A stretch of 39,432 bases of DNA from NCBI GenBank assembly GCA_043803105.1, contig JAZDKJ010000003.1:1-39432 (forward strand), read 5' to 3'. Source of the stretch: Candidatus Woesearchaeota archaeon. Lineage in GTDB: Archaea > Nanobdellota > Nanobdellia > Woesearchaeales > JAZDKJ01. Of this stretch, positions 1 to 39,432 are shown piece after piece (within the stretch, counting starts at the first letter, position 1; each line of letters opens with the position of its first letter). The notes below the pieces were generated by a model. The model had not been told where the DNA came from, did not search any database, and saw nothing but the letters and a program-made list of their open reading frames with translations. The translations under genes were made by a program, and so were the position numbers.

Positions 1-60
1 TATCATATATAATAAAAAATATATAATCCTAACATAATGTTTTAGAATATATTTATGTAA
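1..60. other. AT-rich tract, candidate DNA-unwinding element of oriC (cut by the window edge)
   Basis: Mostly A/T (tatcatatataataaaaaatatataat...), next to an ORB-like box and cdc6/orc1. Confidence 0.55.
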
Positions 61-86
61 CACAGACATATCAAACAAACAGCTGA

Positions 87-109
87 GTTGCACACGAAGT
101 GAAGGGGTG
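87..109 (+). promoter_or_regulatory. ORB-like origin recognition box
   Basis: GTTGCACACGAAGTGAAGGGGTG resembles the archaeal ORB pattern (TTCCAnTnGAA...GGGG with a G-string). It lies directly upstream of cdc6, and a 20/23-identical copy is at 18955-18977. Confidence 0.7.
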
Positions 110-133
110 GCATCTTTTTGCGGAATCCAAAAA

Positions 134-141
134 TTTATATA
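134..141 (+). promoter_or_regulatory. TATA box of cdc6
   Basis: TTTATATA preceded by an A-rich BRE-like run, 23-30 nt upstream of ATG 164. Confidence 0.7.
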
Positions 142-163
142 CCTCTGTTTCTTCTGGATTTTT

Positions 164-1375
164 ATGGTGCAAAAGGGGCTGACAGGTTTTTTCGAGCAAT
201 TTCTAACCAAGGAGTCTATATTCAATGACAGAAAGGTGCTACAAGCGAATTACACGCCTGAAACTATCATACACAGAGATGAACAAATACACCAAATGGC
301 AAACATACTAGCACCAACCCTGAGGCTTGACAAGCCATCCAACCTTTTCCTTTACGGGAAGTCAGGAACTGGAAAAACCCTCTCAATAAAGTATGTGACA
401 AACCAGATTTCGCAGGTAGCAATGCAAAGAATGCTGCCAATAAAGATATTCTATATAAACTGCAAACTCAAAAGGGTTGCGGACACTGAGTACAGGCTCA
501 TAGCACAACTATGCAGGGAATTTGGAAAAGCAATACCGCCGACTGGCCTTCCAACAGACGAAATATACAAAATATTCTTTGAGACGGTGGACAAGGAGAA
601 GCAGATCATAATACTTATCCTAGATGAGATAGACCAGCTGGTCAAGAAAGCATCAGATGATATACTTTACAACCTCACCAGGATAAACAGCGAGCTCAAG
701 AAGAGCCAGATATCCCTGGTGGGAATATCGAACGACCTGGTGTTCACTGAGAACCTTGACCCCAGAGTAAAGAGCTCATTGTCTGAGGAAGAGATAGTGT
801 TTGCGCCCTACAATGCTTTACAGCTGCAGCAAATCCTAAAGCAGAGAGCAAAGGTTGCGTTCAAAGAGAACATTGTTGAAGAAGGTGTATTGGAAAAATG
901 CGCTGCGTATGCGGCGAGAGAACACGGAGACGCACGAAGGGCACTTGACCTATTAAGGGTAGCGGCAGAGGTTGCAGAGCGAAATGGCTACAGTAAAATC
1001 CAGGTACAGCACATAGACGAGGCTGAAGAGAAAATAGAGAATGATAGGGTGCTTGAAGTGGTGAGCACGCAACCAGCACAACAGCAGGCAATACTCTACT
1101 CGATAATCTCGATATACAACAAAAGGAAGGACATGATATTCACCGGCGAAATCTATGAGTTATACAAAGGAGTATGCCTACAAGTGGGTTTGAGACCACT
1201 AACACAGAGAAGGGTATCAGATGTTGTAGGAGAGCTAGACATGCTGGGAATGATAAACGCAAAGGTCATATCAAAAGGCAGGTATGGCAGGACAAGAGAG
1301 ATAAGCCTGGCAATACCAAGTTCCAGCATAACAAAAATAAAGAGAATTTTAGAAGAAGGGCTTGACTTAAACTGA
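164..1375 (+). CDS. cdc6: Orc1/Cdc6 replication initiator
   Basis: Walker A GKSGTGKT, Walker B ILDEID, HGDARRALDLLR, and C-terminal wH with SKGRYGRT. Start moved from GTG 107 to ATG 164 because of the TATA position. Confidence 0.97.
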   Translation: MVQKGLTGFFEQFLTKESIFNDRKVLQANYTPETIIHRDEQIHQMANILAPTLRLDKPSNLFLYGKSGTGKTLSIKYVTNQISQVAMQRMLPIKIFYINCKLKRVADTEYRLIAQLCREFGKAIPPTGLPTDEIYKIFFETVDKEKQIIILILDEIDQLVKKASDDILYNLTRINSELKKSQISLVGISNDLVFTENLDPRVKSSLSEEEIVFAPYNALQLQQILKQRAKVAFKENIVEEGVLEKCAAYAAREHGDARRALDLLRVAAEVAERNGYSKIQVQHIDEAEEKIENDRVLEVVSTQPAQQQAILYSIISIYNKRKDMIFTGEIYELYKGVCLQVGLRPLTQRRVSDVVGELDMLGMINAKVISKGRYGRTREISLAIPSSSITKIKRILEEGLDLN

Positions 1376-1404
1376 ACACACAGGAATAGCCCTTCCTACC
1401 TAGA

Positions 1405-2958
1405 ATGAATGAAGAAAAGAAACAAGCAGTAAGCTCATTTCTAAGCAAGGGAATACTTGTAAGCCCGGACATTCTCAACAGCATAACTGAGGACAACAGC
1501 AAGTTAGAAGATGAGGTCTCAAAACAAGAAAAGGATTTCCTTCTCTTAAGCAAAGACACTCACGAGCTTCTTACAAGCAAGAAAAAAATCAACTGGCAAG
1601 AGCTTGAAAAGCTGAAAGTGGTGGCAGAAAAGACAAATGGGGAGGCATACGGCAAGGTACTAAAACAGCTGGCAACGATAGAACCAGAACAGGAAATCAA
1701 GGGCGTGAAGGTGGTTTTCTCGTACAACGTAGTCCCCCACAAAATTGAGGTTGCAGACTTTGTTTCGCTATTCAACGAAAGATACAAGGCAATAGAGAGG
1801 ATGCTTGCTGGCAGGCCAGAACTCACGAACATGCTTTCAATAAACAGAATCAAAAACAAGAGGGAGCGCGAAAATATCTCATTCATAGGCATAGTGGCTG
1901 ACAAGCAGCAGACAAAGAACCAAAACATCATGCTCACAATGGAAGACCAGACAGGAACAATAAAGGTGATGGTGAACAAGACCAAACCCGAGCTCTACGC
2001 AATGGCAAAAGATATAGTGCTTGACGAAGTGATAGGAATAAGCGGAATAAACGCTGAAAAGATAGTCTTTGCAAACTCAATAGTGTGGCCTGACATACCA
2101 AACGACAAGGAGCTAAAAAAAGGACCTGAGGAAGAGTATGCGGTTTTCCTCTCAGACCTTCATGTGGGATCAAAATTCTTCCTAGAAGAGGAGTTCCTCA
2201 ACTTCTTGGCATGGATAAACGGAAGGAAAGGAACGCCAGAACAACTTCGGATAGCTGAAAGTGTGAAATACATCTTTATAGTGGGAGACATGGTGGACGG
2301 GGTGGGGATATACCCTGGACAAGAAAAAGAACTGATAATACCTGATATATACAAGCAATACGAAAAATGCGCAGAACTGCTAAAGGAGATACCGTCAAGT
2401 ATCCCAGTCATCATATGCGCGGGCAACCATGATGCCATGAGGATTTCCGAGCCACAGCTTGAGCTGTACAAAGACTTTGCAGCAAGCCTATGGCAGTTGC
2501 CCAATGCCATAATGGTCAGCAATCCCTCACTAATAAACATCGGCAGCAAAAAAGATTTCAAGGGATTTGACGTGCTGTTATACCACGGATACAGCTTTGA
2601 CTATTATGCAAGCGAGGTGGACTCAATCAGGAGCAAGGGAGGATATGACAAGCCAGACCTGATAATGAAGTTCCTCTTGAAGAGACGGCATCTCGCGCCC
2701 TCGCATTCCTCAACACTCTACATGCCTGATGCAAACCAAGATTGCCTGGTGATAAGCAAGGTCCCAGACCTCTTTGTCACAGGACATATACACAGGTCAT
2801 CTGTCTCAAACTACAGGAATGTGACGATGATATGCGGAAGCTGCTGGCAGTCCAAAACACCATTTCAAGAAAAATGCGGGCACAAACCAGAACCATGCAG
2901 AGTGCCAATAGTCAACCTGCAGACAAGGAACGTGAAGCTGTTGAAGTTTAGTGACTAA
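1405..2958 (+). CDS. polB: DNA polymerase D small subunit DP1 (proofreading exonuclease)
   Basis: OB fold, then calcineurin-like motifs SDLHVG, GDMVDG, GNHD, YHG and GHIH. Lies between cdc6 and DP2. Confidence 0.96.
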   Translation: MNEEKKQAVSSFLSKGILVSPDILNSITEDNSKLEDEVSKQEKDFLLLSKDTHELLTSKKKINWQELEKLKVVAEKTNGEAYGKVLKQLATIEPEQEIKGVKVVFSYNVVPHKIEVADFVSLFNERYKAIERMLAGRPELTNMLSINRIKNKRERENISFIGIVADKQQTKNQNIMLTMEDQTGTIKVMVNKTKPELYAMAKDIVLDEVIGISGINAEKIVFANSIVWPDIPNDKELKKGPEEEYAVFLSDLHVGSKFFLEEEFLNFLAWINGRKGTPEQLRIAESVKYIFIVGDMVDGVGIYPGQEKELIIPDIYKQYEKCAELLKEIPSSIPVIICAGNHDAMRISEPQLELYKDFAASLWQLPNAIMVSNPSLINIGSKKDFKGFDVLLYHGYSFDYYASEVDSIRSKGGYDKPDLIMKFLLKRRHLAPSHSSTLYMPDANQDCLVISKVPDLFVTGHIHRSSVSNYRNVTMICGSCWQSKTPFQEKCGHKPEPCRVPIVNLQTRNVKLLKFSD

Positions 2959-5900
2959 TGAAAAACTATTTTTTGTATATAGACCACAAACTCGAAGAAG
3001 GATACAAGATAGCGAGAGAGGCAAGAAAAAAGAACCTGGACCCGGAGACAGACACAGAAATACCACTAGTACATGACCTTGCTGAAAGGGTAGAGGGATT
3101 GATATCAGTTGTTGCTCCGCAGATTGTGGGAAAAGGGCTGCCAAACAGGATCAAAGAACTGGAAAAGCAATATGGAAGCCTGGATTGGAGGGTTTCATTA
3201 ACAATCGCGCTTGAGGTGGCAAAGGAAGAATTCTGCAAATTCAAAGACCAAATACAGGCAATGGAGATGGGGATAAGAGTTGGCCTTGCGTACATTACAA
3301 TGGGCACTGTGGCCTCACCACTAGAAGGGTTTGTCGGAATCAAAATAAGGAAAACTCGTGAGGGCAAAGATTACTTTGCACTTTTCTTCTCAGGGCCTAT
3401 AAGGAGCGCTGGAGGCACAGGTGCATCAGTTAGTGTACTAATAGCAGACTATGTGCGTCTTAAGATGGGTTATGCGAGCTATGATCCAACCACTGAAGAG
3501 GTGGAAAGAGTTGTTACAGAACTGTACGACTATCACGAAAGAATAACCAACCTGCAGTACCTGCCGAGCGAGGAAGAGATAAGATTCCTTGTCCAGAAAC
3601 TGCCTGTACAACTAGACGGCGACCCATCAGAGAAAATAGAAGTATCGAGATTCAAAGGCCTGGCAAGGATAGAGACAGACACAATACGCAACGGAGTATG
3701 CCTAGTGCTTGGAGAGGGCATAGCACAAAAAGCAGAGAAACTGCAAAAACAGTTGCTAAAGTGGGGCAAGGATTTTGATTTGGGCGGCTGGGCATTCCTC
3801 AAAGAATTCGTAGAACTAAAGCACAGCATTCATGCAAAGGGTACAAGCAAGAAAGACAGCACAGCCAAAGTGTTGCCAAACTACACATTCATCAACGACC
3901 TTGTGGCAGGGAGACCGGTTCTTACGCATCCATTGAGAAGCGGTGGCTTTAGGCTGAGGTACGGCAGAACAAGGACATCAGGCTACTCATGCGCAGCAAT
4001 ACACCCGGCAACGATGCAGATACTAAACAAGTACATAGCCATAGGAACACAGCTAAAGCTGGAGAGGCCAGGAAAGGCTGCATCAGTCACAGTAGCAGAT
4101 TCAATAGAAGGGCCGATAGTGAAATTAAAGAATGGCTCAGTCATCCAGCTGAACAGTGAAGCCAACGCAAAAGAAAATGCAGGAGAAATCTTGGAAATAC
4201 TGTATCTAGGCGACATAATGGCAAATTATGGAGATTTCTTCAACAGAAACCATATGTTAGTGCCTCCGGGCTATTGCGAAGAATGGTGGGTGCTTGAATT
4301 CGAAAAAGCAATAGTAAATCTTTTCGGCACAATCGACATGGAAAAGGCAGCAGAACTGGCAGATATTGCAAGCTTTAGGCTGGAATCATTACTGAAGAAA
4401 GGGGAGGCACCAAGCGCAAGGGAAGCAATAGCAGTAGCGACAAGGCTACAGGTGCCGATGCATCCTGCATACACATTATACTGGAAAGAGATAACCCTTG
4501 ACCAACTCGATGCACTTCTGAACACTTTGAGGAAGGCAAAAATCTTTCCGGAGAGCGGAGAAGCAGAAAAAATAGTGATACCAATGGAAGACAAGGCAAA
4601 GAGAGCAATGGAACTGCTTGGAATACCGCATGAAGTTGCAAGCAATGAGTTCATAGTGATAAAAGGGGAGCATGCAAGAGTGCTAATGGCAACGCTTGGC
4701 TTGGAAAATGGTATGATACAAAGTGCTGAAGGATTTCAAGGAACAGCGCTAGAATTCATCAACACAATATCTCCATTCAAAATAAGGGATAAGTCAGGGA
4801 TATTTATCGGCGCAAGGATGGGCAGGCCTGAAAAGGCAAAGATGAGGAAAATGACAGGAAAGCCGCATATGCTCTTCCCAGTGGGGGATGAAGGGGGAAA
4901 GATGCGCAGCCTGCAATCAGCATTACAGAAAGGAAAGGTCACCGCAGACTTCCCAATCTACGAGTGCGACAACTGCAAGAGCACAACAATATTTGCAGTA
5001 TGCGAAAAGTGCCAAGGAAAAACCAAGAGATGCTACTATTGCAAGAGCTGCGGGGTGCTCCAAAAGGACTCATGCCAAAAACACGGAAAAGCATTGAGCT
5101 ACAGGGAAACAGAAATCGACATCAACCATTATTTTGCGAGCGCAACAAGCTTACTTTCAATGAAAACATACCCTGACCTAATCAAAGGAGTTAGGGGAAC
5201 ATCGAACGAAGACCACACACCAGAGCACCTGGCAAAGGGCATCCTAAGGGCAAAGCATGGAATCTATGTCAACAAGGACGGAACAACCCGCTATGATATG
5301 ACACAACTGCCGATAACGCATTTCAAGCCAAACGAGATTGGAACATCTGTGGAAAAACTGAAAGGACTAGGGTATGAGGTTGATTGCTATGGAAGGCAAT
5401 TGCAGGACGAAGAACAAATCCTGGAATTGAGGCCACAGGATGTAATCCTGCCTTCAAGCGGGAATTCGATGGATGAAGGGGCTGATGAGGTGCTGTTCAG
5501 AACAGCCAATTTTGTTGATGACACGCTGGAAAGACTATACAAAATGAAACCTTACTACAGGTTGAAGGATGCTTCCGGATTGGTGGGACAGCTTGTTGTG
5601 TGCCTTGCACCACACACCTCTGCTGCAATCGCAGGAAGAATAATCGGATTCTCAAAAACCCAAGGGTTTTTCGCGCATCCACTGCTACATGCTGCCACAA
5701 GGCGAGACTGCGATGGAGATGAGGCATGCGTCATGCTGCTACTTGACTCACTAATCAATTTTTCAAAGAAGTATCTACCCACACACAGGGGCTCGACGCA
5801 AGACGCACCTTTAGTGCTTACCTCGCACGTTGTTCCAGAAGAGGTGGATGACATGGTATTTGACATGGACATAGCATGGTCTTATCCACTCGAATTCTAT

Positions 5901-6455
5901 GAGGCATGCCAGGACTACAAGAACCCTGGAGAAGTGAAGATAGAACAGGTAAAGAAAAGGCTCAACACAGAAAACAAGTTTCAAGGCTATGGCTTCACTC
6001 ACAATGTCTCGGACATCAACGGGGGAGTAAGATGCTCGGCTTACAAGACCATCCCAAGCATGGAGGACAAACTCAAGGGCCAGATGGAACTTGCTGAGAG
6101 GATAAGGGCAGTAGACACGTCTGACGTGGCAAGACTTGTGATAGAAAAACACTTTCTCAAAGACACAAAGGGAAACCTAAGGAAATTCTCAACGCAACAG
6201 TTCAGGTGCGTGGACTGCAACACAAAATTCAGAAGGCCGCCACTCTTGGGCAAGTGCGGATGCGGAGGAAGGATAATATTCACAGTGGCAGAAGGCTCTG
6301 TCTTGAAATACCTTGAACCATCAATAAGCTTGGTGAAAAAGTACCAGTTGCCAGCGTACCTAAACCAAACACTTGAACTCCTAAAAAGAAGAATTGAGGC
6401 AGTATTTGGAAAGGAAAGGGAAAAACAAGAAGGACTAGGAAGATGGTTTGCCTAG
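2958..6455 (+). CDS. polC: DNA polymerase D large subunit DP2
   Basis: GPIRSAGGT, GGFRLRYGR, GARMGRPEKA, catalytic RRDCDGDE, Zn-finger Cys clusters and a C-terminal PIP box QEGLGRWF. No intein. Coupled to DP1 (TAATG). Confidence 0.98.
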   Translation: MKNYFLYIDHKLEEGYKIAREARKKNLDPETDTEIPLVHDLAERVEGLISVVAPQIVGKGLPNRIKELEKQYGSLDWRVSLTIALEVAKEEFCKFKDQIQAMEMGIRVGLAYITMGTVASPLEGFVGIKIRKTREGKDYFALFFSGPIRSAGGTGASVSVLIADYVRLKMGYASYDPTTEEVERVVTELYDYHERITNLQYLPSEEEIRFLVQKLPVQLDGDPSEKIEVSRFKGLARIETDTIRNGVCLVLGEGIAQKAEKLQKQLLKWGKDFDLGGWAFLKEFVELKHSIHAKGTSKKDSTAKVLPNYTFINDLVAGRPVLTHPLRSGGFRLRYGRTRTSGYSCAAIHPATMQILNKYIAIGTQLKLERPGKAASVTVADSIEGPIVKLKNGSVIQLNSEANAKENAGEILEILYLGDIMANYGDFFNRNHMLVPPGYCEEWWVLEFEKAIVNLFGTIDMEKAAELADIASFRLESLLKKGEAPSAREAIAVATRLQVPMHPAYTLYWKEITLDQLDALLNTLRKAKIFPESGEAEKIVIPMEDKAKRAMELLGIPHEVASNEFIVIKGEHARVLMATLGLENGMIQSAEGFQGTALEFINTISPFKIRDKSGIFIGARMGRPEKAKMRKMTGKPHMLFPVGDEGGKMRSLQSALQKGKVTADFPIYECDNCKSTTIFAVCEKCQGKTKRCYYCKSCGVLQKDSCQKHGKALSYRETEIDINHYFASATSLLSMKTYPDLIKGVRGTSNEDHTPEHLAKGILRAKHGIYVNKDGTTRYDMTQLPITHFKPNEIGTSVEKLKGLGYEVDCYGRQLQDEEQILELRPQDVILPSSGNSMDEGADEVLFRTANFVDDTLERLYKMKPYYRLKDASGLVGQLVVCLAPHTSAAIAGRIIGFSKTQGFFAHPLLHAATRRDCDGDEACVMLLLDSLINFSKKYLPTHRGSTQDAPLVLTSHVVPEEVDDMVFDMDIAWSYPLEFYEACQDYKNPGEVKIEQVKKRLNTENKFQGYGFTHNVSDINGGVRCSAYKTIPSMEDKLKGQMELAERIRAVDTSDVARLVIEKHFLKDTKGNLRKFSTQQFRCVDCNTKFRRPPLLGKCGCGGRIIFTVAEGSVLKYLEPSISLVKKYQLPAYLNQTLELLKRRIEAVFGKEREKQEGLGRWFA

Positions 6456-6739
6456 CCAATCAGAAATGACTGGGCATGCGGCCCTGCACAGTCAAAACAG
6501 AAGACATACCCACAAGCTTCTCTGCAATGCCAAGCGCAACAGACCTCTTGGCAACAAGATTGATGATTTGAGTGTTACGCAGAACACGGAGAAGTCCCTT
6601 CTTTGCCATCTGCAAACCCCTATAAAAATCACCAGTCAAATCCAGGACAATTCTCTTCAAACCTCTTGCCTAAAAGATCCTTATCAGAAACAGCGACCAT
6701 AGTCCTCTATTGAGGGATATGGTGAATTTTCACAAGCAT
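6452..6739 (-). pseudogene. DUF424 family pseudogene
   Basis: Reconstructed as MLVKIHHIPQ*RTMVAVSDKDLLGKRFEE / IVLDLTGDFYRG...IINLVAKRSVALGIAEKLV...VLTVQG / PHAQSFLIG*. It has one in-frame TAG (6707-6709) and two frameshifts. DUF424 commonly neighbours aIF2-beta. Confidence 0.8.
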
Positions 6740-6740
6740 C

Positions 6741-7148
6741 TTAAATCCTTGAATGCACCGAATGCCTTGCGCCACAGGCAGTGCACTTGAGGTAAGTAAC
6801 GCTGCCCTCCTTCTCAAGTTTGGTGTCAGGCTTGCCACACTCAGAACAAAGCACAAGCTCGTTAGCATACTGGCGAATCTTCTGATTGATCCTTGAGGCA
6901 GGGATCTTTGTGCCTATAATGAGCGCGTTATGGGTCAATTGGCCAGGGGCAGCAAGCTCCTTTAGGACATACTTGACAAAGTGGTCAGTAGGCCTACGAA
7001 GCACATCAGCAATCTGATGAAAATTACTAATAATGGTCTTGTTGCCCTGGAGATGGCCGATAGCCTTCGGAATCTCAAATCTATCCTTCTCAAGAACAGA
7101 TTGAGGCATAAGCGTCCTGGCCTTTGCAAGCAATTTCTCGTACTCCAT
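6741..7148 (-). CDS. eif2b: Translation initiation factor aIF-2 beta subunit
   Basis: RFEIP, GNKTII.NF, and a C-terminal Zn ribbon CSECGKPDT...CTACGA. Confidence 0.96.
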   Translation of the reverse strand: MEYEKLLAKARTLMPQSVLEKDRFEIPKAIGHLQGNKTIISNFHQIADVLRRPTDHFVKYVLKELAAPGQLTHNALIIGTKIPASRINQKIRQYANELVLCSECGKPDTKLEKEGSVTYLKCTACGARHSVHSRI

Positions 7149-7235
7149 ACGGGCACAAAAAACATGAGCTTATTTAAACCTATTTGTTTAGGCAATTGAA
7201 AAACTTTTTAAACACTAGAGCACGAAAAGGCTGGA

Positions 7236-8090
7236 ATGGTAATAGAAGACATAATAAACCCATTCAAGGCAGAAAAAAAACCTTGGGAGCTATTCTTTAT
7301 AGGTTTCTTGTACTGCTCGATAGCAATCTTCCTTAGCCTGTGGATATTCCAAAAGTACGCAAGCCTGGTGATGGTGTTCCTCACAGTCTTAGCTTGCACA
7401 CCATTAATATACAACACTGTAAGGATGGAAGAGTCCAAGGATATTGAGCTTGAGGGTGAGAAGACAATATTGAGGGAGCACGCACATGCGCTAAGTTTTT
7501 TCATGTTTCTTTTCCTTGGAGTGACTTTGGCATGCGCACTGTGGTATATTGTGCTACCGACAAAGACGTCAGTAAACCTGTTTACAATACAGACAGAGAC
7601 AATAACGAGCATAAACAGCAATATCACAGGGCTATCTGTTGATTACTTCGCAATCTTCACAAAAATATTCATGAACAACGTAAAGGTGCTGATTTTCTGC
7701 ATATTATTTGCTTTTGTCTATGGAATGGGCTCAATGTTCATCCTGATATGGAATGCATCTGTGATAGGAGTGGCAATGGGCAACTTCTTCAGGACGCATT
7801 TTGCAGCGTACGCAACAGCAGCCGGACTAGTCAAAATAGCAGGTTACTTTCACATCAGCGCATTGTCAATACTGAGATATGCAATACACGGATTTCCAGA
7901 AATCCTGTCGTACTTCATAGGGGGACTGGCAGGAGGGATCATAAGCGTGGCTGTCATAAAACACGAATTCGGAACACAGTCTTTCGAAAAAATACTTTTA
8001 GACTCCTCAGACATGATAATAATATCTGTGCTAATGCTTGTAATAGCTGCAGGGCTAGAGGTCTTTGTCACACCATTGTTCTTCGCCTAG
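7236..8090 (+). CDS. SpoIIM/DUF95 family integral membrane protein
   Basis: About 7 hydrophobic segments, with IFMNN, WNASVIG, HGFPEI and AAGLEVFVTP motifs. Confidence 0.85.
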   Translation: MVIEDIINPFKAEKKPWELFFIGFLYCSIAIFLSLWIFQKYASLVMVFLTVLACTPLIYNTVRMEESKDIELEGEKTILREHAHALSFFMFLFLGVTLACALWYIVLPTKTSVNLFTIQTETITSINSNITGLSVDYFAIFTKIFMNNVKVLIFCILFAFVYGMGSMFILIWNASVIGVAMGNFFRTHFAAYATAAGLVKIAGYFHISALSILRYAIHGFPEILSYFIGGLAGGIISVAVIKHEFGTQSFEKILLDSSDMIIISVLMLVIAAGLEVFVTPLFFA

Positions 8091-8656
8091 CCTAACAGCT
8101 TTAGCCTTCCAGGCCTAATCTGGAAGAGTTCGCCCTGCTTCAAGAGAGAGTCAATAGTTTCCTCAGAACAACCAAGCTCACTAACAAGGGCTTGGTAGTC
8201 AACCCCATCACCCTTATCCAGCCTTCTCATTGCAGCAAGGATCATAGCAGGCATATTATCTGAAGGCTTCTGTTCAGGGAGCTTTATCTCATAGTTGCGC
8301 AGCTCAATCCACTTGGGATCAGAAATCTTTCTAACAATCTCTGGGACCAAATATCTTTGGTTATTATACTCCCTAGGCCGGGCAATAACGAGCACAATGT
8401 CACCGATTTCAAGCGAAGAAATTGAGGGTGAGTCTCCAAAAAAGCGCGCAGGAATCTGTCCAGTGCCGTCATCGAGCAGAAAAACCAATTGATTGAGCTC
8501 TTTTTCAGGCCTTGTGAGAACAGTTGCCACGAGGTTTACACGCGACACTTCAATGCCTGCTACTTCAATGCTATTGGGCTGCCAACCCTCGTTCCTTATG
8601 AAAGGATTGTTGAGGATATCGGCAACTCGAAGCTTAAAGGCAACCTGTCTCTGCAT
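8087..8656 (-). CDS. RPA32/RPA2-like ssDNA-binding protein (OB fold + winged helix)
   Basis: RQVAFK, SRVNLVATV, LDDGTGQI, and a C-terminal wH ending GELFQIRPGRLKLL. Confidence 0.85.
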   Translation of the reverse strand: MQRQVAFKLRVADILNNPFIRNEGWQPNSIEVAGIEVSRVNLVATVLTRPEKELNQLVFLLDDGTGQIPARFFGDSPSISSLEIGDIVLVIARPREYNNQRYLVPEIVRKISDPKWIELRNYEIKLPEQKPSDNMPAMILAAMRRLDKGDGVDYQALVSELGCSEETIDSLLKQGELFQIRPGRLKLLG

Positions 8657-8749
8657 GAAAAAAACAGTTGGAAAGTGTGTTTAAATATTTTTATATTATC
8701 CAGTGTAGTTTTACAAAAATTTATAAACGTTCAATAGCACAAACAAGAA

Positions 8750-9925
8750 ATGGCAAACCAGAGCCTGGTAATGTTCATACAGAACTCTATACAGAATGGT
8801 CAGGACATCAACTCTGTAAGGAACCAACTGATTGCACAAGGATATTCACCTTACGAAATCGACACAGCAATCAACTTCCTGTACAACAAGCCGACACAAA
8901 TACACCACACAATAAGCTTCTCAAAGTCGGCAATCATAGCAATAGCAGCAATATGCATCGGGCTTGCGCTCACAGCCTACCTATTCATAAGCCTAAATAA
9001 CACAGCACCAAGCAAGCTATTGGATTTCCAGACATCGCCAATAAAGAGCGCACTAAAAGCGGGGGAAAAGCTTCAATTCAAGGTAACATTGTTCAACATG
9101 GGAAGCAGCCAAAGATATGATGTGCAGATAAAGTCAGTGGTACAGGACAACAACAACAGGGAAGTTGCGAGCAAGGAAGACACACTAGCTGTGGAAAAGA
9201 GAACAACAGAGACAATGGAAATTGAACTACCTGCCGGAATTGAAGCTGGCAAATACACAGTAAAAAGCACAGCAAGCTACACAAAAGGAACAGCGAGTTC
9301 AAGCTTCCAGTTCACAGTCTATAAAGAGTCTGCTACAGCAAGCTGCTTTGACAACAAACAAAACCAAGGAGAGACAGGGATAGACTGCGGTGGGCTGTGC
9401 GAGAAATGTCCAAGCTGCTCTGATGGAATAATGAATCAGGACGAAGAAGGGATTGACTGCAGCGGAGTATGTCAAGCGTGCAAGCAAGGATGCGAGGATT
9501 GTGATGACAACAACCAGTGCACAATAGACAGCTGCGACAATGGCCAATGCGTTCACGAAAGGATAATACCTTGCTGCGGAGATGGGGCATGTGATGCAAA
9601 CGATTGTGCTAAGGATTGCGAGATAACAGAAAGCACTAGCGAGATAATCGATCGAGCTGGCACACTAAGCAAAACAGACCCGAACAAGGCAAAACAGACA
9701 TGCGAAACCCTTAGACAACTTTCAGACAAAGACCATTGCTTTGATGTGATAGCCAAGACAGTAAACCAAAGCATAGCCTGCGGCTACATAAATATGACTG
9801 CAAACAGGGATGCATGCTATATGCACTTTGCAATGAGGTATGACTTCACAGTGTGCGAAAAGGTGGAGAACCCTTACCTGCAAAAATCCTGCGAATCACT
9901 TAAATACATAAAGACTCAGGAATGA
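8750..9925 (+). CDS. Membrane-anchored Cys-rich surface protein
   Basis: Short N-terminal helical domain, one TM, an Ig-like beta domain, two SCxDxxxNQxExGIDCxGxC repeats, CDDNNQCTIDSC, and C-terminal spaced-Cys repeats. Confidence 0.8.
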   Translation: MANQSLVMFIQNSIQNGQDINSVRNQLIAQGYSPYEIDTAINFLYNKPTQIHHTISFSKSAIIAIAAICIGLALTAYLFISLNNTAPSKLLDFQTSPIKSALKAGEKLQFKVTLFNMGSSQRYDVQIKSVVQDNNNREVASKEDTLAVEKRTTETMEIELPAGIEAGKYTVKSTASYTKGTASSSFQFTVYKESATASCFDNKQNQGETGIDCGGLCEKCPSCSDGIMNQDEEGIDCSGVCQACKQGCEDCDDNNQCTIDSCDNGQCVHERIIPCCGDGACDANDCAKDCEITESTSEIIDRAGTLSKTDPNKAKQTCETLRQLSDKDHCFDVIAKTVNQSIACGYINMTANRDACYMHFAMRYDFTVCEKVENPYLQKSCESLKYIKTQE

Positions 9926-12900
9926 TAAGCAGCAAGATAACCTTTTGGGTTTGAATTTCTTGTCAAAGACTGCTTTAGCTGGCACTTAATGAACAGCCTC
10001 ATGTCAGAGGGAACATCTGCCAAGAAAACACAAGAATCAAGTTCACAGAGGGCAATACCCTCAGTCTTCTCGAAGCTTAAGTCTTTTGTGCTGAACCTAC
10101 AAGACCTTTCCCCATCAAAGTAAATGACTAACTGAACAACAGAGGTGTTAACCTCCACATCTGTTGTAAGGGTCTTTAAGACAAACGGATTAGTAACGTT
10201 GATTACATTTTGCTGCTTCAAAGAAATCGAATTAGGGTAATCTTGATTTAGGATGGCGAAGCGATCATGCCTTGTTAGGAAAAGCGAGTATGATTCAGTA
10301 AAAACCGGCTGGTCAACACATCTGATGAAGATATTGGTTTGAGGATGGCTTTGGATTTCGGCTCCACAGGAAAAGTTGTCAACAAAACCTGCAAGTTCTG
10401 AAGAGGTGCAGTTAAGTTGGTGAGGCATTGATTGGAAAGGCAAATCCTGGTCGAAAGAATAGCTGCATTGTGCGGGCTCGTCAACAACAATTGAAAGATT
10501 GAACTTGGAAGAAACCGGGCTGTTGTTTAAAGGATTAAGGGAGAGAATCTTTGGAGGAGATGTGTCAGGCAGCAGGTCATAGGAAATGCAGAAATTGTTG
10601 TTATTTGCTGAGCGGTCGACACAACTGACAAAGACAACGCCCTGGCGGGCCTCGATGGCCAGGACAATACGCTCAACCAAAGCAAGGGAGTGCACTATCG
10701 AGGGCTGTACCAAGGAATAGAATTCTGACTCCAGCCGGTCAATAAATGAAACAATTGGAGTGGCTTTCAATCCAAAACTTGAGGCAAGTTTGATAAGCTT
10801 TGAGCGAGTCTTGTTAAAAATCTGTTTGTATTGGTCAAGCATTGCAACCTGTAAAACGCTACGCAAACCAATGGCACTCAAGAACTGGTGCTTCATCTGT
10901 TCAAGGGCAACAACCTTAAAAGACATCTGATGCACAGTAGAAAAAGCCACTGCGCCAGAGCCTGGAATAAGAGAATAGTTGATAGGCAGGGGAGCAGTCT
11001 TGCATGATGCATCCTTAGAGGTGTTAAACCTGAAGTTTATTGTCTCATAAGGAGGCACTGGCTTGTCCAAGTGCCAGCAATTATCATAACCAGCAAAGTC
11101 CTGTCTTGTGGAGTTGTAGCCTTTGACTGAATCAAAAACAATTTTTGGCGGGTTAGAATCCTCAGCTATAGGGCTGCAGGAACCGAAACCATTCTTTTCC
11201 TCGTAAATGCAGCCCTGGCCAAGGCTTCTGCACTTATATTCTGTGCATGGAAGTCCTGACTTGTTGCAATCAAAACAATTTGCAGAGCCGAAGGGAGCTA
11301 CCCAGGGAAGGCAAAAAGCAGAGTGCAAGACATGAAACTCAATGTTGCCGTATTTCAGATAGTGCCAGGCATAATCAGAAGGATCCTGATTGGAAAGCCA
11401 GGTCATATAACTTGAGATACCATCCATAAGCTTCTGCACAGGAATCCTAGAATCGAACTCATGACCTGTTAAAATAGGCTGAGCCACTGAGAGGGGCAAC
11501 TGGAGAGAAGCAAAGGTCATGTTAGCAGACTTGGCACTAGGAAGGGTGGACAGCCTTGGAGATCCATCTGTGTTAAAATAGCCACCTGAGCCAAACGCTC
11601 CGGCAATATTGTAATAATCGCCGCAATCACCCTGGTAAGAACAATAAGCAGCAACAGAATCAACCCAGGCCTGGGGGCAACTAAAACCATCGCACGAGCG
11701 CTGCTCGCTAGCCATTCCACAAACTGGAGAGGCCTGGTTTTGCCAATGCCTAAAGCCTGGTGGAGCAAGAGGGGAACAAAGATGATCAGGCCGAATCACT
11801 CCAAAGGTAGGCGATCTTAATAGCCAGGCTGACCACTGGCAATCACGCTTTGAAATGTCTTCACAGGAAGACTGAATGTTTTGTGCAGCACAATCCTGCC
11901 AGCGGTTAGGGCGACATGCAGCCTTTGGCAAACCATCAATAAGCTGTTCTGAGCAGAGCTCTTCACGATAATCGCGGCACTCTTCAGTAAGAATCCTGCC
12001 ATCAAAACAGCTCTGGAGATAATGCTGGGAGCCGACAAAATCAAGACCGGAGCCAGAAGGACCCTGGTAAACACACCAAGAAGCACCATTAGGCAAGGGA
12101 GCACAACCAGAGCAATCCTTACAAGCGGAAGGGGCAAATGGCTGGTCACAATCAAGAGGCAAAGAAGAAGACCAAACTCCATTCTCGCTAATACAATCAG
12201 CCTGAGGTGAGTTAAAAAAACAGGCCCTATCTGAGGTAATGCAATAACCTGCTGGTTCAATAGGGATAGAGGCTTTGCCGATTAGCGAAACAGTGTCTTT
12301 GCCTTGAAAACCAAAATTGAATCTCAAGCTGTCTTTGGTATCTGGAAGATAAACTGATAATGAGTAAAGCGTGTCAGGATAAGGCTTGTGCTTTTCAATA
12401 AGAACATCAGGGTGAGAAAGCATCCAGGAATCCTTATCAAAATAAGAGGAATTAATCTCTGAGTTAAGGATAAACCTTGAGAGGTCAAGAAGCTTGCCTA
12501 AAGGCAGGGCAATGTCAACAGACTGCTTTGGATTTTCCAAAACAAAAGAATCCTTACTAACAAGCACAGGATAATCAACAAGGAACTGCACATGGTCAAA
12601 GGCAATAACTGAAGAGACAACTATAGGTTTGTCTGTTACAGCATAACCCTGGCGTTTCAAGAAAGTCAGGTTAATACAGGACAAAAGTCCAGTGCGCAAG
12701 GCTTCTGCCAATCTGGACTGCATCTTTGACCTTGTCAACAAGCCATTGATGCATCCATTCTTTTCGCTGGACAAGCACAGGTAAGAATAATTTACTCCCT
12801 GGTACAACCTGTGCTGAAGTGGATGAAAATCTCCGCCTCCAGAGGCAAGAGACTTTATGAGTATTGGTGCTTTCTCCTTAACGCAAGAGGAGACTGCCTG

Positions 12901-13056
12901 GGACACAAGCTCTGGCACAAGCTCAGGCTCAATAGGATGCTCGGGAAGGATTTGTGTTTTTGCTGATTCAAGAAAATAAACCAAAGCCAGGGAAGAGAGG
13001 ATTGCAAGGCCAAGAATAATGAAAATAGTCAACTGACCTTTTTTTATTGCAGACAC
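9916..13056 (-). CDS. Large Cys-rich secreted protein with a class III (prepilin-type) signal peptide
   Basis: KKG/QLTIFIILGLAIL, a central region with many Cys, and C-terminal Ig-like DSNPPKI/DTSPPKI modules. Start uncertain (GTG 13080, GTG 13056 or ATA 13047). Confidence 0.8.
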   Translation of the reverse strand: MSAIKKGQLTIFIILGLAILSSLALVYFLESAKTQILPEHPIEPELVPELVSQAVSSCVKEKAPILIKSLASGGGDFHPLQHRLYQGVNYSYLCLSSEKNGCINGLLTRSKMQSRLAEALRTGLLSCINLTFLKRQGYAVTDKPIVVSSVIAFDHVQFLVDYPVLVSKDSFVLENPKQSVDIALPLGKLLDLSRFILNSEINSSYFDKDSWMLSHPDVLIEKHKPYPDTLYSLSVYLPDTKDSLRFNFGFQGKDTVSLIGKASIPIEPAGYCITSDRACFFNSPQADCISENGVWSSSLPLDCDQPFAPSACKDCSGCAPLPNGASWCVYQGPSGSGLDFVGSQHYLQSCFDGRILTEECRDYREELCSEQLIDGLPKAACRPNRWQDCAAQNIQSSCEDISKRDCQWSAWLLRSPTFGVIRPDHLCSPLAPPGFRHWQNQASPVCGMASEQRSCDGFSCPQAWVDSVAAYCSYQGDCGDYYNIAGAFGSGGYFNTDGSPRLSTLPSAKSANMTFASLQLPLSVAQPILTGHEFDSRIPVQKLMDGISSYMTWLSNQDPSDYAWHYLKYGNIEFHVLHSAFCLPWVAPFGSANCFDCNKSGLPCTEYKCRSLGQGCIYEEKNGFGSCSPIAEDSNPPKIVFDSVKGYNSTRQDFAGYDNCWHLDKPVPPYETINFRFNTSKDASCKTAPLPINYSLIPGSGAVAFSTVHQMSFKVVALEQMKHQFLSAIGLRSVLQVAMLDQYKQIFNKTRSKLIKLASSFGLKATPIVSFIDRLESEFYSLVQPSIVHSLALVERIVLAIEARQGVVFVSCVDRSANNNNFCISYDLLPDTSPPKILSLNPLNNSPVSSKFNLSIVVDEPAQCSYSFDQDLPFQSMPHQLNCTSSELAGFVDNFSCGAEIQSHPQTNIFIRCVDQPVFTESYSLFLTRHDRFAILNQDYPNSISLKQQNVINVTNPFVLKTLTTDVEVNTSVVQLVIYFDGERSCRFSTKDLSFEKTEGIALCELDSCVFLADVPSDMRLFIKCQLKQSLTRNSNPKGYLAAYHS

Positions 13057-13142
13057 CTCTTTACAGAGAATCAAACACACAAAGCAGCATATATAAACTT
13101 TGTGAAGAAAGGTTTAAATAATACAAAACAAGATTTTTGCAT

Positions 13143-13703
13143 ATGCTTTCAAAGAAGGCAACAAAAAGCCTGCACACAATAATGATCGTGATAATCATAG
13201 TTGCACTCGCTGCACCACTAATAGTGTACAGCGCAAGCGGTGGATCGAGCAGCGGAGGGTGCTGCGGAGGCTGCTGCAGCAGCAGCGATGTTGAAGACAC
13301 CCAAGGAGACGGAACAGAGACTGCAGAAGATGCTGTGCCGACACCAGCACCAGCACCAGGGCCGACAATCTGCGAGCAAAAAAAGATATCAATCACAAAA
13401 GTCAACGGAACATTCAAGCAGACAATTCTATCAAACCATTATGAGTACACCTACAGTTACACAATAACTGCATGCAAGGAAGGGCTTACATGCAAAGTGA
13501 GTTTTGATGGGCTCAAAACATCCAGCCCTGAAGGAACATTCAGCGTGCCAATGAACAGCACAACCTCAAGGTCAGGGACATATTCTTCAGAACAGGTTGA
13601 AGGGTTTGAGACAAAGGATGTTTTCAACCAGATGACAATAGAGGTCTCTGACAAGAGTGTGGGAAATTGCGGAGCAGGAAAATTCTGTTATCCTGAGCGA
13701 TAA
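13143..13703 (+). CDS. Membrane-anchored protein with a GGCCGGCC motif, acidic/Pro linker and small beta domain
   Basis: MLSKKA plus a hydrophobic helix, then SGGSSSGGCCGGCCSSS and PTPAPAPGP. TTTAAATA about 25 nt upstream. Codon usage matches other + strand genes. Confidence 0.75.
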   Translation: MLSKKATKSLHTIMIVIIIVALAAPLIVYSASGGSSSGGCCGGCCSSSDVEDTQGDGTETAEDAVPTPAPAPGPTICEQKKISITKVNGTFKQTILSNHYEYTYSYTITACKEGLTCKVSFDGLKTSSPEGTFSVPMNSTTSRSGTYSSEQVEGFETKDVFNQMTIEVSDKSVGNCGAGKFCYPER

Positions 13704-13735
13704 ATTTAATACAAGGCCGACAAACCTTGACAACA

Positions 13736-14497
13736 ATGATACCCTACAGGCTAATGCCCTCATTCTATATTGCAGGAATCCACATAGGGGTAGCGCCTTT
13801 AATGTCAACATTAGGCTTTGTGGTGATGGGATATCTTGCAGCAAGAGAAGCTAAGAAAATCAAATTGTTCAGAGACAGGAACGAGAGCTTGCTGTTCTTT
13901 TTGCTGTTTGCCTTATGCAGCCTTGCTGGAGGAAGAATTTGGTATTTTACAGAACATTTTGACGGAGCTGCAACGATAAGACAGTTCTTTAACGTGTTTG
14001 AACCAGGGCTTGCATCATTTGGGATGATAATAGGCGGAGCAGTATTCCTTGCACTATGGACCAGGAAGCATAGAAAAGGCTCATTCGCACTCCTTGCAGA
14101 TGTCACAGCACTATATACTCCACTTTTCATAGCAATATACAGGATTGGATGCTATTTCAACGGCTGCTGCTATGGAATAAGAACCAATGTAGCATGGGCA
14201 TTGAAGAACACAATAACAGGGGTTGCACGGCATCCAAGCCAAGTGTATGAAATAGCGAGCGCACTTTTAATATTCGTGATATTAAAGCATATGAAAAAAA
14301 GATTCAAAGGAGAGATAGCATTGTGGTTCCTGGTGCTTTACGCAACAGGGAGGTTCATAACAGACTTTTTCAGGTACTACCCAGAACATTATTTGGGATT
14401 GTCAATAACCCAATTCTATTGTCTAGGAATATTTTTGATAGGGTCATTCTTGCTTACGAGAAAATACCTTATCATTTATCGTACCAGTCGGGCTTGA
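13736..14497 (+). CDS. lgt: Prolipoprotein diacylglyceryl transferase (Lgt) family protein, GCC-type
   Basis: GGRIWY, RIGCYFNGCCYG (canonical RLGNFxNGExxG), RHPSQVYE and YATGRFITDFFR; about 7 TM. Confidence 0.88.
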   Translation: MIPYRLMPSFYIAGIHIGVAPLMSTLGFVVMGYLAAREAKKIKLFRDRNESLLFFLLFALCSLAGGRIWYFTEHFDGAATIRQFFNVFEPGLASFGMIIGGAVFLALWTRKHRKGSFALLADVTALYTPLFIAIYRIGCYFNGCCYGIRTNVAWALKNTITGVARHPSQVYEIASALLIFVILKHMKKRFKGEIALWFLVLYATGRFITDFFRYYPEHYLGLSITQFYCLGIFLIGSFLLTRKYLIIYRTSRA

Positions 14498-15974
14498 TAT
14501 TATAATTGACTGACTTGCCAAAAGGCTGCAAAACAAAGTTAAGAAAATATTTCCAAGTGATGTTTCTCTTTGATGCAGCAAGATTGTTAATGGCATTAAG
14601 CCGCCTCTTGCCAGTAGAATCTGGCCTAAAAAACTGTTCCCTATACCCTCTTGAAGACAAACCGCTTAAAAAAGTGCGCCAAAGCAGCCAATTCCTAGAC
14701 ATATTGGCAGAACGCATAACAGGATTGATAAAGTTATAGTATCTGTAATCATTTTCCTCAAGCAAATCGTTATTGGCAAAGTATTTTGTTCCTGGCAATG
14801 GAGTTAATGGAATTGGCATGCCAACATCAAAGGGAAGGTCCTTCAAGACATGATAAAATTCTTTTAAAGATTTAGGGGTTTCATCCGGAAGGCCGTAAAT
14901 ATAGGAGGCAATGGAAAGAACCTGCGGATATTCTGCAACAATATTGAAAGCCTTGGCAACAGTGCTGTAATCATTAGACCTCTTGTTCAGAAAAACAAGG
15001 TCTGAAGGATTAATCCTTTCAATACCTATCATCACCTGCCTTGTGCCTGCCTTAACAAGCTTGGAGAATATGCCTTTGTTATCGTCTCTGACAATATAAT
15101 CAGCACGCATCCACATGGCATGGTCAACATCAAGCTTTCTTTTGGAAATCTCATTACAGAACTCAAGGTTCCAATGAGAGTCAGCATTCCAAGTAGGGTC
15201 AACCCAACAAAAGGTCTTTCTTTTGAATTTTTGTTGCAGACATTCAATCTCATCAACAGTCTTTTTTACTGACTTTGTACGGTAGCAGGGCTTTGGCACA
15301 CCACTCTTAGGATTAATTGAGGCCATCTGCTTCCATAAGACACAAAAATTGCAGCTAGAGGAGCAGCCTCGACTATGCTCAACAGCAACAAAATCCCTGT
15401 GGCTGTGACTTTGCGAACCATAATGGTCCATGTCGAGCAAATCGAAGGCAGGCATTGGCAGTTTTTCCATGTCCAACAAGGGCCTTGGTTTTGTGTGGAC
15501 AACCCTTTGTCCATTACGAAAGGCAATTCCCTTAATATCAGCGAAATTGTCTTTTCCATCAAGAAGGAAATTGGAAAGCTCGAGCATAGTAAGCTCACCT
15601 TCGTGTTTGACAACAAAATCAACAGGATTATTCAACAAGGTATTTTCTGCAGTAAAAGTGAAGTGGCAGCCACCAACTATGACCTTCACTTCAGGATTTA
15701 GTTCTTTAGCAAGAGAGGCAAGACGCAAAGCCTCGTGGCTTGAGGCAGTCTCTTCACCAAGACAAAGAACATCTGGCTTTTCGTGCCTCAAAATAGGAGC
15801 AACATGTTTCCAGCCAATACCTGCAGCAGGAAGGTCCCTTACCGCAACCTTGACGTCAAGATTTTCACGCAAGACAGCAGCCATTGAGCAGAATCCCAAG
15901 GGAGGCCAAAAGCTACTATGGCTTGAGTGAAAAGCCCACTGATACCTTGGGGCTTTTGCAAATAGGATTTTCAT
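14472..15974 (-). CDS. Cobalamin-binding radical SAM enzyme
   Basis: N-terminal B12-binding domain (PPLG, GGCHFT, EGELT), SRGCSSSCNFC (CX3CX2C), IGIE, GLPDET and TPLPGT. Confidence 0.93.
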   Translation of the reverse strand: MKILFAKAPRYQWAFHSSHSSFWPPLGFCSMAAVLRENLDVKVAVRDLPAAGIGWKHVAPILRHEKPDVLCLGEETASSHEALRLASLAKELNPEVKVIVGGCHFTFTAENTLLNNPVDFVVKHEGELTMLELSNFLLDGKDNFADIKGIAFRNGQRVVHTKPRPLLDMEKLPMPAFDLLDMDHYGSQSHSHRDFVAVEHSRGCSSSCNFCVLWKQMASINPKSGVPKPCYRTKSVKKTVDEIECLQQKFKRKTFCWVDPTWNADSHWNLEFCNEISKRKLDVDHAMWMRADYIVRDDNKGIFSKLVKAGTRQVMIGIERINPSDLVFLNKRSNDYSTVAKAFNIVAEYPQVLSIASYIYGLPDETPKSLKEFYHVLKDLPFDVGMPIPLTPLPGTKYFANNDLLEENDYRYYNFINPVMRSANMSRNWLLWRTFLSGLSSRGYREQFFRPDSTGKRRLNAINNLAASKRNITWKYFLNFVLQPFGKSVNYNIKPDWYDK

Positions 15975-16016
15975 CTAGACAAGCAAAGAACTGGGAAGAG
16001 ATATAAATTGTTTGCC

Positions 16017-16097
16017 TTATGAAACGATACAGCCCGCAGTAAGGACAGCTGCCAATAGAACACAAATGCAAACAAAAAGCCTCAAGAGTTTTTCCAT
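16017..16097 (-). CDS. 26-aa lipobox micropeptide MEKLLRLFVCICVLLAAVLTAGCIVS
   Basis: ATG 16097 to TAA 16017. Charged n-region, hydrophobic h-region and lipobox TAG-C, with its own TATA box. Too short for the supplied ORF track. Confidence 0.7.
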   Translation of the reverse strand: MEKLLRLFVCICVLLAAVLTAGCIVS

Positions 16098-16116
16098 TCT
16101 CTAAAGTTCCTTGGCA

Positions 16117-16128
16117 TTTATATAAAAA
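16117..16128 (-). promoter_or_regulatory. TATA box for the micropeptide
   Basis: TTTTTATATAAA, core 22-29 nt upstream of ATG 16097. A second TTTATAT at 16001-16007 precedes the radical SAM gene. Confidence 0.65.
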
Positions 16129-16137
16129 CCTTTGCAA

Positions 16138-18156
16138 TCACAACCTGCTGATGATTCCGTGACGAGGCTCGTAAATGTCACCTGAACGCTTGAGCTTCTC
16201 GATAGCGCTTTCGACATCGCTCTCATCCATGCCTTTTTCTGTGGCAAGCCTCATAATATCTTCAATAGGAATCGTCTTACCGAGCTTATTCTCAAGCTCC
16301 ACAATGATCTCCTTAATGCTGACTATCCTTGTCCTCTGCGTTGCTGTAATACCTGTGGCAATCCTGTCAATGTCGATAGTCCCAGTCTCTTCATCAAGGG
16401 CAATCTGCCTTAAGCAATAATCAAGAAGATTGATGGCACGCCTTGCGTCCTTCTTAGTGACTTTGTCCGATAGACGAACACGCGCAGCGGCCTCAGACAA
16501 ACGGATAAGGCCTTCAAGCTGCCTTGGAGAAATTGGAATGGACTTAACAGCACCTTCGATAGAGCCGGAAGCACGCATCTTGAGATAATAGAGCTCAATC
16601 TCTTCAACAGCAGCTTCTGTCAGCCTGGGCTTGAGATTCTGCTTTGCATAAGCAATATACTTTCTTAGAAGATTAGTGGATATTTCTGGCTCCTCAACAT
16701 AGGGATTCTGATGAAGATTCAAGATAAAGCGAGCCATCTTCTTGTCTTTATCCTCATCTGGCAGGTCCTTTATCGGAAAAATAAGGTCAAACCTGTTGAT
16801 TAAAGTTGAGGGAAGATCAATCTGCTCGGCAATATTACCATAAGGATCAAAGCGGCCAAACTTGGGATTAGCTGCAGCAAGCACAGTCGTCTCGCAAGTC
16901 AAAGTAGCCTGGATGTTTGCCTTGGCAATGCTAACAGACTGCTGTTCAAGACCTTCGTGCATAGCGCTACGGTCCTCTTTACTCATCTTGTCAAGCTCAT
17001 CAATAGCACACAAACCATGATTTGCCAAGACAAGGGCGCCTGCCTCAAGAGAATAGCCCTGCAAAAACTCGTCCCGCACAACTGAAGCTGTAAGGCCTGC
17101 TCCTGTGGTACCTTTACCGCTAACATACCTTGCCTTAGGGGCAACGTTGGTGATGCGCTTTAATAATTGACTTTTTCCACTTCCTGGATCACCAATTAGC
17201 AAAACGTGAATATCTCCTCTTGTAACTGCGCCGCCTTCACGAGACTTTCTGACACCGCCCATCAACTGATAGAGAAGGGCTTCCTTGATGACCTCATGGC
17301 CGTAAATTGACGGAGCAATAGACTGGACTAACCTCGAGTACAGCTTGGGGTCCTCTGATAACTCCCTAATCTGCTCAAGCTCCTCAGGCAACACATTAAG
17401 GTCGAGAAATTCCTCCTGAGAGGCCTCGATATGGTTCGCCTCAATCAGTATATCAAAACGGGTGCTTTGGCCGCCACTCTTCAAAGTGATAGGAACCTCT
17501 TTGACCTGGCCAACAACAATAATCTTGGTGCCAGGATTAGTATGCTTTTCTGACAGAGGGCTAACCAAATCATTCTTCAGGAAAATCTTTATCCTCTTAG
17601 GCTGCTCTCCACCCTCAAGTTCTTCAGTAGCCTCCTCCAGAGTAAGGCTCTGCACATCAACAAGCTCCTTGCTTAGCAGATGAAACCTGCCTTTCCTGCC
17701 GCAACTGCACTTAGAAGGCTCCTTGAACTTTGTGTCAAGCTGAAGAACATTTATTATAGCACCACAAACAGGACACTCAAACTTTGAAGAAGTAACCTGA
17801 GGCCGGACATCAGACTTCTGCCTAACAATGCCAACCATCCACAAAAGCTTGCCAAGATGGGAACTCCTAATGTTCCTGACCATGATCTTCTGGCTGGACG
17901 AAATGTTCTTGAACCGACAGGTGAAATCCTTGGCATCGCCCTGGGAATCAAACTGCTCAATAGCGAGCCGAGCAGTCTGTAAGACCTCATCAGGCTTTTC
18001 GAGCAAAAGGTCAGCTAAAGCAGGATCAAACTCTGAGAGCAATGCAAAATCAAGAGTAATAAATTTCTCCTTCTTGCGAATCTTTTCCAGAAGCTCAGCA
18101 TAGTAATAATGCTCGAAAAAATTCTGAAACTTGGCAACTTGCTCGCTTTCTTCCAT
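16138..18156 (-). CDS. mcm: MCM replicative helicase
   Basis: Zn finger CPVCG...CSCG, Walker A GDPGSGKS, GLTA, IDELDKM, AAANP, arginine finger NRFD and a C-terminal wH. No intein. Confidence 0.98.
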   Translation of the reverse strand: MEESEQVAKFQNFFEHYYYAELLEKIRKKEKFITLDFALLSEFDPALADLLLEKPDEVLQTARLAIEQFDSQGDAKDFTCRFKNISSSQKIMVRNIRSSHLGKLLWMVGIVRQKSDVRPQVTSSKFECPVCGAIINVLQLDTKFKEPSKCSCGRKGRFHLLSKELVDVQSLTLEEATEELEGGEQPKRIKIFLKNDLVSPLSEKHTNPGTKIIVVGQVKEVPITLKSGGQSTRFDILIEANHIEASQEEFLDLNVLPEELEQIRELSEDPKLYSRLVQSIAPSIYGHEVIKEALLYQLMGGVRKSREGGAVTRGDIHVLLIGDPGSGKSQLLKRITNVAPKARYVSGKGTTGAGLTASVVRDEFLQGYSLEAGALVLANHGLCAIDELDKMSKEDRSAMHEGLEQQSVSIAKANIQATLTCETTVLAAANPKFGRFDPYGNIAEQIDLPSTLINRFDLIFPIKDLPDEDKDKKMARFILNLHQNPYVEEPEISTNLLRKYIAYAKQNLKPRLTEAAVEEIELYYLKMRASGSIEGAVKSIPISPRQLEGLIRLSEAAARVRLSDKVTKKDARRAINLLDYCLRQIALDEETGTIDIDRIATGITATQRTRIVSIKEIIVELENKLGKTIPIEDIMRLATEKGMDESDVESAIEKLKRSGDIYEPRHGIISRL

Positions 18157-18235
18157 AATGCACCTTGCAAACTATTCAGTTTTATATAATCTATGTGGGT
18201 ATGTCTAGTGAAAATTTGGCAGCCAAGAAAGATTT

Positions 18236-18775
18236 TTACTTGATCTTTTTCAGGTTGACAATGAGCATGTCCAAAGCCCGATACACTTCTTGCTCGCTCT
18301 TGGTGCCTGTACATACAACCTTGCCGTTGCTAAAGAGCAGGAAAGTAGCCTTAGCTTCTGCAAGCTTATAAACCAAGCCAGGGAACTGCTCTGGCTCATA
18401 CTCTGTGTTCTCGAGCTTCATGGCCAAGGTATTCAAATTAAGGGCCATACCCACAGTGCCTGAGGCAACAATGTTCTGAATCTTGATTTCTGGTTCAACA
18501 GTAATCTTGACATTAATCTTCTGCAAGCTCTTAATGATCTTCTGCAAGGATTCTCTGACATCTTTCATGGTCCTTGCACCAGTACAAACCACTTTACCTG
18601 ATGAAAAGATTAATGCGCTTGTTTTAGGGTCTTTAATCCTAATAACAAGGCCTGGAAATTGTTCTGGATTGTATTCAGTATTGCTTAAAGTCGCCGCCAT
18701 CTTTTCCAGAGGTATATCATGCTCTAATGATGTAGAAACAACTATATTGACCACTTTGATATCTTTCTTAGCCAT
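18236..18775 (-). CDS. tbp: TATA-box binding protein
   Basis: Two internal repeats NIV.S...EY.PEQFPGL...LIFSSGKVVCTG. Confidence 0.98.
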   Translation of the reverse strand: MAKKDIKVVNIVVSTSLEHDIPLEKMAATLSNTEYNPEQFPGLVIRIKDPKTSALIFSSGKVVCTGARTMKDVRESLQKIIKSLQKINVKITVEPEIKIQNIVASGTVGMALNLNTLAMKLENTEYEPEQFPGLVYKLAEAKATFLLFSNGKVVCTGTKSEQEVYRALDMLIVNLKKIK

Positions 18776-18954
18776 TTTGACCCCCTTAACCTAAAATTTC
18801 TTTAATAAGTTTATAAAGGGCACGAGTTTATAAATACTTTTATTTTTAAATAGAGATTTTGCAGAAAATACACCTGCATGGTTTCTTATGGAAAGAGGCA
18901 GGAAAATGCCTCAGGAAGGGCTAAGGGCTGCAAAAAGAGAAAGAAGAAAAAGCA

Positions 18955-18977
18955 CACCCCTTCACTTCAAGTGGAAC
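18955..18977 (-). promoter_or_regulatory. Second ORB-like box, in the tbp-rnj divergent intergenic region
   Basis: Minus strand GTTCCACTTGAAGTGAAGGGGTG, 20/23 identical to 87-109. Confidence 0.7.
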
Positions 18978-19158
18978 ATGTGGAGGGCTATTTCTTGTAA
19001 TAAAGCAGGAGAGCGACAAGGATTGCAATGCCTATAAGGAATAGGATAACAGAACCAATGCCTGCTTTTCGCTGCATCATCTGCATTATGATAAAACAAC
19101 TATTTATTTCTTTAGTTTTCTAAAGATTTTTAAAGTGCTAGGCAAGTCTGGCCACAAC

Positions 19159-20490
19159 ATGAACATCGAAGTACAGGCAGTAGGGGGATATAATGAAGTA
19201 GGCAAGAACATGACTGCTGTAAAGACAGGAAACGATGTTGTGCTAATAGACATGGGAGTGCACCTTGACAAGTACATAAAGTACACAGAGGCAGAAGAGG
19301 TAAAGAACCTGAAGAGAGACGAACTAATTGCTGGAGGAGCAATACCTGATGTGTCAAAGCTTGACAAATGGTCAGAAAACGTACGGGCAATCATACCAAC
19401 ACATGCGCACCTTGATCATGTTGGCGCGATACCATTCCTCGCGAACCTTTACAAGGGACCAATACTGTGCACACAATTCACAACAGCGGTAATCAATTCC
19501 ATGCTAAGGGACAACTCACTCAAGATAGAAAACCAAATCAAGACAGTAAATGCGGGCTCTTTTTACCAGATAACACCGGACATCAAGGCAGAGTTCATCA
19601 ATGTCACACACTCAACACCGCAGACAGTGATAGTTGCGCTGCACACACCAAGCGGAATAATCCTGTATTGCAATGACTTCAAATTCGACCTTTACCCTAC
19701 ACTTGGGAACAAGCCAAACTTCGGAAGACTGGCAGAGATTGGAAAAAAAGGTGTAAGGGCGCTTATTGTTGACTCGACGTATGCAGCAGCAGAAAAGAAA
19801 ATGCCGTCAGAATCAGTGGCAAAAGAAATGCTAAGAGACGTAATGCTCGGAACAGACTCGAAGGGCAAGGCAATAATAGCAACCACATTTTCGTCACACC
19901 TGGCAAGGTTAAAAAGCATCATCGAATTTGGGAACAAGCTGAACAGAAAGATAGTGTTCCTCGGAAGATCACTAGCAAAATACACATACGCTGGACAGGA
20001 CTGCGGGATAATAGACTTCTCAAATGTTGAAATCGTGCAGTACAGTAAGCAGATAACGAGAAGGCTAAAGAAAATAACACCAAGAAACAGGCACAAATAC
20101 ATTTTCGTGGTAACAGGGCACCAGGGAGAGCCCAACTCAACACTCACAAAAATAGTGGACAAGAAGCTTGACTTCAAATTCCAGCCAGACGACCATATGA
20201 TATTTTCCTGCACAGTAATACCTACCGCAGTAAACCAGCAGAACAGGGACTATGTGGAGAGATGCCTGAAGGAAGACAGGGTAAGAATATTCAAGGACAT
20301 ACACGTGAGCGGGCATGCTGCAAGAGAGGACCTGCGAGACCTAATCAACCTTGTAAAGCCTCAACACATAATACCGGCGCACGGAAACATACAGATGACA
20401 TCAGCACTCTCAGAACTTGCAAGCGAGATGGGATATGCTGGAGACAAGATACACCTCATGAGGAACGGGCAGAGGATACAACTATCATAA
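19159..20490 (+). CDS. rnj: Ribonuclease J (beta-CASP metallo-beta-lactamase)
   Basis: GGYNEVGKNMT, THAHLDHVG, THSTP, DFKFD, TGHQGEP, HVSGHA and PAHG. Confidence 0.95.
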   Translation: MNIEVQAVGGYNEVGKNMTAVKTGNDVVLIDMGVHLDKYIKYTEAEEVKNLKRDELIAGGAIPDVSKLDKWSENVRAIIPTHAHLDHVGAIPFLANLYKGPILCTQFTTAVINSMLRDNSLKIENQIKTVNAGSFYQITPDIKAEFINVTHSTPQTVIVALHTPSGIILYCNDFKFDLYPTLGNKPNFGRLAEIGKKGVRALIVDSTYAAAEKKMPSESVAKEMLRDVMLGTDSKGKAIIATTFSSHLARLKSIIEFGNKLNRKIVFLGRSLAKYTYAGQDCGIIDFSNVEIVQYSKQITRRLKKITPRNRHKYIFVVTGHQGEPNSTLTKIVDKKLDFKFQPDDHMIFSCTVIPTAVNQQNRDYVERCLKEDRVRIFKDIHVSGHAAREDLRDLINLVKPQHIIPAHGNIQMTSALSELASEMGYAGDKIHLMRNGQRIQLS

Positions 20491-20549
20491 CTCGGGAACA
20501 ACAAAATATAAATATGGGTCTTTTTACTTAGGAGATGGGGGTAGACAAA

Positions 20550-21293
20550 ATGAAACTGACTCTTGCTGAACCGAAATACCTACGAGACAGCGTGCTGATC
20601 ATAAGCGAGCTTGTGAACGAGGTAAGGTTCAAGATAACAGCACAGGCCATAGAACTGGTCGCAATGGATCCGGCAAACGTTGCGATGGTAATATACAAGC
20701 TTTTCTCAAGCTGCTTCACCGAATATGATGTGAAAAAGCCAACAGAGATTGCGATAAACCTGTCCAATCTGAAACAAATACTGAAAAGAATCGGGCCAAA
20801 CGACACAATAACAATAGAGGTCACGAACGAAAACAAACTGCAGATACAGATAAGGGGAGGCTCAACAAGAACATTCAGCGTCCCGATAATAGATTTTGAA
20901 GAAAAAGAGCAGAAAATACCAGACCTGAACTTTGGCACTACGATAACAACGCCGTGCAGCGTGTTTAACTCAGCAATTGAGGATGCAGGCATAGTGGCAG
21001 AATCAGTAACCTTCATTGCTGACGACAAAAAATTCACAATACAGGCAGAAGGCGATTTGTCAAAGGCAAAGATAGAGATCAAGGGAGATGACACAAAGAT
21101 AGCTGCGAAAACAAAAGACACAATAAAGGCAAAATACTCAATAGAGTACCTAAAGAAAATGCTTGGCGGGTCAAAATTGGCTGAGAACGTGGAGATATCT
21201 TTTTCAAATGATTATCCATTGAAGCTCGAGTACAAGGTAATAGACAGGATACAATTAGGATTCATTCTGGCGCCAAGGGTTGAGAGCGACTAA
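20550..21293 (+). CDS. pcn: PCNA sliding clamp
   Basis: AMDPANVAMV, YSIEYLKK, DYPLKLEY and FILAPRVE. Alternative start ATG 20535. Confidence 0.97.
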   Translation: MKLTLAEPKYLRDSVLIISELVNEVRFKITAQAIELVAMDPANVAMVIYKLFSSCFTEYDVKKPTEIAINLSNLKQILKRIGPNDTITIEVTNENKLQIQIRGGSTRTFSVPIIDFEEKEQKIPDLNFGTTITTPCSVFNSAIEDAGIVAESVTFIADDKKFTIQAEGDLSKAKIEIKGDDTKIAAKTKDTIKAKYSIEYLKKMLGGSKLAENVEISFSNDYPLKLEYKVIDRIQLGFILAPRVESD

Positions 21294-21356
21294 ATAATAT
21301 TTTTTTTCTTGGTTTCTGAGTTAAGCTTTATAAAGCATAATAATGTTTTCTGCTGC

Positions 21357-22403
21357 ATGGAAGAAGTCTACAGGCACATAAAAACAAAACTCGCTGAGCT
21401 TGCGCTTGAAGAGGATGAATACTTCAAAGGTAAATATTATATTATCCCAAAAAAATTTACTGTAGAAAAGATATCAAAGCAGGGGCAAGAAGCACTCATA
21501 TTCGAAAAGGGGAAAGAGTATTCACTTTCCGGCATTTTGATGACAGAGCGCCATCCTGGAATGGGGAGGGTGTTCTTCTTTCCCTACAGCACCAATATTG
21601 GCGTTGTTGAAAGATACATCGAGGTAAAGGGTTATGGCCAGGATGGCCATGACATGAACCTCTTCCTGCATGGTGACGGTGACATTCATTTTGGCATGTT
21701 TTACAAGAATGCAAAGAAGGAATATGACATCCTGAAGAAAGCCCGGGAGGCAGGGCTCAGGGTGCCGCTACAACTCCTCCTTGGAAAAATATCAAAACAA
21801 GAGTGGTTCAGTTCTGCAGTAAGGGCAATGAAGTCATACGCAAGTATATTTCATGATGACAAAAATGTAGAGCAGCTTGATTCGGCAAAATACGATGATA
21901 TACAGGTATTAGAAACAATAATCAACAGATTTGAAATGTCAAAATATAGAGAGGACAGTCTATCAGCGTACAGACAACCCTATGATGCTGGATTTGTTGT
22001 CAGGGCCCCTATATCACCCTTTAGACTGGGAGACCCATCAAAGAAATATGAGCTAAACAACAGAAACAAGATGATTGCAAGAAGCTGCGGCCAGACCTTC
22101 CTAAGACTGCTGAATATAGGATATCTGCATCTTTGTCCTGGAACTGGAAACTGGACCACAATGGGAGAGCTAACAGACATGAGTGACTGCTATGATATCA
22201 AAAAAGACAAGAACATAAAAAGAATAGTCTCAACAATAGAATCCAAGGTGCAAAAGAACTATTGGGAATACCTTTTAGGGAGCGACCACACAGCAAACCT
22301 GACAAATGAATTCATAAAAGGCATATATGAAGAAGAGCTAAGCTTGAAAGAAGCAGCGGAAGAGATTAGGAGGCAATTCTTTCAGAAAACATTAAGCAAG
22401 TAA
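21357..22403 (+). CDS. Hypothetical protein with a protein-kinase-like/SelO-like fold
   Basis: Ordered motifs EVKGYG, KKEY, AGLRVP, SPFRLG, GYLHxxxxxGN and GELTD. TTTATAAA upstream of ATG 21357. Confidence 0.6.
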   Translation: MEEVYRHIKTKLAELALEEDEYFKGKYYIIPKKFTVEKISKQGQEALIFEKGKEYSLSGILMTERHPGMGRVFFFPYSTNIGVVERYIEVKGYGQDGHDMNLFLHGDGDIHFGMFYKNAKKEYDILKKAREAGLRVPLQLLLGKISKQEWFSSAVRAMKSYASIFHDDKNVEQLDSAKYDDIQVLETIINRFEMSKYREDSLSAYRQPYDAGFVVRAPISPFRLGDPSKKYELNNRNKMIARSCGQTFLRLLNIGYLHLCPGTGNWTTMGELTDMSDCYDIKKDKNIKRIVSTIESKVQKNYWEYLLGSDHTANLTNEFIKGIYEEELSLKEAAEEIRRQFFQKTLSK

Positions 22404-22507
22404 CACAAAAGATAAAATTACCTACTTAAATCAAATTCTTATCTCAGTTATTATATTTATTATCAGAATTATTACTTTTACTCACCTTTTGTATTAGGGT
22501 GTTTAAT

Positions 22508-22713
22508 ATGACTAAAGATTTTACAGATCAGGCAATAGGATTCCGGAATTGGAAACATACGCAAGAAATGCCAAGCCTTTGGGAAGAAGTTCTCCAGTCA
22601 GCCTGGATGTAGGATACCATGTAATGAATCCTGGAAAGAAGGATATCATCAAAGGTGTTGGGCTTGATTCTTCAGTGGAATTTGTAACCTTTGAAAAGTT
22701 TGACTTAAAGTAG
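22508..22713 (+). pseudogene. Possible small gene (~67 aa) broken by a 1-nt frameshift
   Basis: GGGTG SD-like site then ATG ACT AAA GAT TTT. Adding one T to the T run joins it to a 65-codon open frame ending at TAG 22713. Confidence 0.35.
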
Positions 22714-22758
22714 ATATAGCCAAAGAATTTATAAGGAAAAAGCCAAACCAATAATGCA

Positions 22759-23241
22759 ATGATGCAGGTAACGTTGTGCTATCTCCTCAAGGAAAACAAG
22801 ATACTTCTGGGCATGAAGAAAAGGGGATTTGGAGAGGGCAGATGGAATGGGTTTGGTGGCAAGACAGCAGAAGGCGAGTCAATTGAGGATGCTGCAATAC
22901 GGGAGATAAAGGAAGAGATGTCTGTCATGATAGACAAAAAACACCTGAAGAAGGTTGCAACAATTGATTTCTTTTTTCCTTTCGCACCTGAAGGAAAGAA
23001 ATGGGACCAGCAGATGCATGTGTTCTTTGCAACAAAATGGAAAGGAGAGCCTGAAGAGACTGAAGAGATGAAACCACAATGGTTTGAGATCAGCAAGATA
23101 CCCTTGGAACAGATGTGGGCTGATGACCCGTACTGGCTACCATTGGTATTAAAGGGAAAAAAGGTAAAAGGAGAATTCACCTTCGGAAAAGACAACTGTT
23201 CAGTGGTGGACCACAAAGTAGAGGTAAAACAGAAATTCTAG
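22759..23241 (+). CDS. Nudix hydrolase, MTH1/8-oxo-dGTPase-like
   Basis: LLGMKKRGFGEGRWNGFGGK, Nudix box GKTAEGESIEDAAIREIKEE, ETEEMKPQWF and MWADD. Confidence 0.92.
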   Translation: MMQVTLCYLLKENKILLGMKKRGFGEGRWNGFGGKTAEGESIEDAAIREIKEEMSVMIDKKHLKKVATIDFFFPFAPEGKKWDQQMHVFFATKWKGEPEETEEMKPQWFEISKIPLEQMWADDPYWLPLVLKGKKVKGEFTFGKDNCSVVDHKVEVKQKF

Positions 23242-23278
23242 GTCAAGCTTTTTAAGTGCTTTATAGATTTATTATCTC

Positions 23279-24277
23279 ATGGCAGACATACTACAATTTC
23301 CAATATACAAAGCATCGGCCACGTTAACCAAGGCCGGTATGCTAGTGCAGATATTCTACCCAGAAAACCCTGCATTTGTGAACAAGAAAATAGAATCAAA
23401 TGCAAACGGACCAGATATATTTGATGAACTTTCTATCAGCGGTTATTCAAAGATAGCAACAGCAGAGAACCCAATAAGGCCTGCCTCTGCCGGATATGTA
23501 TACATGTTTCAGGATGAAAAAATAATGTTTCACAGAAGAGACATGGGAGCAAAGATACACAAGATGTTTCACTCAGTATCAGTGGGATATCCTCAAAACA
23601 AAGAGGAGATTTTTGGCAGGAATGCACTAGAAACCATAGCAAAAAGAGAGGCAAGCGAGGAGTGCATGCTAATCACAAGAGAGAGGAATCCATGGATAGT
23701 TGCTCCAACAGAATTAATGGAAGAGACAGAAAAGCAGGCAAAAAAGTATGGGATAGAAATGAAGATAAGGGAAATAAAGGGAGAAAGAATAAGGGCCCCT
23801 GACACAATCGAAGCATATTCATCGCAGGGTGAACTCATTTACAGGGCGAACGGAATAGTGGAGTTTGGATTCGAGAAAGAAACATTCCTTAACCTGCTTA
23901 TAGCATTGCAACTGCAGATTGACTCGACAGAAATCATGCCAGTGGACATGGAAGGAAAGCAAAGCGAGGATGGATACGAAAGGTTCAACAGGGAAAGCTA
24001 TCTTGCAAAAATGGAGACACTGCCAAGGTTTGGAAAGCCACTGAAAGATTTTGAGGTATTCCAAGCAAAAATAGAGGCAGGAAAGCTGATTCCTGATATT
24101 CCAGCTTACAAAGGAACGATTTTCAATGGGCCTGAGGGCATCCAGGTTGAGCATCCTCATATTTTTGCCCCAGACGACATGCTTGTAAGAGTGCTCGACG
24201 CATTAGGGGCCAAAGAATACGAAGGCAAATGGATGCAGATAGAAAAGGAAAAAGAGCTAGAATTGAAGCACCAGTAG
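23279..24277 (+). CDS. Hypothetical protein with a divergent Nudix-like box
   Basis: FHRRD, then GYPQNKE-(13 aa)-REASEE. Confidence 0.6.
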   Translation: MADILQFPIYKASATLTKAGMLVQIFYPENPAFVNKKIESNANGPDIFDELSISGYSKIATAENPIRPASAGYVYMFQDEKIMFHRRDMGAKIHKMFHSVSVGYPQNKEEIFGRNALETIAKREASEECMLITRERNPWIVAPTELMEETEKQAKKYGIEMKIREIKGERIRAPDTIEAYSSQGELIYRANGIVEFGFEKETFLNLLIALQLQIDSTEIMPVDMEGKQSEDGYERFNRESYLAKMETLPRFGKPLKDFEVFQAKIEAGKLIPDIPAYKGTIFNGPEGIQVEHPHIFAPDDMLVRVLDALGAKEYEGKWMQIEKEKELELKHQ

Positions 24278-24327
24278 AAAGTTTTTTATTCACAAAGGTT
24301 AAACTTATTCTGCAGGGGGGATGTTAA

Positions 24328-24588
24328 ATGGAAGAGGTACAAATAGGCAAGATAACACATTACTTCTCCAAGATAGGGGTTGGAGTAATAGAGGTAACAG
24401 GGCCTGAGGCTCTCAAGAAGGGGGACACAATCCACATAAAGGGAGCAACATCAGATTTTGAGCAGAGGCTTGAGTCAATGCAGATAGACCACAAGGAAGT
24501 GCTGGAAGCAAAGAAGGGAGACTCATTCGGGCTGAAAACAAAAGACCCAGTAAGGGAGCACGACATGGTCTACAAAGTCATAGGGTAA
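24328..24588 (+). CDS. Small beta-barrel, translation elongation factor-like / U32 C-terminal-like protein
   Basis: IGKITHYFSKIGV, LKKGDTIHIKG, SMQID and VREHDMVY. GGGGG SD upstream. Confidence 0.85.
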   Translation: MEEVQIGKITHYFSKIGVGVIEVTGPEALKKGDTIHIKGATSDFEQRLESMQIDHKEVLEAKKGDSFGLKTKDPVREHDMVYKVIG

Positions 24589-24621
24589 ACCTTTTAAAGA
24601 GACAGCATTTTTTGCAGGTCT

Positions 24622-25077
24622 ATGAGCGAGGAGAAGGAATACCTCAAAGAATGGATAACCCAATTTCTAAAGAACAGAAACATGGTATTCAAAACCATAG
24701 AAAGCATTTCAAAACACGACAGCTATGATCTTTTCGTAAAACACAAGACCAAAGAGCAATACATAATTGTACAGCCAATACTCGAAGACCCGAAAAGAAT
24801 TTCCGGGGACAAGCACATACTTGTAGTGTGCTTTAACACAGAAGAAAACTTCCAGTTCCTGCTTGACAACTGGAAGCAACTGGCAGCATGCCCAAACCTG
24901 ACGATGTATTATGTAAACCCATTATCTGAACCGGACAAAAAATGGATAATCTCGCCTTACGTACATCAGGCAATATGTGACAACACATCCCTTCGCACTG
25001 GATTAAGATCAATGTTTGAGACAGTCAATCCGTTATCAAACGAGAAAATCAAAAGCCTTATAAAGAAAAAAGAGTGA
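24622..25077 (+). CDS. Hypothetical protein
   Basis: 151-aa ORF with TATA-like TTTTAAA upstream and typical + strand codon usage. Confidence 0.75.
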   Translation: MSEEKEYLKEWITQFLKNRNMVFKTIESISKHDSYDLFVKHKTKEQYIIVQPILEDPKRISGDKHILVVCFNTEENFQFLLDNWKQLAACPNLTMYYVNPLSEPDKKWIISPYVHQAICDNTSLRTGLRSMFETVNPLSNEKIKSLIKKKE

Positions 25078-25181
25078 GTTTTTAGGGTGCAGAACAAGCA
25101 ATCAAAGGGAGCCCAACTATACACAACGGACCTTGTCCAAAAACTATTTGCGCTACCACCTTTTTTGCTTGTGCATAAAAA

Positions 25182-25820
25182 CTACAGAATACCAATATTC
25201 CTGTGAAGAAAGGTCTGAAGAATACCAAATGGAGCAAAGATGGCAGAGCCGGAGACCTTTGTCTTTCTATTCCTGATCGCTGTCCTGAGATTACTGTCAA
25301 ACAAAGTGACAGATCTGCCAATCTCATAAGAGAAATGAGCATCGCTGCCTGCAATTTTTGCAAGGCTTAATTCTGAGGCAAGTTCAAATGCCTTCCTATT
25401 GAAAATTGGCAGAAGGCTCCGCGAATTAAAAACCTCAACTGCATCAAGCTTTGTTCTCAAGGAGATTATAACCCCAGTTGGAAAGGATTCACGAAAAAAA
25501 TCAAAAGGGTGGGCGAGGGCAACAATAGCACCCTGGGACCTTGCAGAGTCAAGAATGTCTAACAAATAGCCAGGAGCGATTGTTTTATTCAAGTAATAGG
25601 CCAGTACATGACCAAACTCCGTGTCAATCTCTTCGCCTATGATAACCTCAAAGTTCTTGTCCTTGTTAAGTTTTCTTGCAAGGACTGCACCTTCAATGGA
25701 GTTATGGTCAGTTATTGCGATGCCATCTAAACCCCTAAGCTTAGCTATGCGCAAAATGTCTTTTGGCTTGAGGTTCGAGCACCTGGAAAACTCTGAATGC
25801 ACATGGAGATCGTATCGCAC
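25182..25820 (-). CDS. PHP-domain metal-dependent phosphoesterase
   Basis: DLHVHS, AITDHN, GEEI, GH, AHPF and GSDAH. Start uncertain (GTG 25820 or TTG 25841). Confidence 0.9.
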   Translation of the reverse strand: MRYDLHVHSEFSRCSNLKPKDILRIAKLRGLDGIAITDHNSIEGAVLARKLNKDKNFEVIIGEEIDTEFGHVLAYYLNKTIAPGYLLDILDSARSQGAIVALAHPFDFFRESFPTGVIISLRTKLDAVEVFNSRSLLPIFNRKAFELASELSLAKIAGSDAHFSYEIGRSVTLFDSNLRTAIRNRKTKVSGSAIFAPFGILQTFLHRNIGIL

Positions 25821-25869
25821 AAGCAAATGAAAGGAAATCAATATAAAAAAGTAGTGATTTATTGATATA

Positions 25870-26424
25870 ATGGAGAAAATGCTGCTGCATGTCTGTTGCG
25901 GACCATGCTCTACGAATGCAGTAGAAGAATTGGGAAAAGAGTATGATGTGACACTCTTCTTTTACAATCCTAACATCTATCCTGAAACAGAGTACAAGAG
26001 AAGGCTTGAGCAGGCAAAAAAGGTGGCAAGAGTGCATGGTCTGGGATTAGTAGAGGGGAATTATGACAATAACGCATGGGACTCATTTGTTAGGATGTAT
26101 ACAGAAGAGCCAGAAGGTGGCAAGAGATGCAAGCTATGCTTTGAGTACAGGCTAAAAGAGACAGCGAAACAGGCAAAGAACAAGGGCTTTGCTGTATTTG
26201 CGACAACAATCACAACAGGGCCAAACAAAGAAGCAAGGGTAATAAACGAGATCGGGATTGAACTTGCCAAACAATATGGAATCAAGTTTCTTGAAGCTGA
26301 TTTCAAAAAGAAGGATGGCTATCTCAAGAGCATAAACAAAAGCGTGGGACTGGGACTGTACAGGCAGAATTATTGCGGATGTGTTTATTCCTTGAGAAGC
26401 AGCATAGCGTCACCGAAACTGTAG
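25870..26424 (+). CDS. queH: Epoxyqueuosine reductase QueH (DUF208)
   Basis: LLHVCCGPCS, YNPNIYP..EY.RR, EGGKRCKLCFEYRL and YRQNYCGCVYS. Confidence 0.93.
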   Translation: MEKMLLHVCCGPCSTNAVEELGKEYDVTLFFYNPNIYPETEYKRRLEQAKKVARVHGLGLVEGNYDNNAWDSFVRMYTEEPEGGKRCKLCFEYRLKETAKQAKNKGFAVFATTITTGPNKEARVINEIGIELAKQYGIKFLEADFKKKDGYLKSINKSVGLGLYRQNYCGCVYSLRSSIASPKL

Positions 26425-27380
26425 AATCGGTATTTTTTCTTAATAGCCTCAGCATAGATATTAAGGATTCTTTCCCTTCCAAAAAAAGCTGATACCAGAA
26501 GCAGTAGGGTGGACTTTGGGAGATGAAAATTTGTTATAACCCCATCAAACTTTACCTTGAAGTCATATGGAGGATAAATGAACAGGTCTGAATCCTTGAA
26601 GCCAGGATGAATCATTCCATGTGAATCAGCAAGGGATTCAAGGGTTTTAACAACGGTAGTGCCAACGGCAATGAGCCTTCCTTTCCTATTGTTGATAACA
26701 TCTGCATTGGTCTTGTCAATGGAGCAGTATTCTGGATGCATCTTATGCCTCTCTACAGTGGTGCGGATTGGGAAAAAGGTAGAGTAGCTGATATGCAGGC
26801 AGACCTTTGCAATCTTTACACCTTTTGCCCTTAGCTCCTGTAATAATTCTTGAGTAAAGTGGAGACCTGCTGTGTGCGCAGCAATGGAGCCGGGCTTTCG
26901 GCAATAAACTGTCTGGTACCTTGATTGGTGTTTCAAAGGCTTTTTGACATATGGAGGGATTGGCATTTGGCCAACTTTTCTCAGGATTGAGGCAGTTAGT
27001 TTTGGGTGGAATTGCAGCTTTGCGATAGTCCCATTCTTTTCCATAACTTTTGCTGAAAGGCCTCCATCGAACAGCAATGTACTTCCGAGGTGAACCCTGC
27101 GCGTGACAACAGCTTCATAGAGAAGGCCAATTTTCCTTGTAAGAATCACCTCAACCTTACCACCAGAATCTTTTTTACCAATAAGCTTGGCGGGAATCAC
27201 CTTTGATTCATTAATCACGAGCACATCACCTTTGTGCAGAAAATCTGGAATATAATTAAAGACAGTGTGCTTGATTGAGCTTTTGGAACAGACAAGGAGC
27301 CTTGAGGAGCTTCTCGTCCTTGACGGGGATTGGGCTATTAGCCTATCTGGAAGGCAATAATTGTAATCTTCAAGGTCCAT
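26385..27380 (-). CDS. queA: SAM:tRNA ribosyltransferase-isomerase QueA
   Basis: LIAQ.P, SRLL, PIPPY, RYQTVY, AAHTAGLHF, AVGTT..K.LES, TNFHLPKSTL and YRFYSFGDAML. Confidence 0.95.
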   Translation of the reverse strand: MDLEDYNYCLPDRLIAQSPSRTRSSSRLLVCSKSSIKHTVFNYIPDFLHKGDVLVINESKVIPAKLIGKKDSGGKVEVILTRKIGLLYEAVVTRRVHLGSTLLFDGGLSAKVMEKNGTIAKLQFHPKLTASILRKVGQMPIPPYVKKPLKHQSRYQTVYCRKPGSIAAHTAGLHFTQELLQELRAKGVKIAKVCLHISYSTFFPIRTTVERHKMHPEYCSIDKTNADVINNRKGRLIAVGTTVVKTLESLADSHGMIHPGFKDSDLFIYPPYDFKVKFDGVITNFHLPKSTLLLLVSAFFGRERILNIYAEAIKKKYRFYSFGDAMLLLKE

Positions 27381-27474
27381 AGTACACGTAAGAACCAGTT
27401 GCCTTTAAAAAAGTTTACCGACAGATGTTGTCAACAGAGCGGCGATAAGCACTGCTGAAAAACTCCAGAAAAAG

Positions 27475-28953
27475 TCAGTCTTTTTTTGCTGCAACAGAGA
27501 GCTCTTTTAGGCGCGAAGGATTAGTAAAGGCAACACCAACTCCTGAAGAGACAGTCTTAAACATGAGGGAAGTGGCAGTAATTAAGATCTTGGGCTTTCG
27601 TATGGCAAACCGGATAACCCTTAAGATACTAGCAGGATCAGCCAAATAATTTACAAGATAAACAAGCTTGTTTGAATAACCAATCTTGCCAAAGCACTCC
27701 TTGATATAGTGCCTGGAACGCAAGAGCTCTTCATGCGACATTGTTGGCAAGTCAAGGGTCAGGGTAGTATCTTCAGTGTAGCTCAGGGTTGACCAATCAG
27801 GCTTACCCTTCAACCAGCCTTTCTCTCTTGCCTCATCAAAAAGGTAGGTTCCGGGCAAAGGGGTTGTGAGATGAACTTCGATAGAGAAAGGCTTTATCTC
27901 TCTTAAAAGCATGCAGGTGTTAAGAACAGAAGACTTGGTCTCACCAACATTGCCAACCATGAGATAAGCATGCGCAAGAATACCAATGCGCTTACAGGCA
28001 TTAAAGGCCTTTCGTACATCATCAAGCTTTGTGTATTTTCTAATGTTCTTCAGGATTGTTTCATCTCCAGTCTCTACACCGAAGGCTATAGCGATGCAGC
28101 CTGCAAGCTTCATCAATCTTAAGGTCTTTTCTGAAATGTTCACCCTTGCCTGACATCTCCATATGATATCAATCTTCTGGCGGATAATCTCTTCACAAAT
28201 CATATCAGCATGGTTTCCTATACCGAAAGTATCGTCGCTAAACACGATTATATCAGGATTGTGCTTTTCCTTAAGCTGCTTGATCTCTGCAACAACATTC
28301 TTGGCACTCCTGAACCTAAGCTTCTTGCCGAAAATAGCCCTGAGGCAGGGCTGGCAATAGGTGCAATCACCATAACAGCCCCGGCTTGAAATAATGCTGA
28401 GCTCCCGAATGTTCCTCAAAGCAAAGTATATTTCAAGAGGAAAAAGATCCTGCCTGGGAAAGGGAAGCAGATCGATATTTTCAATCGGAGGCCTTGGAGC
28501 AGTCTTCTTGACTTTGCTGCCTGCCTTGAAGCATATTCCCTTAACCTTTGCCAGGCTGCGGCTATCAATAATTGCCTCGCAAAGCTCGAAAAGCGTAAGC
28601 TCTCCCTCTCCGACAACAACAAAATCTACATGCGGATTCTTACAAGTATCTTCAGGAAGCACAGTGGGATGAGGGCCGCCCATGATAACAACATTATGTT
28701 TGTTAATGCGCTTGATATCTAAACAAGCACGGAAAGCAGTCGAACTCAAGGTGCTCGTAGAGGTAATAGCATAAATCTGCGGTTCTTGAGACAACTGGCT
28801 TAGCCAATCCTTGCAGAAGGTCAGGTCAAAAACCCTTGTTTGGTAGCCCTTATTAGAAAGATAAGCTGCCAAATAACCAATGCCTAAAGGAGGATAAACA
28901 CCAATGTTCTTAGACAAGTCATTCGGATAAACAAAATTGACCTTCCTTTCCAT
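27475..28953 (-). CDS. Cobalamin-binding radical SAM enzyme
   Basis: PPLGIGYLAAYL, GGPHPT, GEGE, SRGCYGDCTYC, SDDTF, FGVETG and TPLPGT. Alternative start 28971. Confidence 0.93.
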   Translation of the reverse strand: MERKVNFVYPNDLSKNIGVYPPLGIGYLAAYLSNKGYQTRVFDLTFCKDWLSQLSQEPQIYAITSTSTLSSTAFRACLDIKRINKHNVVIMGGPHPTVLPEDTCKNPHVDFVVVGEGELTLFELCEAIIDSRSLAKVKGICFKAGSKVKKTAPRPPIENIDLLPFPRQDLFPLEIYFALRNIRELSIISSRGCYGDCTYCQPCLRAIFGKKLRFRSAKNVVAEIKQLKEKHNPDIIVFSDDTFGIGNHADMICEEIIRQKIDIIWRCQARVNISEKTLRLMKLAGCIAIAFGVETGDETILKNIRKYTKLDDVRKAFNACKRIGILAHAYLMVGNVGETKSSVLNTCMLLREIKPFSIEVHLTTPLPGTYLFDEAREKGWLKGKPDWSTLSYTEDTTLTLDLPTMSHEELLRSRHYIKECFGKIGYSNKLVYLVNYLADPASILRVIRFAIRKPKILITATSLMFKTVSSGVGVAFTNPSRLKELSVAAKKD

Positions 28954-29055
28954 AAAATCAGGACAATGCATTTTTTCTTATAAAGCTTAGCATTAGGAAA
29001 TCAACAAAAAACAGAGCAGACTGAAGCAGATACGCTTATAAAGGCACTATTTTTC

Positions 29056-29505
29056 ATGAGAATGATGATGCCTGTGCACCACCTTTGGACATCATTACTC
29101 CTGGCAATAGCATTGTACCCATTTTTTGGGATAGCATCAGGACTGGCAATAGCTGGCGGAGTGCTGCTTGACATCGACCATTATGTGTTTGACTATTTCA
29201 AATTCAAAAGACCAAGCCTCAAGAAGTGGTATGCGATGCACAAGGAAGCGCTTAAAACCCGGAGATTCAAGCACATAAAAAACAACCTGTACATTTTCCA
29301 CACAATAGAGTTGATGGCTATATTTTTAGTACTGGGTTTTATCAACAGATGGGCAGAAATCATTCTCTTCGGAATAATATTACACAGGCTGCTTGATGCA
29401 ATACAAACCAAACACGTGGCAGGCGAATACTCAGTATGCGCACCATCAATAATCATATGGGCACACAATAGAAATCAATATAAATCACGGGAGAAGATTC
29501 AATAA
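29056..29505 (+). CDS. Membrane protein, YdjM-like putative metal-dependent hydrolase
   Basis: Hydrophobic helices with HH, LLDIDH, FHTIE and HRLLD motifs. Confidence 0.7.
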   Translation: MRMMMPVHHLWTSLLLAIALYPFFGIASGLAIAGGVLLDIDHYVFDYFKFKRPSLKKWYAMHKEALKTRRFKHIKNNLYIFHTIELMAIFLVLGFINRWAEIILFGIILHRLLDAIQTKHVAGEYSVCAPSIIIWAHNRNQYKSREKIQ

Positions 29506-29507
29506 AC

Positions 29508-30950
29508 ATGAGATTAGCAATAATAAACCCAAATCTAAGCGGAAGCATCTCTGGCCTTGATATGGGTGTTGCATACCTGGCAACATACATCGATGAGAGG
29601 ACGAAACACCAAGTGAAAATAATTGACTTGACTTTTCACCGGAAGGACTGGAAGGGGCACATAAGGAAAGAATTCAGGAAGTTCAAGCCTGAAGTGGTAG
29701 GCATATCTGTGGTATCATTATACCTGTCTTATGCAAGAGATGTTGCGAGGGAAGTGAAGCGGATTTCTAGGGTACCTATCATAGTGGGGGGAATGCACCC
29801 GACACTTGAACCGGAAGAAACAATAAAAATACCTGAATTTGACGCTCTCTCTATAGCTGACGGAGAGGAAACACTAACAGAATACCTTGACGCATTGCAA
29901 GAAAACAAACCATTGAGCACAATAAAGGGACTTTGGTACAAGCAAAAAGGGCAAGTGCATAGAAATGAAGGTAGGCCATGGACTGACAACATAAACAGCC
30001 TGCCAATACCAAACTATGACCTATGGGATGACATAGACAAGTATTTCAAATTCATGCAGAGGCTGTACTTCATAGGAGTCAGAGGGTGCCCATACCGATG
30101 CACATACTGCGACGAGCACGCCCTAAACAAAACAAGCACAGGCAAGAGATACAGAATAAGGGACCCGAGAGCATTTGCAAGAGAGGTAAAGCACCAATAT
30201 GACAAGTACAGGGAAAGGGGAATGAGGCTTGCGCACATGTTCGATGCAGTATTCACATTTGACAAGAAATGGCTGGAGGAATTTACAGATGAATACAAAA
30301 AACTAGGGCTGTCGAAGCGATTGCCATACACAATCTTCATAAAAGCAGACAACCTTAACTCAAGCGAGGACAAGCTAAAGATGCTCAAGGACAGCGGATG
30401 CAGGCAGATAAGGGTCGGAATAGAGGCAGGGGATGAAGACGTGAGGACAAAGATCTACAAGAAAGCAGGAACAACAAACAAACAACTAGAGGGGTTTATC
30501 AAAGCATACAAAAAGCATGGGCTTGTAGTTAAGGCATACAACATACTTGGGGGGCCTGGAGAAACACAGGATACAATAAAGAAGACGGTAGAGATAAACA
30601 AAAGGTTCAAGACAGACATACCCTTGTTCTTCACATACACACCTTTGCCAGGAACAACAATACTTGAGATGATAGAAGGAGAAACCACAATGGCAACAAG
30701 CCTGCATTTCAAAGAATCAATACACCTGAAGGGAGTGCCAAAAAACTTTGTGGAAAAAATGCAAAGACATGCATACCTATACTTTGTTCCGCGCATGATG
30801 ATAAGGGTGTTTCTTAAGCACCCAATCAAATTCAGCTATATGATGGCCACAAGGGTCTTAAGCGGTATTGCATTGGACGCTGACTTGAGACTAGTTGTTG
30901 CTTATACAGTCTCTAGCCCACTTTTCTGGGATGCTTTCGCTCAAGCCTAA
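29508..30950 (+). CDS. Cobalamin-binding radical SAM enzyme
   Basis: GVAYLATY, GGMHPT, DGEET, RGCPYRCTYC, VGIEAG, GGPGET and TPLPGT. Confidence 0.93.
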   Translation: MRLAIINPNLSGSISGLDMGVAYLATYIDERTKHQVKIIDLTFHRKDWKGHIRKEFRKFKPEVVGISVVSLYLSYARDVAREVKRISRVPIIVGGMHPTLEPEETIKIPEFDALSIADGEETLTEYLDALQENKPLSTIKGLWYKQKGQVHRNEGRPWTDNINSLPIPNYDLWDDIDKYFKFMQRLYFIGVRGCPYRCTYCDEHALNKTSTGKRYRIRDPRAFAREVKHQYDKYRERGMRLAHMFDAVFTFDKKWLEEFTDEYKKLGLSKRLPYTIFIKADNLNSSEDKLKMLKDSGCRQIRVGIEAGDEDVRTKIYKKAGTTNKQLEGFIKAYKKHGLVVKAYNILGGPGETQDTIKKTVEINKRFKTDIPLFFTYTPLPGTTILEMIEGETTMATSLHFKESIHLKGVPKNFVEKMQRHAYLYFVPRMMIRVFLKHPIKFSYMMATRVLSGIALDADLRLVVAYTVSSPLFWDAFAQA

Positions 30951-31635
30951 GCAATACTAGAGAGATAATCAGCCTTGAGAAAATAGAAGGGAGTTTTCTT
31001 AACTTAAAGGTCTTGACCTCTTTGATGTTGCGCAGAATGTGCCTGACAGGAACCTCTTTGACCTTATAACCCTTGGCAACAGCCCTCAAGAGAATCTCAG
31101 TCGAAATGCAGTCCTTAAACAAGACACATTCAGGCAAGACAGCATCAATAACCTCCTTCCTGTAAACCTTAAAACCGCTATCAATGTCACGGAAAACATG
31201 CAAAAAGAGCACGCTGACAAGTGTGTTGTAAACATTTGAGTAAAGGATTCTTGCAAAAGGGTCTTTTCTAGGGGCCTTCCTGCCTGAAACAATATCATAG
31301 GATTTGACAAACTTGAGCATCGGGCTAAAGTCTGCTGCGTAATGGCCACCAGCATCACTAAACAGGATTATTCTTCCCTTAGCAATTTTCAAGGCATCCT
31401 TGACAGCCTGAACATACCCTTTCCTTTCCCTGCCTGAAACCAAGGTGAAAGAGAGTTCCTTTTTCAAACGACTGAGAATAGATTTTGTACCATCAACGCT
31501 GCCATCCTCAGCAATGATAAACTCACAATCAGGCAGGGTCTTACTGAACCTGTAATAGCTTCTTACAATCTGTTCTATAGTATCTGCACTATTGTAAACA
31601 GGGATTATGATTGAATAATTATGGAGCCTGGACAT
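30913..31635 (-). CDS. Glycosyltransferase family 2
   Basis: SIIIPVYN, EDGSVDGT, FSDA and DIDSGFKVY. Confidence 0.92.
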   Translation of the reverse strand: MSRLHNYSIIIPVYNSADTIEQIVRSYYRFSKTLPDCEFIIAEDGSVDGTKSILSRLKKELSFTLVSGRERKGYVQAVKDALKIAKGRIILFSDAGGHYAADFSPMLKFVKSYDIVSGRKAPRKDPFARILYSNVYNTLVSVLFLHVFRDIDSGFKVYRKEVIDAVLPECVLFKDCISTEILLRAVAKGYKVKEVPVRHILRNIKEVKTFKLRKLPSIFSRLIISLVLLRLERKHPRKVG

Positions 31636-32521
31636 TTTTCAAACCTTCCCTCAAGGAAACAACAGGCTTCCAGCCAAGATCCTTTTCTATCTTCAGGAAA
31701 GAACCGAATTCAATGTCTAACTCATCAGGACGCAGGAGAGAAGGTTGACTAACAGCCTGAATCTTTTTTCCTGTAATCGAGGAAAACAGGTCCAAAATAT
31801 CAGAGGCGCTGGAAGCAACACCTGAACAAATGTTATAGATATGAAAACCGTTTGACAGACTAGACTCAATCGCGGACCTAAAAGCCCTGGCAATGTCGTC
31901 AACGTAAACATAGTCCCTCTTGGCTCTTAGGTCACCAAGCTTAAGCAAATTGCCATGCCTTAGCTGTTTTGCAACAGTAGGGATTAAGAACTGGTCTCTT
32001 TGGCCAGGACCAAAAACATTGAAAATGCGGAAGGCAACAAATGACTTTGGCTCTGTAGAATAAAAACTGATAAGCTGCTCAACCAAAAGCTTAGACTTTC
32101 CAAGAAAATTCGTAGGGTTAGCGGGCATTGACTCATCCAAAGGGGGCTTGCCAGAGCGACCATACACCTTTCCTGAAGAGCTAAACAAAAACATCTTTGA
32201 TGCAGGAGAGGCAACAAAAGCATCAAGCACATTCTTGGTTCCGACAATGGCGACTTCCAAAGCAAGATATGGTTTGAAGGTAATCTCGTCATGGGTTGTC
32301 AGGGAGGCAAGATGAACAACAAATTGAGCACGAGAGACAGCAGCGTTGACTTTTTCCTTGTCAAGTACTGAGGCGCTGAAATAGGAATTGACTCCTGTAA
32401 GAGAGCAAGCAGGAGCTTGGTCAAGGCCAATCACCTCAAAGCCGGAGGAAATCAATTCCTTACCAATAGAATTACCCAAAAAACCATTTATTCCAGTTAT
32501 AAGCACTATACCCTTTGGCAA
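31619..32521 (-). CDS. NAD-dependent epimerase/dehydratase (extended SDR) with an atypical active site
   Basis: TGINGFLG, HLA, SSGKVYG, RIFNVFGPGQ and RDYVYVDD. LGKSK replaces YxxxK. Confidence 0.88.
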   Translation of the reverse strand: MPKGIVLITGINGFLGNSIGKELISSGFEVIGLDQAPACSLTGVNSYFSASVLDKEKVNAAVSRAQFVVHLASLTTHDEITFKPYLALEVAIVGTKNVLDAFVASPASKMFLFSSSGKVYGRSGKPPLDESMPANPTNFLGKSKLLVEQLISFYSTEPKSFVAFRIFNVFGPGQRDQFLIPTVAKQLRHGNLLKLGDLRAKRDYVYVDDIARAFRSAIESSLSNGFHIYNICSGVASSASDILDLFSSITGKKIQAVSQPSLLRPDELDIEFGSFLKIEKDLGWKPVVSLREGLKNVQAP

Positions 32522-32532
32522 GCAAAAATCAC

Positions 32533-33516
32533 CTAGTAGTAGCCTTTATCAACAAACTCTCTCCAGTAGTCCAAAACTGACTGCATTGTATCCTTGAAAG
32601 GAATAGTGGGTTTCCAACCTGTGAGGTTATGAAACTTTGTGAAATCGCCAATAAAGGTCTTTAGCTCGGTAGGCCTTACCCTCACAGGGTCAACCTGGTA
32701 GGTAATCTTATCCTTCATTGAGGAGAGGTTGATGAGCATCTTCAAGCATTGTTCCATAGTGTAGATCTGCTGTGAACCGATAAGGTAGAGCTCGCCCGGC
32801 TTTCCCTTCTCCATAGCCAACCAATAAGCGCGCGCAATGTCGCGAACATCAGTAAAGTTACGCGTGGCCTCAAGATTGCCAACTCTGATTATTGGCTCTT
32901 GCATGCCCTTTTCGATCCTGGCAATCTGATAAGCAAAGGAAGCATTAGCGCCTTGAATATCCCTTCTAGGACCTTCATGGTTAAAAGCCCTTGTGCGAAC
33001 AATGTTCATGCCATAACTCCAAAAATAGACTTGGCAAACACAATCTTGCGCTACTTTGCTTGCCGCATAGGGATTTGCAGGAGCAATCCTTGTTTCCTCA
33101 GTGATGGGGATGAGCTCTTTAGGAACGTCACCATATTCCTCTGGAGTGCAGGAGATAAGCACCCTTGCATTTGAGCCAACAGTCCGCATGGCCTCAAAAA
33201 GGTTTATTGTGCCGATAGCATTAATCTGCATATAAGCTACGGGAAGGTCCCAACTTGGGGTAACCCAGCTCATTGCGCCGAGATGATAAATAAAGTCCGG
33301 CTTAGAAACCCTCAAGACCTTGCATAGACTTGTCTGGTCAATAAGGTCACCATCAATCAAAGTAATTTTGTCAAGAATATGATGAATATTTCGCAGAGTG
33401 GAGTTAGTCCTCTTCAGACCAAAAATCCTGTAATCAGTGTTTGCCAGCAAGAAATCAGCAAGATGACTGCCTACAAAGCCAGTAATGCCAGTTATGAGCA
33501 CACGCTTTTCGTTCAT
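32533..33516 (-). CDS. gmd: GDP-mannose 4,6-dehydratase-like SDR
   Basis: TGITGFVGSHLA, HLGAMS.V..SW, EEYG, PYAASK, FNHEGPRR and VGNL...R.F.DVRD. Confidence 0.82.
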   Translation of the reverse strand: MNEKRVLITGITGFVGSHLADFLLANTDYRIFGLKRTNSTLRNIHHILDKITLIDGDLIDQTSLCKVLRVSKPDFIYHLGAMSWVTPSWDLPVAYMQINAIGTINLFEAMRTVGSNARVLISCTPEEYGDVPKELIPITEETRIAPANPYAASKVAQDCVCQVYFWSYGMNIVRTRAFNHEGPRRDIQGANASFAYQIARIEKGMQEPIIRVGNLEATRNFTDVRDIARAYWLAMEKGKPGELYLIGSQQIYTMEQCLKMLINLSSMKDKITYQVDPVRVRPTELKTFIGDFTKFHNLTGWKPTIPFKDTMQSVLDYWREFVDKGYY

Positions 33517-34814
33517 AAAGATATCATCCTAATGCGCTGGGCCATCGACTTTGCCCGGCTAACAACCTGGTCCATGTTGAGGTATTCAAACTCTGAGAAC
33601 CTGCCCAGAAGAAACATCCCAAGACTATTTAAATGTTCCTTAGCAAGGCAAATGTTCTTTGCATGGTCAAGATCATAAATGACATAGGCATATTTTTCCC
33701 TATGCAAGTCAGTAAAATTGACCTTGGAGTCCTTGGAAATAAGTTCGGAATTCTTCAAAGAATCAACAGTTAGGTCTGTAATCTGCTTGTCAGTCAAGCC
33801 TGAGAGAGAGTCACCCTCACGAAAGGTGATCTCTGCGAGAAGGTTAGAAGAGCCTGGCAGAGAATAATTCTTTCCAAGGCAGTCGAGCTTACTTACCCGG
33901 TGAAAGATAAATTTCTTCTCAGGCAAATTAACAGAAAAATTGTTGCCGATATTATCAGAATCAACATTAACAAGGACAATGACAATGGAGTTGAATTTCA
34001 AGTTCGCAATAGATTCTTTCACTTCTTTTGGAAGCTCCAAGAGCAAAGAGAGCTCCTGCAAAGGAATTGTAGAGACTAAGTTATCAAATTCATAGCTCTT
34101 TTCAGTTGTCCTAACACACCATTTATCCTTAAGCTTTTTTACAGAGACCACTAAACCATCTGTAAACACCTTTGCTTTTTTCGCGCTGGACTTAAGTATC
34201 AAAGGCAACTCTTGTATGCCGCCGCTTTCAGGATATTGGAAATAAAGTTGGTGAACATAACCTTCCTTTGGCTTTGAGTTATAACCATCAATAATATCCT
34301 GCCTCGGGGGCTTTGGAATCCTTGAGACCATCTGAGTGGACATGAGATAGGGGTCAAACTTCCAGATTTTCTCATTGTAAGGCTTAAGGTAAAGGTTTGT
34401 AATGCCTTCGCCAAAATTCTTGAGAAAGAAGGAAAGCATGTTAGAGGCATCATAAGACTTATAAGGGTTGTCAAGAAATGTTCTCAAGCAAAAATCGCTG
34501 TCAGGCTTTGGCAATTGAAAGAGGTGATTCTCAAAAGGGTACTTCACAAACCTGGACTTGAACCAAATCTGGTTTGACCTGAGCAGACGTGAAAGCTTGC
34601 CAGAGAAAAGACCGTTAACCCAATCCATAAACTCCTGGTCTTTAGAAAAAAGTATGTGCGGGCCTATATCATAAAATATACCCTCCTTGGAGAAACTCCT
34701 TGCGAGGCCACCAACAACATGCTCTTTCTCGAAAATGGTGCACTCAAGGTCAAGAAAGTATGCAAGGCTCAAACCAGCAAGACCTCCTCCGAGAATGCAG
34801 ATATTTTTGGTCAT
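33513..34814 (-). CDS. FAD-dependent oxidoreductase (UDP-galactopyranose mutase/HemY-like)
   Basis: GGGLAGL, GGLARS, DIGPH, PYNEKIW, F.YP..GG and GRFSEFEYLNMD. Confidence 0.85.
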   Translation of the reverse strand: MTKNICILGGGLAGLSLAYFLDLECTIFEKEHVVGGLARSFSKEGIFYDIGPHILFSKDQEFMDWVNGLFSGKLSRLLRSNQIWFKSRFVKYPFENHLFQLPKPDSDFCLRTFLDNPYKSYDASNMLSFFLKNFGEGITNLYLKPYNEKIWKFDPYLMSTQMVSRIPKPPRQDIIDGYNSKPKEGYVHQLYFQYPESGGIQELPLILKSSAKKAKVFTDGLVVSVKKLKDKWCVRTTEKSYEFDNLVSTIPLQELSLLLELPKEVKESIANLKFNSIVIVLVNVDSDNIGNNFSVNLPEKKFIFHRVSKLDCLGKNYSLPGSSNLLAEITFREGDSLSGLTDKQITDLTVDSLKNSELISKDSKVNFTDLHREKYAYVIYDLDHAKNICLAKEHLNSLGMFLLGRFSEFEYLNMDQVVSRAKSMAQRIRMISL

Positions 34815-34819
34815 TTGCC

Positions 34820-36199
34820 CTATAAATAATTCAGGTCAAAGCGGTCATCCTTCCAAAGGCCAAGCTCTTCGTGAGCCCACCTGAAGACAGGGGCTTTATC
34901 CTCCAAAATATGCTTTGCAAAACCAAGAGTCTTTATTGCCACATTCTCTCCATAAAGCTTTTTTGAGCGAGAGAGACTATCAAGCAAAGGGGTATCAAAA
35001 GCCTCCTTAATGATACGAGACATAAAACCAGCTTCATATGGCGGAATGAGCATATTTGACTTTGCCTCAAAAACAGTCTCAGGCCTGTCAGAAGAGAACC
35101 TACAGGTAAGGCAAGGCATACCCAGTTCATTCGCCTCTTCCTGAAGGCTGCCAGAATCAGTAAGTACAGCGGCGCAATGGCCTGAAGTGAAAAACTCCAT
35201 AACCTGAGCATACTCCTTCCACAAGGGAGTGAAGAGAAAACCCTTGTTACCCAGGGATGAGAGTTTTTTTCTCAAAGAGTAATAGTCCAAGGCTTTTGAG
35301 GTAGCGGTAAGCTCAATCATGACCACCTTGATACCGCTATTGACAAGATTAGAGACAGCACCAATGATTGACTTAAAGCGCCTCTCAGTGAGGTTTTCTC
35401 TCCTATGGATGTCAATCCTTAGCCAATCACCATTTTCCAATTGAGGATAAAGCTCAAAAATGCTCTCTTGAGGCTTTTTCTTTTTCCTAAGGTTCACTGT
35501 GTCAACCACTGTATTCCCAGTAACAAAAATATCCTTTGGGTTATAGGCTTCGCGAACAAGATGACTCTTGTTCAACTCCAGGGGAGCAAAGAAATACTGG
35601 CAGCTGGCAGCAGAAACAAAAGTGTCCCACTGCTCAGGAAAAGGTTCATTCCTCAAAACAGACCATTTGCCACTAGCTTGCACGTTAAAGAAATCCTGGG
35701 CAGACAAATTTTCAAAACCTTTTGGATAAGCAGGGGACATGGCACGCAAGCCAGCTTCGCCCTGGATGCACTTTTCATTAGAAGCAAAGAGCCAGGCAGC
35801 AGGAAATATTCCTGCGACAATAGTATCACCATTAACATAGGGAATAAGGATAATCTTTAGGTTCTTCAGATGCTGATAAAGGTCACGAACCTTCAAGAAA
35901 AGCTCAGCGGACTTCTGTGACAAGTCACCCCTAATATTAAGGTTAACAGCAACCCTATCCTCAAAATCGAACTCTTTTAAGCCAAAACCGAGAAGATCGT
36001 CAAAGTGCTGGCCAGTGTTGATGATAGCATAAGGAATGGATTTTTTCTCTGCCTCTTCCATAAGGCTCCAAAGCTTGATAAAACAAGGCTTTGTTGCAAG
36101 GATGATGCCCAAAACCTTAAGGCCTTTCTGATTTGAAAGGGAAGAGATTTCTTCAAGCAACTTGTCATTGTAGGTTATGGGAAGCGATTGTTCAGTCAT
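34820..36199 (-). CDS. UDP-N-acetylglucosamine 2-epimerase-like protein (divergent WecB)
   Basis: TGQH, GDT, EAGLR, PFPE, GNTVVD, HRREN, TDSGSLQEE and RPE. Confidence 0.85.
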   Translation of the reverse strand: MTEQSLPITYNDKLLEEISSLSNQKGLKVLGIILATKPCFIKLWSLMEEAEKKSIPYAIINTGQHFDDLLGFGLKEFDFEDRVAVNLNIRGDLSQKSAELFLKVRDLYQHLKNLKIILIPYVNGDTIVAGIFPAAWLFASNEKCIQGEAGLRAMSPAYPKGFENLSAQDFFNVQASGKWSVLRNEPFPEQWDTFVSAASCQYFFAPLELNKSHLVREAYNPKDIFVTGNTVVDTVNLRKKKKPQESIFELYPQLENGDWLRIDIHRRENLTERRFKSIIGAVSNLVNSGIKVVMIELTATSKALDYYSLRKKLSSLGNKGFLFTPLWKEYAQVMEFFTSGHCAAVLTDSGSLQEEANELGMPCLTCRFSSDRPETVFEAKSNMLIPPYEAGFMSRIIKEAFDTPLLDSLSRSKKLYGENVAIKTLGFAKHILEDKAPVFRWAHEELGLWKDDRFDLNYL

Positions 36200-37296
36200 C
36201 TCAACACCTGCTTAACAGTATCAAAAGCCTTTTCTGGATTGATCAAGGACATACAATTAGGCACAGGACAGCCGGAATCAGACTTTGACTTAAAGCAACC
36301 AAGGCAGCCAAGCTCAGGCTCAAGGACAACACCGCGGCCATACAAGTCAAATTCGGCGCTATTGAATATGTTATTGAAAAGAACAATCTTCTTGTTTAGG
36401 CCAATTGCAAAATGCAAAGCCATGGTGACAGAGGTGACAAGAATGTCACACAAATTCACAAGGTGCACAAACTGGTCCAATGGCACTGGGCCGTGATAAT
36501 AAGCGCCGGTGGCTTTTGCTATGGCAAGGTTCTTCTCATGCTCAAGCTCTCCACCTAGCAAAATGGCTGAAAATCCCTCCTGTAAAAGCAAGTTTGCAAG
36601 CTTGACCCAGTTCTCCTTAGGCCAATTTCTTGTTGGCCACCTTGCGCTCGTGCCTGTGTTCAGGCCAACAACGTTTCCAGCAAGCTTGGGCAAAGAGATC
36701 CTCAAAGTAGGAATGTCAAGGATATACTCCTCGTGCGAATAAGGCAGGCCAACAATCTGAAAAATCTCCTGTTGGTAGCTAAGCTTGTTTCGCTTGTTCA
36801 AGCCATCATGCAAGCCAGTAAGATACTTATGCACAGCATCCGGGTCGATTGGGCTGCAGCTGCCATTCTCGAGAACAAAACCCTTCTTTACATCAGCACG
36901 GATGAGGTTTGCCAATGCGCAAGCCTCCTTATCCTTGTCAAGACTGTAAAGAATGTCATACTTTTCTGCAAGAAGCCTCAACAATATATTAGCATCAAAC
37001 TTGAGGATGTGGTCCACAACTGAAGGAACAACCTCTGGAACGAAAGTGACCCAGGTAATCTCGCAACCAGGGTAGACTTCCTTTAGCTTCCTGACAAGCG
37101 GGGTGGTTCTTATGATATCACCAATAGCACCAAGCTTGATAATTACAATGCGCTTACCCTTGGGCTCGAAATGAGAGCAATCAGAGCAGACGAGTCCTTT
37201 TTGCTTGTGCAATTTGCATGGCATGTCTCCTAGAAAGAACCGACAGTCCCTGCGGATAGACATATCATATTGAGGATAATGCTCAGGATTTTTCAC
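36196..37296 (-). CDS. Glycosyltransferase family 9 (heptosyltransferase-like)
   Basis: KLGAIGDIIRTTP, RNWP..NW, LLGG..E and HFA.GL. GTG start with a GGGGG SD. Confidence 0.88.
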   Translation of the reverse strand: MKNPEHYPQYDMSIRRDCRFFLGDMPCKLHKQKGLVCSDCSHFEPKGKRIVIIKLGAIGDIIRTTPLVRKLKEVYPGCEITWVTFVPEVVPSVVDHILKFDANILLRLLAEKYDILYSLDKDKEACALANLIRADVKKGFVLENGSCSPIDPDAVHKYLTGLHDGLNKRNKLSYQQEIFQIVGLPYSHEEYILDIPTLRISLPKLAGNVVGLNTGTSARWPTRNWPKENWVKLANLLLQEGFSAILLGGELEHEKNLAIAKATGAYYHGPVPLDQFVHLVNLCDILVTSVTMALHFAIGLNKKIVLFNNIFNSAEFDLYGRGVVLEPELGCLGCFKSKSDSGCPVPNCMSLINPEKAFDTVKQVLR

Positions 37297-37579
37297 AATA
37301 ATTCCCCCTAACCTAAGATATTCGAATTCTCAATACTATATATAAGGATTGCGCTTGGCAGGACGTAATCTGGTGAGGAAAAATGACTAGATCCGCTATC
37401 AGCGGTGCATAAAAACCAGTTCGGCCTCCAATACAAAGTTTTATATAGAAAACAGGATTCTTTAGAACCAAGATATTCTAGTAAGATATCTATTGCTTAT
37501 CATTGCAAGGATTCGGGTTTTCTCGTCTGGGGTTGATTTGAATTCTTGATTTATCGGAGAACAAAAAGGAGAAATTCGC

Positions 37580-37738
37580 ATGAACCTCTGTAAAAAATGT
37601 CAAGGACGCAGGATAAAAACAAGGAAGAACAACTCGTATGGCAAAATGTATTCAACGCCAATTGAATGCAAAGACTGCGGCTCAACCGAATTCATAAACC
37701 TTGACAAGAAAGATAAATGGAGTAATAGAAGAAGATAG
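37580..37738 (+). CDS. 52-aa basic Zn-ribbon microprotein
   Basis: MNLCKKCQGRRIKTRKNNSYGKMYSTPIECKDCGSTEFINLDKKDKWSNRRR, with an AGGAG SD and two CxxC pairs. Confidence 0.75.
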   Translation: MNLCKKCQGRRIKTRKNNSYGKMYSTPIECKDCGSTEFINLDKKDKWSNRRR

Positions 37739-37893
37739 AGCAAGGCTCTGTTTCTGTTGTCTTGGTATATTGTATTAATTGTATAGTAATCACAAATAGG
37801 ATAACTTCTATTTTATGAGGAATACGGCAGCTGTATGCAATTCTTTCCCCGAGTCTCCACGCCGCAGTCTTAATATATCACTTGGGCTCAGGC

Positions 37894-37927
37894 GCCGCCG
37901 CTTGGTGGAAACCGAGTGGAGGCACCC
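37894..37927 (+). other. tRNA 3'-half / minihelix-like hairpin (possible att remnant)
   Basis: GCCGCCG-CTTGG-TGGAAA-CCGAG-TGGAGGC-A-CC: acceptor-like plus T-like stems and a discriminator A, just upstream of an integrase-like fragment. Confidence 0.4.
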
Positions 37928-37945
37928 AAATTGGCAAAAGAATAT

Positions 37946-38162
37946 ATGGTAGACTTTGATAAGTATATAAAGAAGGAACAGGACTTGGAGAAGTCCAAAA
38001 CAATATCAGAGCAAAACAAGAAAGACATTAAGTGGCAATTAGTGGCGGATGGGGTGCTTAGCGAGGATAGATAACTTCATCCCATTATGTCGCAGTCTTG
38101 ATAAAAATTCAAAGAAAAAATTCAGAGAGCTAATCAAAGCCTATAAGAACCCAAAGCCTTAA
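37946..38162 (+). pseudogene. Probable N-terminal remnant of an archaeal tyrosine integrase
   Basis: MVDFDKYIKKEQDLEKSKTISEQNKKDIKWQLVADGVLS, then a frameshift to RIDNFIPLCRSLDKNSKKKFREL. Resembles the IS..NK..I...GLS..RI N-terminus of archaeal integrases; no catalytic domain. Confidence 0.45.
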
Positions 38163-38165
38163 ATA

Positions 38166-38205
38166 AATCCTAATAATAGGATTGAATAAACCTAAAAAAA
38201 GGATT
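38166..38205. promoter_or_regulatory. Tandem inverted-repeat operators of the TA operon
   Basis: AATCCTA-ataa-TAGGATT (38166-38183) and AAACCTA-aaaa-AAGGATT (38188-38205), 22 bp apart. Confidence 0.65.
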
Positions 38206-38208
38206 AAA

Positions 38209-38841
38209 ATGCTGAAGAAAGAATACGAACTGCTCGTGCCCTTTATTAGAAAACCCTGGAAAAAATTCGCATTCAAAGAGATAAAAAAGTCCACAAACAA
38301 AACTTCGGAGAGCTATGTCTATAACGGCCTAAAGAGATTTGTCAGGCAGGGCATATTAAAAGAAGAAAGGGCAGGCAATGTGATCCTATATTTCTTGTTC
38401 CTAGGCCAAATTAAAACGCAGGTGTATGTCGGTTTTGCTGCAGAGCACGTGGCGTGGGGCAAAAAGCACATTCCTTTCGATAACGTCGAAAAAATTGCAG
38501 AACAGATACCAACAACATTTTATATCCTTATCATAACAGGAAGTTACGCAAAAAACAAGCAGACACTAAAGTCAGATATTGATATGGTGATCATTGTTGA
38601 TGATGCTATTGAAACCAAAAAGGTGTATGCTGCTCTTCAACTGAAGTGTGAAATGAATATCCCGCCAATACACCCGTATGTTTTCAAAAGAGAAGAATTC
38701 CTTCAGATGCTGCTTAACAAAGAAGCAAATTACGGCAAGGCAATTGCGCTCGATAATCTTATCCTCTATGGGGGGGCAGAATATCTCAAAATGATGGATG
38801 AGGCGATACAAAATGGATTTAATGATAAAAACCTATCTTGA
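38209..38841 (+). CDS. wHTH-fused minimal nucleotidyltransferase (MNT antitoxin)
   Basis: N-terminal HTH, then TGSYAK...SDIDM (GS...DxD). Overlaps the HEPN gene. Confidence 0.88.
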   Translation: MLKKEYELLVPFIRKPWKKFAFKEIKKSTNKTSESYVYNGLKRFVRQGILKEERAGNVILYFLFLGQIKTQVYVGFAAEHVAWGKKHIPFDNVEKIAEQIPTTFYILIITGSYAKNKQTLKSDIDMVIIVDDAIETKKVYAALQLKCEMNIPPIHPYVFKREEFLQMLLNKEANYGKAIALDNLILYGGAEYLKMMDEAIQNGFNDKNLS

Positions 38842-39334
38842 AAGGGCAGAAAACGAACTAGCCTTAGCATTACTGTTGCTCAGAATTTCTCAGGAAGAGG
38901 AGATAAAGGCATATTTATGCATTGATGAACAACTAACCTTCTTTAGCTCTGTAATTTCCCATTCCTATTATGCTATCTTTTATTCGACAAAGGCACTCTT
39001 GCTCACAAAACAGATCACGACCAGCTCACCCGACATACATAAAAAGACCTTTGATTGCTTCAAAAATGAATTTGTTGACACCGGTATTTTGGATGTCAGG
39101 CTATTGCAGATATACCAGAAGCTCGTTATCAGGGCAGATGAGCTACTCGAGATATTCAAAGATGAGAAATGGAAAAGGGGCAATTTTACCTACAACACCA
39201 TCCCACAGGCAAACCAAGAGCCAGCGAAAGACTCGGCGGGAAATGCCAAGACCTTTGTCTCAAACATCATCAAGGTTATTGGGAAAAGCAATAAATCCAA
39301 AGACACAGGCAAAAAAGAACAGGGACTAACATAG
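38813..39334 (+). CDS. HEPN domain protein (toxin partner of MNT)
   Basis: YLERAENEL, SYYAIFYSTKALL, H...F, RGNFTY and A..F. Confidence 0.88.
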   Translation: MDLMIKTYLERAENELALALLLLRISQEEEIKAYLCIDEQLTFFSSVISHSYYAIFYSTKALLLTKQITTSSPDIHKKTFDCFKNEFVDTGILDVRLLQIYQKLVIRADELLEIFKDEKWKRGNFTYNTIPQANQEPAKDSAGNAKTFVSNIIKVIGKSNKSKDTGKKEQGLT

Positions 39335-39432
39335 GTCTCTCAATATTTCTTCTGAAATCGTCACAACCTGGTTAGTGACACAACCTCCCCAATATTTTCC
39401 GTGTTTTATAATAACCATTCAGCCATAATCTT

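Follow-up and report, generated by a model that had tools for sequence, protein, structure and literature searches.

A credible but orphan candidate for a minimal prelipoprotein gene near a divergent Lgt gene in a Woesearchaeota archaeon

A 26-codon open reading frame (the micro-ORF) between the genes for the MCM replicative helicase and a B12-binding radical SAM enzyme of a Woesearchaeota archaeon may encode a lipoprotein signal peptide that carries almost no protein behind it. We tentatively read it as an expressed minimal prelipoprotein gene that is transcribed separately, and we give this preferred reading somewhat less than an even chance. The promoter, the signal and the nearby Lgt gene fit two readings: a functional micro-gene, or what is left of the front of a lipoprotein gene. 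The micro-ORF stands as a credible candidate for which no relatives were found, and what is new about the locus is better grounded for its surroundings.

The micro-ORF was read from the window, the whole stretch of 39,432 nucleotides that was analysed. The window is one entire contig of a 1.56 Mb genome in 13 contigs, in which MCM, TBP and promoters of archaeal type are found. On a crude gene map made from the longest ORFs of at least 100 aa, about 88% of this compact genome is coding. The micro-ORF runs on the minus strand from an ATG to a TAA stop (16017..16097) within the gap of 163 nt that separates the stop of MCM (16138-16140) from the start of the radical SAM gene (15974). Its translation is identical to that given in an earlier note on this DNA. 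The micro-ORF, its promoter P1 and the promoter P2 of the radical SAM gene fill the whole gap. The features of the region, and the second Lgt gene of the genome, are as follows.

16138..18156, minus strand: MCM replicative helicase, upstream neighbor of the micro-ORF (Pfam MCM 1.4e-90; NCBIfam NF040949, 731 bits)
16117..16133, minus strand: predicted promoter P1 of the micro-ORF, with a BRE-like AAA at 16133-16131 and the TATA element TTTTTATATAAA at 16128-16117
16017..16097, minus strand: micro-ORF, with the n-region M-E-K-L-L-R, an h-region at residues 7-19, the lipobox L-T-A-G-C, then I-V-S
16029..16031, minus strand: codon of Cys23, which is the putative lipidation site and would begin the mature product
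16001..16013, minus strand: predicted promoter P2 of the radical SAM gene, AAACAATTTATAT, fitting the radical SAM ATG with a 3-nt shift
14472..15974, minus strand: B12-binding radical SAM enzyme of 500 aa (Pfam B12-binding 6.7e-16, Radical_SAM 4.7e-09), in an uncharacterized BchE/HpnJ-like clade
13736..14497, plus strand: Lgt2 (Pfam LGT 1.9e-41, 142 bits), convergent with the radical SAM gene
13143..13703, plus strand: poly-Cys membrane protein of 186 aa, directly upstream of Lgt2, with a TM or signal segment followed by GGCCGGCC and an acidic DxxGDG stretch
1287-2021 of contig C9: Lgt1, the canonical Lgt copy

The encoded peptide carries K3 and R6, and its residues 7-22 are uncharged. Cys23 is followed by Ile-Val-Ser and then the stop, as the earlier note had it, and a mature domain is absent. 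Codons 2-3 (GAA AAA) match the A-rich start that is typical after the real ATGs of this genome. Neither Pfam nor NCBIfam contains a family for the peptide, and no paralog of the micro-ORF or of its promoter region was found in its own genome. The micro-ORF shares its frame with the radical SAM ATG. A TAA and a TAG intervene and the radical SAM orthologs begin at the same MKILF... residues, so that the micro-ORF is not an N-terminal extension of that enzyme reached by read-through. We also rejected a structured RNA at the locus, with 0 Rfam matches in the window and a fold of positions 15960-16100 on the minus strand at z = –0.14. A type I toxin–antitoxin layout found no counterpart, as neither a promoter-matrix match on the plus strand opposite the micro-ORF nor an Rfam family in the window was seen.

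Upstream of 1253 long ORFs of the genome, the starts of TATA-like 8-mers peak sharply at –33..–29 from the ATG, and a BRE-like AAA stands ahead of this peak at –35..–33 genome-wide. This sharp register near the ATGs indicates that the genome mostly uses leaderless mRNAs. Relative to the ATG of the micro-ORF, P1 places AAA at –36..–34 and TTTTTATATAAA at –31..–20, and the TATA box that had been proposed at leaderless spacing indeed sits in the promoter register of the genome. A matrix trained on 160 promoters of this genome and scored over –37..–22 (training mean 9.1 bits) gives P1 9.7 bits at zero shift and 11.1 bits at –1. This equals or beats the radical SAM gene (8.9 bits with a 3-nt shift) and the MCM gene (9.2 bits); Lgt2 scores 9.9 bits and the poly-Cys gene 12.4 bits. 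The second TATA box, which the earlier note placed just past the stop, was found as AAACAATTTATAT, beginning 4 nt after it. Between 13000 and 18300 on both strands, matrix matches of at least 7.5 bits mark six gene starts including that of the micro-ORF, three intragenic sites and one unassigned site (18263, plus strand), with none opposite the micro-ORF that could act as an antisense promoter. A scan for sigma-70 promoters and hairpin terminators, which is not applicable to an archaeon, gave no matches. The matrix thus supports a leaderless promoter that would belong to the micro-ORF itself.

Scores at the level of P1 are rare. They are reached by 18 of the 2126 intergenic ATGs that open ORFs of 18-70 aa, with the micro-ORF ranking 18th, and by 27 of 4750 ATGs (0.57%) in real intergenic DNA, compared with 68 of 46,621 (0.15%) inside coding DNA and 101 of 157,436 (0.064%) in shuffled intergenic DNA. 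Among the 17 small ORFs that outscore P1, one has a Pfam match above cut-off (DUF2283) and one has sub-threshold zinc-ribbon matches. Since Pfam is mostly blank for these ORFs, the use of the promoter score as a gene predictor rests on the enrichment figures, not on annotation.

The peptide carries Leu at –4, Thr at –3, Ala at –2, Gly at –1 and Cys at +1. We take this lipobox to fit the loose PROSITE-like lipoprotein pattern, which is unspecific, as it is found in 171 ATG ORFs genome-wide, 62 of them shorter than 40 aa. Positions –2, –1 and +1 also conform to the strictest form of the lipobox, [LVI][ASTVI][GAS]C, as stated in PMC12462473, whereas Thr at –3 departs from it. Thr is uncommon at this position in lipoboxes and is also present in one predicted 324-aa lipoprotein of this genome. 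A stricter regex picks 1 of 1065 intergenic small ORFs, the micro-ORF, compared to 0.55 expected per dinucleotide-shuffled genome. On this regex alone the finding is not significant.

Two models of the signal gave different results. The first, a position-specific matrix built from 32 regex-selected long ORFs, assigns the micro-ORF 2.5 bits, against a leave-one-out median of 12.6 bits, and 25 of the 32 positives score higher. Three residues that were unseen at their positions cost 4.09 bits each, and the matrix was therefore judged to be overfitted. In its place we used a pooled model, which treats the h-region as a single distribution and adds four lipobox positions, and which was trained on the 26 positives that were left after an automatic hydrophobicity filter had removed 6 of the 32. 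The micro-ORF peptide is absent from this training set; some circularity remains, since the positives were picked with the same regex that the micro-ORF passes. Its pooled score of 17.8 bits exceeds those of 18 of the 26 genomic positives (leave-one-out median 14.7 bits), it is alone among the 1065 intergenic small ORFs in passing 10.2 bits, the runner-up having 10.0 bits, and 0 of 46,258 ORFs from 40 shuffles reach 17.8 bits. By the standard of the genome's own proteins, these scores support the prediction that the peptide is a lipoprotein-type signal. The signal architecture claimed in the earlier note is supported by K3, R6, the uncharged h-region and the pooled score, with the correction that Thr at –3 misses the strict lipobox.

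These figures bear on whether there is a gene at all. The AT-rich stretch after the MCM stop could instead act in termination or as a distal promoter for the radical SAM gene, with a frame that is open by chance on a T-rich strand. A T5 run at 16128-16124, within P1 and 10-14 nt after the MCM stop, may double as the MCM terminator. The strand that codes for the micro-ORF is 41% T, which favors hydrophobic codons, and a second T5 run inside the micro-ORF (16078-16074) could end part of the transcripts. The shuffled expectation for the stricter regex and the absence of conservation are compatible with such a coincidence, and very many stretches of DNA were scanned, so that rare coincidences are bound to surface. 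However, the joint chance of the promoter score (0.064-0.15%) and the signal score (none of the shuffled ORFs) is very small, and the adjacency of an Lgt gene would be a further independent coincidence. With a promoter in register, a high-scoring signal and Lgt nearby, the micro-ORF is unlikely to be chance, and we regard the absence of a gene as improbable.

The host appears equipped to process such a peptide. The genes for Lgt and Lsp, and the proximity of Lgt2 to the micro-ORF (1.5 kb), are points that the earlier note did not use. Lsp is encoded on contig C8 (Pfam Peptidase_A8, 125 bits), and its alignment to solved LspA structures shows that the GNLxDR and FNxAD motifs, which presumably hold the catalytic Asp pair, are kept. 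The genome has only two Lgt genes. Lgt1 (Pfam 235 bits) passes the NCBIfam equivalog model with 180.7 bits against a cut-off of 118.9, and compared to E. coli Lgt it keeps H103, R143, N146, E151, G154, R239, and E243. Lgt2, which likely starts at ATG 13736, a start with a promoter of its own, stays below the same cut-off in TIGR00544 (74.7 bits against 118.9). It keeps R143, R239, Y235, and HPSQ and carries the substitutions H103 to F, N146 to C, E151 to C, and E243 to D. The residues listed for Lgt1 are the important ones in the E. coli Lgt literature. About 26 canonical lipobox proteins are encoded in the genome, as are site-2 proteases, one of which lies 1.3 kb from Lgt1.

In two published accounts, archaea are said to have no known Lgt or Lsp homolog (PMC12462473, PMC6098224). 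Our control genomes follow this division, with Lgt and Lsp in 10 bacteria and in none of 4 model archaea. Within the order to which the archaeon belongs, 369 of 401 genomes have Lgt-family matches, or 354 of 386 when 15 genomes flagged as unpublished are set aside. A second Lgt copy is present in about 60 of the 401.

The surroundings of Lgt2 recur in other archaea. Orthologs of the radical SAM enzyme with 33-53% identity were found at 17 genome loci (12 archaeal and 5 bacterial by title) and 5 metagenome loci. Within 4 kb of the ortholog there is an Lgt2-like gene at 7 of the 12 archaeal loci and at none of the 5 bacterial ones; two of the 12 end too soon to judge. Poly-Cys lipobox proteins adjoin radical SAM or Lgt2 genes in three related loci (L035, L038 and L040) as well as in the window, and in L035 (genome G039) there are three of them in tandem, 158, 80, and 69 aa long. 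When the six poly-Cys sequences are aligned, they have an invariant C-C-G in common, and their Cys clusters come directly after the lipobox Cys; the poly-Cys protein of the window matches PF12669 weakly, with 19.3 bits under a cut-off of 27. The micro-ORF peptide does not have this C-C-G and has a single Cys after its helix. In L038 the MCM gene (69% identity), a poly-Cys lipoprotein, Lgt2 and the radical SAM enzyme are found together in another order and orientation than in the window. A beta-propeller-like lipoprotein adjoins the radical SAM enzyme in four loci, two bacterial by title and two untitled ones from metagenomes.

A small ORF directly upstream of a radical SAM gene and co-oriented with it is the usual layout of a RiPP precursor and its modifying enzyme, and the micro-ORF could be such a precursor, modified by the B12 radical SAM enzyme downstream. 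The enzyme matches the RiPP methyltransferase models ApyD (86.8 bits) and rSAM_ocin_1 (80.4 bits), in both cases far below the cut-offs, and its best NCBIfam matches, BchE (177 bits against a cut-off of 481) and HpnJ (107 bits), are also far below theirs. Pfam finds only the B12-binding and Radical_SAM domains in it, and no RRE/PqqD-like or SPASM domain that might recognize a peptide. Furthermore, the peptide resembles an export signal and not a leader followed by a core, and none of 20 regions upstream of radical SAM orthologs contains a comparable co-oriented ORF. A regex search of 19 related loci likewise found no lipobox ORF shorter than 69 aa. A RiPP-type precursor is therefore very unlikely.

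The search for relatives of the micro-ORF found none. A search of 401 genomes of the order with the peptide in all six frames, which also covers longer proteins with the same signal, returned only the micro-ORF itself (2e-11), with 0.04 as the E-value of the runner-up. The pooled matrix, run over 12,672 small-ORF starts in 351 kb of related loci, picked only the 69-aa copy of G039 and two spurious internal starts. The only other genome of the genus, G001 (84% complete), has an MCM gene with a 3' end 81% identical, followed by a convergent 406-aa gene. In this assembly we found a single canonical Lgt, and neither Lgt2 nor a poly-Cys protein nor an ortholog of the radical SAM enzyme. The check for homologs and synteny that the earlier note had proposed thus turned out against conservation, with no homolog in the 400 other genomes of the order or in related loci and with the locus missing from the G001 assembly. 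AT-rich frames of 47-49 aa that precede the radical SAM gene in L038 and in L003/L047 were considered as relatives and judged to be translated low-complexity promoter DNA.

The main rival to our reading starts from this lack of relatives. The micro-ORF could be the stump of a former lipoprotein gene that lost its mature part by rearrangement or deletion, and that may still be expressed and even processed with no selected function. A stump accounts for a real promoter and a real signal without needing conservation, none of which is seen. The altered order and orientation of the same genes in L038 demonstrates that the neighborhood is rearranged among relatives, and the tandem copies in G039 that the neighboring lipobox family duplicates and truncates. 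On the other hand, the outcome would be a narrow one, with a break within three codons of the lipobox Cys, an immediate stop and then the next promoter. No similarity, in DNA or peptide, was found to other signals or gene starts of the genome, and the missing C-C-G sets the peptide apart from the poly-Cys proteins. The gap also holds no other leftover sequence, in a genome as compact as this one. We consider a stump possible but doubtful. A related idea, that the micro-ORF is half of a split lipoprotein together with a 1054-aa gene beyond the module, was rejected, as the longer gene is equipped with a promoter of its own and with a separate N-terminal helix, which it has in common with its orthologs in L038 and L047.

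The peptide could also remain unprocessed, as a single-helix membrane micropeptide with an incidental Gly-Cys that serves a membrane enzyme such as Lgt2 as a small subunit or modulator. Other promoter-bearing tiny ORFs of the genome do encode single-helix peptides, of 31, 33, and 46 aa. Yet it is the lipobox region, not the helix alone, that raises the score to 17.8 bits, and with Lgt and Lsp present a lipobox exposed at the outer end of the helix would be expected to be processed. An unprocessed micropeptide is in our view unlikely. The earlier note had left the choice between the precursor of a lipo-tetrapeptide and a membrane micropeptide; the signal, the promoter, the Lgt and Lsp genes and the position of Lgt2 lend weight to its proposal, and conservation does not. 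It had also pointed out that the C-terminal Cys-Ile-Val-Ser formally fits the C-aliphatic-aliphatic-X pattern of CaaX-type prenylation. This idea is unsupported and highly improbable: a family search found no PPTA-repeat protein in the genome, and the Cys comes directly after a hydrophobic helix, as in a lipobox. A search for the Prenyltrans (beta-subunit) family gave no match in the genome, but its controls stayed silent as well, and it carries no weight.

In the preferred reading, that of a separately transcribed minimal prelipoprotein gene, RNA polymerase would begin at P1, no more than 1-2 nt from the ATG, and produce a leaderless mRNA. At 26 residues the peptide is probably too short for co-translational targeting and would insert into the membrane after its release, so that K3 and R6 stay inside and Gly-Cys-Ile-Val-Ser comes to lie at the outer face. 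Lgt, either Lgt1 or the nearby Lgt2, would add a glyceryl lipid to the Cys23 thiol, and Lsp, by analogy with bacterial biochemistry, would cut between Gly22 and Cys23. This would leave lipid-Cys-Ile-Val-Ser anchored in the membrane and set free a signal peptide of 22 residues that a site-2 protease might trim. The lipoprotein-type signal, the promoter, the presence of Lgt and Lsp and the nearby Lgt2 make the lipid-Cys-Ile-Val-Ser product biochemically plausible. Whether micro-gene or remnant, the peptide, if made, should insert N-in/C-out, be lipidated and be cleaved. The more specific proposal of a ribosomal lipo-tetrapeptide, in which the signal peptide has Cys-Ile-Val-Ser as its only cargo, lipidated by Lgt (possibly by Lgt2 together with the B12 radical SAM enzyme) and released by Lsp, is rather unlikely as a whole. 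The freed signal peptide could be a second product of the micro-ORF.

If real, the micro-ORF product would be by far the shortest natural lipoprotein, with 4 mature residues against 32 in the entericidin-type example described in PMC7296081. It would provide a DPANN archaeon with a gene-encoded route to a lipopeptide, of use for example at the cell surface or in contact with a host. More important than the micro-ORF are its surroundings, as Lgt-family genes are common in the order and a divergent Lgt recurs beside poly-Cys lipobox proteins and a radical SAM enzyme of the B12-binding type. Archaeal use of the bacterial lipoprotein pathway, possibly with a specialized branch, can thereby be tested directly with a 26-residue synthetic substrate.

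Among known systems, the closest in place are the Woesearchaeota poly-Cys lipobox proteins, in which the C-C-G motif is followed by further sequence. The micro-ORF is without the motif and everything downstream of it, but has the same neighborhood and the same type of signal as this family, whose copies go down to 69 aa. The small lipoprotein Atu8019 of the entericidin family has 53 aa, according to PMC7296081. In common with the bacterial prolipoproteins processed by Lgt and Lsp, entericidins included, the micro-ORF peptide has a charged n-region, an h-region that is hydrophobic and a lipobox ending in Gly-Cys, in a genome with both Lgt and Lsp. It differs from them in the length of the predicted mature part, in Thr at –3, in its archaeal host and in having no known homologs.

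Enterococcal inhibitor peptides come from separate ORFs of about 21-23 codons. The listed sequences of these pheromone inhibitors end at a signal-like hydrophobic stretch, and the listed precursors have no lipobox Cys, whereas the sex pheromones are active products released from lipoprotein signal peptides after Lgt, Lsp and a site-2 protease have acted (PMC7117660, with Table 2 for the inhibitors). The pheromones are a precedent for a signal peptide that is itself the product, and site-2 proteases are also encoded here. They differ in being plasmid systems of Firmicutes whose receptors are known; the archaeon shows no evident receptor or transporter.

Lpp(1-24) reportedly consists of a 20-residue signal and four mature residues, its end lying four residues beyond the Cys. 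As a laboratory construct, tested with the E. coli enzyme and an ester phospholipid, it is unlike the product of a natural micro-ORF, but both are short peptides of similar length built on a lipoprotein signal. As described in PMC8048626, this synthetic 24-residue Lpp peptide is the first substrate of Lgt in vitro, and its acceptance by the enzyme implies that no folded mature domain is needed.

Promoters are very uniform across the genome of this Woesearchaeota archaeon, with a TATA 8-mer starting at -33 to -29 from the ATG and AAA at -35 to -33. Its mRNAs would therefore be mostly leaderless, and this uniformity makes the promoter register usable as a predictor of gene starts. Strong leaderless promoters of this kind also precede several other tiny ORFs in the genome: three encode peptides with a single helix (31, 33 and 46 aa), and a fourth encodes an Arg/Lys-rich peptide of 33 aa. 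None of these four tiny ORFs has a Pfam match, and they are candidate unannotated micropeptide genes:

Contig C6, 271905-272000 (+), tiny ORF with promoter
Contig C2, 132767-132868 (+), tiny ORF with promoter
Contig C12, 24841-24981 (+), tiny ORF with promoter
Contig C8, 149087-149188 (+), tiny ORF with promoter

In the genome from the same genus, the MCM gene (locus L057, 1-1662, contig C109 of G001) appears to contain an intein that has a homing-endonuclease-like insert at the P-loop; the insert terminates in His-Asn, and Ser-Gly-Lys-Ser comes next. No intein is present in the 672-aa MCM of the window.

The B12 radical SAM query has 12 matches in the archaeon's genome, a large paralogue set for 1.56 Mb; of these 12, two lie in the window in addition to the enzyme itself, and others on contigs C13 and C8. 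Among the related loci compared, four have a radical SAM orthologue adjoining a lipoprotein that starts with a beta-propeller-like SPDG repeat. Two other loci, both from Woesearchaeota, have a putative polyprenyl-synthase-like gene immediately upstream of the orthologue, an assignment made by visual inspection of the N-terminal sequence.

Window, 27475-28971 (-), B12 radical SAM query match
Window, 29508-30950 (+), B12 radical SAM query match
L041, 5570-7348, enzyme-lipoprotein association (Planctomycetota-titled genome locus)
L042, 5734-7515, enzyme-lipoprotein association (Planctomycetota-titled genome locus)
L053, 2233-3435, enzyme-lipoprotein association (untitled metagenome locus)
L054, 2182-3447, enzyme-lipoprotein association (untitled metagenome locus)
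L034, 1939-2787, polyprenyl-synthase-like gene
L037, 2545-3393, polyprenyl-synthase-like gene

Because these lipoproteins occur in Planctomycetota-titled and metagenome loci, the enzyme-lipoprotein association may cross domains. The polyprenyl-synthase-like neighbor hints that the enzyme could have a lipid-related role.

Two copies of a bacterial-type Lgt and an Lsp are encoded in the genome, with key motifs retained in sequence comparison:

Contig C9, 1287-2021 (-), Lgt1, bacterial-type Lgt
Contig C8, 13405-13788 (-), bacterial-type Lsp
Window, 13736-14497 (+), Lgt2, second, divergent Lgt copy
Window, 13143-15974, Lgt2-radical SAM module

A divergent Lgt paralogue lies within 4 kb of the gene for an unassigned B12 radical SAM enzyme in 7 of 12 archaeal loci (L035, L037, L038, L039, L043, L044 and L045). 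In part of the loci the pair is adjoined by lipobox proteins with a Cys cluster directly after the lipobox Cys, in which C-C-G is invariant. Archaea are described in two papers as having no Lgt or Lsp homologues (PMC12462473, PMC6098224); Lgt-family genes are present in 369 of the 401 genomes of this archaeon's order (354 of 386 without genomes flagged as unpublished). Relative to E. coli Lgt, the divergent paralogue carries the substitutions H103F, N146C and E151C.
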